DNA of 55,081 nucleotides, from the NCBI GenBank assembly GCA_021825655.1, contig JAKAGU010000006.1, positions 1-55,081 of the forward strand, in the 5' to 3' direction. Position numbers and translations under genes: made by a program. This document shows, in pieces, positions 1 through 55,081 of this stretch. A model generated the notes under the pieces. It saw only the letters and a program-made list of their open reading frames with translations. It searched no databases and was not told the DNA's origin. Every line of letters starts with the position of its first letter. The stretch's first letter is position 1. Source of the stretch: a bacterium (GTDB lineage Bacteria; Patescibacteriota; Doudnabacteria; UBA920).

Positions 1-128
1 CTGATACCACCAATGCTTACACTTACCAAGGCGGCTCCAATGCCTATACGCTGACTTTCTGTCTAGGACAGCAAACCGGCGGCTACGGCCAAGGCAGCCA
101 TACTATGACCCAAGCGGGTATTCAGTAG
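1..128 (+). CDS. 3' end of a pilin-like protein (5'-truncated by window edge)
   Basis: Frame from nt 3 reads DTTNAYTYQGGSNAYTLTFCLGQQTGGYGQGSHTMTQAGIQ*, resembling the YTLTFCLG..TGG...G.H C-terminus of CPR-type pilins; lies directly upstream of the minor-pilin cluster. Confidence 0.6.
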   Translation, partial: DTTNAYTYQGGSNAYTLTFCLGQQTGGYGQGSHTMTQAGIQ

Positions 129-132
129 GATT

Positions 133-175
133 AATAACACCCCCTTTGCTATAAGCCAGGGGGTGTTATTTTTTT
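133..175 (+). terminator. Intrinsic terminator
   Basis: 13-bp stem AATAACACCCCCT/AGGGGGTGTTATT followed by a T tract. Confidence 0.8.
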
Positions 176-245
176 GGCTTAGCCTTATTTGTTTGGTTTG
201 GATTGATTTGTCTTTTTTGTCTTTTTACATCATAATAAAATAAAT

Positions 246-929
246 ATGCGGGGAGACATGAAAGCAAAAAATAAAACTAGTGGCAGTGCAGATCTAGGCT
301 TTACTTTAATCGAACTTTTGGTGGTCATTGCCATTATGGGCACCTTGGTCGGTTTTATGATTATCAACCTGGGCCAGCAAAGCGGTGCCCGAAATTTGAA
401 AATCGCCCAGGATCTACTGGTCACGGATTTGCGGAAAATTCAAAGCTATACGCTTTCTTCGCGCGTTTTACCCAATGGCCAGCCCGCCCAATATTATTTG
501 ATGAAATTCGATCTTTCCAAACCCGACCAGTACACCATTCAGGGGGTGTACGACATGGAAAATACCACCAATGGCCGGCTGGTAGATGTTGAAACCGTAC
601 ATTTGCCCCAGCAGGTAACTTTTGACCCCATCTCTCCCACAGCGACCGCCAACCCCACCCTGACTGCAAAAAATTGTTTGCTGCTTGCCTTTCAGGCGCC
701 CTTTGCTAAGGTGGTGGTGAGTGAAGGCTGCAGCCAGGTTGCTCCTGCCACGAATCCGTACTTAATTGACAGCACTGACGATTACTCCAAAGTCATCAAT
801 TTTTACAATGACACCAGTGTGACCAGCAATGACTCCACGCTGACTTTAAAGCTGAAAGAAGCCAGGACCGGAACCACGAAAACCATTACAGTGCAGGCGG
901 TTAACGGCCTGGTGACTTTTGAACAATAA
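246..929 (+). CDS. Type IV pilin-like protein (FimU/GspH-like)
   Basis: Class III signal G|FTLIELLVVIAIMG with E+5; alternative ATG at 258. Confidence 0.85.
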   Translation: MRGDMKAKNKTSGSADLGFTLIELLVVIAIMGTLVGFMIINLGQQSGARNLKIAQDLLVTDLRKIQSYTLSSRVLPNGQPAQYYLMKFDLSKPDQYTIQGVYDMENTTNGRLVDVETVHLPQQVTFDPISPTATANPTLTAKNCLLLAFQAPFAKVVVSEGCSQVAPATNPYLIDSTDDYSKVINFYNDTSVTSNDSTLTLKLKEARTGTTKTITVQAVNGLVTFEQ

Positions 930-933
930 ACAT

Positions 934-1734
934 ATGAAATTCCGTCCGACCATTTTTAAAAAACAGCCAGGCCAGACCTTGGTGGAAACCGTGGCTGCGG
1001 TTTTTATTTTAGCCATGGGCATCAGCTCGGCGCTGGGTTTGGCGGTTTACGCCAATTCCACCTCCACAAGCATTACCAAACAAATCATTGCCACGGGCTT
1101 GGCCCGGGAAGGCGTGGAAGCAGTGAAAACCATGCGTGATACCAACTGGCTCAAGCAAACAGTAATTGACCGTGATTGTTATAATTTTGCCAATCCTACG
1201 GCCACCAGTACGGCCGCGAGCTGCCCCGGAGAGCTTAACTCCCGGACTTGCTGCTATAAAAACTGGCTTAGCGGGCCGAACTGCGGCAGCGGCACCAGCC
1301 GGTTTGACGGTTATTGCATCAACCCCAACCCCCCCGGCCACCAGACTTACAAATTGCAAATCGACATGAATTCCAACAATAGGCAGTGGACGCTCATTCC
1401 CGCCCCGACTTCCCCGTATAATTTGTACCTGTTCCAAAATAGCGCCTGGAACGACCCCTTAGCCTTCCAGGGGCTGTACCAGCCGGGTCCGGCCGCAGGT
1501 TATGCCTTGTCGGACTATTCCAGGGAAATTTTGTTGTTGACCGACAATTCCGCTGATGCCAGCGCTGACAACAGCGCCTATCCGTTTAACCAGCCGGATA
1601 TTGGCCCGCAGCTGGAGATTGTCTCCCGGGTGTGGTGGACCGACAAAAAATGCCCTGCCAGCCAGGACTGGCCGGGTTTGGGCAAATGTTCGGTGGAAAT
1701 CAGGGAGTTTTTAACTAATTGGAAAAACTACTAA
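934..1734 (+). CDS. Minor pilin, PilV/GspI-like, Cys-rich
   Basis: G|QTLVETVAAVFILAMG prepilin motif; ATG at 934 preferred over TTG at 919; 8 Cys in the mature part. Confidence 0.75.
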   Translation: MKFRPTIFKKQPGQTLVETVAAVFILAMGISSALGLAVYANSTSTSITKQIIATGLAREGVEAVKTMRDTNWLKQTVIDRDCYNFANPTATSTAASCPGELNSRTCCYKNWLSGPNCGSGTSRFDGYCINPNPPGHQTYKLQIDMNSNNRQWTLIPAPTSPYNLYLFQNSAWNDPLAFQGLYQPGPAAGYALSDYSREILLLTDNSADASADNSAYPFNQPDIGPQLEIVSRVWWTDKKCPASQDWPGLGKCSVEIREFLTNWKNY

Positions 1735-1754
1735 TAATGTTTAGAGGCGGGATT

Positions 1755-2516
1755 ATGGCTATTCAGCACAAAAAACAATTCGTACAGGGTTCGGCCGGGT
1801 TTACTTTAATGGAGATTGTGGTCTCGACCACTATTTTTGCTTTTGTCTCCGTGGCTATGATGGCCATGTTTAACTACACCCTGAAGATTAACCGGCGCAG
1901 CGAGGCCTTAAGGCAGGCGACGCAGGGCATGCGGAATTTTGTGGAGTACCTGGTGAAGGAAATCCGCAACGGGGAAATAGATTATGCCATTGTTAACGGC
2001 AATACCGTTGCCAGCGGCGTGTGGCCTGCCAATTATTGCGGTTTTGGCATTACGCCCCCGGTTATTTCGCAGCAGTGTACGGCGAACCCCAGCGACGGCA
2101 CCTGTTTTTCCAGTTTGTATCCGGCCCGCTCCAATAAGCTGGCTTTCATTAACAGTGACGGGGAGCGCAAATGCATCTTTTACGGGGGCAAGGGAGGGGT
2201 GGATACCGCTCCTCAGGATAACGGCGTCTTTAGCGCCTCAGGCGGCACCATGGTGCAGGAGCTGGCCAGCAGTTTGGGCTCCAGGCAGGTTTTAAACCCG
2301 CCGAATTTTACCGTGGATAGCCTGATGTTTGTGGTCCGTCCGGTGTGTGACCCCATGGCCAAATGCATTGACTACAATAACAGCTACCCCAAAATTCAGC
2401 CTAACGTACTGATTATGGTGCGCTTTACCACCAAGCTTCCGACCGGGGAAAGCGTAACTATAAATTACCAAACTTCGGTGTCTATCAATAAATATAACTA
2501 CCCAAACCAAAATTAA
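1755..2516 (+). CDS. Minor pilin, PilW/GspJ-like
   Basis: G|FTLMEIVVSTTIFAFV motif; in-frame ATGs at 1737 and 1755. Confidence 0.8.
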   Translation: MAIQHKKQFVQGSAGFTLMEIVVSTTIFAFVSVAMMAMFNYTLKINRRSEALRQATQGMRNFVEYLVKEIRNGEIDYAIVNGNTVASGVWPANYCGFGITPPVISQQCTANPSDGTCFSSLYPARSNKLAFINSDGERKCIFYGGKGGVDTAPQDNGVFSASGGTMVQELASSLGSRQVLNPPNFTVDSLMFVVRPVCDPMAKCIDYNNSYPKIQPNVLIMVRFTTKLPTGESVTINYQTSVSINKYNYPNQN

Positions 2517-2526
2517 CATCAAAGTT

Positions 2527-3360
2527 ATGGTAAATACTAAATTTGGCAAATCTTGGGACACAAACAGGCAAAGCGGCGTGACTTTGCTCCTGGCAATTTT
2601 GGTATTGTCAGCCATCATGGCAATTTCCTTTTCTTTAGCCACTATTATTTTTATCGAGGTCAGGACCTCGGGTGATTTGGTTAGAACAGAAGGCGCGATT
2701 TTTGGCGCGGACGCCGTAAGCGAACAGGTCTTGTTTAAGGTGAAGAGGAACACAGCGGATTTTTTCCCCGCATCCATAAATTTAAAAAACAATGTGGTAG
2801 TGGACAAGCCCGTAGAAAATACGACAACCACTCCCGTATTTGATGACACAGTTCTCACTACCTCCAACGTGTTTAATAAAGGCAAAGTTTACCAGCTGTT
2901 CGACCCCGCAGACCAAGGCGGGGGCAGCGGTTTCGCCAAAATCCGAATTTCCTACATTGATAGCGGCAATACCCAGCCTCTAGAGGTGTATGTTTGCGAG
3001 TTTGACCCTACCGGCAGCGTAAGCTACGGAAGCCCGGTTTGTTCCGATCCAAATTCGGTTGAATACTGGATTAACCAGCTGGATAGCGTGATTGCGGGGG
3101 CAACCGCCCAGAAATACGTAAACATCTTTCCGCCTTCTTTGGGAACAGGAATGGAAGAATGGCTGCTAGACCCCGGCAAGCAGCAGGAGCTGGTTTTGGT
3201 AAATACCACCACAGCCGTTATTCCAATCAAGATTGAAACTTTCGGACCTGACGTAAGTACGCCAAAACCCATGCCCCTGGTGGGCGAGGTGTCGGTACCG
3301 ATAAAGGCGGATAATAGCGGAGCGGTCAGAAGGATTGAGCTCAGAATTCCCAACCAATAA
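2527..3360 (+). CDS. Minor pilin, PilX/GspK-like
   Basis: G|VTLLLAILVLSAIMAISFS lacks E+5, as PilX/GspK do; last gene of the cluster. Confidence 0.7.
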   Translation: MVNTKFGKSWDTNRQSGVTLLLAILVLSAIMAISFSLATIIFIEVRTSGDLVRTEGAIFGADAVSEQVLFKVKRNTADFFPASINLKNNVVVDKPVENTTTTPVFDDTVLTTSNVFNKGKVYQLFDPADQGGGSGFAKIRISYIDSGNTQPLEVYVCEFDPTGSVSYGSPVCSDPNSVEYWINQLDSVIAGATAQKYVNIFPPSLGTGMEEWLLDPGKQQELVLVNTTTAVIPIKIETFGPDVSTPKPMPLVGEVSVPIKADNSGAVRRIELRIPNQ

Positions 3361-3363
3361 TTT

Positions 3364-3401
3364 AAAAAAACCGCCGCCCAGTATAGGGCGGCGGTTTTTT
3401 T
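3364..3401. terminator. Bidirectional intrinsic terminator
   Basis: A7-CCGCCGCCC loop GGGCGGCGG-T7 between convergent genes. Confidence 0.85.
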
Positions 3402-3410
3402 AGCTGAAAC

Positions 3411-3803
3411 TTATTTGGGAATTTTGATTGTCTGGCCGGGTTTTAGGGAGAATGGGCTTTTAAGGTTGTTTAGCGTGGCGATGGTCATCCAATGGATATT
3501 GAACTGTTGGCTGATGTTAAACAGGGTGTCGCCTTTTTTCACTTTATATTCAACGTATTGGAGGGTTTGGGTGTCGCTCGGTGCTTGCGTGTCCGTGGCC
3601 CCCAGGACCTGAGGCGCGCCAGCTTCAATTTTCGTACCGGTATTTTTACTAAACACAATCCAAAGGCTGTTGATGGTCAGGCCGATTGCAGCCAGTAAAA
3701 AGACAAAAGAAGAAATTTTTAAAAGCTGGTTTTTGGAATAACTCCTGCCAACCCCCGACTTAAGCCGAGGGGAGAGCTCGAGTTGATTTTTGAATTTAAA
3801 CAT
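3411..3803 (-). CDS. Membrane-anchored LysM-domain protein
   Basis: One TM segment, then C-terminal LysM YKVKKGDTLFNISQQFNIHWMTIATLNNL...LKPGQTIKIP; start uncertain (track extends to 3959). Confidence 0.8.
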   Translation of the reverse strand: MFKFKNQLELSPRLKSGVGRSYSKNQLLKISSFVFLLAAIGLTINSLWIVFSKNTGTKIEAGAPQVLGATDTQAPSDTQTLQYVEYKVKKGDTLFNISQQFNIHWMTIATLNNLKSPFSLKPGQTIKIPK

Positions 3804-3981
3804 CTTTTGTCTCGGAAAATATTTTGCCTTTACTTCTATTTTAGAATAAGCGTGTCCAAATGACAACATGGGGATAACTTGGCTAAAAAATGTGCAGAAA
3901 TAAGGCGGATAAATCCGCTCAGCGGCAATTATTTTTGTCTTCCGGACCCTCGCAGACAATAGGAAAATTTATTATAATTAA

Positions 3982-6045
<2,064 letters not shown>

Positions 6046-6051
6046 GTTGCC

Positions 6052-6966
6052 ATGAAAAATACTTTGCAAGATTTGGGCTTCGGCGATAAGGTGATTCAGG
6101 AAAACCGGACCCGGTATGTTAACCGCGACGGCAGCTTTAACGTACATCGGAAAGGCGTGTGGGAAAGGGGTTCTTTCAGCCCCTACCACGCCGTGCTTAA
6201 TATCAGCTGGTCCAAGTTCTATTTCGGCGTACTGGCCTATTATGTGCTAACCAACCTGATTTTTACCAGCCTGTATTTTTTTAGCGGCAGCCGGGCTTTT
6301 CCCGATATAGCGGGCCTGACTGCGGCCCAGCGCTTTGGCAAACTGTTCTTTTATAGCGTACAGGTGATTACCACTTTGGGTTCCAGCCCCTTGCATCCGG
6401 CCAATGTGCGGGCGGAGATAATTTTATCAATTGAGGCCATGGTGGGCATGTTGGGTTTTGCGCTCGGGGCCAGCTTGATGTTTGCCAGGTTTTCCAACCC
6501 GTCTTCGGGTATTACCTTCAGCCGCCGCGCGGTGATTGCCCCATACCAAGGGGGGACGGGCTTCATGTTTCGGATGATAAACGGCCGGAGCCATGAATTG
6601 CTCCAGGTGGGAGCGGTTATTACTTTGGCAGTGACGGGCGCAGACGGCAAGCGCAATTTTAAGCAGCTGCAGCTGGAACGGGACAGCGTGCTGGTTTTTC
6701 CCCTGCACTGGACCGTGGTTCATCCCATAAACAAAACCAGCCCGCTGTACGGAATGACAGCGCAGGATTTGTCAAAAGCCAACGCCGAATTTGTAATTTC
6801 CGTTACAGCCGTAGACCAGGATTTATCCAAAACCTTATACGCCCGAACTTCTTACCGGTTTAACGAAGTGGTTATGGGCGCGCGTTTCTCCAATATTATT
6901 GAGCACAATACCCAAGGTACAGTGGTAGTTGACCCCAAACGCATCCACGAGATTGAAAAAGTCTAA
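6052..6966 (+). CDS. Inward-rectifier (KirBac-like) ion channel
   Basis: RYVNRDGSFNV slide region, two TMs, FARFSNP and FSRRAVI, WTVVHPINKTSPLYG, ARTSY...EVVMGARF cytoplasmic-domain motifs. Confidence 0.85.
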   Translation: MKNTLQDLGFGDKVIQENRTRYVNRDGSFNVHRKGVWERGSFSPYHAVLNISWSKFYFGVLAYYVLTNLIFTSLYFFSGSRAFPDIAGLTAAQRFGKLFFYSVQVITTLGSSPLHPANVRAEIILSIEAMVGMLGFALGASLMFARFSNPSSGITFSRRAVIAPYQGGTGFMFRMINGRSHELLQVGAVITLAVTGADGKRNFKQLQLERDSVLVFPLHWTVVHPINKTSPLYGMTAQDLSKANAEFVISVTAVDQDLSKTLYARTSYRFNEVVMGARFSNIIEHNTQGTVVVDPKRIHEIEKV

Positions 6967-7076
6967 ACCAGGGGTTTGCCGGCTCGGGATAATTTTGTGG
7001 GTAAGGTGTGGATTTAAAGGTTTAACCTCCCTTAAATAAGCCAAAAATTTTAAAAGGTACTTTTTTGTTTTTAGCC

Positions 7077-7105
7077 TTGACAAACAGGCTGTAATCCATT
7101 AATAT
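7077..7105 (+). promoter_or_regulatory. Sigma70 promoter of the 23S-5S unit
   Basis: TTGACA (7077-7082), 17 nt spacer, TAATAT (7100-7105). Confidence 0.75.
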
Positions 7106-7550
7106 AGTGAGTACAGTTAATAAAGGTAGGTAATATGGTAAATAACTCAAGGTTCTTAAAAAGATTGCGGTGTATGTAGACTCGCGTATTTTCTTACGGC
7201 CTACATAACCGCCCAGTTGCGGTTTTTTTGTTGCTATTTTGCTCCTTTTAAAAACTTACTATATAACCACGTACTTACTGCTCAGGATCTTCGGCGTACC
7301 ATCTATCTCGAGGGTATTCAGGCCTTGTAAGACCACCCTTGAGCAGTAGCTATGTGGCTGTATCGGATAGAACTTTAAAAATTGAATAATGAATCATCAC
7401 ACTTCAACCGAGGTGGTGATTCATGGGTAGACGAATTAGTGTACGAAATGTACAAAGTATTCATCGTAAGTTAGAACATTGAACATTGTAAAAGAATTGG
7501 CAATTTGTTCGCGAAATATTCGCGGCTACAAATTGCTAGTCAATTGATCT

Positions 7551-11180
<3,630 letters not shown>

Positions 11181-11389
11181 AAAATTGACTAGCAATTTGT
11201 GGCAATGTAGAATACCAATGTACATTAGTAATTTACCCGATGTTCAAACAAAACCTGAAAATTTTTGCAATTGTTTTGTTTATTCTCGCAGTTATTGGTT
11301 TCTTTTTCGTCCTTTCCAATCCTTTGGTTTATGCCCTTAAACCCTAAATGTCCTTCAAAGGCCTGATTTAAAAGCTTGAATACGGCCTT

Positions 11390-11503
11390 TGGGTGGCATT
11401 TACGGCGCGGTACGACCTGATCCCATCCCGAACTCAGCAGTCAAAAGCGCTTGTGCCAATGATACTCCGGTGCATGCCGGTGGAAAAGTAGGTAGCTGCC
11501 CAT
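11390..11503 (+). rRNA. rrf: 5S rRNA
   Basis: GATCCCATCCCGAACTC...AGTAGGTAGCTGCCCA motifs; terminal helix GGGTGGC/GCTGCCC. Confidence 0.95.
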
Positions 11504-11511
11504 TATATGAT

Positions 11512-11540
11512 TAACCCTTCCCTTACGGGAAGGGTTTTTC
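11512..11540 (+). terminator. rRNA unit terminator
   Basis: AACCCTTCCC-TTAC-GGGAAGGGTT followed by T tract. Confidence 0.75.
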
Positions 11541-11569
11541 TATTGCCCGGAATCCTATATAATGCCGGT

Positions 11570-12103
11570 ATGTGGTTTACAGTTTTTTTGGTGGGCATGC
11601 TGCTGTTTTCCTGTGTTGCGCTGTTTGTAGTTACCAGCGCTTTTTTGGGCTTTTTGCAGACCCGGGTGCCGTTCGTCCCTACCAGCCGCAAGGACGTGGA
11701 GTTTGTGGTAAAAAAGCTGGCGCTTGGCCCTAAAGATGTCTTTATAGATTTAGGCAGCGGCGACGGCCGGGTGTGTTTTTTGGTGGAACAAGCCTGCGGT
11801 GCTCAAACCGTGGGTTATGAAATGACTTGGTGGACGCACCTTCTGGCAAAGATTAAAGCCCGACTCAAGCATTCAAGATCTCGGTTTTACTGCAGGAATT
11901 TTTTTCATGAGGACTGGTCCGGAGCAAACGTGGTTTATGGCTATTTATACCCGCCGCTCATGCGGCAAGTGGAGGAGAAGTTTAAAGCCGATTGCCGGCC
12001 GGGAACTTTTGCGGTAATCCGGGATTTTCCCTTCCCAAGCCTGAAGCCGATGGAGGTGGTTTACCGGCCGGGGGGTCACGAGATTTACATCTATTTAAAA
12101 TAA
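11570..12103 (+). CDS. Class I SAM-dependent methyltransferase with N-terminal TM helix
   Basis: VPFVPT, FIDLGSGDGR (motif I), GYE, NFFHEDWSGANVVYGYL; the track start at 11507 overlaps the terminator, so ATG 11570 is preferred. Confidence 0.85.
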   Translation: MWFTVFLVGMLLFSCVALFVVTSAFLGFLQTRVPFVPTSRKDVEFVVKKLALGPKDVFIDLGSGDGRVCFLVEQACGAQTVGYEMTWWTHLLAKIKARLKHSRSRFYCRNFFHEDWSGANVVYGYLYPPLMRQVEEKFKADCRPGTFAVIRDFPFPSLKPMEVVYRPGGHEIYIYLK

Positions 12104-12105
12104 GT

Positions 12106-12123
12106 GTAGAAACTTTTCTACAA
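12106..12123. promoter_or_regulatory. Palindrome, candidate TrmB-family operator
   Basis: TGTAGAAA-CT-TTTCTACA, with a TTGTAGAA half-site just upstream of the TTGACG -35 of the TrmB gene. Confidence 0.4.
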
Positions 12124-12228
12124 TATTTCTTTATAAAATACCCTTAAAATAAGGGTATTTTCATTTATCCACTTATATTGTAGAATACCCATTGACGCTT
12201 TTATAAATAAAATTAAACTACTAATACT

Positions 12229-12975
12229 ATGGAAATAGGTATGCTTCTAAAAAAGATTGGTTTGAACGATAAAGAGGCAGCAGTATTCGCCTCTTTACTG
12301 GAACTTGGTCCGTCGCCTGTCCGTGAAGTTGCCAGGAAGTCCAGTGTTAACAGGGGTACAGCATATGATGTGCTTAGGGCACTCATTAAGCAAGGACTGG
12401 TAAGCTATTTTGATACCAAGACGCATCAGCACTTCGTAGCAGAACCTCCGGAAAAATTACTGGCTTTGGTTTCAGAGAAGCAGGAGGGTTTGAAAGCTTT
12501 AAAAAAGCAGATTGAAGAAAGCCTGCCCGAACTGTCGTCCGCTTTCAAAAAACAGGGCGGCCGGCCGGTGGTAAAGATGTATGAAGGCAAGCGGGGGGTA
12601 AGGACAATTTTGGAAGACGTGTTAAACACCTTTTCCAAGTCCAAGCAGAAAGTTTATTACGTGTATTCTTCATCTACGGTTAGAAAGAATGTTTACGAAG
12701 CCATGCCGGATTTTAGCCAGCAGCGCATTGCCAAAAAAATCCGGGTAAAGACCATTGCCTTAGGCAGCGGGGGCAAGCTGTTTGGACTGGATGAGCGAAA
12801 ATGGATGCAGCTGCCCGAAGAGGGGCTAAAGCCGGTGTATGAGTTGATTTATTCAGGCAAGGTGGCGCATATTTCTTTGGATAATTCTGCTAATCCCGTG
12901 GGCGTGGTCATTGAGGATAGGGAAATTTTCGAAACGCAGAAAATGATTTTCGAGTTCAACTGGGGAAAATTGTGA
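12229..12975 (+). CDS. TrmB-family transcriptional regulator
   Basis: LKKIGLNDKEAAVFASLLELG...VARKSSVNRGTAYDVLRALIKQGLV...FVAEPPEKL wHTH, then YEGKRG effector domain. Confidence 0.88.
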   Translation: MEIGMLLKKIGLNDKEAAVFASLLELGPSPVREVARKSSVNRGTAYDVLRALIKQGLVSYFDTKTHQHFVAEPPEKLLALVSEKQEGLKALKKQIEESLPELSSAFKKQGGRPVVKMYEGKRGVRTILEDVLNTFSKSKQKVYYVYSSSTVRKNVYEAMPDFSQQRIAKKIRVKTIALGSGGKLFGLDERKWMQLPEEGLKPVYELIYSGKVAHISLDNSANPVGVVIEDREIFETQKMIFEFNWGKL

Positions 12976-13032
12976 GTCCCCAGGTGTCCCCGGCAATCAT
13001 ACAGATAGTCGGAAACAGAATGGGAGGATTCC

Positions 13033-13293
13033 ATGGAAGAACTGAGACGGTTGGTTGCTGTAATACGGATTCTCGAAGGCGTTAAGCCTGGAGATCCGAC
13101 GCTGGGAAACCAGGATCAAGGCCATATTGGCCAGACGATCGATAACCTCACCCACACGGATGAAGACACGGACAAGTACGGCGCCTGGAAGGAAGCCAAA
13201 AGCGACGAGACTTTTCGTTCCCAGGTCGTCGTGGCCGCACGGGGCTACGTCAAGTGGCTCGTGGATCACCCGAAAGCTCCCCTGGCGTCGTAG
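13033..13293 (+). CDS. Hypothetical orphan protein, 86 aa
   Basis: GGGAGG SD upstream and hairpin downstream; no recognisable motif. Confidence 0.6.
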   Translation: MEELRRLVAVIRILEGVKPGDPTLGNQDQGHIGQTIDNLTHTDEDTDKYGAWKEAKSDETFRSQVVVAARGYVKWLVDHPKAPLAS

Positions 13294-13327
13294 ATGCTCA
13301 AACCTACAACCCTCAACAAAGCACCTC

Positions 13328-13368
13328 CAAGGGTCGGCAAGCCTCTGGCACGCCGACCCTTGAAAAAA
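13328..13368. terminator. Hairpin after the orphan ORF
   Basis: CAAGGGTCGGC...GCCGACCCTTG followed by A6. Confidence 0.55.
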
Positions 13369-13466
13369 CCTATGAATGATTTTCGAGTTTAGCCTGAAAT
13401 TTTTTTTGGTTAAACCCGGAAATTCCAAATCCGGAATCCCTAGGTCCAGAGGAGGATAAATACAGA

Positions 13467-14258
13467 GTGGAAAGAAAAATTGTTGCAGTGGTGCTCGCGG
13501 CTGGTTATGGCCGCATTCGCGAAGGCGTGTCAAAGCTCGTTGAACGCCTCAACGGCACAAGTATTATCAATCATACCCTGGCTGTCCTCGAAAAGGCCGG
13601 TTTCAAGGAAAAGCTGATGGTGCTGAACGCCGAATTCGCCGAACAGGTGGTCAATAGCCTGGATTTCTCGATTGACCGGCTGTGCATTCAGGCCAAAAGG
13701 CAGGGTCCAGCCCAAGCCGTGGTATCGGCTCTGCCAACGCTCCGGCGCATGGGGGCGACCGATGTCCTGGTTGTCTTCGGCGACATGCCCATGCTCTGCG
13801 CTGATTCGCTGAAGGCCGTTGTCGATGCACATCTCAAGGTAGAAAATAGCGTCTTGACTGTCAGCTCGTGGCCGTTTGATTCCAGCCACCCGCTCGCGGA
13901 AAAGATGTTTAACTACGCCTACCTTGATATGCGGCGGGAGGACGAAAGCTATCCGCCGACCCCGATCGCAATGATCTACAACGGCATGCCCCATGAGGAG
14001 TCCGCCGTGCTTTCCTCGGTCTACGCCATTAACTTGGAGTGGTTCGAGCAGGCGCTCGCGGATATTCCAGCCTACGACAAAGGCGACGGCTATGGCTCTG
14101 AATTGCATCTGCCGTACCTCGTCAACGTGGCGTTGCTCCACCACCGCCAATTGATCAACATCACCGAACCGCGGCCTGAGCCGCTCATCGGTGTTAACAC
14201 TCAAGAGGACCTGCAGCTTATCCGCAGCATCCTCGAAACCGAAGGGGGGCGGTCGTGA
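13467..14258 (+). CDS. Divergent GlmU-N/MobA-like nucleotidyltransferase
   Basis: VVLAAGYG, SK, VLVVFGDMP, Y-L..LV, LIGVNTQEDL; no left-handed beta-helix domain; GTG start with AGAGGAGG. Confidence 0.75.
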   Translation: MERKIVAVVLAAGYGRIREGVSKLVERLNGTSIINHTLAVLEKAGFKEKLMVLNAEFAEQVVNSLDFSIDRLCIQAKRQGPAQAVVSALPTLRRMGATDVLVVFGDMPMLCADSLKAVVDAHLKVENSVLTVSSWPFDSSHPLAEKMFNYAYLDMRREDESYPPTPIAMIYNGMPHEESAVLSSVYAINLEWFEQALADIPAYDKGDGYGSELHLPYLVNVALLHHRQLINITEPRPEPLIGVNTQEDLQLIRSILETEGGRS

Positions 14259-14293
14259 ACCCACGACCCCCTCCTTACCCCCAATATTTATTT

Positions 14294-15280
14294 ATGCAGA
14301 AAGTTGTTATTTTAGGCGGCGGCTTAGGCGCCGCCATTTTTACAAAAAGCCTGAAAGACTTGCCGATTCAACTCACGACCATAGTGAGCAGTTTTGACGA
14401 TGGCGGCTCTACCGGACTCATCCGCCGCGATTATGGGGGTTGGGCTGTGGGGGATTGGCGCAACTGCCTGTTGGCCGCTTCTGAGTTGCCTGATGAGTAT
14501 AAACGGGGCCTAGAGCACCGTTTTGGCCCGGGACAGCTGTATGGTATGCAAACCGGCAACGTTCTTTTAAAAGCCATTTTAAACACCCACAAGCCATTTA
14601 TAAAAGCCAACCGGATCATCCACGAACAGTTATCGGTACGCCATACAATTTTACCTGCATCTTTAAGCGACAGCAGGATTACCGCTGTTTTGTCTAACGG
14701 CCGCCGACTGGTGGGACAGCGGGAGATTGCCGATTATCTGAGTTTTGCGCGAGCCCCCATACTTAAAATTGGCCTGACAAAAAAAGCCGGTCTTCTGCCT
14801 CAGGCCAGGCGCGCAATTCTGGAAGCAGACTTGCTCGTCTTTGCGCCCGGACATTTTTTTACCAGCCTTTTACCCCACCTGTCAGTCGGTGGTTTTAAGG
14901 AGGTTTGGCAAAAGAGCGGGGCTAAAAAGCTCTGGTTTGTAAATTTACTGGCCCACAAAGGCCAGGATGATTATTATACTTTGGCCGATCACCTAAAGTG
15001 GTTTCAAAGAATTTTGGGACTAAAGCCTTTTCATGAAATTTGGTATAATGCAAAAATCGGGCCAAGGATGGCCCAAAAGGTTGAAGACCGTTTTGAACCC
15101 TTACGGATAACAACCGGGGACTTGGCCAGCATAAAGAAACTTGGAATTAGGGCAATACCCGCAGACTTGGTCCGCAAAGGACTGGCGGCCCAGCGGGAGA
15201 ATGATTTTATTATGCGCGCGCCCGTACGCCATGATCCGGAAAAAATTAAGCAAATCTTTAAACAAATCTTGAATGTCTAG
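14294..15280 (+). CDS. yvcK: YvcK/GlmR (gluconeogenesis factor, CofD-like) family protein
   Basis: VVILGGGLG, FDDGGSTG, GDWRNCL, ADLLVFAPGHFFTSLLPHL, VRHDPEKI; ATG 14294 preferred over GTG 14255. Confidence 0.9.
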   Translation: MQKVVILGGGLGAAIFTKSLKDLPIQLTTIVSSFDDGGSTGLIRRDYGGWAVGDWRNCLLAASELPDEYKRGLEHRFGPGQLYGMQTGNVLLKAILNTHKPFIKANRIIHEQLSVRHTILPASLSDSRITAVLSNGRRLVGQREIADYLSFARAPILKIGLTKKAGLLPQARRAILEADLLVFAPGHFFTSLLPHLSVGGFKEVWQKSGAKKLWFVNLLAHKGQDDYYTLADHLKWFQRILGLKPFHEIWYNAKIGPRMAQKVEDRFEPLRITTGDLASIKKLGIRAIPADLVRKGLAAQRENDFIMRAPVRHDPEKIKQIFKQILNV

Positions 15281-16013
15281 CCAAATTGTAATTTTAGCCG
15301 CAGGCAAAGGCACGCGCATGGGCGACCAGCCGTGGCCAAAAGTACTCGCCCCCTTAAAGGGTCGTCCGCTTATTTCGTATATTTTGGACGAAGTAAAAAA
15401 ATTGGAATTGGAGCTGCCTCCCGTGGTGGTGGTGGGTTTTATGCAGGATAAAGTCAGGCAGGAACTGGGAGAGAAATACCTTTACGCGGTCCAGGAACAA
15501 CAACTGGGCACGGGGCACGCCGCCGCGGCCGCAAAAAGCCTGGTCACGGCCAAAAATGTCGTGGTGCTTTACGGCGATATGCCTTTTATCCGCGCGGAGA
15601 GCCTGAAAAATTTAATCCAAACGCAGGAGCTGACAGGCGACAAGCTGTCCATGTTTACCGCAACGGTTAAAAATTTCGACGGCCCTTTGGGTGCTTTGGA
15701 AAAATACGGCCGGATTATCCGCAACAGCAGCGGCGATATATTGAAAATCACCGAGTACAAAGACTGTACCTCTGAGGAAAAGCAGGTTAAGGAAGTTAAT
15801 CCCGGCGTCTACTGCTTTGACAGCCAGTGGTTATGGGCAAATATCGTCCGGATTAACAAACAGAACACGCAAAGCGAGTATTATTTGACCGATATGCTGG
15901 AGATAGCCGTGGGGCAAGGGGAGCGGGTGAACAGTTTGCCGATTACCCCGGAAGAGGTGCTGGGTATTAATACCTGGGAAGACCACGGGCACGCAGAAAA
16001 TTTGATTGTATAG
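15273..16013 (+). CDS. GlmU N-terminal-like nucleotidyltransferase (probable GlcNAc-1-P uridyltransferase)
   Basis: ILAAGKGTRM..PKVL, QLGTGHA, LYGDMP, YGRIIR, EVNPGVY, EYYLTD, GINTWED; lacks the acetyltransferase domain. Confidence 0.88.
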   Translation: MSSQIVILAAGKGTRMGDQPWPKVLAPLKGRPLISYILDEVKKLELELPPVVVVGFMQDKVRQELGEKYLYAVQEQQLGTGHAAAAAKSLVTAKNVVVLYGDMPFIRAESLKNLIQTQELTGDKLSMFTATVKNFDGPLGALEKYGRIIRNSSGDILKITEYKDCTSEEKQVKEVNPGVYCFDSQWLWANIVRINKQNTQSEYYLTDMLEIAVGQGERVNSLPITPEEVLGINTWEDHGHAENLIV

Positions 16014-16019
16014 AAATCA

Positions 16020-16052
16020 AAACAGCGAGGCCGGGGCTTCGCTGTTTTTTTT
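16020..16052. terminator. Intrinsic terminator
   Basis: AAACAGCGAGGCC/GGCTTCGCTGTTT followed by T tract, between convergent genes. Confidence 0.7.
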
Positions 16053-16061
16053 GTGGCCTGT

Positions 16062-16457
16062 TCAGGCCGTGACCCTAGCCCGGGAAGGTGTGCCGTGGTG
16101 GTGTTCAAAGTCGGCTTTTAGCCGGCTGTAGAAATCCTCCAAAAGCTGCGGAAGCAGCTCGGCCTCTACCGGGTTTTCATCAGCAGTCTGTCTTTGGACC
16201 TGGGACAGCCTCTCGTGGAGGCTTTGTCTGCCCTGTATAAGGTGGATATACAGGTAGATGTCCCGGGTGCCGCGGTAAGAATATTTACTGATGACAGAGC
16301 TCACGGCCGTCTGGATTTGCGTGCGGGCTTTTTCCAGCATCGCCTTCGAGGCAAGTCCCTGGTAGGGCTGGACGATGAGGGCGAAGTAAAGAAAATCCAC
16401 CAGGGCGTTGTGGAACGCGTCGACTTGGGTTTGGGCCATGAGTTTATTCAAGGTCAT
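16062..16457 (-). CDS. Hypothetical orphan protein, 131 aa
   Basis: AGGAGG 6 nt upstream of ATG; helical-looking sequence, no known motif. Confidence 0.6.
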   Translation of the reverse strand: MTLNKLMAQTQVDAFHNALVDFLYFALIVQPYQGLASKAMLEKARTQIQTAVSSVISKYSYRGTRDIYLYIHLIQGRQSLHERLSQVQRQTADENPVEAELLPQLLEDFYSRLKADFEHHHGTPSRARVTA

Positions 16458-16535
16458 TGGGGTCCTCCTGTGGACTGTGGGAGAGCGGGGGCCGGCTGTC
16501 TTTCCGGCCCTGTGGTCGGTTGGTGCATGGAGCCC

Positions 16536-16706
16536 TTAGGCTCCAATCGGGTTTCTGAGGTCGTCCGGATGGACACCCTCTTCGTTGAAGGGGTTAATCT
16601 CCCAGATTCCTCCGGGCAGGATTTTCCCCTGGGCGAGCTCGATGCCTCTGGGGGCTGCGGCGGTTTCGGCAGTTTTTTCGGGAACGGTCATTGCGGTATT
16701 CTCCAT
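16536..16706 (-). CDS. Small hypothetical protein, 56 aa (below track cutoff)
   Basis: Manual translation MENTAMTVPEKTAETAAAPRGIELAQGKILPGGIWEINPFNEEGVHPDDLRNPIGA*, upstream of the 131-aa orphan. Confidence 0.45.
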   Translation of the reverse strand: MENTAMTVPEKTAETAAAPRGIELAQGKILPGGIWEINPFNEEGVHPDDLRNPIGA

Positions 16707-16769
16707 GCCTATATTTTTGCATCCATTTTTTTACTTTTAAAATATTTGTATGATATAATATGATAAAGT

Positions 16770-17606
16770 ATGAAAAGAGAACGGATTACCATTACTCTAA
16801 AACCGGACTTGCTTAAGGCCTTGGATAGCACCATAGACGGCAATCGGGTGCGCAATCGCAGCCATGCGGCGGAACTGGCATTGTCTAAAGCCTTGCTTAA
16901 AAAACCGGTTAAGGCTTTAATTCTGGCCGGAGGCAGGGATATTCGCCTGCCCCAGCTTGGCCGGGAAATGCCCAAAAGCCTTTTGCCCATTCAAGGCCGT
17001 CCGCTGTTGGAGCACGCTATCCTGCGTTTAAAGGCCAGCGGTTTGGATGAGATTATAATTTCCATCGGGCAGAGCGGGCAAAAAATCCGCGACCATTTCC
17101 GCAATGGTTCGCGGTTTGGGGTGAATATTTCCTATATTGAACAGAACCAGATTAAGCGGGGCACAGCCCAGCCCCTGCATCAGGCCCAGGCCCAGCTGAT
17201 GGATAATAATTTTTTACTGATTTACGGCGACGTGCTCGCCAATATTGATTTCGGAGATTTTCTGGAATTCCACGAACAGCAGAAGAACCTGGTTGCCACT
17301 ATGGCCTTGGCGTCCGTGGAAAGGGTAAGTATGTGGGGCGTAGCCAGGCTGGTGGGCAGCAAGGTGGCCGAGTTTCAGGAAAAACCCAAAAATCCCACCA
17401 CACAGTCGCATTTGGTGAATGCGGGAATCTACGTGATGAGCCCTAAAATTTTTGAGTATTTAACGCCTGAAATGATCAAGCTGGAAAGCGACCTTTTTCC
17501 CCGCCTGGCAGAAGAAAACCGCTTGGGCGGTTACAGTTTTGGCGGCAATTGGTGCGATGTTTCAACTCCCCAGGCCTATCAGCAAGCGTTGAAGGACTGG
17601 AAATAA
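16770..17606 (+). CDS. Ribbon-helix-helix (CopG/NikR-like) domain fused to an NDP-sugar pyrophosphorylase domain
   Basis: RITITL.PDLLKALD......NRSHA then ILAGG...RL..PKSLL, GTAQPL, YGDVL, EFQEKP, VNAGIY, WCDVSTP. Confidence 0.85.
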   Translation: MKRERITITLKPDLLKALDSTIDGNRVRNRSHAAELALSKALLKKPVKALILAGGRDIRLPQLGREMPKSLLPIQGRPLLEHAILRLKASGLDEIIISIGQSGQKIRDHFRNGSRFGVNISYIEQNQIKRGTAQPLHQAQAQLMDNNFLLIYGDVLANIDFGDFLEFHEQQKNLVATMALASVERVSMWGVARLVGSKVAEFQEKPKNPTTQSHLVNAGIYVMSPKIFEYLTPEMIKLESDLFPRLAEENRLGGYSFGGNWCDVSTPQAYQQALKDWK

Positions 17607-17634
17607 AAAACCTCCGTCTTAGCGGAGGTTTTTT
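17605..17634. terminator. Bidirectional terminator
   Basis: A6-CCTCCG-TCTTAG-CGGAGG-T6 between convergent genes. Confidence 0.7.
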
Positions 17635-18392
17635 ATTATGTAGTTATGGAGTTTGCCGTTACTGGCAACTACGGAACGCGCCGACAGGGTGAGGGGTTTC
17701 CCCCGTGTGTCGGTTACTTTGCCCCCGGCTTCCTGTACGATTAGCGCAGCAGCGGCAATATCCCAGATATACATGCCTGTGCCAAAGTAAAAATCCATTT
17801 TAGCGTCGGCCACAAAGCACATCTGCAGGGTGGTGGTGCCCAAGGCCCGGGCCTTGGCAAATTTTTCCACTCCCACCCTGAAAAGCTTTGCCCTTTCTTT
17901 TCTGCTGTTGGACCTGGTCCAGCCTACGCCGCCTAAAGCTCCCATGGGGTTACGTATTTTGGACACTGAAATGGCTTTGCCGTTCAGTTTGGCGCCCCTG
18001 CCTCTTTCGGCGGTGTACAAAGATTCGGTGACGGGATTATAAACCACGGAAACCAACGGACCCTTGTGGTCCCAGAGGCCGATGGAAATGCAGGCTAAGG
18101 GCAGTCCTTGGGCAAAATTGTTAGTGCCGTCAATCGGGTCGAGAAGCCAGATAAACTGGCCCGGGGAGATTTTGGGCAGGCCGCCGAACTCTTCGCCTAA
18201 AATATGATGTTCTGGGAAAGCCCGGGTAATGCGGGCGCGGATAATTTTTTCAATTGCCAGGTCCGCGTCCGTAACCAGGTTTCTGTGCTCGTGTTTTTTT
18301 TCGCGTACGCCCGTAGCTTGGCCAAAGTATTTTTTGAAAATTCTGCCCCCGGCGCGCGCAGCCTGAAGGGCTATCTTTGAATGCGTTTCCAT
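17619..18392 (-). CDS. Inositol monophosphatase / FBPase family protein
   Basis: LVTDAD, ILGEE, WLLDPIDGTNNF, WDIAAAALIVQEAGG; start METHSKIA at 18392. Confidence 0.92.
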   Translation of the reverse strand: METHSKIALQAARAGGRIFKKYFGQATGVREKKHEHRNLVTDADLAIEKIIRARITRAFPEHHILGEEFGGLPKISPGQFIWLLDPIDGTNNFAQGLPLACISIGLWDHKGPLVSVVYNPVTESLYTAERGRGAKLNGKAISVSKIRNPMGALGGVGWTRSNSRKERAKLFRVGVEKFAKARALGTTTLQMCFVADAKMDFYFGTGMYIWDIAAAALIVQEAGGKVTDTRGKPLTLSARSVVASNGKLHNYIIKNLR

Positions 18393-18417
18393 GGAAAAGT
18401 GTGTTAGAATGCCTAAT

Positions 18418-19683
18418 ATGAGAATTATAGCCGACCTGCAGATCCATTCCAAATATTCCCGCGCCTGTTCCCAGGATTTGACCCCCAAAAATATTGGGCA
18501 CTGGGCGGACAAAAAAGGCATTGCCGTAATTGGCACCGGCGATTTTACCCATCCCAAGTGGCTTTCGGAGCTGAAAAATGCGCTGGAGGAAACGCGGCCC
18601 GGCCTGTACCAGCTTAAAGACAAATCCGCTCGGGTCTATTTTATGCTTACTTCGGAGATTTCTTCCATTTATAAGCAAGGGGAGAAGCTGAGGCGCCAGC
18701 ATACCTGCGTGTTTGCTCCCAATTTTGCAGCTGTTGATAAATTTATTGAAGGCTTGGAAAGCCAGGGGGCGAACCTTAAGTCTGACGGCCGGCCAATCAC
18801 GGGCATTCATTGCGACGAGCTGGTAAAAATTGCCCTGGCCGCCGACAGCCGCAACTTTATTGTTCCGGCGCACGTGTGGACTCCGCATTTTGGCGCTTTC
18901 GGCTCCCTGTCGGGCTTTGATTCCATAGCCGAGGCTTTTGGCGACCAGGCTAAGTATATTTTTGCTATTGAGACCGGCCTCTCCTCCGATCCCAAAATGA
19001 ACTGGCAAATTTCCGCGCTCGATAAATATACTCTGGTTTCCAATTCCGATGCGCACTCTTTGCGCAAAATCGGCCGGGAAGCCAATGCCTTTGAAATTCC
19101 GGAAAAAGAACTGTCGTACGACTCCATAATTGGGACCATAAAAAGCAAGGATCCGCAGAGGTTTTTGTATACCATTGAGTTTTTTCCCGAAGAAGGCAAG
19201 TACCATTTGGACGGGCATGCAGATTGTAAGTTTTCCTGCGAGCCGGAAAAGACCAGAAAATTGGGCGGCAAGTGTCCGGTCTGTGGCAAAAAACTCCTGG
19301 TGGGGGTCTTAAGCCGCGTGGCTGAACTAGCTGACCGGGAGTACGGTTTTGTGCCCCCGGGGGCGATTCCGTTTAAGAACATTATTCCGTTGGAAGAGAT
19401 TATCGCGGAAACTTTTGATGTCGGAGCCGGCAGCAAGCGCGTGCTAGAAACCTATAACCGGATGACGGACAAATACCCGGAATTTGAAATTTTGCTGGAT
19501 TTGTCGGAAAGCGAAATTGCCAAAATCAGCGCTGCCGAAATTGCCACTGCGATTTTACGGGTCAGGGAAGGCAAAGTTCGCGTAGAAGGGGGGTACGACG
19601 GGGTGTTCGGCAAAATCCACATTTTTTCCAATGAGGAGCGCGACAAGGTGCTTAGAAAACCGAAACAAATGGGACTATTTTAA
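18418..19683 (+). CDS. PHP-domain protein, endonuclease Q / TIGR00375-like family
   Basis: ADLQIHSKYSRA, GTGDFTHP, PAHVWTP, IETGLSSDP, SNSDAHS, EEGKYHLDGH..C, CPVCG, GGYDG.FG. Confidence 0.88.
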   Translation: MRIIADLQIHSKYSRACSQDLTPKNIGHWADKKGIAVIGTGDFTHPKWLSELKNALEETRPGLYQLKDKSARVYFMLTSEISSIYKQGEKLRRQHTCVFAPNFAAVDKFIEGLESQGANLKSDGRPITGIHCDELVKIALAADSRNFIVPAHVWTPHFGAFGSLSGFDSIAEAFGDQAKYIFAIETGLSSDPKMNWQISALDKYTLVSNSDAHSLRKIGREANAFEIPEKELSYDSIIGTIKSKDPQRFLYTIEFFPEEGKYHLDGHADCKFSCEPEKTRKLGGKCPVCGKKLLVGVLSRVAELADREYGFVPPGAIPFKNIIPLEEIIAETFDVGAGSKRVLETYNRMTDKYPEFEILLDLSESEIAKISAAEIATAILRVREGKVRVEGGYDGVFGKIHIFSNEERDKVLRKPKQMGLF

Positions 19684-19708
19684 ACCCCCTGCCAATGGCA
19701 GGGGGTTT
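19682..19708. terminator. Bidirectional terminator
   Basis: AAACCCCCTGCC-AAT-GGCAGGGGGTTT between convergent genes. Confidence 0.75.
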
Positions 19709-19719
19709 GTGTTTTAGGG

Positions 19720-20979
19720 TTATCCGGCAAGTTCTTCCTCTATCCGCATCAGTCGGTTGTATTTGCAGACGCGTTCGCCCCGCGTTGGGCCGACTTTAAT
19801 CCATTTCGAGCCCACAGCCACGGCTAAGTCCACCAAAAAGGTGTCGTTGGTTTCCCCGCCGCCCCGATGGGAAGGAATGGTGGTAAGGTCGTGTTCGATT
19901 GCCAGTTTACAGCAATCAACGGTTTCGGTGACCGAACCCGCCTGGTTGAGTTTGATGAGAATCGCGTTGGCCGCTTTTACATCAATGGCTTTTTGCCAAA
20001 GTTTAGTGTTGGTGACGGTCAGGTCGTCGGCAACAATTTTAACTCTGCCCGCTGCTGCCAGGAGTTTTGGCCAGTGCTCCCAGTCAAACTCGGACAAAAA
20101 ATCTTCAGCAGTGACAATTGGGTATTTCCCAAACCAACCCTCGGCTTTGGCTATCATTTCTTCGCTTGTAAGCTTAGTGTTTTCTGTAGCCAGAGTGTAA
20201 ACACCTTTTTCATAAAATTCGGAAGCCGCTGCATCCAGCGAAATGCCTGCGTCAATACCGGACTTATAGCCCGCCAATTCAATGGCTTGGACCAGAAGTT
20301 TTAATGGCTTTTCGTTGCTGCCAATGCCCTCGGGGGCAAAAGCGCCTTCGTTGCCTACGTTGGTTGAAAAATGTTCGTGTTTTAAGATTCCTTTAAGTTT
20401 TTGGTAGATTTCCATTTCCATGCGCACATTGTCCGCGGCTGTCCAGTCGTCACGGAGGCCGGAAACCAGGTATTCCTGCAAGTCGGTAGAATTATCCGCG
20501 TGCTGACCGCCTTCTATCATGACCACCATGGGCTTGGGCAGGCTGTAAGCCGTGAGGCTGATGTTGAAAGCCTGGCGGAGGTATTTATACAGCGGCATTC
20601 CGGTTTCGTTCGAAGCGGCTCTAGCCACGGCCATGGATACGCCCAGGATGGCGTTAGCACCAAGGGTGCGCTTGTTTTCGGTGCCGTCGGCAGTCAGCAT
20701 TAAATTATCGATTTCGCGCTGGTGGGTTGCTTCTTTGCCTTGCAGCAGGGGGGCAAGTTTTTCGTTGACATTGGCTTTAGCCAAAAGCATGCCTTTGCCG
20801 TCAAAGCGTTTTTTGTCCCCGTCCAAAAGCACAAAAGCTTCTTTGCTTCCGGCTGAAACGCCATAAGACACGCTGGCCTCCCCGCTGGCGCCTGACTCCA
20901 AGGTAACAACCACTTCCAAAGAAGGGGCTCCGCCCGAAGCCAGAATCTCGCGGGCAAAAATGTTTTTGATTTTGCTCAT
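19720..20979 (-). CDS. eno: Enolase (divergent)
   Basis: LGANAILGVS, GGQHA, NEGAFAP, DAAASEF, ADDLTVTN, LIKLNQ, SHR, IK..., KYNRLMRIEE. Confidence 0.92.
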   Translation of the reverse strand: MSKIKNIFAREILASGGAPSLEVVVTLESGASGEASVSYGVSAGSKEAFVLLDGDKKRFDGKGMLLAKANVNEKLAPLLQGKEATHQREIDNLMLTADGTENKRTLGANAILGVSMAVARAASNETGMPLYKYLRQAFNISLTAYSLPKPMVVMIEGGQHADNSTDLQEYLVSGLRDDWTAADNVRMEMEIYQKLKGILKHEHFSTNVGNEGAFAPEGIGSNEKPLKLLVQAIELAGYKSGIDAGISLDAAASEFYEKGVYTLATENTKLTSEEMIAKAEGWFGKYPIVTAEDFLSEFDWEHWPKLLAAAGRVKIVADDLTVTNTKLWQKAIDVKAANAILIKLNQAGSVTETVDCCKLAIEHDLTTIPSHRGGGETNDTFLVDLAVAVGSKWIKVGPTRGERVCKYNRLMRIEEELAG

Positions 20980-21022
20980 GGCTTAATTATATCATTTTTG
21001 GGAAATTTGATATAATCAAAAC

Positions 21023-22417
21023 ATGACGAAAAAGACCAAAATCGTGTGTACCTTGGGGCCGGCTTCGGCTTCCGTAAAACTAATTACCGATATGGTGGCG
21101 GCGGGCATGAATGTGGCGCGCTTGAACTTTTCCCATGGCGACTACGAGAGCCATGAACAGTTGATTAAGAATGTGAGGCAGGTTTCGGTGAAGCTGAAAA
21201 CCCCCTTGGCGATTATTCAGGATTTGCACGGGCCTAAAATTCGGGTGAAGAATCTGAAAACCCCGCTGGAAGTAAAAATCGGCCAGACCGTGGTAATCGG
21301 CAAGGACTTCGATTTGGATGCGGAGGTTGTACGCAGCATCCGGCCGCGGCAAAGAATCCTGATTGAAGACGGCCTGATTGAAATGGAAGTACAGAAAGTG
21401 GCCGGCAACCGGGTTTTTTGTACCGTGCTTTCTCCGGGAAAAATTCAGGACAAAAAAGGGGTTAACTTGCCCCGCACGCGCCTGAAAATTCCGATTTTAA
21501 CGGACAAGGATGTGCAGGACTTGAAATTTGGCTTGAAAATGGACGTGGATTATATTGCCCTGTCTTTTGTCCGGACCGCCCAAGACGTAAGAAACTTGAA
21601 AAAACTTATTGACAAGTACACACCCAAGGACATTGAGAAGCCGAAAATTATTGCTAAAATCGAGAAGCCGGAAGCGGTAAAGAATTTTGATGCCATCCTG
21701 AAGGAAGTGGATGCGGTGATGGTGGCGAGGGGCGATTTGGGCGTGGAAATGCCCGAGGCGCAGGTCCCCATTATCCAGAAGACGATTATCCAGAAATGTT
21801 TGAAAGCGGCCAAGCCCGTGATTGTGGCCACCCAGATGCTGGATTCCATGATCAGAAACCCGCGGCCGACCCGCGCGGAAGTTTCGGATGTGGCCAACGC
21901 GGTAATCGACCAGACTGACTGCGTCATGCTGTCGGGGGAAACGGCTTTTGGCCGGTACCCGCTTAAGACCGTGCAGCAGATGGCCAAGATTATTGAAGCC
22001 ACGGAAAAGAGCGTATTTTTGCCCGGCCATCGCCATTTGCTGGAGAAGGCCATGTCCCGGACTGAAGCGGTGGCGGAAAGCGTGAACGAACTGGCTAACA
22101 GTACCCATGCCCGGGTTATTGTCGGCGCTACGGACAGCGGTTTTACCGCGCGCGAGGTCGCGCACGAGCGCCCGGCCATGGCCAGTATTGTCATGCTTAC
22201 CCCGCGCGAAAAGGTCCAGCGGCAAATGTGCCTCATTTGGGGAGTGCAAAGTTTTCTGGTGCCAATCGTGAAAACTTACGAAAAACTCCTGGCCTTAATG
22301 ATTGATACCGCCAAGGAACATAAACTGATTAAGAAAGGCGAAAAGCTGGTAATTGTTACCGGAGAGCCTTTGGGTTTAAGGGAAAATTTGAATTTGGTCG
22401 AAGTTAAGACGGTCTAG
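21023..22417 (+). CDS. pyk: Pyruvate kinase
   Basis: KIVCTLGPAS, RLNFSHG, IAKIE, MVARGDLGVE, ATQMLDSM..PRPTRAE, MLSGETA. Confidence 0.98.
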   Translation: MTKKTKIVCTLGPASASVKLITDMVAAGMNVARLNFSHGDYESHEQLIKNVRQVSVKLKTPLAIIQDLHGPKIRVKNLKTPLEVKIGQTVVIGKDFDLDAEVVRSIRPRQRILIEDGLIEMEVQKVAGNRVFCTVLSPGKIQDKKGVNLPRTRLKIPILTDKDVQDLKFGLKMDVDYIALSFVRTAQDVRNLKKLIDKYTPKDIEKPKIIAKIEKPEAVKNFDAILKEVDAVMVARGDLGVEMPEAQVPIIQKTIIQKCLKAAKPVIVATQMLDSMIRNPRPTRAEVSDVANAVIDQTDCVMLSGETAFGRYPLKTVQQMAKIIEATEKSVFLPGHRHLLEKAMSRTEAVAESVNELANSTHARVIVGATDSGFTAREVAHERPAMASIVMLTPREKVQRQMCLIWGVQSFLVPIVKTYEKLLALMIDTAKEHKLIKKGEKLVIVTGEPLGLRENLNLVEVKTV

Positions 22418-22439
22418 CCATTTTTCTTCGCGCGTCCGG

Positions 22440-22476
22440 GAATTGCGTAAAAATTTACGCAATTCTTTTATTTTTG
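22440..22476 (+). terminator. Hairpin/palindrome between pyk and ppsA
   Basis: GAATTGCGTAAA-AA-TTTACGCAATTC followed by a T-rich tract. Confidence 0.55.
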
Positions 22477-22519
22477 GTATAATGTAAGGGTAAAAACCAA
22501 TTCAACCAAAGAAACAAAT

Positions 22520-24991
22520 ATGGCGAAACCAAAGTCCGAAAAATTCATTTTGTGGTTCAACGAAATCTCCAAAGGCGACGTTAACCTGGTTGGCGGCAAG
22601 AACGCCAACTTGGGCGAAATGTTCCAGAATCTGACCCAGGCGCAAAACAAAACTTTTCCCAAAGAAAAAATCCAAGTGCCCTACGGCTTTTCGGTTACCT
22701 CCGCCGCTTACCGCTATTTTATCAAAGCCAATGCCTTGGACGCCCAGATTAGGAGAATTTTGAAGGATTTGGACACGAAGGATATCCGCCAGCTGGAGGA
22801 GAAAGGCCAGGCCGTGCGCCAGGCGATTTTGCAGGCAGTCTTTCCGGAAGATTTACAGAAAGAAATTTATGCGGCTTATGACCAGTTGGCCAAGGAATTG
22901 AAATTGCCGGTCGCCACGTTGGATGTGGCCGTCCGGTCATCGGCCACGGCCGAGGATTTGGCCGACGCCTCTTTTGCCGGCCAGCAGGAATCGTACTTGA
23001 ATATCCGGGGCCAGTACCAGTTGACCGAAGCCATAAAGAAGTGTTTTGCTTCGCTCTTTACCAACCGGGCGATCTCTTACCGCGTGGACCAGAAATTCGA
23101 CCATTTTAAGGTAGCGCTGTCCGCTGCCGTGCAGAAAATGGTCCGCTCCGACCGCGGCGCCAGCGGCGTCATGTTCACCCTGGACACGGAAAGCGGCTTT
23201 AAGGAAATGGTGCTGATTAACGGGTCCTGGGGCTTGGGCGAGTACGTGGTGAAAGGCATTGTGACCCCGGATGAATACAAGGTATTCAAGCCGACTTTAA
23301 GAAAAGGCTATGATGCCATTATTAGCAAACGGCTGGGCAGCAAAGAAAAAAAACTCATTTATTCCAGCGAAGGCATGAGCCCGACCAAGGATGCCGCGGT
23401 GGTGGAAGCGGATAGGCACCGGTATGTGCTAACCGACAGCCAGGTGTTGCGCTTGGCCAAGTGGGGAACGATTATTGAAGAGCATTACGGCCGGCCTATG
23501 GATATTGAGTGGGCTTTCGATGGCGAAACCAAGGAGCTTTACATTGTACAAGCCAGGCCGGAGACGGTGCAGGCCCGCAAGGATATAAACGTTCTGGAAG
23601 AATATGTACTGCTGGAAAAAGGCAAGGTACTGTGCCAGGGCGCTTCCGTGGGGGCGAAAATCGGTTCGGGCAAAGCTCACTTTATTAAGGACGCTTCCCA
23701 GATTTCGGAATTTAAAACCGGGGAAGTTTTAGTGACGGAAATTACCGACCCCGACTGGGAGCCGATTATGAAAATGGCCAGTGCGATTGTGACGAATGCG
23801 GGCGGTAGGACGAGCCATGCCGCGATTGTTTCGCGCGAATTGGGTATTCCCGCGGTCGTGGGCTGCGGCAACGCCACCAAGGCTATTAGGTCTGGCCAGA
23901 ACGTGACCGTGTCCTGCGCCGAGGGCGAGGCGGGAAAAATTTATGACGGCCTGCTCAAGTTCAAGGTGGAGAAGCATGACTTAACCAACTTTGATCCGCC
24001 CAAGACCCAGATTAAAATGATTGTGGCCGACCCGGAACTGGCATTCGGCTATTCCTTTATTCCTAACCAGGGCGTGGGTTTGGCGCGGGAAGAGTTTATT
24101 ATTTCCAATTTCATCAAAATTCACCCCAACGCGCTGATTGATTACGAAAAGCTAGAGGACGAGCATGTTAAAAAACAGATTGACGAATTGACAGCGGGCT
24201 ATGCGGACAAGCTGGAGTATTACGTGGAGAAATTGTCCTATGGCATTGCCATGCTGGCCGCGGCCTTTTATCCCCGGGAAGTGATTTTGCGTTTCTCGGA
24301 TTTCAAGAGCAATGAGTACGCCAACTTGATTGGCGGCCGTTTGTATGAACCGGAAGAGGAAAACCCCATGATTGGCTGGCGCGGGGCCAGCCGCTACTAT
24401 GACCCCAATTTTGAAAGAGCTTTTGCCTTGGAGTGTATGGCAGTAAAGCGCGTCCGGGAAGAGATGGGCTTGTGGAATCTAAAGACCATGATCCCGTTCT
24501 GCCGCACTCCGGAAGAAGGAAAAAAAGTTTTGGAGATTATGAAGCGCTGCGGCTTGGACAATCTGGCCAAAGGCAAGAAAAAGCTGAAAACCGACGACCA
24601 CGGTCTGAGCGAGGAGCTGGAAGTTTGGTGCATGGCGGAGATTCCGTCCAATATTTTGCAGGTGGAAGAATTTGGCGCTTTGTTTGACGGCTTTTCCATT
24701 GGCTCTAACGACTTAACCCAGTTGACTTTGGGTATGGACCGCGACGGCAAACTGGTGGCGCATATTGCCAATGAAAAAAGCCCCTCAGTGAAAAAACTCA
24801 TCCATATACTCATCCAGGAATCCCACAAGATGGGGCTTAAGGTTGGTATTTGCGGCCAGGGCCCTTCGGATTTTCCCGATTTTGCGGAATTTCTGGTGCG
24901 CGAAGGTATTGACTCCATTTCTTTAAACCCGGATACCGTGCTTAAGGCCACGGTCAACATCAAGCGCGTGGAAAAAGCCATTGGCAAGTAA
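22520..24991 (+). CDS. ppsA: Phosphoenolpyruvate synthase (pyruvate, water dikinase)
   Basis: VGGKNANLGEM, VRSSATAED, FAGQQES, GGRTSHAAIVSRELG phospho-His motif, FSIGSNDLTQ, ICGQGPSD. Confidence 0.98.
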   Translation: MAKPKSEKFILWFNEISKGDVNLVGGKNANLGEMFQNLTQAQNKTFPKEKIQVPYGFSVTSAAYRYFIKANALDAQIRRILKDLDTKDIRQLEEKGQAVRQAILQAVFPEDLQKEIYAAYDQLAKELKLPVATLDVAVRSSATAEDLADASFAGQQESYLNIRGQYQLTEAIKKCFASLFTNRAISYRVDQKFDHFKVALSAAVQKMVRSDRGASGVMFTLDTESGFKEMVLINGSWGLGEYVVKGIVTPDEYKVFKPTLRKGYDAIISKRLGSKEKKLIYSSEGMSPTKDAAVVEADRHRYVLTDSQVLRLAKWGTIIEEHYGRPMDIEWAFDGETKELYIVQARPETVQARKDINVLEEYVLLEKGKVLCQGASVGAKIGSGKAHFIKDASQISEFKTGEVLVTEITDPDWEPIMKMASAIVTNAGGRTSHAAIVSRELGIPAVVGCGNATKAIRSGQNVTVSCAEGEAGKIYDGLLKFKVEKHDLTNFDPPKTQIKMIVADPELAFGYSFIPNQGVGLAREEFIISNFIKIHPNALIDYEKLEDEHVKKQIDELTAGYADKLEYYVEKLSYGIAMLAAAFYPREVILRFSDFKSNEYANLIGGRLYEPEEENPMIGWRGASRYYDPNFERAFALECMAVKRVREEMGLWNLKTMIPFCRTPEEGKKVLEIMKRCGLDNLAKGKKKLKTDDHGLSEELEVWCMAEIPSNILQVEEFGALFDGFSIGSNDLTQLTLGMDRDGKLVAHIANEKSPSVKKLIHILIQESHKMGLKVGICGQGPSDFPDFAEFLVREGIDSISLNPDTVLKATVNIKRVEKAIGK

Positions 24992-25000
24992 GTGCCAATA

Positions 25001-25033
25001 ATAAAAACCCCGAGCGTTAACTCGGGGTTTTTA
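25001..25033. terminator. Bidirectional terminator
   Basis: ATAAAAACCCCGAG-CGTTAA-CTCGGGGTTTTTAT between ppsA and tRNA-Ser. Confidence 0.8.
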
Positions 25034-25123
25034 TGGCGGAGAGAGGGGGATTCGAACCCCCGAAGCCTTTGACAGCTTACTCGCTTTCCAAGCGAGCGCA
25101 CTCGACCACTATGCGATCTCTCC
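25034..25123 (-). tRNA. tRNA-Ser (GGA)
   Basis: Reverse complement GGAGAGA...CTCGC-TTGGAAA-GCGAG, long variable arm, GGGGG-TTCGAAT-CCCCC, TCTCTCC-G-CCA. Confidence 0.97.
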
Positions 25124-25244
25124 GTAAAAAATTTACCTACATATTTTACCATTAAACCCCAGTTTTGTCGAGGTTGCGGCTACCCGAGTTTACAGCTAAA
25201 ATTAAGGTAAGAAACCCTGTTTTTGCAGGCGTCTGAAAGAAAAT

Positions 25245-27011
25245 ATGGCCGATTCTGTATTACAAGACATCAAGGACCGTTTAAATATCGCTGAGGTGAT
25301 TGGCGGTTACATTCAGGTAAGAAAGGCCGGCGCGGCTTTTAAGGCGTTGTGCCCCTTTCACCATGAAAAGACGCCTTCCATGCAAATCTCCCCGCAAAAG
25401 CAGATTTGGCATTGTTTCGGCTGCGGCGAAGGCGGAGATGTCATCAGTTTTGTCCAAAAATACGAAAATCTGGAATTCCGCGAAGCTTTAAAACTACTCG
25501 CTGACCGGGCCGGTGTTCAACTGCCGGACTATCGGCCGCAGAACCAGGAGCAGGAAAACGAAAAAGACGTTCTTTTTAGAATTAATGATTTTGCCGCCCG
25601 GTTTTACCACCAAATTTTAACCTCAGATGCCAGGGGTAAAGAAGCGCTGGAATATTTGTCCAAAAGGGGCTTAAGCAAGGAGACGATTAATAAATGGCAG
25701 ATTGGTTTTGCCCCGGACGATTTTCATTCCTTGGAACAGGCTCTGGCCAGCAAAAAAGTCAGGTTGTCGGACATGGTAAAAGCCGGGGTTTCCACCAAGA
25801 ACGAACGGGGCCAGGTTTATGACCGCTTCCGGGGCCGGATTACTTTTCCAATTTTTGACCTTTCTAACCGCTGCTTAGGTTTTTCCGCCCGCATCTTGAA
25901 GGATGACGGTAAATCGGCAAAATACGTCAATTCGCCGGAAACCCTGATTTACAATAAGGGCCGCATTCTTTTTGGCTTAAATTTTGCCAAAGCCGCAGCC
26001 AGGCGGAGCGAGGAAATAGTCGTGGTTGAAGGCCAGATGGACTGTATTTCCGCCCACCAAGCGGGGATTGCCAATGTGGTGGCTTCCAGCGGTACGGCTT
26101 TGACCGAAGCTCAGCTGGATTTATTGGCGCGGTTTACCCGGAATTTAAAATTTTGTTTTGATGCGGATGCGGCCGGATTAAAGGCTACCCGCCGGGCCAT
26201 TGAGACTTACCTGGGCCGGGAGTTTACAGTCAGGATTGTGGACCTAAAAGGAGCCAAGGACCCGGACGAGCTTTTAAAGCAGGGCGCGGAAAAATTTTCA
26301 GAATTGGTGAAAGAAGCACCTCTGTTTTTGGATTACTATTTGGCCAAAGCCCTGGAAAACTACGAGGCTAAGTCGGTTGAGCAAAAAAAAGAGGTGGTGC
26401 GCGATATTTTGCCTTTGGTTAAAGCGCTGACTGATCCGGTGGAGCAGGACCATTATGTACAGGAGCTGGCGAAAAAATTGGGTGCTTCGGAAAAAGCCGT
26501 GCGCCAAAGCCTGATGGCGCTTAAGGCGCCGTCCGCCGGTCCGGCTGTCCGGCAGCCTTCAAAACAGGCCGCGCCCAAGCTTCAGGTTACGCGGAGCGGG
26601 CTTGAAAAGGAAGTTTTCGGCGGTTTGCTGACTTATTCGGATTTCGCCGCCATTGTGAAGGCCAAGTCAGTGCCGGAGGAATTTGAAAACCCGGAAATTC
26701 GGCAGGCGCTGGGAGAGTTTTTTAAAGCCGGTGCCAACGGCATAGATAAAAGCCTTTCCATAGCCAAGGAAGCGCTTTTTATGGTAGAATCTTTAGTAGA
26801 AAACACCCAAAATAACACTGAGGCCGTGGAGAGACAGTTGTTTAAGTCTTTTGCCCTTTGGAAGGTCGCCGTTATCAGGCAGCGCCTGCTGCGCCTGCAG
26901 CAGGATTTAAAATTTGCCGAAAACTCCCGCGACAAGCAGAAAGTTTCAGAGCTACAGACAAAAATTTTGGAGTTGACCCATTTAAGAATGGAATTTGAAG
27001 CTAATATTTAA
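25245..27011 (+). CDS. dnaG: DNA primase
   Basis: CHC2 Zn finger CPFHHEKTPS..HCFGC, DRFRGRITFP, KYVNSPET, TOPRIM VVEGQMD, FDADAAG, KDPDE. Confidence 0.98.
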   Translation: MADSVLQDIKDRLNIAEVIGGYIQVRKAGAAFKALCPFHHEKTPSMQISPQKQIWHCFGCGEGGDVISFVQKYENLEFREALKLLADRAGVQLPDYRPQNQEQENEKDVLFRINDFAARFYHQILTSDARGKEALEYLSKRGLSKETINKWQIGFAPDDFHSLEQALASKKVRLSDMVKAGVSTKNERGQVYDRFRGRITFPIFDLSNRCLGFSARILKDDGKSAKYVNSPETLIYNKGRILFGLNFAKAAARRSEEIVVVEGQMDCISAHQAGIANVVASSGTALTEAQLDLLARFTRNLKFCFDADAAGLKATRRAIETYLGREFTVRIVDLKGAKDPDELLKQGAEKFSELVKEAPLFLDYYLAKALENYEAKSVEQKKEVVRDILPLVKALTDPVEQDHYVQELAKKLGASEKAVRQSLMALKAPSAGPAVRQPSKQAAPKLQVTRSGLEKEVFGGLLTYSDFAAIVKAKSVPEEFENPEIRQALGEFFKAGANGIDKSLSIAKEALFMVESLVENTQNNTEAVERQLFKSFALWKVAVIRQRLLRLQQDLKFAENSRDKQKVSELQTKILELTHLRMEFEANI

Positions 27012-27032
27012 TTTTAAGCCCATAGGCCAGCC

Positions 27033-28310
27033 ATGAAAAAGAAGAAAGTTTTAAAACCCCGCAAGCCGGAAAAGAAAAAAGCCAAAAAACCGGCCAAATC
27101 GGCCAAGGTTAAAGCTAAGCCCAAGACGAAACCGGTTAAGAAGGCAAAAAATTTGGCCAAGCCTGTGCAGTTAAGCCAGGCTGGTTTGGAGTTGACTGAA
27201 AAGGTTTTAAAGCAGCTGCTGGTGAAGGGCGCGGAGCGCAGCTTTGTAACTGAAGCGGAGATAATTCACGCTTTGCCCCAGTTCGAGGACGATATCCAGG
27301 TTCTGGAGAAGGTCATGGATGACCTGGAAAAGCGGGGTATTGAAATCGTGGACCAGGAAGTAGCCAGCATTTGGGAACAGGGCAAAAAGCCGGAAGAGGA
27401 AGGCGCGGAAGAAGTTAAGAGCGGCAAAGGCAAGAAGAAAAAGAAGCAGGAAGAAATGGTGGAGGCTTTTGACTTGGGCGATATTTACGACGATTCCATT
27501 CAGATGTACTTGCGGGAAATTGGCAAAGTGCCGCTGCTCACCGGCGAAGAGGAAATTAGCCTGGCCCAGCGCATTGGCAAGGGCGATGCGGCGGCCCGCA
27601 AAAAACTCACCGAAGCCAACCTGCGGCTGGTGGTTTCCATTGCCAAAAAGTATATGGGCAGGAATTTGGGACTCTTGGATTTAATCCAGGAAGGCAACTT
27701 GGGGCTGTTTAGGGCCGTGGAAAAGTTTGATTGGACCAAAGGCTACAAGTTTTCGACATACGCCACTTGGTGGATTCGCCAGGCCATTACCCGCGCTTTG
27801 GCTGACCAATCCCGGACCATCCGCATTCCCGTGCACATGGTGGAAACCCTGAACAAATACGCCCAAGCCGAGCGGCAGCTGGTGCAGGACTTGGGCCGCG
27901 AGCCTTTGCCTGAAGAGATTGCCGCGGAAATGGGGATTGAAGTGGAAAAGGTTTACCACTTAAAGAAGATTTCCCAGGAAACCGTTTCCATTGATTCCCC
28001 GGTGGGCGAGGATGAGGGTGAAGATTCCTCTTTGGGCGATTTTATCGTGGACGAAGACACCACCAAGCCCAACGAGGTGGCGGGTCGGCAGATTTTGAAA
28101 GAATACGTGGGCGGCATCCTTCAGGACTTGGACCCGCGGGAACAGAAAATTTTAAAAATGCGTTTTGGCCTGGAGGATGGGGTAACCCATACCCTGGAAG
28201 AAGTGGGTGAAGAGTTCGGTGTTACGCGCGAACGCATCCGCCAGATTGAAAGCAAGGCTCTGGAAAAGATCCGCGAGCACGTGGACATCGACAAGCTGCG
28301 GGATTACTAA
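27033..28310 (+). CDS. rpoD: Primary RNA polymerase sigma factor (sigma70)
   Basis: [69 protein letters not shown]. Confidence 0.98.
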
Positions 28311-28377
28311 ATTCCGCTTGTCTGGCCAGCAGCCGATAAAATATGGCCTAATAAAAAAATCCAAATTTTTGCACTCT

Positions 28378-28407
28378 AAAATCCGCCTTGCTTAAGGCGG
28401 ATTTTTT
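28378..28407 (+). terminator. rpoD terminator
   Basis: AAAATCCGCCTT-GCTT-AAGGCGGATTTT followed by T. Confidence 0.8.
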
Positions 28408-28411
28408 GGGC

Positions 28412-28439
28412 TTGACTGCCAATTTTACGGGCGTAGAAT
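28412..28439 (+). promoter_or_regulatory. Sigma70 promoter driving the intergenic RNA
   Basis: TTGACT (28412-17), 16 nt spacer, TAGAAT (28434-39). Confidence 0.6.
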
Positions 28440-28444
28440 TAAAG

Positions 28445-28635
28445 TAGAAAGGAAAGCAATAGATGCATAAACAGGTAACGAGTCTGGGCTAGTTTTTCTT
28501 CGCACGTTTAGCGAAAAGCCTCCAGGCGCTTAAGCCTATAACTAGATATTGCATCTAGAAAAAGAAATCGCAAATATGGGGAAAACTAGCCCGAAATAAA
28601 CCCCGACGATCCATATGAGGACGCCGGGGTTTATT
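28445..28635 (+). ncRNA. Candidate structured ncRNA (~190 nt; 6S-like size, family unassigned)
   Basis: Bounded by a promoter and an AATAAACCCCG/CGGGGTTTATT hairpin; long stem 28486-28514/28568-28592 closing a multi-hairpin interior. Confidence 0.5.
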
Positions 28636-28646
28636 CATGGTTGACA

Positions 28647-28680
28647 AATATATTGATGTATGTAAATATATCAATATATT
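28647..28680. promoter_or_regulatory. Inverted repeat over promoter, candidate ArsR operator
   Basis: AATATATTGAT-N12-ATCAATATATT directly after TTGACA (28641-46), upstream of the ArsR gene. Confidence 0.6.
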
Positions 28681-28695
28681 AATTCTAATTGGCAT

Positions 28696-28956
28696 ATGAG
28701 CGAAGCTTTTAAGCTATTTAAAGCCCTGGCGGACAAGACCCGCTTGGAAATTGCGGTCTATTTGGCCAAAAAAGGGGAAGTATCGTGCAAGGAATTGTCC
28801 AAAAAATTCCAGCTTTCTCAGCCCACGCTCTCCCATCATTTTGGCAAGCTGGAAGATGCGGGGGTGATTTTCGTGGAAAAGCGGGGGGTGACAAACTATT
28901 ACCGGATAAACAAAGTTTTTTTAAAGTCTAACGGACTGGATCTCAAAAAGATTTAA
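28696..28956 (+). CDS. ArsR/SmtB-family regulator
   Basis: FKALADKTRLEI...VSCKEL....LSQPTLSHHFGKLEDAGVI...KRG...YYRIN. Confidence 0.9.
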   Translation: MSEAFKLFKALADKTRLEIAVYLAKKGEVSCKELSKKFQLSQPTLSHHFGKLEDAGVIFVEKRGVTNYYRINKVFLKSNGLDLKKI

Positions 28957-28972
28957 GCAAGAAAGGAATACA

Positions 28973-29587
28973 ATGAAGGATTATAAGCAAGTGGCTACAG
29001 ATGCGGCGATTGACGAAGCCGCAAAACATTTGGCAGAACATAATTTTGAAACTTTTGTGGTTGCCACCAAAGAAGAAGCTAAGGCTAAGGTGTTGGAACT
29101 AATCCCCAAAGGGGCTGAGGTGATGACAATGACTTCCGTTACTTTGGAGGAAACCGGCCTGGCCCAGGCGATTAATGAAAGCGGCGAGTATGAAGCCGTG
29201 AAGCCCAAACTAATGGCTATGGACCGGGCGACTCAAGGTAGGGAAATGCAGAAGCTGGGCGCCGCCGCTCAGGTGTCGATAGGCAGTGTGCATGCCGTGA
29301 CCGAAGACGGCAAGGTGCTGATTGCTTCCAATAGCGGCAGCCAGCTGCCCGGGTATGCTTACGGTTCGGATTTGGTGATTTGGGTGGTGGGCGCCCAGAA
29401 AATCGTGGAGAATACCGATGCGGGCATCCGCCGGATTTATGACTACGTATTGCCTTTAGAAAGCGAACGGGCCCATAAGGCCTATGGCGTGCCGGGCAGT
29501 TTTGTAAGCAAGTTGCTAATTTACAACAAGGAACCTAATCCTAAGCGCATAAAGATAGTTATGGTCAAAGAAGCTTTGGGTTATTAA
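28973..29587 (+). CDS. LUD-domain (lactate utilization LutC/YkgG-like) protein
   Basis: SVTLEETGL, GSVHAVTEDG, SNSGSQL, VIWVVGAQKIV, VLPLESER. Confidence 0.75.
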   Translation: MKDYKQVATDAAIDEAAKHLAEHNFETFVVATKEEAKAKVLELIPKGAEVMTMTSVTLEETGLAQAINESGEYEAVKPKLMAMDRATQGREMQKLGAAAQVSIGSVHAVTEDGKVLIASNSGSQLPGYAYGSDLVIWVVGAQKIVENTDAGIRRIYDYVLPLESERAHKAYGVPGSFVSKLLIYNKEPNPKRIKIVMVKEALGY

Positions 29588-29617
29588 AAAACTCCCCGCC
29601 ATAGCGGGGAGTTTTTT
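29587..29617. terminator. Bidirectional terminator
   Basis: AAAAACTCCCCGC-CATA-GCGGGGAGTTTTT. Confidence 0.75.
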
Positions 29618-29626
29618 AATAATGGG

Positions 29627-30724
29627 CTATAGACCCAGGAGTACGGCCGCAATCCAGGGGAAAGCGAGGGTGACATCGCTCTGGATGATTTGGTAGTAGC
29701 TTTTTGTGGAAAGCTTGTCCCAGGTAATTTTTTCCTTGCCTCCCGCACCCGAATAGGAACCGTAGGACATGGGTGAGGAACCGATTTCAATAAAACCAGC
29801 CCAGTCCCGGACGTTGTGGTGTTTAAGGTCGTGCTTGATGGATGGTACGACACAGATGGGAAAGTCCGCGGAAATGCCGCCGCCCAGCTGGAGGAAAGCA
29901 ATGGGGTGTTTGGCCGATTCTTTGTTATACCAGTCATACATCAGGTGGAAATATTCCAGGCCGGTTTTCATAATGTTGCCGTCAAGCACAATATCGCCTT
30001 TTTTCTTTAAAGCTCCCTGGTAAGTATAGCTGGCAAAAATATTGCCCATGGTGGAGTCTTCGAAGCCCGGTACCACAATCGGGATGTTTTTTTCAAAAGC
30101 TGCATAGGTCCAGCAGTCGTGGGGATTGGCCTGCTTATCGGGCTTGATCAGTTTTTCCGCAAACAGCCTTCTGAAATATTCATGGGGGAAATACCGCTCG
30201 CCTTTTTTTTGCGCCGTTTGCCACATTTTAAGCAAGTGCGGCTCCATAATGCGCACGCTTTCGTCTTCGGGGAGAAAGGTATCGGTAATGCGCCGGAGGC
30301 CGGCGTCCCTGAGTTCGGCTTCCTGTTCGGGGGTCAGTTCGGTGTAGCGGGGGATATTGGCATAGTGGGAGTGGGCCACGTAGCGGTAATAGCTCTCCTC
30401 GTGGTTGGCGCCAGTGGCAGAAACTAAGTGAACTTTATTTTTGCGGATTAGTTCAGCCAGCATGACGCCGACTTCAAAGGAGCTTAAGGCGCCCGCCAAA
30501 GTGACAACCAGCTTGCCGCCGTTGTCCAGGTGCTGCTTTAGCCACAGGGCGGCTTGCATTGTGGCGCCGCCGTTAATGTGCTTTAAAGTGTTTTCCGCGT
30601 ACCGGCTTATCGGCGCGCCGGTTTTTTTTAGGCTCTCGCTCAGCGTGCCCGTGCTTTTGCGCTGGTCTGGTTCAATCAGCCTGCGCAGGCCAGGGGATAA
30701 TTTTTTGAGTTTTTTACTGTCCAT
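29627..30724 (-). CDS. Deoxyhypusine synthase-like protein
   Basis: TLAGALSS, VSATGANHEE, PIVVPGFEDSTMG, LGGGISADF, GSYSGA...EKITWDK (Lys aligned with the catalytic SWGK), SDVTLAFP. Confidence 0.88.
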   Translation of the reverse strand: MDSKKLKKLSPGLRRLIEPDQRKSTGTLSESLKKTGAPISRYAENTLKHINGGATMQAALWLKQHLDNGGKLVVTLAGALSSFEVGVMLAELIRKNKVHLVSATGANHEESYYRYVAHSHYANIPRYTELTPEQEAELRDAGLRRITDTFLPEDESVRIMEPHLLKMWQTAQKKGERYFPHEYFRRLFAEKLIKPDKQANPHDCWTYAAFEKNIPIVVPGFEDSTMGNIFASYTYQGALKKKGDIVLDGNIMKTGLEYFHLMYDWYNKESAKHPIAFLQLGGGISADFPICVVPSIKHDLKHHNVRDWAGFIEIGSSPMSYGSYSGAGGKEKITWDKLSTKSYYQIIQSDVTLAFPWIAAVLLGL

Positions 30725-30817
30725 CTTAGGAATCCTTTCTTTGTCCGCGAATTCCTATTTTACAGATAGTTCAAGCGGCTTTAATTACGAAATTATTTTA
30801 ACACCCTTCAACAAAAA

Positions 30818-31873
30818 TTAAAATCCCGGTTCTTGCTGGGTCATGCAATGAATGGCGCCGCCGCCGTAAATTATATCACTGCAGTCTATGGCAACCACTT
30901 TTTTATCCGGGAAACAAGACCGCAAAATGCTTAAAGCGTTTTCATCGTTCGGGTCCCGAAAAGTTGCGGCCAGTACCACGGTATTACCAATGTAAAAATT
31001 TGCATAAGAAACCGGGGCTTTTTTCCCGTCATCGTAAGCCATGTGCGGCATGGGTAATTTAACCAGAGTAAAGGGCTGGCCGTTTTGGTCAGCGGCTTTT
31101 TGGAGGAGCCGGTAGTTGGCGTCCAGGATGGGAAAATTCGGGTCTTGGGGGTTGTCTTCGTACGCACAGACAATGGTGGTTGCGTTTACGAATCTCGCCA
31201 ATTCGTCTATGTGGCCGTCGGTGTGGTCGTTGGTTAATCCTTCTTTCAGCCAGATTACTTTTTTTGCACCCAGATAATCGGCCAGGTATTTATCCATCTC
31301 GGTTTTCGACAAATGCGGGTTCCGATTGGGATTTAGCAAGCATTGCTCCGTGGTCAGTACAACACCTTCGCCGTTGGTTTCCACGGCGCCGCCCTCCAAA
31401 ACTATCTCGGGTTCAAACATGCGTTTGCCAATTGCGCCGCGCAGGCCCAAGAAGACCTTGTCGTCTTTGAGCAAATCCGAAAAGTAGGGATCCTCGGCTT
31501 TGCCGTAAGCGTTGTATCCCCATTTGACCCAGGCGAGTTCTTTGGTTTCCGGATTTGAGACAAAAACCGGCCCGTAATCTCTGGTCCACACATCCGCGTA
31601 GTCTGTGGTGTGGAAGGTAATGTTTTCCAAATCGGCCCCGGCATTTTTTAAAAGAGCCTCCACTTTGGCTTGCATGGCCTCGTTTAAAACCAGCAAGTCC
31701 ACTGTTTCGCTGCCTTTTAAAGCCATAATAATCTGGCAGTAGAGCTTTTCAACCACAGCAAGGCGGTTGGGAAAAGTGGTTTTGTCATGGGGCCAAGCCA
31801 GCCAGACTGAAGAATGTTTTTGCCATTCTGCAGGCATGACAAAACCTTGGTTTTTTGGCGTATCCTGGCTCAT
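30818..31873 (-). CDS. aguA: Agmatine deiminase
   Basis: MPAEW, WLAWPH, DVWTRDYGP, LEGGAVETNGEG, DHTDGHIDELARF, SYANFY, GGGAIHCMTQQEP. Confidence 0.95.
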   Translation of the reverse strand: MSQDTPKNQGFVMPAEWQKHSSVWLAWPHDKTTFPNRLAVVEKLYCQIIMALKGSETVDLLVLNEAMQAKVEALLKNAGADLENITFHTTDYADVWTRDYGPVFVSNPETKELAWVKWGYNAYGKAEDPYFSDLLKDDKVFLGLRGAIGKRMFEPEIVLEGGAVETNGEGVVLTTEQCLLNPNRNPHLSKTEMDKYLADYLGAKKVIWLKEGLTNDHTDGHIDELARFVNATTIVCAYEDNPQDPNFPILDANYRLLQKAADQNGQPFTLVKLPMPHMAYDDGKKAPVSYANFYIGNTVVLAATFRDPNDENALSILRSCFPDKKVVAIDCSDIIYGGGAIHCMTQQEPGF

Positions 31874-32725
31874 TTATTTGGAGATGGGCTTATAAGTATC
31901 GGGCCGGCGGTTGCGGAAAAAGCCCCAGCTTTCGCGGATGGGGCGGTTGGCGCTTAGGTCAATCTTTTGGACCAAGGTTTCTTCCCGGGTCGCGGAAGCG
32001 CGCTTAACCACTTTGCCAAACGAGTTGCAGATAAAGGATTGGCCCCAGAAATTTAACTCATCCTCCCTGCCTACCCGGTTTACCGCGGCCACATACACGG
32101 AATTAGCGATAGAATGTCCGCGCATGACAGTTTCCCAGGCATCGTGCCAATCGCCTTCTTTGGGGCGGTAGCCGACAATGTTGCCGATGGCGGTAGGGTA
32201 GAATATTAATTCGGCTCCGGCCAAAGTGGCGGTGCGGGCAGCTTCGGGGAACCATTGGTCAAAGCAAATCAGAACGGCAAAGGTGGCGTACTTGGTTTTG
32301 TAAATTTTGTATCCCGTATCGCCGGCTTTAAAGTAGTTCTTTTCGTAAAAAAGCGGGTCTTGGGGTATGTGGATTTTGTGATAGGTCTCCATAAGCCTGC
32401 CGTCCGCATTGATTACCGCAGCCGAGTTATGGTATTGGCCGTTTTTGTCTTTTTCAAAAATCGGCACAATTATTACGCATTTATATTTTTTTGCAATGGC
32501 AGAAAAAGCCAGAGTGGACTCTCCGGGTATGGTTTCGGCGTATTGCTCCTTATCCGCTTTGGGGTACTGCGGGAAATACAGAGTGCGGTAAAGTTCCTGG
32601 AGGCAAATAATCTGGGCGCCTTTCTTGGCTGCTTGCTCTACCAGCGTTAGGGTTTTTTTTAGGTTGGCATTCTGGTTGCCGGAAACCTTGGTTTGCACCA
32701 AACCGATGGTTGTGAATTTTGGCAT
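31874..32725 (-). CDS. aguB: Carbon-nitrogen hydrolase, N-carbamoylputrescine amidase-like
   Basis: Nitrilase triad CLQEL / YHKIHIP / ICFDQWFPE; YPTAIG; abuts aguA with no gap. Confidence 0.88.
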   Translation of the reverse strand: MPKFTTIGLVQTKVSGNQNANLKKTLTLVEQAAKKGAQIICLQELYRTLYFPQYPKADKEQYAETIPGESTLAFSAIAKKYKCVIIVPIFEKDKNGQYHNSAAVINADGRLMETYHKIHIPQDPLFYEKNYFKAGDTGYKIYKTKYATFAVLICFDQWFPEAARTATLAGAELIFYPTAIGNIVGYRPKEGDWHDAWETVMRGHSIANSVYVAAVNRVGREDELNFWGQSFICNSFGKVVKRASATREETLVQKIDLSANRPIRESWGFFRNRRPDTYKPISK

Positions 32726-32817
32726 CTTGGGCTGAAAAATAATAATTTGGCTGATTAATTTTAACCTTTTTACAGGGAAAAGACAACTAAAAACCCGCGC
32801 TTAGCGCGGGTGAAAAG

Positions 32818-33198
32818 TTATTTTTCCGGTTTGAGCAGCAGGCAGGCGGAGTTTATGCAGTAGCGCTTGCCCGTGGCGGTGGGTCCGTCGTCAAACAGGT
32901 GGCCCAGGTGTGAGCCGCAATTTTTGCAGACCACCTCCGTGCGGACCATGCCATGGGAGGCATCTTCCTTGAGCTCAATATGTTCCAGGTTCGCCGGCTC
33001 ATCAAAGCTGGGCCAACCAGTGCCGGAGTCAAACTTGGCTTCAGAGGAAAACAGGACTTGCCCACAGGCCGCACAGGTATATATGCCTTTGTCTTTGGTG
33101 TGCACATACTCTCCCGAGAAAGGCGCTTCCGTGCCTTTCTCCCGCAAGATGTGGTACTGCTCGGGGGTGAGTTTCTTTTTTAGGTCTTCTTCATCCAT
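32818..33198 (-). CDS. msrB: Peptide-methionine (R)-S-oxide reductase
   Basis: [46 protein letters not shown]. Confidence 0.97.
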
Positions 33199-33268
33199 AT
33201 ATTATAGTATAGCAGAAAATGGAATGGCGGGGCGGTTCAAACAAGAACCGTCCCGCCATAAGTACGCT

Positions 33269-33559
33269 TTACAGCCAACCGCGTTCGCGGTCTTGTTGAC
33301 GTTTCCATTCCGCCCCGCTTAGATGGGGCTTGTACTCTTTGGGGTCGGCGTGGACTGGTTCCACCTTTACGCTGAACGTCCAGCAGATAGCCCCTGCCAG
33401 GGCCCAGAACAGGAAACCGATGTCGATAACGCCATTGATTTGGTTCGGCTTAATCAGCCCGAACCGGAACAGAACCGCCACAAAGACTCCGATCATAACC
33501 CCGATTGCCAGGGTGACGAAGACCCACGTGGGTCCTTTGATGCTGAATTGCGACTGCAT
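33269..33559 (-). CDS. Orphan two-TM membrane protein, 96 aa
   Basis: AGGAGG SD 6 nt upstream; two hydrophobic segments; hairpin at 33221-33258 downstream. Confidence 0.6.
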   Translation of the reverse strand: MQSQFSIKGPTWVFVTLAIGVMIGVFVAVLFRFGLIKPNQINGVIDIGFLFWALAGAICWTFSVKVEPVHADPKEYKPHLSGAEWKRQQDRERGWL

Positions 33560-33708
33560 CCTTTGCCTCCTCTGATGGTGATTTTCCGCAAATTGGGTGG
33601 GTTGCGGATAAGGAAAAGTTTAGCTGAAAGCCGGGCAATAGGTCAAGACAAGCAGGGTTGATTTATTCCTGGTTTATGGTAAAATATGAAAAGTGTTTAA
33701 AAGAATAT

Positions 33709-33783
33709 TCGGGAGTAGCTCAGCGGTAGAGCAACCGGCTGTTAACCGGTGGGTCCTGGGTTCGAATCCCAGCTCCCGAGCCA
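33709..33783 (+). tRNA. tRNA-Asn (GTT)
   Basis: TCGGGAG-TA-GCTCAGCGGTAGAGC-A-ACCGG-CTGTTAA-CCGGT...CTGGG-TTCGAAT-CCCAG-CTCCCGA-G-CCA. Confidence 0.97.
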
Positions 33784-34069
33784 CAAGGGACGATTTTGGT
33801 CGAGAGGCTAGAATCGTCTTTTGTTTATGTTGGAAATCTAGTTCTGAAATATTAATTAATAGAATTATTGCTTTCCTGATATTGGGGCAGGAACGATCTT
33901 GGAAAAAGCTCAAAATGTTATTAAATCACTTTCGGTTAATGCCTCCGAACTTACCCATTAACTCGAGCCGTAAAAAACATCAGCGCAAGCCGGTGTTTTT
34001 TGTTATAATTATATAAGTTATGAAAATCTATCCACTTGTGTTTTCTATTAACTGATTTATTAGAATTTT

Positions 34070-34378
34070 ATGGTGAAAAAAATTTCCTCCGGGACTGTGC
34101 ATAAATTGCCACCGGACTTAAAAAAAGCTCTTGTTGCTGACCAAAAAGCTTTGGCTTTGTGGGAAGGTATTACTCCTTTGGCCCGCAACGAGTGGATTTG
34201 CTGGACAACTTTTGTTAAAAAAGAAGAAACACGGAAAGAACATGTAGGTAGAGTGGTTTCGGAACTTAAGGAAGGCATGCGCCGGCCGTGTTGTTGGCTG
34301 GGGTGTATTCATCGCAAAGATAAGGCTGTAAGCGCTTCGGTGCGTTGGGTTCTTAGCAAGCGGTCTAAAAAACAATAA
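34070..34378 (+). CDS. YdeI/OmpD-associated family protein
   Basis: LPPDLKKAL....ALWEGITPLARNEWICW....KKEETR...RRPCCW.GC.HR. Confidence 0.8.
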   Translation: MVKKISSGTVHKLPPDLKKALVADQKALALWEGITPLARNEWICWTTFVKKEETRKEHVGRVVSELKEGMRRPCCWLGCIHRKDKAVSASVRWVLSKRSKKQ

Positions 34379-34577
34379 TGCTGAGTAAGTGGCCCAGTTT
34401 CATTAGAAAGCGATCAATTATCCAAGGGCTTGATTTAAATAATAGGTTCTAATTTTTTCCACCGCGTAGAGTCATAAAAAAACGCCTAAATTGATTGGGC
34501 GTTTTTTTGTACCCAGATGGACTTTGTAACTTTTTTAGCCAACAGGAATAGTTACTGAAAAGGTGTATAATTAATTT

Positions 34578-35672
34578 ATGGATAACAATTCAGAAAAAAT
34601 TAAAATTGAAGATTTGGGATATAATTTGTTCTTTGAATCAAACAGAAACCAACTAAAGCTGGGTGGTTTTTCGGTTGCCCGGGTTATCGCTGAATTCAAA
34701 GAGTCGTACAAGGTTAAAAATGCAGACGGAGAATATCTGGCGAAAATCACCGGTAAGCAAATGTTTGAAGCTTCGGGGAGAGAAGATTATCCAGCCGTCG
34801 GAGACTGGGTGGCGATTACCGAACTCGATAAAGACAGTGCCGTAATTCGCGGCGTATTGCCCAGACTAACCATTATAAAAAGAAAATCAGGAAGCAAAAC
34901 CCAAATTATCGCCACAAATATAGACACCGCTTTTATAGTTGAATCAGTAGACCGTGACTATAACCTGAACCGCTTTGAGAGGTATTTTGCTATAGCGAAA
35001 AGCGGCGGAGTAAAACCAGCGATTATTTTAAATAAGATTGATATGCTTTCCCAGCAAGAATTGGAAGGGAAATTGGCCCAGTTAAGAAATCGGTTCTCCG
35101 ATATTGATATCGTTTCAACCAGCATTAAAACCGATGAAGGGCTTAATGAGTTAAAGAGCTACCTCGTCAAAGGCAAAACGTATTGTTTTCTTGGTTCGTC
35201 CGGAGTTGGCAAGTCATCATTAATCAATAAATTACTTGGCGAAGGCCTAATAAAAACCGGTAAGATTAGTTCTTATTCAGGCAGAGGTAAGCACGTTACC
35301 ACAGGCAGGCAAATGTATTTTTTGGAAAATGGCGGGATTGTAATTGATAATCCAGGCATGCGCGAAGTCGGGATGGCTGATTCCAGCCAAGGAGTTGATA
35401 TTTTCTTTGACGAAATTACTGCCTTAGCCCAAAGATGTAAATTTACTGACTGCACCCACGCTCACGAACCAGGCTGCGCCGTTTTGCAGGCTGTAAAATC
35501 GGGCAGTCTGGACGGAGAGAAGCATTCCAATTATCTCAATCTCAAAAAGGAAGCCGATTTCTATGAGATGAGCGAGGTTGAAAAAAGGGAAAAAGACCGC
35601 CGGTTCGGGAAGTTTATAAAGAAGGCAAAGAAAGAGCTAAAAGATTCCGGGCATAAAAATTTCAAATACTAA
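34578..35672 (+). CDS. rsgA: Ribosome small subunit-dependent GTPase A
   Basis: PAVGDWV, ILNKID, GSSGVGKSSLIN, GKHVTT, IDNPGMR, Zn site CKFTDCTHAHEPGC. Confidence 0.95.
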   Translation: MDNNSEKIKIEDLGYNLFFESNRNQLKLGGFSVARVIAEFKESYKVKNADGEYLAKITGKQMFEASGREDYPAVGDWVAITELDKDSAVIRGVLPRLTIIKRKSGSKTQIIATNIDTAFIVESVDRDYNLNRFERYFAIAKSGGVKPAIILNKIDMLSQQELEGKLAQLRNRFSDIDIVSTSIKTDEGLNELKSYLVKGKTYCFLGSSGVGKSSLINKLLGEGLIKTGKISSYSGRGKHVTTGRQMYFLENGGIVIDNPGMREVGMADSSQGVDIFFDEITALAQRCKFTDCTHAHEPGCAVLQAVKSGSLDGEKHSNYLNLKKEADFYEMSEVEKREKDRRFGKFIKKAKKELKDSGHKNFKY

Positions 35673-35939
35673 GCTAAATTTTTGCCATCTACTTCATTTT
35701 TTATTGGTGTATACTTGCCTCAGTTATTCATTATCTCATGGGTAGGTCAAAGCATTTTTTGCGGAGTTGAATAATAGAAGTATTCCAATAATGTTTTCTA
35801 ATACGGTCAACTGTTTTGGACCAACTAAAATCCCCCAAAAATTCGGGGGATTTTAGTTGGTATGGCAGATGACGTCGGAATCTGAAGAGCGTATAATAAA
35901 AATACGCAAAGGTCGTTAATAAAAGCCTAACTAAAAAAT

Positions 35940-36095
35940 ATGGTAAAAGGAAATTTTATTGGTGCAGCGATTGTGGCAATAATCTACACTGTTTATATTA
36001 TCTGGAAACCCCTTCCAACACGCTTACAAACAGCCCTAGTATTAGTGGTTTTGAACGCGCTGACTATTGTTTTGATGTCTTTTGCTTTCAAATAA
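35940..36095 (+). CDS. Small two-TM membrane protein, 51 aa (below track cutoff)
   Basis: Manual translation MVKGNFIGAAIVAIIYTVYIIWKPLPTRLQTALVLVVLNALTIVLMSFAFK*. Confidence 0.45.
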   Translation: MVKGNFIGAAIVAIIYTVYIIWKPLPTRLQTALVLVVLNALTIVLMSFAFK

Positions 36096-36311
36096 TTTAG
36101 TTTAATCTAATGCCGTGCTGCTGGACCGGCTGCCCGCATCGCTGAAAAATAGACCCTTGCCAATCGGAGCCACAAAAAACACCCTTAATTAAAAGAGTGT
36201 TTTTGTTGTATGCGGATTAAGGTGCGGACCCTGGCTAATGGCAGTTAACGGAATTAGGTGGAATATGTTAAGATTTATGTAATATTTTTAATTTAGGAAA
36301 GATTAATTTTT

Positions 36312-36794
36312 ATGCTCAGAACTAAAAAAATATTAGTTGTATTTGCCCTAAGCGCCTTACTGGCAGCAGGCTGCAATAAGACTGCCGTTAGCAGTCAAAG
36401 CAACGCCGTGCCCCAATCTCAGGGCGGCAGCCAAAAGTTGGTGGATCAGCCTTATTACAAGTATGCGTATCTGATTTCCGGCGGGACATTAAGCCCGGAA
36501 GCGCAAAAAGCTTTAGCCGGCTTTTCTTTAGACAAAAAAACTTTGACAGACGGCAACGTGCAGATTACCTTAACTGCACAAAAAGCCGAATACCATAACC
36601 AGCAATACGTTTTGCATTCCGGCGAACAACTCTATTTTATAGAAAAATTTCTAGCTGATGACAAAAGTGAAACCAACGAGGAGAAGAATTTGAAGGATGA
36701 TTCTGCCGTGGTTGTAGACAGCCAGGGGAATATTGTTGGGCAGCCCACGGTTTGGACACCAACCGCAACTTCAAGCCAAGCCGGTAATCCGTAA
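36312..36794 (+). CDS. Putative lipoprotein
   Basis: Basic N-region, hydrophobic core, lipobox LAAG|C. Confidence 0.7.
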   Translation: MLRTKKILVVFALSALLAAGCNKTAVSSQSNAVPQSQGGSQKLVDQPYYKYAYLISGGTLSPEAQKALAGFSLDKKTLTDGNVQITLTAQKAEYHNQQYVLHSGEQLYFIEKFLADDKSETNEEKNLKDDSAVVVDSQGNIVGQPTVWTPTATSSQAGNP

Positions 36795-36884
36795 AGGCTG
36801 ATTTAGGGTCCGACAGCGTAGCTGTTTTTTGTAAGGAAGTGAAAGAGAGGGGTGGAAGGTTTTCGTATTCAAAACCAGCCGGAT

Positions 36885-38351
36885 TTACAGAGCGCTTAGG
36901 TCAATGGTTTGGTCCACGCGGAATTGGGACACAAAGTCCGGTATGTGGGACACGGTCAGGCTGGTGCCACTGTAAGCATCCAGAGCTTTGGCAATAATTG
37001 GCAGATGCCTGAAATTGATGTGGTTGGTGGGCTCGTCTAAAATAAGCAGCCCGGGCTTCATGAGCATTAGCCGGCAAAAAGACAGCAGGCCTTTCTGGCC
37101 TTCTGACAGCGCGGCAATGGGCTGGTCCAAAAGCTTGCCGTCCAGCAAAAAACCGGCCGCCGCAGCCCGCAAAAGATGTTCATCGTATTCCGCCATGGCT
37201 TCCTTTAATGCGTCGAAGGCTTTTTGTTGAAAATCGAAGTTGGAAAAGTCTTGTTTGTAATAGCCAATTTTAGTATCTTTGGCCAGGATAAAACCTTCCC
37301 CCCGGCCAGAGGCAATTTTTTCCAATAGGGTAGATTTGCCAATGCCGTTCGGCCCTGCAATTACCACGTGGGTATTTTTCCGTAAAACCAGATCAACTGT
37401 CTTGCTGACTATGCCGTGGGGACGGATGGCGGAGATGGAAGAAAATTCCAAAACTTTGCCGTCAAAAAACGGGCCAAAGTCCTGGGCGGGAATGGTAAAC
37501 TGCCGGATGGTTTTGTCCTCCTGGCGCACGGACACAATTGCGTTTTCGGCTTCTTCCGCCGCTTCCCGCATCCTTTTGGCCACGGCTCGAAGTTTGCCGC
37601 CTTTGTGCGCAAAGACTTCGGCCTGCGCCAGTTTTTCCTTTATCTGTGTTTGGGCGCGTGCGTTCTGTAAGTTTTCGCGCTCAATCCGGTTTTTGATTTC
37701 CTCCACCACGTCAAAATAGTTGCCGCTGTAGGCCTCGACTTTTTTGGTGAAGACATCCAAATACAGCACGCCATCCGAAAAAGCGTTCAAAAAATCCGCA
37801 TCGTGGGAAATGACCAGTACGGTTTTTTCATACATCATCAAAAATCCGGTTAGGTGCTCAATTCCCGCTTGGTCCAGGTTGTTAGTGGGTTCGTCCAACA
37901 GCAAAATATCGGGGCTCTGGATAAGCGCGTGGGCGAGCAGAAGCCTGGCTTGCTGGCCGCCCGATAGTTCTCCAACTTTTCGGTCTAAAGGCAGATCGAC
38001 ATTAACTACCCCGAATACCTCTTTTATCAGTTTGTCCAAATTGTATTTCTTTTCTGCAAAAGCCGTGGCGAAGTAATCCCGCACGGATAATTCAGCCAGG
38101 TCTTTGGGCATAACCTGTCTGGCAATGGCTACGCTGGCATCTTTGGGAGTGCGGAAAATGTTTCCTTCCTGGGGGATAATCTCACCGGTTATCATTTTAA
38201 ACAGGGTGGATTTTCCTGCGCCGTTTTGCCCCATGAGGGTTATCCGGCTGCCGGTGCGTACGCTGAAATTAACCTCGTCTAAAACAGGTTTGTTGTGGCT
38301 GAACTCAAAACTTACGTCGGAGAACCGTAAAATTACGCTGTCGTTGGCCAT
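36885..38351 (-). CDS. ABC-F family ATPase
   Basis: Two NBDs (GQNGAGKS/LSGGQQ/LLLDEPT; GPNGIGKS/LSEGQK/ILDEPT) joined by a helical linker; no TM segments. Confidence 0.92.
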   Translation of the reverse strand: MANDSVILRFSDVSFEFSHNKPVLDEVNFSVRTGSRITLMGQNGAGKSTLFKMITGEIIPQEGNIFRTPKDASVAIARQVMPKDLAELSVRDYFATAFAEKKYNLDKLIKEVFGVVNVDLPLDRKVGELSGGQQARLLLAHALIQSPDILLLDEPTNNLDQAGIEHLTGFLMMYEKTVLVISHDADFLNAFSDGVLYLDVFTKKVEAYSGNYFDVVEEIKNRIERENLQNARAQTQIKEKLAQAEVFAHKGGKLRAVAKRMREAAEEAENAIVSVRQEDKTIRQFTIPAQDFGPFFDGKVLEFSSISAIRPHGIVSKTVDLVLRKNTHVVIAGPNGIGKSTLLEKIASGRGEGFILAKDTKIGYYKQDFSNFDFQQKAFDALKEAMAEYDEHLLRAAAAGFLLDGKLLDQPIAALSEGQKGLLSFCRLMLMKPGLLILDEPTNHINFRHLPIIAKALDAYSGTSLTVSHIPDFVSQFRVDQTIDLSAL

Positions 38352-38560
38352 AGAATTTATAAAAAATCACCCCGCAATCGAGGTAAATTTATGGTATAAT
38401 TATATCAAGTTTCAACATTCGGGTCAATGTTATGGCTCCAAAACTATACAGGTTTACATGTATAAACTGAAGTAAACATTTGTGGAACCCGTAAGTCCGT
38501 CCCGTGTGATTTTTTAGCTTAGCTTCTATATTAAAATAATAAAAAAATTAACATAGAAAT

Positions 38561-38977
38561 ATGCACAAAAATACTTTGCGAGAAATATCAAAATTTTTAG
38601 CTGGTCTGGTAACAGGGGATTTTTTGGCTGGCTGGTGGCTCTATGCCAAGGGTGCGATACCAGTTTCCATACTAGGCCTCCAATTCTCTAGCCGGGGGAT
38701 TGTTCTGGGAATGGTCTTTGATGCCGTCTTGGTTAGCTTCTTGGTCCACTACGGGTGGCGAATAAAAGAGAACGGCTACAGCTCAGGAGAACGGCTGTTC
38801 CACCGTGCGGCTGGTACGGTTTTTGCTATTGTGGCTCTAGCGCACCTTGTGCGGCTGGTTTTTAACCTGCCTGTGAATCTTCTATCGTGGAATACGCCTT
38901 ATTGGGTTTCTGGGATTGCGACCGTGGTTGCAGCCTTTCTGTCGTACACAAGCTTCCATTTGACCCGCAAGAAATAA
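38561..38977 (+). CDS. Hypothetical four-TM membrane protein
   Basis: Four hydrophobic segments; FAIVALAHLVRL motif. Confidence 0.7.
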   Translation: MHKNTLREISKFLAGLVTGDFLAGWWLYAKGAIPVSILGLQFSSRGIVLGMVFDAVLVSFLVHYGWRIKENGYSSGERLFHRAAGTVFAIVALAHLVRLVFNLPVNLLSWNTPYWVSGIATVVAAFLSYTSFHLTRKK

Positions 38978-39139
38978 AAAAAGTTACAATTTTAAAAAGC
39001 CGTCTCGTCGTCGGCTTTTTATTTTTTTAAAGATACCGAATATTTAAAATTAATCGGCAAAATAAGGTGTTTTTATATACTACACCTTACTTGATTTCGA
39101 TATTTACATTAACAACAAAGAGGTGATCTTGTCGCGCGT

Positions 39140-39185
39140 TTGACAAAACAGTCTGGCATTGATATTATTCAACCATATGGTTGAA
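39140..39185 (+). promoter_or_regulatory. Leaderless promoter with palindromic operator
   Basis: TTGACA (39140-45), 17 nt, TGn-TATTAT (39163-68); perfect palindrome TTCAACCATATGGTTGAA (39168-85) spanning ATG 39177. Confidence 0.7.
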
Positions 39186-39521
39186 CGTACTTTGGAACTG
39201 AATAATATTTTTGGTTCTCTGGCAGACTCCACCCGCCGCGATATCTTAAGGCGCATAGCCCAAAAAGAATTGACAGTCGGCCAGATTGCCAAGCCGTACA
39301 GGCTGACCCTTGCGGCCATTTCCAAACATTTGAAAGTGCTGGAAAAGGCCCGGCTGATTGTGAAGCACAGGCGCGGAAAAGAACAGCTGGTACAGCTGGC
39401 GCCACTGGCATTAAAGGACGCCGCCTTGTATTTGCAGCATTACGAAGCGGTTTGGAACCAGCGCTTTGATTCTTTGGATAAATATTTAAAAACTATTAAC
39501 CATAAAAATTATGGGAAATAA
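39177..39521 (+). CDS. ArsR-family regulator (SRPBCC-associated type)
   Basis: IFGSLADSTRRDIL...LTVGQIA.PY.LTLAAISKHLKVLEKARLI; ATG 39177 preferred. Confidence 0.9.
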   Translation: MVERTLELNNIFGSLADSTRRDILRRIAQKELTVGQIAKPYRLTLAAISKHLKVLEKARLIVKHRRGKEQLVQLAPLALKDAALYLQHYEAVWNQRFDSLDKYLKTINHKNYGK

Positions 39522-40011
39522 TCAAGGGTTAGTTATAGAGCGCCTGTTTGACGCGCCGCGCGAGCTGGTGTGGAAGGCTTGGAGCGATCCGGAGATGATG
39601 ATGGCCTGGTGGGGGCCGAAATATTTCACTTCGCCCACAGTTAAGATTGATTTTAAGGTTGGGGGCAAATATCTGCTCTGCATGCATGGAGCGCCCGGGC
39701 CGGGCATGCCGGAGCAAGACTTTTGGAGTACAGGCGTTTATCAGGAGATAGTGCCTCTGGAAAAGATTGTAATAAAGGACAGTTTTGCCGATGCGGAGGG
39801 GAATGTGGTCCCGGCATCGTACTATGGCATGCCCGGGAGCTTTCCGTTGGAAGCAACCATTTCTATTACTTTCGAAGATGCGGGCCAAGGCAAGACCAAG
39901 ATGACTTTGTACTATCCCTCCGTTGCCGGTATTGAAGGCCAGATGCTGGACAATATGACCCAGGGCTGGAACCAGAGTTTTGACAAGCTGGTTGAAAATT
40001 TAAAAGAATAA
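39511..40011 (+). CDS. SRPBCC/AHSA1-like ligand-binding protein
   Basis: IERLFDAPRELVWKAWSDP..WWGP, DFKVGG, G.YQEIVP.EKIV, GWNQSFDKL. Confidence 0.9.
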   Translation: MGNNQGLVIERLFDAPRELVWKAWSDPEMMMAWWGPKYFTSPTVKIDFKVGGKYLLCMHGAPGPGMPEQDFWSTGVYQEIVPLEKIVIKDSFADAEGNVVPASYYGMPGSFPLEATISITFEDAGQGKTKMTLYYPSVAGIEGQMLDNMTQGWNQSFDKLVENLKE

Positions 40012-40029
40012 TTCATTCTATTAAAGATT

Positions 40030-40449
40030 ATGTTACCAATCAATTTGATGGCAGTAGCCGTGTCCGCAATTGTGGCTTTTGTTCTCGGATTTTTATTCCA
40101 TGGGCCCTTGCTCGGCAAGCTGTGGATGCGCCTGGCGAATATCCACCCGACTGGGAATGAAAAATTTGTCGACATGGTCCCGCAAATGCTGTGGAATCTT
40201 TTGTCCAACTTTGTTACGGCATATGTTCTGGCGGTGGTTTATTTATTTGCATCCGCCTCTCCTTTTTTGGGCGGAAGCGGGGCGTGGAGAGGAGTAGTTT
40301 GTGCCTTATGGGTTTGGCTGGGTTTTTTGGTGACTTCCACTTCCATCGAGGTTATCTGGATGGGACGGAATTATAAATTATGGCTTTTTGAGTGTGCCAG
40401 TTCCTTGGTGGTGATGGCAGCTATGGGGGCAATTATCGCCAGCTGGTAA
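40030..40449 (+). CDS. DUF1761-like membrane protein
   Basis: INLMAVAVSAIVAFVLGFLFHGPLLGKLW; four TM segments. Confidence 0.7.
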   Translation: MLPINLMAVAVSAIVAFVLGFLFHGPLLGKLWMRLANIHPTGNEKFVDMVPQMLWNLLSNFVTAYVLAVVYLFASASPFLGGSGAWRGVVCALWVWLGFLVTSTSIEVIWMGRNYKLWLFECASSLVVMAAMGAIIASW

Positions 40450-40507
40450 TTTAATTGCTGTGGTTGGCTTGCAGAAAAAACCCAACTCATTAAACGTACT
40501 AAAATTT

Positions 40508-41086
40508 ATGGCGAAAATCTATTTATTCATGATGGTAAGCACGGATGGGTACTTTGAAGGCAAAAATCATGACTTGTCCTGGCATAATGTGGACAACGAG
40601 TTTAATGAGTTTGCGGTCCAGCAAACGGGGGAAACCGGCACTCTGCTGTTTGGCAGGAAAACCTACGAGCTTATGTCCGGTTTTTGGCCAACCGAGCACG
40701 CCAGACAAACGGATCCAGTTGTTGCCGAGCAAATGAACACCACGCCAAAAATTGTGTTCAGTAAAACCTTGGCCTCCCTAAAAGAAATTCCTCATTGGGA
40801 AAACGCCAGGCTGGTAAAAGAGCTGGTGAAAGAAGACCTGCAGCAGCTAAAAACAGGGGCGTCAAAAGACATAGCGATTTTCGGCAGCAACGCTCTTTGT
40901 GTCAGTATGATGGAGCTGGGGTTGGTGGATGAGTTCAGGCTTATGGTTAATCCTGTGGCATTGGGGGAGGGTAGCCCCTTGTTTGGCGGATTGCACAATA
41001 GGTTTCAGTTGGAGCTTTTTAATACCCGGACTTTCAAGTCCGGAAATGTGCTTTTGTATTACCGGCCTGCAGGCAAGCCGGCTTAG
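40508..41086 (+). CDS. Dihydrofolate reductase / RibD C-terminal domain family protein
   Basis: MMVSTDGYF, LLFGRKTYE, PKIVFSKTL, IFGS, LVDEFRLMVNPVALGEG.PLF. Confidence 0.88.
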   Translation: MAKIYLFMMVSTDGYFEGKNHDLSWHNVDNEFNEFAVQQTGETGTLLFGRKTYELMSGFWPTEHARQTDPVVAEQMNTTPKIVFSKTLASLKEIPHWENARLVKELVKEDLQQLKTGASKDIAIFGSNALCVSMMELGLVDEFRLMVNPVALGEGSPLFGGLHNRFQLELFNTRTFKSGNVLLYYRPAGKPA

Positions 41087-41238
41087 CGGTAGTTTAAGAG
41101 TAAACAACAAAAGCCCCAGAGTGATTTTGGGGTTTTTGTTATGCTGCAAAACCCTTGACAGCCGGTAAAAAATAGATTATACTTAGAAAATCTAACCTTT
41201 CGAACATCTAAGTACTAAGCGTCAAAAAAGCAGGTATT

Positions 41239-41658
41239 ATGAAACAAGAAAATACCATGGGCGAGATAGTCCATTTCTTCTTCGGGGCTTTCAGGGCGAT
41301 TAAATCCCAAATGGGTTTTGCCAGCCCAATTTTCCAGCTGCCCCTCGCCCAGATGGAGACTTTGCGGTTTATCGGCGAAAAGGAAAAAGTGCAAATGAAG
41401 GAAGTGGCCGATTATTTGGCCATTACCCCGCCCTCGGCAACGGTGATGGTAAATATTTTGGTGGATTTAGGCTACGTAGAGAGGCAGGTCGGCCGCCAGG
41501 ACCGCCGGGCGGTGCGTTTGTCGCTGACAAAAAAGGGCAGGCAGATTCTGGAAAAAGCTGTGATGCAGCGTTGTCAAAGGATGAAAAAATTGCTTAGCAA
41601 ACTGAATCAAAGAGAGCAGGTGGAATTGTTGAGCTTACTAAAAAAAATGAGCAAATAA
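41239..41658 (+). CDS. MarR-family regulator
   Basis: MKEVADYLAITPPSAT.MVN.LV..GYVER..G.QDRRAV.L.LT.KG. Confidence 0.9.
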   Translation: MKQENTMGEIVHFFFGAFRAIKSQMGFASPIFQLPLAQMETLRFIGEKEKVQMKEVADYLAITPPSATVMVNILVDLGYVERQVGRQDRRAVRLSLTKKGRQILEKAVMQRCQRMKKLLSKLNQREQVELLSLLKKMSK

Positions 41659-41675
41659 TTAACTATTTATATAGA

Positions 41676-43190
41676 ATGCAGAATTCGAAAAAACCTATTG
41701 TTGTAGCGGTTATCGGTGCGATTGTGATTTTGGCCGGGGGCGCGTATTTTAGCCAGGCGCTGAAAAAAAGGCCGCAGTACGACTATGTGCCGGTAAAAAA
41801 AGCGGATATCCAATTCGGAGTCAGTGCGGATGGAACTGTGAAGGCGGCCCAGGACTTAGCTTTGTCTTTTCAGAGGAGCGGCAGCGTGGCGGACGTTAAA
41901 GTAAAAATTGGCGACGCGGTAAAAAAAGGCCAGGTGTTGCTGGCTTTGGACAATAAAGACGCCAGCGCCAGTATTAACCAGGCCAATGCGGCGGTCCAGG
42001 CTGCCCAGGCCGCGTATGAAAAAATCTTAAACGGCGCGACCAGCGTGGATGTGCAGATGGCCCAGGTGGCTTTGACAAACGCCAAGGCAAACTTAGAAAC
42101 CGCCAAACAACAGCAGCAGGTGGCCGTGGATAATGCTTACAAATCTTTGGTAAATTCCGGCCTGGCTGCTTTGCCGGGCACGGGAAATATTGGCAGCGTT
42201 AACCCGATTATTACCGGCACCTATGTCGGCCAGGAACAGGGGCAGTATAATATCAGTCTGTCGGCAACAGGCAACGGGTTAAATTTTGTGGTCAGCGGCC
42301 TGGAAAATGCCACGGGCCTGGTTTCGGTTACGCCTGTGCCGTTTGGCACCAAAGGGCTGTATATCCAGTTCCCCAGCACCAGCGTGGCCGCGGGCAATAC
42401 TTGGACCGTACCCATTCCCAATACCCAGGCACCCACTTATATTACTAATTACAACGCCTATCAGGCAGCTCTGCAGACCCAGGCTTCAGCCGTTACTCAG
42501 GCTCAGGCGGCCGTAGATGCCGCCCAGGCCGCATTGGATTTTAAAAAAGCCAAGGCCAGGCCGGAAGACGTGGCTGCCGCTCAGGCCCAGCTCAGTTCGG
42601 CCCAGGCAGTTTTGCAGCTTGCCCAAAACGCCTACGCCAACGGTTTGGTGACCGCGCCGATTGACGGTTTGGTTACTTCAGTTGATGTAAAAATCGGCGA
42701 AACCGCTTCGCCCGGCAAGCCGGTCTTGACCATGATTTCCAGCCAGAAATTTCAGATAGAAGCCTACTTGTCCGAGTCCGAAGTGGGCCAAATTAAGCTT
42801 ACAGATCCGGCGCAAGTGACGTTGGATGCTTATGGGAGCGATTCGGTGTTTAACGCAAGTATTGTTAGCATTGACCCGGCGGGCAGTACGGTGAATGGCC
42901 TGACTGCTTATAAGCTGACCTTACAGTTTGAACAGGAAGACGATCGGATTAAAGCCGGCATGGGCGCCAATGTGATAATTGACGATGCCAAAAAACAAAA
43001 CGTTTTAGTCGTCCCATCTACTGCGGTTTTTCGCCAGAACGACCAGGCTTTCGTGCTGACCCAAAATAGTGCAGGCGGAGCAACCAGGACCCCGATCCAG
43101 ACCGGAGGCGAAGGCCTGGATGGCCAGGTGGAAGTTGTGAACGGCCTTTCCGAAGGCCAGGCGGTTGCAATTTTTGGGCACAATAATTAA
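41676..43190 (+). CDS. Efflux periplasmic adaptor (membrane fusion protein) with inserted domain
   Basis: N-terminal TM; biotinyl-lipoyl halves (VKVKIGDAVKKGQVLL; VTAPIDGLV..V.VKIGE); long Ala/Gln coiled coil; C-terminal GQVEVVNGLSEG. Confidence 0.85.
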   Translation: MQNSKKPIVVAVIGAIVILAGGAYFSQALKKRPQYDYVPVKKADIQFGVSADGTVKAAQDLALSFQRSGSVADVKVKIGDAVKKGQVLLALDNKDASASINQANAAVQAAQAAYEKILNGATSVDVQMAQVALTNAKANLETAKQQQQVAVDNAYKSLVNSGLAALPGTGNIGSVNPIITGTYVGQEQGQYNISLSATGNGLNFVVSGLENATGLVSVTPVPFGTKGLYIQFPSTSVAAGNTWTVPIPNTQAPTYITNYNAYQAALQTQASAVTQAQAAVDAAQAALDFKKAKARPEDVAAAQAQLSSAQAVLQLAQNAYANGLVTAPIDGLVTSVDVKIGETASPGKPVLTMISSQKFQIEAYLSESEVGQIKLTDPAQVTLDAYGSDSVFNASIVSIDPAGSTVNGLTAYKLTLQFEQEDDRIKAGMGANVIIDDAKKQNVLVVPSTAVFRQNDQAFVLTQNSAGGATRTPIQTGGEGLDGQVEVVNGLSEGQAVAIFGHNN

Positions 43191-43204
43191 TTTCGATTAT
43201 ATCT

Positions 43205-43900
43205 ATGAGCAATGCATTGAAGGAAGCGGAACAAAAAATTGAAGCCAAGGTGGAAGAAGCTGTGGTTAAGCTGGAAAAAGCCGAAAAAAAGCTAATGGAT
43301 AATCCCTGGGTCAGGGCAGGGGGAACGTTGGCGGTGATTGCCGCCGTGGTCGGTGGCTTGCTTTATTGGCAGTCGGCCAGTACGCGCATTAATATAGACA
43401 AGTCGCAAATTGCGGCCCCGCAAATTGCGCTGTCTCCCAGCCAGCCGGGCCAGTTGAGCCAGGTATTTGTGAATGAAGGTGATTTGATCAAAGCCAATAC
43501 GCCCGTAGCCAAGGTCGGCGATGAGCTGATTAAAAGCAAGGTGGCCGGGGAAGTGGTATCCGTAAAAAATGATATCGGCAAGAACTTTAACCCGGGTGAA
43601 GCCGTGGTGGTAATGGTTGACCCTAAAGAGCTGCGCGTGGTCGGCACAATTGAAGAAAATAAAGGGCTGGACCAGATCCATATCGGCCAGCTGGCGAGCT
43701 TTACGGTGGACGCTTTCGGCTCCAAGGAGTATGAGGGCGTGGTGGATGAAGTTAGTCCGACTGCCAAAGCCTCCGGCGTGGTGTTTAACATTTCCGACAA
43801 GCGCGCCACCCAGGAGTTTGACATTAAGGTCCGTTTTAACCAGGCTAAGTATCCGGAATTAAAGAACGGCATGTCCGCAAAAATTACTATTTTTAAATAG
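43205..43900 (+). CDS. HlyD/EmrA-like short adaptor protein
   Basis: TM segment, VFVNEGDLIKA, SKVAGEV, GQLASFTVDAF, ELKNGMSA. Confidence 0.8.
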   Translation: MSNALKEAEQKIEAKVEEAVVKLEKAEKKLMDNPWVRAGGTLAVIAAVVGGLLYWQSASTRINIDKSQIAAPQIALSPSQPGQLSQVFVNEGDLIKANTPVAKVGDELIKSKVAGEVVSVKNDIGKNFNPGEAVVVMVDPKELRVVGTIEENKGLDQIHIGQLASFTVDAFGSKEYEGVVDEVSPTAKASGVVFNISDKRATQEFDIKVRFNQAKYPELKNGMSAKITIFK

Positions 43901-43905
43901 CAGCC

Positions 43906-45420
43906 ATGTCCGATTCCGCCACCAAGACGCTTCCGGCGAGCCCGGCAAAATCCTCCAGTTTAAAATGGTGGATTTTGTTAACTGTGATTGTCGGCACTTT
44001 TTTGGGCCGGCTGGACCAGACGATTGTCAATTTGGCGCTGCCTAATATTATCGGCGATTTTGGCATTTCGGTTTCGGCCGCGGGTTGGATTGCCACTGCT
44101 TACATTTTGGCGAATGCGGTATTTGTGCCGATTTGGGGCAAGCTCGGCGACACTATTGGCCGGAAAAAAGTCTATATTTTAGGTTTTAGCATTTTTATTC
44201 TGGGCTCCGTGCTGGCCGGGTTGTCCTGGAATTTGAGCTCCATGATAGTTTTCCGGGTTATCCAGGCCATTGCCGGTTCTGCCGATTACCCCACGGCCAT
44301 GGCTATTTTAGCCGTGACTTTTCCGACGGAAAAGGAGCGCGCGCAGGCCCTGGGCATTTGGTCATCCTCTTTTGCGGCCGCTGCCGTGTTCGGGCCGCTT
44401 ATGGGCGGGCCGCTTATTGATAATTTTGGCTGGCGCTCCGTATTTTTAATCAACCTGCCTATCGGCATATTGGGTTTGGTAATGGCAGTGAAATTTATTA
44501 AAGAGTCCACCTCCGGCCAAAAGAACACCAGCTTTGACTGGTGGGGCGCCGTAACCTTGGGACTGGCTTTGACCTCGCTGGTGTTGGTGCTGGATAAGGG
44601 GACCGACTGGGGCTGGTTGTCGCTGAATGCCTGGCTGTGCTATGGAGTCATGGCTGTATTCAGCTATGTCTTTATTAGGATTGAACAGACGGTAGCCGAA
44701 CCGATTGTGGATTTAAAGTTTTTTAAGATTGGAGTATTCGTTAACACGCTTGTTAATAACTTTATTATATTCATGGGTATGATGGGTGGCCTGTTCCTGA
44801 TTCCGGTCTTCGCCCAAACGTACATGGGTTACGACGCGACCCAGGCCGGCATGCTGTTTATTCCCATGGCGGCAGCCTTAATGGCGGCAGCTCCAATTGG
44901 CGGGATTTTAACCGGCCGGGTCCAGCCGCGTTATGTGATTGCGGCCAGTACTTTTGTGGCAGCGATCGGTATTTATATGTTTTCGTTTTTGGACGCCAAG
45001 TCAGGAGCAATGGATATAATTTTGCCTTTGTCTATTATGGCTTTTGGCATGGGGTTTGGTATGGCCCAGCGCACCAATATTATTGCCTCCGTGGTAGACC
45101 CCCACGAAATTGGCATCGCTTCTTCAGTGCTGGCCTTGGCCCGGAACATTGCGGGCGCGTTCGGGATTGCCTTTTTCGCCACAATTTTAACTAATGTTAC
45201 CAACAGTAATGTTCTGCGCTTTGGCCAGCACAGCACATTGAATGCCCACGACGCTGCCAGTTACCAGACTTTTTTGGGTTTGATAATCTTGAAAGCCCAG
45301 GTTGACGCTTATAAAGTCGTCTTTTTGATTGCGGCGGCTCTGTTGCTGGTGGGAGCCATTGCCGCCCTTTGGATTAAAGTAAAAGAAGAGCGCACGGATG
45401 TGGAAGTGTTCGTGGAATAA
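43906..45420 (+). CDS. DHA2 (EmrB/QacA-like) MFS efflux permease
   Basis: LDQTIVNLALP, WIATAYILA, GKLGDTIGRKK, FRVIQAIAG, GPLMGG, WRSVFLINLPIG. Confidence 0.93.
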   Translation: MSDSATKTLPASPAKSSSLKWWILLTVIVGTFLGRLDQTIVNLALPNIIGDFGISVSAAGWIATAYILANAVFVPIWGKLGDTIGRKKVYILGFSIFILGSVLAGLSWNLSSMIVFRVIQAIAGSADYPTAMAILAVTFPTEKERAQALGIWSSSFAAAAVFGPLMGGPLIDNFGWRSVFLINLPIGILGLVMAVKFIKESTSGQKNTSFDWWGAVTLGLALTSLVLVLDKGTDWGWLSLNAWLCYGVMAVFSYVFIRIEQTVAEPIVDLKFFKIGVFVNTLVNNFIIFMGMMGGLFLIPVFAQTYMGYDATQAGMLFIPMAAALMAAAPIGGILTGRVQPRYVIAASTFVAAIGIYMFSFLDAKSGAMDIILPLSIMAFGMGFGMAQRTNIIASVVDPHEIGIASSVLALARNIAGAFGIAFFATILTNVTNSNVLRFGQHSTLNAHDAASYQTFLGLIILKAQVDAYKVVFLIAAALLLVGAIAALWIKVKEERTDVEVFVE

Positions 45421-45501
45421 AATGTCCGTTTAGTCCGCCTGTTGCTCCGTAGGTTATCGGGCAAAAACGTGGTATGATACTAATATAAAATTAAGAGTAA
45501 A

Positions 45502-46137
45502 ATGACAATGAAAAATAACAGTGTTTTAATGGAAACTTTCGAAAAATGGCTGCCTTTGGCCATAGCTATTGTGGTCATGGCAGGTTTGGTATATGTCGCT
45601 GTCCAGCAGAATTATCGGCAGTCAGCCAATGACCCGCAGATCCAAATTGCCCAAGACGTGGCCGCTGCTTTGTCTGCAGGCCAGGCGGCGCCGGGGAGTG
45701 TTGTACCGCCAAACCCCACCGCGGAAATGTCTCCCAGCCTTTCCACTTTTGTGGCGGTATTTAGCGCTACGGGCACGCCAATCGGTTCTTCCGCCGCCTT
45801 GGACGGAAAATTGCCCGTTCTGCCCGCCGGCGTTTTAGAGGCTGCTAAGCAGCGCGGCGAAAACCGGTTTACCTGGCAGCCGAAAACCGGTGCCAGGTTT
45901 GCTGTGGATGTAGCGTATTTTTCAGGAAAAGAAGATGGCTTTGTTTTGGCCGGCCGCTCGCTAAAGGAAGTTGAGGTGCGGGAATCCCAGCTCACCTTAA
46001 TGTCCGTAATTGCTACAGTGCTGGCCTTGGTCCTTACTTTTGGCGCAGAATACTGTCTGGCCATGAGGAAACAGAAAAAAATCGTTCCGGCGGGGCAGTC
46101 CGAATCACCCGAACCCGCAGAGGTGAAGCAAGCATAA
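45502..46137 (+). CDS. Hypothetical protein: two TMs flanking an extracytoplasmic domain
   Basis: YVAVQQNYRQSANDPQIQIA, FTWQP..G.RFA, GFVLAGRSLKEVE; architecture like a stand-alone sensor domain. Confidence 0.65.
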   Translation: MTMKNNSVLMETFEKWLPLAIAIVVMAGLVYVAVQQNYRQSANDPQIQIAQDVAAALSAGQAAPGSVVPPNPTAEMSPSLSTFVAVFSATGTPIGSSAALDGKLPVLPAGVLEAAKQRGENRFTWQPKTGARFAVDVAYFSGKEDGFVLAGRSLKEVEVRESQLTLMSVIATVLALVLTFGAEYCLAMRKQKKIVPAGQSESPEPAEVKQA

Positions 46138-46161
46138 GCTGTTCTTTGGCCTACTAATAAT

Positions 46162-46190
46162 AAAAGCGCCCCCATACAGGGGCGCTTTTA
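46162..46190. terminator. Bidirectional terminator
   Basis: AAAAGCGCCCC-CATACA-GGGGCGCTTTT between convergent genes. Confidence 0.75.
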
Positions 46191-46838
46191 TTATTCCTTG
46201 TTGTTGGAAGATTTTATATTTTTTCTCATTAGTTTGGATACAACCTTTTCAAAAATTCCCGCTGCATTGCTTAAATAATTATCCATCGCGTTTTTCATTT
46301 CTTTTTTCGAGTCAGTCACAGTTTTTTTATCCAATTTTTCAAGTTCGGGCGGCGCTTTGTAAAAAATATCGTGTTCAATTTCCGACCAAGCATGGTACAG
46401 AATTTGGGTTAGCTGCACTTCACATTTCAAGCCGGCGTATCTTGAATACTCAGTAAGCGACACGCGGTTTTGTGCCAATCCTAAAATCAGGTGCGTAGCC
46501 TTATAGCCGTTCTGCTTGTTGTTTTTTTCAACTTTTAAGTCATCGTTGATTTCTTTTTTTAGGTCGGCTATAAATTTTTCTATATCGCTTTCCAGATAAA
46601 AAACAATTCTAATCCCAGACAGATCTTCGACGTCGGAAAGTTTTTTATAAAATTTATTTTTAGCGTCAACCTTTTTTTCCAAGCTCGCCAGGTCTTTCGT
46701 GCGGCTGGTGATTTGGAATTTGTAACCCCTGTCATTCAACAGGCTGTTTAAAATGCCATACACAGCCTTAGAAAAATCTTCGTAAAGATTTTTCTTAATT
46801 TTGTACTCCTCAATTAGCCTTTGTGTTGTTTTTTTCAT
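46191..46838 (-). CDS. Stand-alone RelA/SpoT synthetase-domain protein (small alarmone synthetase-like)
   Basis: RTKDLASLEKK, VEDLSGIRI, GYKATH, CEVQL....HAWSEIEHDIFYK. Confidence 0.85.
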   Translation of the reverse strand: MKKTTQRLIEEYKIKKNLYEDFSKAVYGILNSLLNDRGYKFQITSRTKDLASLEKKVDAKNKFYKKLSDVEDLSGIRIVFYLESDIEKFIADLKKEINDDLKVEKNNKQNGYKATHLILGLAQNRVSLTEYSRYAGLKCEVQLTQILYHAWSEIEHDIFYKAPPELEKLDKKTVTDSKKEMKNAMDNYLSNAAGIFEKVVSKLMRKNIKSSNNKE

Positions 46839-47016
46839 TCAGCCGGTGATATCTGCTTGGACAGCTATTATATAATACTTTGAAAAAAGAAAAAAGTTAC
46901 AGCAATTTTTTGCTTAGTAATAAGCCCAAAACTTTTATAACGACGGGGGCTGTATTAAGAGGGGTGGCCAAATGCACCAAAAAATGCTACCCTTGAACTA
47001 AGGAGGTTAATCGTGT

Positions 47017-47427
47017 ATGACAAAATTTGTTTGGCAGGAAGAGTTCAGTTTGCACATTAAAGAAATAGACGATCAGCACAAGCAATGGGTTGGGTTGATT
47101 GGCAGATTGCATGATGCGATAACCCACAGACAGGTGGAAAAAGACTTGGAGAAAATTTTTGATCAGGTATCCGAGCACACGGCTTTACATTTCGCTACCG
47201 AAGAAAAATATTTTAAACTTTTTGGCTACGATGGCGCCGATAAGCATATTGCTGCCCATCAGGGTTTTACTAAAAAAATTTCTGACCTACAGAAGCAGAT
47301 GCATGCAAATAACAAGTTCCAAATTTCTTTGGAGCTTGCCGCGATGTTGGAGGTTTGGGTTACAAACCATGTGCTGGTGATGGATAAAAAATATGAAAAG
47401 TGTTTTCACGAACATGGCTTGCGTTAA
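47017..47427 (+). CDS. Bacteriohemerythrin
   Basis: IDDQHK, HFATEEKYF, HIAAH, WVTNHVLVMDKKY iron-ligand pattern. Confidence 0.93.
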   Translation: MTKFVWQEEFSLHIKEIDDQHKQWVGLIGRLHDAITHRQVEKDLEKIFDQVSEHTALHFATEEKYFKLFGYDGADKHIAAHQGFTKKISDLQKQMHANNKFQISLELAAMLEVWVTNHVLVMDKKYEKCFHEHGLR

Positions 47428-47460
47428 CTTTTTGCTCCCAATATAAGCACAATTTTAAAT

Positions 47461-47500
47461 AAAACAGTGTGGATAACCGAAAGGTTGCCGCACTGTTTTC
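47461..47500 (+). terminator. Hairpin downstream of hemerythrin
   Basis: AAAACAGTGTGG..AACC-GAAA-GGTT.CCGCACTGTTTT. Confidence 0.6.
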
Positions 47501-47937
47501 ATTTTACCAAGCTATCTTATTGAAATTTAATGTTAATGTAAGATTTCAAAGGGGAGGGAGGCTCTAAATACACAACCAATTTTGTGTTTCTCAAAAAGAT
47601 GCGGTGTATTATTGTTGGCCCCAAATGCACAATCATAAGGAAAATACACGAAAAATACAATCATTAAAAATGATTGTATTTTTAAAATTAGATTTACGTT
47701 GAAAATGAAAAGTAAATGAGTGTAATTTATGTTGTGCTTGAGCGGTTAATTTCAATGATGAAAACATTGGTATTTTTTAAAGTTCCACGGATATTTTTTT
47801 GACTATTCTGTTATTAGAAATTTTTCGACAGCATTTTTTTATCTTGGAATTCATTCACTTGGATAAACAGTCTAACTTTTTTGAATTCTCCGCCAAAAAT
47901 GTGATAATTAATATATAGCAAAGTTAAGTTCTAAAGC

Positions 47938-50900
47938 TTGAAATACAGACTAAAAACACAATCTATCAGGAGATATTTCCGTACACATTTTGAGAGAGAG
48001 TTTCTCAGCAAAATTTGGGCGGTCTTTTTGCTTTTAAACCTAGTTCTCAGCCAGAGCTTTGCCTACTTTGCCGCTACCCCGGCCCAGGCCGCAAACTTCA
48101 CTCCCAATGACCTGCCTACCCTAAGCCAGGACTACCAGCCGACCAAGTCCTTTGTTGTCTCGTCTTCCTCCACGCCCATGGCCTGGCAGAACCCCGAGCA
48201 GGGCTATGTAAGCGAGCTGGCTGCTGACGCTTCCTCTTCGGCTTTCTCCCTGGCTAACTCCGTGGGCTTAAGCGTGGTTGCCACCAGCACCGTGATTGTC
48301 GCTTCTTCCACTCCGGAGAGCGCGCCGTCTGAAACGGTCACTTCGTCTTCATCGCCTGAAGCTTCCACCACAACTATTCCTGCTGACACACAAAACGAAT
48401 CTTCCTCAACTCCTGCCGCAGACCAGGCTACTTCCACTCCTGCCCAGGAGGCGAGCACCACGCCTGCGGCCCCAGCTCAGGAGGCCAGCTCTTCACCGAC
48501 GGAGGCTGTTGCTTCCAGCAGCGCTGAAACTTCAGCCCCGGCAGAAACTGCTCCTGCTCCTTCCACTACGCCCACTGAAGTTCCGGCGCCAGCTCCCGAG
48601 CAGCCGACTCAACCTACGCCGGTTACTGAACCTGTTTCCGCTCCTGCCACCGACACGCAGCCGACTTCTTTGGCGCCGTCAGAAATTCATGCTCTTGCCG
48701 GCGATGTGCAGATGGCAGATGTTTTGCAGTCAGGAGCAGGTACGCTGCTTGGCCCTTCGGCTTCCAGTCCGGCAGTGGGCAGCACTGCTGCTCCCGACCC
48801 TGCTTTAGGCGGCAGTGCTCCGGAACTTTCTGCTCCCGCTCCCGAACCTTCTTCCACCACGGAAGCTGTTCCGCCTGTCCCTGCCCCCGCTCCTGCAACT
48901 TCCACTCAAACTGAAGTTGTCTCTTCCACCACTACTCCGCCTGCTGTCACCGAAGAAGCTTCTTCCACTCCGGTTGCCACTTCCACGCAAGACTCAAGCT
49001 CCGTTACTTCCACTCCCGAAACTTCCTTTACGCCCATTCTGGATTTAATCCCCACTGACCCAACTCCTTCCGCTACTCCGGTTTCTTCTGCCACCACCAC
49101 GCAAGACTCAAGTGCCGCTGCCACCACCACGCCCGAGGCTTCTCCGTCTTTGCTGTCTTCCGGGCTGGTTTCTTCCCCGGCCTTGGAATACTCCGGCTTT
49201 AAGCTTTCAGTTCCCAACCCTGGCCTGGCTACCGACACCAAGCCCACAGCCCTGAAGGTTAAGCTCTCCCTGTCCAGCCTGCCCGTAACTTCCGGCCAGC
49301 TGGTCTTGGAATATGCCCTTGCCACTTCTTCCTGGCAGAGCCTGACTGTCTTTGACCTGTCTTCCGGCCTTACTAACGCCACCCACAGCGGCTACTTTGA
49401 AGCCACTCTGCCTTTGGAACTCTACCAAAGCCTTTCTGCCCTCCAGCTCCGCCTGACCTACCAGGCAGACAGCCAAAGCTTAAACCAGAACTTAAACCAG
49501 ACAATCCTGTTCTTAGACGGCATTTCCGTAGAAGCCAATTACCCCGACTACTCCTGGGACGAGGCTGACCTGGCTGCCATGCAGCTGCCCCCCTTAACCC
49601 CGGAACAGTTCTCCCATTTGGAGTTCTTCGGGCCTTTGATGGAGCTTTTCATGCCCTCGGACTTGGGCACTAATCCCATTACCGTGGGCAGCAAGCAAAA
49701 GAGCCCTGACTTTTTACCTTTGCGCCTTCTGCCCTTGGGCGTATCCACCACCACCCCGCCTAACCGGGCCGGGGAGACGGTAACTTACCCTGACGCCTTT
49801 GCCTCCACCAACTTAGAGTACAAGCTCAACGATACCGGACTTAAGGAAAACATTATCCTCAAAGACCAGAATCATCCTGCTAAGTTCCGCTACTTGGCCA
49901 ACTTTGACGGTTATGACGCGGTGCAGACCAGCCCCAGCACAGTCATCCTTTACCAGAAGGGCCACAAAAACCAGCCCCTGTTTAAGCGCTACACTTTGTC
50001 CGCGCCCATCATGACCGATGCCAAAGGCATTACCTCTGACAAACTGGTCTTCAGGCTTAAAGGCAACCTGCTCACTTTAACCCCGGACGCCACTTTCCTT
50101 AAGGATGCCAGCTACCCCGTGGTCATTGACCCGACCGTGGAATTAAACGTGCTCAACGTGTCTTCCTTCCCCGTGGCCGGTTCCTACTGGACCATTGATT
50201 TTACTACGGTGGGGACGGACACCCTGACCATCACTCCGGGGGACCAGGACACCATCAACGACATGGATTTCTCTTCCTTAACCTGCAACGGTGCCGTTGT
50301 TACCCCGAACATTCTGCCCAATGGCGTCATCCAGGTGCCTGCCTGGACCTGCGACAACGTGGGCGAGGTGAAGTTCTTTGACAAGAAGACCGGCCACCAC
50401 CACATGATCTTTACCTTTGGCTCCGTCACCCAGGACGCTTACAACGGGGCCAATGTGTATACGGGAGCAAGCGGGGGGAACTGGAATGTGCCTACTAACT
50501 GGAGCACGGGCGCGGTGCCGACTTCCACGGATGACGTGGTAATAAGTACTGCAGTAACCGTGAATTTGACCGCGGCGACCGGGCCGATTAATTCATTGAC
50601 TTTGGGCGTATCCGGCGGCGGTACAGCCAGCACTTTGAATTTTGCGTATGATGCGATTAACCCTGCCGCACCTTTGACTATGTTGGGCAACCTGACGGTT
50701 TATTCCGGTGCGGTTATCACCCAGTCTACAGGTAACAGCGCTATTGTCGGCAGAGTTTATCTGAATGTTGGCGGGAGCGCAACGATTGCCGGCAGTATTA
50801 ATGTTGACCAAAAAGGCTACACCCAGGGGAATGGGCCGGGCGCTGGTAAAAATTACACAAGCAACTATGGCACCGGTGGTTCGTATGGTGGTCGGGGGTC

Positions 50901-53900
50901 TACGGATGCAGCTGGTAGCCCCCAAACTCCAACCTATGGATCCTATTTTGCTCCAATAGATATGGGCAGCAGTGGTGGTGTGAGCAACGGAGGAAACTGC
51001 GCCATCGGCGGCGGCGCCATTTGGTTAAATGTTACGGGCACCACGACTGTAACCGGGACCTTGACTGCGGATGGCGGACAAATTTCCGGCAACTGCGGTT
51101 ATAACACTGGCGGCGCGGCCGGCGGTTCGGTTTATGTGAATACGAACGTCTTTACCGGCGGCGGCACGATTACAGCCACCGGCGGTTATGGCGGCTGGGA
51201 CGGCGGCGCGGGCAGCGGCGGCGGCGGACGCATTGCCATTTTGGCCAATACCTATACCGCAACGTCTACATATTCAGCAATCGGCGGGACCATCAGCGGT
51301 CGCACGGGCGAGACCGGCAGCGTGTATGTGTATCCGCCCCGGCTGACCACGGGAACCACAACCTCTATTACTGACACCGCGGCTGTCGGCAGTGGGGCAA
51401 TTACCGGGTTGGGGTTGAATGCAATTACCCAGTATGGACTTGTTGTCGGGACCAGCAGCAATCCCACTTTGGCTAATGCGGTATTTACTTCTACCCTCGG
51501 CGCAACTTCTTCAACCGGAACTTTTACATCCAACATTACAGGCTTGGTAAAGTCAACAACTTATCATGTCCGTTCTTATGCTACGGCTACCGATACGTAT
51601 ACCACATACGGCTTGGACATGACTTTTACTACGCAGGATTACCAGTTCACGCAGCAAAATTTTCAATTTTTCCAGAATGCAGATGCGGTACAGCCGGCCG
51701 CCGCCTTGGCCAACGAAAACACGGGCATTGTTTTGACTTCCACGGCCACACCCATACGTTTACGCATGAGCCTTTTAAACAGCGGAATTTTAGATTTACC
51801 GACTAGCACTTTGGCTTTCAAGCTCCAGGTTTCTTCTGCCACCACCACGGGCTGGCTGGATGTTGCCCAATCCAGCGGCGGCCCGGGCTGGTGGAATTCT
51901 TCTTGGGCCAACCGGCGCAAGATTTATTTTAACAACAGCGGATCCCAAAATGACTTAACCGACTATCCCGTGCTGGTTTATTTGAACGCGACTTCTTCCG
52001 GGAACATTGACTACAGCAAGACCAAAACCGGCGGCGCGGATCTTCGCTTCTTGGCTTATGATAACCTGACTCCGCTTGCATACACCATAGAAAAATGGGA
52101 TCCGAGCGCCACCTCTACAATTTGGGTGAGAGTGCCAAACATAAAAGGCGGATCCAATGCGGATTTTATGTGGATGTATTACAACAACCCCCAGGCCACA
52201 GATAATTCCACCACTACCGCAGCGATTTGGGACAGTAATTTTAGTGCGGTTTACAACTTTGGAAATGTCGGCGCCTTGTCGTTGAATGACATTACTGCCA
52301 ATGCGCAGAATTTTAGCACGAACGTAAATGCAACTTCAGTCCAGGGGCAGATTTCGGGCGGCGCAGGGTTTAGCGGCAGTCAGTATATGTTCCGGGGCGC
52401 GGCAAGCTTTCCCACGGGTACGGCTGCCAGGACCAGCGAAGTCTGGTTTAAAATGAACTCTTCCGGCATTAACCAGTCCTTGGGTGGCTGGGGTGATAAT
52501 TCCACGGACGGCTCCAGATGGAATTTCTGGTATGGAAGTAACACCGTAGGTATAGAAGGCCGAAATAGGGGTGCTTCCATTGCCTTTACTTACGACACCA
52601 ACTGGCACCATTTGGCTGCGGTTTCCCCAAATGGCAATTCCAACATGTCCAGCGTGTTAATTTACTTGGACGGAACCTTGAGAGCGCTGACTTCTTCCAG
52701 CGGGTCATTCAGCACCACCGCAAGTAACGTAGCTTTGGGTACACTTCCCGGGGCGAACAACAACTATAATTATAACGGCAGTCTGGATGATTTCAGGGTT
52801 TCCAGCGTGGCCAGGAACGGGGATTGGATTTTAGCCGACTACAAAAACGGGGTTAACACCTTTTTGAATTATGCGGCCGAAGAATCCCGCGATTTGACCG
52901 TGCAGTCCAACTGGAATTTTTTCAACAACCCTTCGGTGGCCACTTCGGTTACCATTTCTTCCGTCTTGCTTTCCACCTCCAATGTCCAGGAAACTTACAA
53001 CGAAGCCAACCCGACTACCTTAAACCCCAATGCCATTGCCGTGGGCCAGGTGGCGGAATGGGATTTTGCTTTGGACTTATCCCAGGCCCTGGTTAACACC
53101 AATTATTATTTCCGCATGGTTAGGTCGGATGGCACGCTCCTGAACACTTACAGCAATTATCCGAGCTTGATTTTAAATATTCCGGTCAGCAACCCGCCGT
53201 ATGCGCCTTATAATTTGGGCACCAAGGCTAATGTGGTTGACGGTTTATACAGAGTAAATGTCAGTACGCCGACCCTAAATTTTAGCTTACTGGACCCCGA
53301 CTCTGCGGACACGGTCAAATACCGGATACAAATTTCGCAGAACAGCGATTATTCCAGTCCCGCCGTAGATTACACTTCAGCTTTGCAGGCCCAAGGCGCC
53401 ACATCTTTTACTGTGGGTCAGGCGACAACCACTGGCAGCAGTTATGCTGCGGGTTTTCCCGGTCAGACTTTGGCTGACGGTAATTACTATTGGCGGGTGA
53501 TGACCACTGACAGTAGTGGTTTGGTTTCTACCTATACCCCGGCAACTACGCTTACTCCGGCCTTCCAGTTGCAGGCAGTAGTGAGAACCGTGACTTGGAC
53601 TGGCTCTGCGGGCACGGGCAACTGGGAAGATTTTGGCAATTGGAGCACTAACATGGTGCCGGGTCCGAATGACAATGTGGTGATCGATGCTAATGCTACG
53701 GTAAACATTAATGCATCAACTACGGTTAAATCTGTGACCTTGGGTAATGCGGGCGGTACCAGCGCGCCGACTTTGAATTTCAACTATGACGCATTAAACA
53801 ATGGTGCTTTGGTGACCACGGGGGACTTTACTATAAACCTGAACGCTACATTAAGCCATTCCGCTAACCTTCTCGCCACTACGGGCACGGTAAATTTATA

Positions 53901-55081
53901 TAGAATTAAATTAGCCGTCGGCAATAACCTGTGGGTGAATGGTTCCATCAATGCCGACTCCAAAGGGTTTACCAGCCAGCAAGGGCCTGGCGCGGGTACG
54001 GTTAATGGCAACAACAACGGTACCGGCGCCAGCTACGGCGGCTTGGGCGGGCAGCCTTCCGGTTCGCCGGCCCCAGCTTCTCCTTATGGTTCAACCACTG
54101 CTCCGACTGACTTGGGTTCTTCGGGCGGCGGTTCGCCTAATGGCACGACTTACAACGGCGGTTACGGCGGCGGCGCTATCATTTTGAACGTGACCGGCGT
54201 AACCACAGTAGCAGGCACCATCTCCGCCAACGGCGGTGCCGGTTTTGCCTGTTGGAATCCGGGCGGCGGCTCCGGCGGTTCAATTTATTTGACCACGCTT
54301 TCCTTGGCTGGTGCGGGCACTATCCGTACCAATGGCGGCGGCAGCTGTAATTCCGGCGGCGGCGGCTCCGGCGGCAGGATTGCCGTCTATTACACCAACG
54401 ATGTATCCACCATAACTTACCAAAGCGGCGGAGGCGGTAATCCTATTGCCGGCGCAGGAACTATTTTGAAGAAGAATCCCAGCCAAGCCTACGGTGATAT
54501 TATTATAGACAACCTAAACAACGGCGGCACAGACGAAAGGTATTTTGGCAGGACGCCTTTGGGGGCGATTACTTATGATTCCCTGACTATCAGGAATTCC
54601 GCGTCCGTATATTTGACGGCGTCCAGTGCAACCTTTACGACCGTAACTTTGGCAAACAACGGGCACTATGATAACCGTGCCGGGACGGGCATCCAGTATA
54701 CGAATTTTAACTGGGGCGGCGGCATCCTCTGGGAAAGCGGCGGTAGCTTGGCTTTCTTGAACCAAAACCAGGATCTGGCAATACCCACCAGCTCAACTTT
54801 GGTGCTTAATCTTTTGAATACCGCCCGCACCTACAATAACCTGACAGTCAACGGCACCTTAACCCACGCATACAATACTTCCGCCACTACCGGTAGTGCC
54901 AGTTTGTACAAATTAAACTATACGGTTAATGGCAACCTCACCATTGGCCCTTCGGGTTCCATCAATGCCGACTCCAAAGGGTTTACCAGCCAGCAAGGGC
55001 CTGGCGCGGGTACGGTTAATGGCAACAACAACGGTACCGGCGCCAGCTACGGCGGCTTGGGCGGGCAGCCTTCCGGTTCGC
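47938..55081 (+). CDS. Giant secreted modular surface protein (>2380 aa, 3'-truncated; absent from ORF track)
   Basis: Frame read manually with no stop found from TTG 47938; signal peptide ending TPAQA|; Pro/Ser/Thr/Ala/Glu stalk; GLKENIIL...YPVVIDPT domain; W.G...W...NW...VP...D.V.I and Gly-rich GPGAG...GASYGG modules; FN3-like; DUF2341-like; LamG-like. Confidence 0.9.
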   Translation, partial: MKYRLKTQSIRRYFRTHFEREFLSKIWAVFLLLNLVLSQSFAYFAATPAQAANFTPNDLPTLSQDYQPTKSFVVSSSSTPMAWQNPEQGYVSELAADASSSAFSLANSVGLSVVATSTVIVASSTPESAPSETVTSSSSPEASTTTIPADTQNESSSTPAADQATSTPAQEASTTPAAPAQEASSSPTEAVASSSAETSAPAETAPAPSTTPTEVPAPAPEQPTQPTPVTEPVSAPATDTQPTSLAPSEIHALAGDVQMADVLQSGAGTLLGPSASSPAVGSTAAPDPALGGSAPELSAPAPEPSSTTEAVPPVPAPAPATSTQTEVVSSTTTPPAVTEEASSTPVATSTQDSSSVTSTPETSFTPILDLIPTDPTPSATPVSSATTTQDSSAAATTTPEASPSLLSSGLVSSPALEYSGFKLSVPNPGLATDTKPTALKVKLSLSSLPVTSGQLVLEYALATSSWQSLTVFDLSSGLTNATHSGYFEATLPLELYQSLSALQLRLTYQADSQSLNQNLNQTILFLDGISVEANYPDYSWDEADLAAMQLPPLTPEQFSHLEFFGPLMELFMPSDLGTNPITVGSKQKSPDFLPLRLLPLGVSTTTPPNRAGETVTYPDAFASTNLEYKLNDTGLKENIILKDQNHPAKFRYLANFDGYDAVQTSPSTVILYQKGHKNQPLFKRYTLSAPIMTDAKGITSDKLVFRLKGNLLTLTPDATFLKDASYPVVIDPTVELNVLNVSSFPVAGSYWTIDFTTVGTDTLTITPGDQDTINDMDFSSLTCNGAVVTPNILPNGVIQVPAWTCDNVGEVKFFDKKTGHHHMIFTFGSVTQDAYNGANVYTGASGGNWNVPTNWSTGAVPTSTDDVVISTAVTVNLTAATGPINSLTLGVSGGGTASTLNFAYDAINPAAPLTMLGNLTVYSGAVITQSTGNSAIVGRVYLNVGGSATIAGSINVDQKGYTQGNGPGAGKNYTSNYGTGGSYGGRGSTDAAGSPQTPTYGSYFAPIDMGSSGGVSNGGNCAIGGGAIWLNVTGTTTVTGTLTADGGQISGNCGYNTGGAAGGSVYVNTNVFTGGGTITATGGYGGWDGGAGSGGGGRIAILANTYTATSTYSAIGGTISGRTGETGSVYVYPPRLTTGTTTSITDTAAVGSGAITGLGLNAITQYGLVVGTSSNPTLANAVFTSTLGATSSTGTFTSNITGLVKSTTYHVRSYATATDTYTTYGLDMTFTTQDYQFTQQNFQFFQNADAVQPAAALANENTGIVLTSTATPIRLRMSLLNSGILDLPTSTLAFKLQVSSATTTGWLDVAQSSGGPGWWNSSWANRRKIYFNNSGSQNDLTDYPVLVYLNATSSGNIDYSKTKTGGADLRFLAYDNLTPLAYTIEKWDPSATSTIWVRVPNIKGGSNADFMWMYYNNPQATDNSTTTAAIWDSNFSAVYNFGNVGALSLNDITANAQNFSTNVNATSVQGQISGGAGFSGSQYMFRGAASFPTGTAARTSEVWFKMNSSGINQSLGGWGDNSTDGSRWNFWYGSNTVGIEGRNRGASIAFTYDTNWHHLAAVSPNGNSNMSSVLIYLDGTLRALTSSSGSFSTTASNVALGTLPGANNNYNYNGSLDDFRVSSVARNGDWILADYKNGVNTFLNYAAEESRDLTVQSNWNFFNNPSVATSVTISSVLLSTSNVQETYNEANPTTLNPNAIAVGQVAEWDFALDLSQALVNTNYYFRMVRSDGTLLNTYSNYPSLILNIPVSNPPYAPYNLGTKANVVDGLYRVNVSTPTLNFSLLDPDSADTVKYRIQISQNSDYSSPAVDYTSALQAQGATSFTVGQATTTGSSYAAGFPGQTLADGNYYWRVMTTDSSGLVSTYTPATTLTPAFQLQAVVRTVTWTGSAGTGNWEDFGNWSTNMVPGPNDNVVIDANATVNINASTTVKSVTLGNAGGTSAPTLNFNYDALNNGALVTTGDFTINLNATLSHSANLLATTGTVNLYRIKLAVGNNLWVNGSINADSKGFTSQQGPGAGTVNGNNNGTGASYGGLGGQPSGSPAPASPYGSTTAPTDLGSSGGGSPNGTTYNGGYGGGAIILNVTGVTTVAGTISANGGAGFACWNPGGGSGGSIYLTTLSLAGAGTIRTNGGGSCNSGGGGSGGRIAVYYTNDVSTITYQSGGGGNPIAGAGTILKKNPSQAYGDIIIDNLNNGGTDERYFGRTPLGAITYDSLTIRNSASVYLTASSATFTTVTLANNGHYDNRAGTGIQYTNFNWGGGILWESGGSLAFLNQNQDLAIPTSSTLVLNLLNTARTYNNLTVNGTLTHAYNTSATTGSASLYKLNYTVNGNLTIGPSGSINADSKGFTSQQGPGAGTVNGNNNGTGASYGGLGGQPSGS
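53941..54067 (+). repeat. Exact 127-nt intragenic repeat, copy 1
   Basis: Identical to 54955-55081 (offset 1014 nt = 338 codons). Confidence 0.95.
54955..55081 (+). repeat. Exact 127-nt intragenic repeat, copy 2 (ends at window end)
   Basis: Identical to 53941-54067; the flanks 5' of the two copies differ. Confidence 0.95.

Follow-up and report, generated by a model that had tools for sequence, protein, structure and literature searches.

The RNA gene downstream of rpoD

The stretch of DNA under study, a window of 55,081 nucleotides from an uncultured bacterium of the Doudnabacteria (CPR/Patescibacteria), carries the sigma-70 gene rpoD, followed on the same strand by the terminator hairpin of rpoD, a promoter, a folded core of approximately 150 nt and a closing terminator (Table 1), all where a preliminary description made from the letters of the window had placed them. 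That description proposed a structured RNA gene that is self-contained, promoter and terminator included, and the proposal was borne out; the element is a genuine, conserved and transcribed RNA gene of approximately 190 nt. Transcription is predicted to start at about 28445-28447. The hairpin of rpoD was overlooked by a simple terminator scan and was found by folding; in Rfam it gave weak matches, and these were of the terminator type only.

Table 1. Features of rpoD and the downstream RNA gene, in window coordinates
Feature	Position	Strand	Support or remark
rpoD (sigma-70, 425 aa), conserved upstream neighbour	27033..28310	+	Pfam Sigma70 r1.1, r1.2, r2, r3, r4
Relaxed DnaA-type box TTTTGCACT (fits TTWTNCAC)	28367..28375	+	77 nt upstream of the RNA start
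rpoD intrinsic terminator hairpin AAAAUCCGCCUU-GCUU-AAGGCGGAUUUU and U run	28378..28407	+	fold -22.7 kcal/mol, z -3.5
Sigma-70-type promoter TTGACT-16-TAGAAT	28412..28439	+	10/12 positions match; -35/-10 position conserved, 41 members
Shine-Dalgarno (SD) AGAAAGGAAAG at the RNA 5' terminus	28446..28456	+	invariant or near-invariant columns; mean unpaired probability 0.79 (38 members)
Micro-ORF1, MHKQVTSLG*	28463..28492	+	GAUG invariant; UAG stop inside the P1 5' strand
P1 5' strand (GGGCUAGUUUUUCU)	28486..28499	+	14 pairs, 11 with double changes, 82% of cells paired
P1b 5' strand GCGA, pairs with UCGC 28568-28571	28511..28514	+	4/4 double changes, 96.8% paired
Junction AAAGCCUCC, invariant A-G-C	28515..28523	+	invariant columns A74, G75, C76
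P3 hairpin AGGC-GCUUAA-GCCU	28524..28537	+	5/5 pairs with double changes, 98.4% paired
P4 hairpin CUAGAU-AUUGC-AUCUAG	28542..28558	+	variable in sequence and length, 67.5% paired
A-rich single strand and P1b 3' strand (AAAAAGAAAUCGCAAAU), upstream of micro-ORF2	28559..28575	+	conserved; unpaired probability 0.63
Micro-ORF2, MGKTSPK*	28576..28599	+	codons 1-6 are the P1 3' strand (28578-28592); UAA stop (28597-99) in the lower terminator stem
Intrinsic terminator AAAUAAACCCCGACG...CGCCGGGGUUUAUU	28594..28635	+	fold; stems of -16 to -35 kcal/mol in members

The RNA belongs to a new, previously undescribed family that is absent from Rfam 15, as the earlier suggestion of a new class of non-coding RNA had it. 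Copies of the RNA of the window were found at 40 other loci, with the helices kept through compensatory changes, giving a family of 41 members (39 of them distinct; lengths of 178-259 nt) within one clade of Candidatus Doudnabacteria; 21 were taken from genomes, downstream of rpoD, and 20 were obtained with a DNA pattern blind to synteny. A second iteration of the covariance model (R2) added no members among 60 other Patescibacteria rpoD loci, and a search with a motif regular expression returned no further ones. Scanning the window and nine relatives against Rfam 15, both at the gathering score and at E<=10, gave just terminator-like noise, with no 6S, riboswitch or tmRNA family matched. ARAGORN reported two tRNAs for the whole window, with nothing at 28.4-28.6 kb, and a tmRNA- or tRNA-like identity was rejected on these two results.

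The tight linkage to rpoD claimed at the outset held across the family, with an RpoD ORF upstream on the same strand at 38 of 41 loci. Wherever the flank suffices, the RNA gene lies on the rpoD strand and downstream of rpoD, with one or two genes between them at loci L012, L016, L018 and L020. On its other side, clustering of the downstream ORFs and Pfam scanning recovered no conserved cluster and nothing in common among the family loci; the genes there change with the locus, being unrelated or convergent, and the RNA is therefore a stand-alone gene rather than a leader. This hypervariable 3' flank is a likely insertion hot spot, and in the window it holds arsR and a gene for a LUD-domain protein, both on the strand of the RNA. 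A shared UUAAGCC-AUA in the window had raised mimicry of the rpoD 5' UTR, and was dropped as chance because relatives do not conserve it.

Upstream of the promoter, most family loci carry a DnaA-type box. That of the relatives reads TTATCCAC[C/T], with variants TTGTCCAC, TTATGCAC and TTATACAC that all fall inside the known consensus, and it is situated at -46 to -53 in either orientation, or at -71 to -82 where the rpoD terminator hairpin intervenes. A box fitting the consensus (TTWTNCACA type) was found within 82 nt upstream at 38 of 41 loci, and 31 of the 48 exact copies of TTATCCAC in 314 kb fall no more than 100 nt upstream of an RNA start; the window itself has only the relaxed box at -77. 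The arrangement suggests that transcription of the RNA may follow the state of DnaA, the initiator of replication, through this putative site. It resembles that of DnaA-regulated promoters of small regulators such as Bacillus subtilis sda, which also have one or more consensus boxes directly upstream of the -35 element of a small gene, but here the product is RNA, not protein, and control by DnaA is putative. A replication origin at the locus was considered and rejected, with no switch of GC skew near 28 kb and no enrichment of TTATCCAC in the window.

Transcripts of family members occur in metatranscriptomes from soil, peat and rhizosphere. Contigs 85-95% like locus L001, from four runs and with a word depth of up to 62, span the RNA (4551-4730) but leave out its flanks. 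In the metatranscriptomes belonging to the window's own study the locus had no coverage, the only matches being cross-matches to conserved rpoD segments from other organisms, and expression is thus seen for relatives and not for the exact locus of the window. Regarding strand, approximately 56 G-U cells of the family structure would turn into A-C mismatches on the opposite strand, and the orientation of the promoter agrees with an RNA on the + strand. Contigs carrying adapters, from two studies, had the read-1 adapter on the antisense side, a call that presumes dUTP-type libraries, the contigs themselves being directionless.

A branched fold and its covariation

The RNA of the window has a minimum free energy (MFE) of -61.3 kcal/mol, compared to -42.7 +/- 4.0 for shuffles (z -4.6; 0 of 200 shuffles as good). 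Both the long stem and the closing hairpin expected from the preliminary description are present, the former pairing 28485-28514 with 28568-28593 and enclosing P3 and P4. P1 was not recovered by RNAalifold from the raw MAFFT alignment because of misalignment, and a hand-projected structure with realignment to the covariance model was used instead. With this structure, 85.1% of cells are paired across the family (shuffles, 73.6%; slid controls, 27-47%) and 25 of 28 pairs show double changes; none of 500 shuffles reached the observed value. The covariation proposed as a check at the start thus provides strong backing for the predicted helices P1, P1b and P3, while P4 is variable, and it portrays the interior as branched, made up of P1b, P3, P4 and an optional P2.

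Two alternative inner hairpins had been offered. The covariation sides with AGGC-GCTTAA-GCCT (P3) and leaves GCC-TCCA-GGC unsupported, and a TATAAC word singled out beside them showed no conservation. A pseudoknot between the junction AAGCC and the P3 loop was tried in two registers, neither of which exceeded shuffles (70.8 vs 70.3% and 77.9 vs 76.7%). The terminator is symmetric and could work in both directions.

Two micro-ORFs interlocked with the fold

The best-conserved block of the RNA is the SD located 1-3 nt from its predicted 5' end. AGAAAGGAAAG is complementary to the usual 3' tail of 16S rRNA, which we assume for this host, its 16S gene lying outside the window. Most genes of the host genome have no SD and that of the RNA is of the native strong type; the core GAAAGGA occurs four times in the window, compared to 9.3 times expected, and three of the four copies precede start codons. 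The nine-codon ORF that follows it (micro-ORF1) was read correctly in the preliminary description, where it received passing mention; its SD and AUG prove to be among the most conserved features of the RNA. The spacing between the two is proper and varies from 7 to 10 nt. ORF1 spans 8-10 codons in 26 of 41 members and 12-27 codons in the other 15, where it runs through P1 into the inner domain, and its stop falls at offset +4 within the P1 5' strand in 20 of 41; the position of the stop is not fixed across the family.

A second frame, micro-ORF2, interlocked with both P1 and the terminator, was absent from the earlier account. Its AUG is invariant and an in-frame stop is kept in 41 of 41 members (TAA in 40, TAG in one) despite indels, whereas the positions bordering the start and stop triplets vary. 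The frame measures 18, 21 or 24 nt (6-8 codons), and these in-frame changes of length may represent only two to four independent indel events, for a chance probability of roughly 0.01-0.1. Positions +3 to +15 are mostly paired (unpaired probability 0.15), as is the stop (0.07), and the terminator stem begins within -3 to +1 nt of where the stop codon starts in all 40 evaluable members. ORF2 has no SD, and its upstream region resembles the A-rich, SD-less leaders found on dnaG and other native genes. Conservation of the peptides was sought across the 41 members and found for neither micro-ORF; they diverge freely, as with MGKASLK, MQKHLQ, MELYWSN and MRQYTNT.

The start region of ORF1 is further complementary to the apical hairpin, as claimed initially: in the window, TAGATGCA (28460-67) matches TGCATCTA (28550-57) over 8 bp at -12 kcal/mol, the P4 segment being UGCAUCUA. 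Across the family, the P4 region exceeded shuffles in this complementarity with a mean z of -1.39 (p<0.05 in 13 of 39 sequences), and CAUC is found in the P4 region of 59% of sequences. Co-evolution was not detected: with an invariant leader, matched and mismatched duplexes gave -8.3 vs -7.8 kcal/mol. Members of the far clade do not show the complementarity.

Proposed mechanism, rival readings and significance

Taken as a whole, the RNA is tentatively proposed to be an independently transcribed, stable molecule that is engaged by ribosomes at two places and that probably serves as a translation-gated switch; we put this somewhat below an even chance, and infer the gating to be the most likely reading. 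ORF1, at the extreme 5' end behind a rare, strong native SD, would provide the first ribosome site, and ORF2, whose start region is A-rich and lacks an SD, as in most native genes, the second. P1 would couple the two, given that ORF1 ends in or crosses its 5' strand and codons 1-6 of ORF2 form its 3' strand. A ribosome on ORF1 would melt P1 and so unmask ORF2, and a ribosome completing ORF2 would invade the terminator hairpin, such that the fold of the RNA would report ribosome engagement. This engagement would set the 3' end of the RNA, its stability, or the availability of the inner domain (P1b, P3 and P4 with their junctions), and the micro-ORF peptides themselves would not be the product. 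Against a switch stand the unfixed stop of ORF1, the missing SD of ORF2 and the few indel events that may lie behind its lengths, the unconserved peptides, and the lack of a conserved downstream gene. An antiterminator alternative was not found either: comparison by eye of two candidate pairings, P1 3' strand with terminator arm and SD with P1 5' strand, showed neither to be conserved across clades. In the far clade, both the P1 3' strand as an antiterminator and the pairing of the SD with the U-rich P1 5' strand failed such inspection. Whether the RNA founds a new regulatory class, namely a stand-alone, ribosome-gated RNA with neither a protein product nor a downstream gene, with micro-ORFs as its moving parts and a DnaA-controlled promoter, is more doubtful.

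Among the rival readings, the RNA may instead be a stable small RNA that binds proteins or ribosomes, in which the inner domain (P1b, P3, the junction AAGCC and the A-rich strand) does the work, the SD-AUG wards off a 5' exonuclease, and the triplets of ORF2 serve structure or protein recognition. The STAB-SD of cryIIIA mRNA is a ribosome-binding 5' stabilizer of this kind, likewise a strong GAAAGGA-type SD with which a stable transcript begins. The terminal position and conservation of the SD, the invariant junction nucleotides beside unconserved peptides, the missing downstream gene, and an abundance sufficient for the RNA to assemble from metatranscriptomes when its neighbors do not are all consistent with this. 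It is nevertheless unlikely, as it leaves unexplained an invariant AUG at a proper spacing of variable length, a second frame retained in every member through three lengths and a change from TAA to TAG, and the fixed abutment of the ORF2 stop with the terminator stem; the present RNA, unlike the cryIIIA case, has a start codon at normal spacing and a second frame interlocked with structure. Less probable still is a sensor RNA, whose three-way junction would bind a ligand or protein and thereby decide whether CAUCU of P4 pairs with AGAUG of ORF1, controlling translation of ORF1 and the relay. The complementarity beyond shuffles, with its 8 bp in the window, and the conserved junction nucleotides favor this, but matched leader and P4 pairs perform no better than mismatched ones, the far clade is without the complementarity, no known aptamer class matches, and the RNA lies outside any 5' UTR and upstream of no conserved gene, in contrast to the curated aptamers of known riboswitches.

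It is very unlikely that the RNA represents one or two tiny protein-coding genes whose peptides of 6-10 residues act, for example, as signals or on the ribosome. Both frames have credible native start regions, that of ORF2 is conserved, and MINR... recurs in the near clade; however, the peptide sequences diverge freely, in a third of members ORF1 has shifted in frame and length, and pairing in P1 accounts for the nucleotide conservation of ORF2. Equally slight is the chance of action in cis, either as leader or attenuator for a gene downstream, or within an rpoD 3' UTR that controls rpoD mRNA. The architecture is like that of a leader-peptide attenuator, the RNA gene always follows rpoD, and in the window two genes follow on the same strand. 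These genes, however, differ by locus and are convergent in many, arsR has promoter-like hexamers and an operator-like palindrome of its own, rpoD has its own terminator and the RNA a conserved promoter, and at the four loci named above other genes intervene. Least of all can the RNA be expected to be the divergent 6S-like RNA first suggested, binding the sigma-70 holoenzyme and encoded beside the gene of its target. Like 6S RNA (SsrS; RF00013 and relatives), it is stand-alone, abundant and approximately 190 nt long, runs from its own promoter to its own terminator, and has a near-universal association with the transcription machinery, here rpoD. Yet at E<=10 no 6S model matched the window or the nine relatives, the RNA starts with an SD-AUG, and its two ends do not pair with each other into a closing stem, the 5' ~40 nt being single-stranded in MFE folds of the 17 members folded, P1 beginning ~40 nt into the RNA and the terminator coming after it. 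Where 6S RNA would have a rod with a central bubble, covariation backs a branched core, and membership fails on every testable feature.

Several known systems share parts of the proposed translation-gated design. Leader-peptide attenuators (trp, pyrBI; cat, cmlA, erm) similarly have a short, SD-led ORF and, after it, a helix covering the next start, or an ORF end overlapping an intrinsic terminator so that ribosome and hairpin are mutually exclusive, both of which are found here. They differ in regulating a downstream gene on the same strand, of which none is conserved here, and in their antiterminators, for which no counterpart was found; the present RNA is a stand-alone unit with two micro-ORFs in relay and peptides neither conserved nor enriched in particular amino acids. 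In long-range translational coupling (MS2 coat-replicase; hok/mok mRNA), as proposed here, upstream translation opens a distant helix that hides a downstream start, but real protein genes are involved there rather than a frame of 6-8 codons that ends in a terminator. Dual-function small RNAs (SgrS/SgrT, RNAIII/hld, SR1/SR1P) are also transcribed from their own promoters to their own terminators and hold translatable ORFs, whereas here the ORFs are far shorter and encode unconserved small products, and neither a base-pairing seed nor a target is known.

To our knowledge, almost no regulatory RNAs have been described from the CPR/Patescibacteria, and the present family is supported by covariation, synteny and environmental transcripts; its covariance model provides a new RNA gene for annotators of the Doudnabacteria clade. 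The design is unusual in placing the strongest native type of ribosome-binding site amid mostly SD-less or leaderless mRNAs, in conserving the start and stop signals of its micro-ORFs and not their peptides, in setting a stop codon inside a terminator stem, and in the DnaA-type box at its promoter. In the more doubtful case of a new class with a DnaA-controlled promoter, an RNA encoded after dnaG-rpoD would join the status of replication to the sigma-factor locus and to the supply of ribosomes in CPR bacteria with reduced genomes and mostly SD-less mRNAs. Were the relay to hold, the RNA would constitute a compact case in which translation serves as nothing but a conformational signal, and would offer a handle on the coupling of replication, transcription and translation in uncultured, genome-reduced bacteria.

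A transcribed RNA downstream of rpoD

The existence of an RNA gene downstream of rpoD is regarded as highly probable; its product is a conserved and structured RNA that is transcribed as an independent unit. Locally, the gene order is tRNA-Ser (minus strand), dnaG, rpoD, RNA, arsR and a LUD-domain gene (LUD), followed by the convergent deoxyhypusine-synthase-like (DHS-like) and agmatine deiminase genes. The promoter, ORF-poor stretch and closing hairpin that a preliminary description had placed after rpoD were present, the plus strand of the ~150 nt between promoter and hairpin being free of ORFs longer than 30 codons. The plus strand of 28445-28640 folds at a minimum free energy (MFE) of -61.3 kcal/mol compared with -42.7 +/- 4.0 kcal/mol for shuffles (z -4.6; equaled by 0 of 200), and the stems listed in that description are those of the MFE fold, thereby confirming the observation.

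Features of the RNA locus, with helix statistics from the 41-member alignment (A4)
Feature	Position	Strand	Details
rpoD stop	28310	+	precedes all elements of the RNA locus
Relaxed DnaA-type box	28367-75		TTTTGCACT; the window's only such box at the promoter
rpoD-side hairpin terminator	28378-28407	+	-22.7 kcal/mol, z -3.5
Sigma-70-type promoter	28412-28439	+	TTGACT-16-TAGAAT; 10/12 consensus matches
5' conserved block	28446-56		AGAAAGGAAAG
GAUG of ORF1	28462-65		
Helix P1	28486-99 with 28578-92		14 pairs; 82% of cells paired
Helix P1b			GCGA/UCGC; 4 pairs; 97% of cells paired
Helix P3			5 pairs; 98% of cells paired; every pair covaries
Helix P4			5 pairs; 67.5% of cells paired; variable hairpin
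ORF2 ATG	28576		
ORF2 stop	28597		
Closing hairpin (terminator)	28594-28635	+	strong; from the fold
GAAAGGA copies	28447, 28961	+	window count
GAAAGGA copies	30739, 11316	-	window count
Palindrome	28648-28679		ATATATTGATGTATGTAAATATATCAATATAT; 32 nt
ArsR-family gene	28696-28956		

In 16 related genomes, blastn and nhmmer searches recovered the element 3' of rpoD and in the same orientation as that gene. A covariance model built from a 17-sequence alignment with projected structure matched 21 members among 80 rpoD loci. With metagenomes, a scan by a DNA pattern from the leader and junction, made independently of synteny, returned 102 stretches, 20 of which were true members by the covariance model. 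Among the 41 members of A4 (39 distinct), 38 have an RpoD ORF upstream on the same strand, pattern-found loci included; at four loci, one or two genes lie between rpoD and the RNA. A second model iteration added no members from 60 other Patescibacteria rpoD loci, and the family appears to be restricted to a single clade, in which RpoD shares ~73% identity or more with that of the window. The nearest RpoD loci belong to Candidatus Doudnabacteria and other Patescibacteria MAGs, and DNA of the window is present in mine-drainage metagenomes.

Covariation, which the preliminary description had proposed to look for, was found in the family alignment: 85.1% of A4 cells are standard pairs compared with 73.6% in shuffles and 27-47% in slid controls, and 25 of 28 pairs changed on both sides, values attained by 0 of 500 shuffles. 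Covariation was also computed in a 22-sequence version. About 56 G-U cells would become A-C mismatches if read on the other strand, which favors the plus strand. In some members an additional hairpin, P2, is present between P1 and P1b. The complementarity proposed between leader and P4 is present in the window (8 bp, -12 kcal/mol), and family-wide that between the P4 region and the start region of ORF1 exceeds shuffles (mean z -1.39; p<0.05 in 13 of 39), CAUC being present in 59%; with an invariant leader, comparison of matched with mismatched leader-P4 partners was flat. Pairing of the junction with the P3 loop as a pseudoknot was rejected, being no better than shuffles.

Expression was observed for the family rather than for this exact locus, since in RNA runs of the window's own study the only matches were cross-hits from conserved parts of rpoD in other organisms, and coverage came from a relative, L001. 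Contigs 85-95% alike to L001 were found in four metatranscriptomes (soil, rhizosphere twice, peat), spanning 4551-4730 of its RNA (predicted 4535-4732) and neither flank; word depth reached 62, and one contig passes through the terminator. In two studies, and at two oppositely oriented loci, adapter-carrying contigs had the read-1 adapter on the antisense side of the predicted RNA, which fits a plus-strand RNA, provided that the usual type of stranded library was made. Contigs of two studies meet adapters 2 nt past the AUG of ORF1 and 1-3 nt past the stop of ORF2 (L001 4559 and 4690-4693, equivalent to window ~28467 and 28599-28602); these junctions may reflect priming just ahead of the stable terminator hairpin, or a ~132-nt processed species.

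Two micro-ORFs interlocked with the fold

The 5' conserved block and the GAUG of the micro-ORF ORF1 are invariant or nearly so, with a family spacer of 7-10 nt. Most long ORFs of the genome lack a Shine-Dalgarno sequence (SD). In many, the ATG is preceded at 6-10 nt by a TATAAT-like box (e.g., ATG 3985, 21023, 20979 on the minus strand, 34578 and 16770), which suggests that leaderless or very-short-leader mRNAs are widespread in the window. The motif GAAAGGA is depleted (four copies in 55 kb vs. 9.3 expected), and three of the four lie 5-10 nt 5' of start codons, namely those of ORF1, LUD and the DHS-like gene; these three fall within 2.3 kb (LUD ATG, 28973; DHS-like ATG, 30724, minus strand). 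Its scarcity, this placement and its retention before the DHS-like gene of relatives L159, L092, L134 and L096 mark GAAAGGA as the organism's strong SD, which complements the usual 3' tail of 16S rRNA, ...CCUCCUUUCU. ORF1 has 8-10 codons in 26 of the 41 members and 12-27 codons, running through P1, in the other 15; in 20 of the 41 its stop is at offset +4 within the 5' strand of P1. With an unpaired probability of 0.79 for the SD, an accessible native SD-AUG stands at the 5' end of the RNA.

The ATG of ORF2, in the junction immediately before the 3' strand of P1, and its stop, at the terminator base, are both invariant. They are in frame in 41/41 members, ORF2 being 18, 21 or 24 nt long; 40 members have TAA as the stop and one has TAG, and the positions on either side of both triplets vary. 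This suggests a second start/stop pair kept in frame, evidence that is not conclusive because the length changes may be only 2-4 independent events. The region 5' of ORF2 is A-rich and unpaired (0.63), resembling native SD-less leaders such as that of dnaG. Positions +3 to +15 of ORF2 are locked in P1 (unpaired 0.15) and its stop is paired within the terminator (0.07); relative to the stop codon, the terminator stem starts at -3 to +1 nt in 40/40 evaluable members. In P1, the end of ORF1 is hence paired with the body of ORF2, and the ORF2 stop lies inside the terminator stem.

Promoter and genomic surroundings

A DnaA-type box, TTATCCAC[C/T], is found in 38 of the 41 loci in either orientation, at -46 to -53, or at -71 to -82 where the rpoD terminator hairpin intervenes. 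The classical DnaA-box consensus covers all of its variants (TTGTCCAC, TTATGCAC and TTATACAC). Over 314 kb of member loci there are 48 exact copies of the box, 31 of them in the 100 nt preceding the RNA start; elsewhere in the window the motif shows no enrichment. DnaA would be predicted to bind the box. A second box is present in about ten loci and a third in two: boxes occur at -71, -60 and -48 in L116 and L137, and at about -141 to -194 in L001, L156, L132, L014 and L011, so placed as to form a putative small DnaA-box cluster between rpoD and the RNA promoter. The locus was rejected as a replication origin, since GC skew does not switch there. At ~46500-49500, positive skew gives way to negative and the GC content swings from 0.41 to 0.56, which could mark a replication terminus or origin, or a foreign-DNA edge.

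Genes 3' of the RNA vary by locus: arsR and LUD in the window; CFA synthase, an SLT-domain protein, an IS200 (Y1) transposase, TruB or DUF3800 elsewhere; and, at the remaining loci, convergent DHS-like/agmatine deiminase or acylphosphatase/peroxiredoxin/DUF3048 genes. No downstream ORF cluster is conserved across the 41 members. With these differences, and with arsR having promoter-like hexamers of its own, a leader of the downstream gene was rejected; the RNA unit is self-contained. The 32-nt palindrome just 5' of the ArsR-family gene overlaps promoter-like hexamers of both strands and is probably its autoregulatory operator. Immediately past the terminator, the DNA is hypervariable in close relatives (window 28636-29600; L004, L006, L007, L010 and L014), its contents being the non-convergent genes just listed, and looks like an insertion hot spot next to a stable-RNA gene. 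Directly 3' of the L001 terminator, a series of TACGAA/TTCGTA repeats runs in both orientations (4733-4810); similar words follow rpoD in L002.

Elsewhere in the window, the tRNA-Ser(GGA) gene (25034-25123, minus strand) is overlapped by a 251-codon ORF (24397-25152, minus strand) that lacks a Pfam match and is probably not a genuine gene where the two coincide. The 23S rRNA gene (7552-11504) exceeds the Rfam bacterial LSU model by ~700 nt and carries several insertions, one of 119 nt near model position 274. A 5S gene follows it, and an Rfam gathering scan found no 16S gene in the window; the rRNA genes appear to be unlinked, as is common in CPR bacteria.

Proposed ribosome gating and its alternatives

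We propose that ribosomes on ORF1 would melt P1 and so unmask ORF2, and that a ribosome ending ORF2 would open the terminator hairpin. If so, the fold of the RNA, its 3' end or stability, or how far its conserved inner domain is exposed, would depend on ribosome engagement. Its transcription would be tied to DnaA. Taken whole, this reading is tentative, somewhat short of an even chance. The RNA may instead be a stable binding RNA for which the 5' SD serves as stabilizer, or a sensor RNA controlling ORF1. Were the micro-peptides themselves functional, the lack of conservation among ORF2 peptides would be difficult to explain, and a cis element is at odds with a self-contained unit whose 3' genes differ between loci and are often convergent.

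The 6S-like RNA proposed in the preliminary description fails in every testable defining feature: 6S RNA is a rod with a central bubble and paired ends, whereas here the 6S models gave no match, the junction interior is branched, and the 5' ~40 nt are single-stranded and unpaired with the 3' end. Its other suggestion, a new class of noncoding RNA, fared better, as a scan of the window and nine relatives against Rfam 15 (gathering score and E<=10) matched no family and returned terminator-like noise only; ARAGORN found no tRNA-like or tmRNA gene at the locus. No published description of this RNA was found in Rfam 15 or the literature searched. Its parts are of known kinds, namely leader-peptide/terminator interplay, long-range translational coupling, a small RNA with ORFs, and a DnaA-box promoter. 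The combination of these parts in a stand-alone RNA without a regulated gene is new; a categorically new type of ribosome-gated RNA is rather unlikely.
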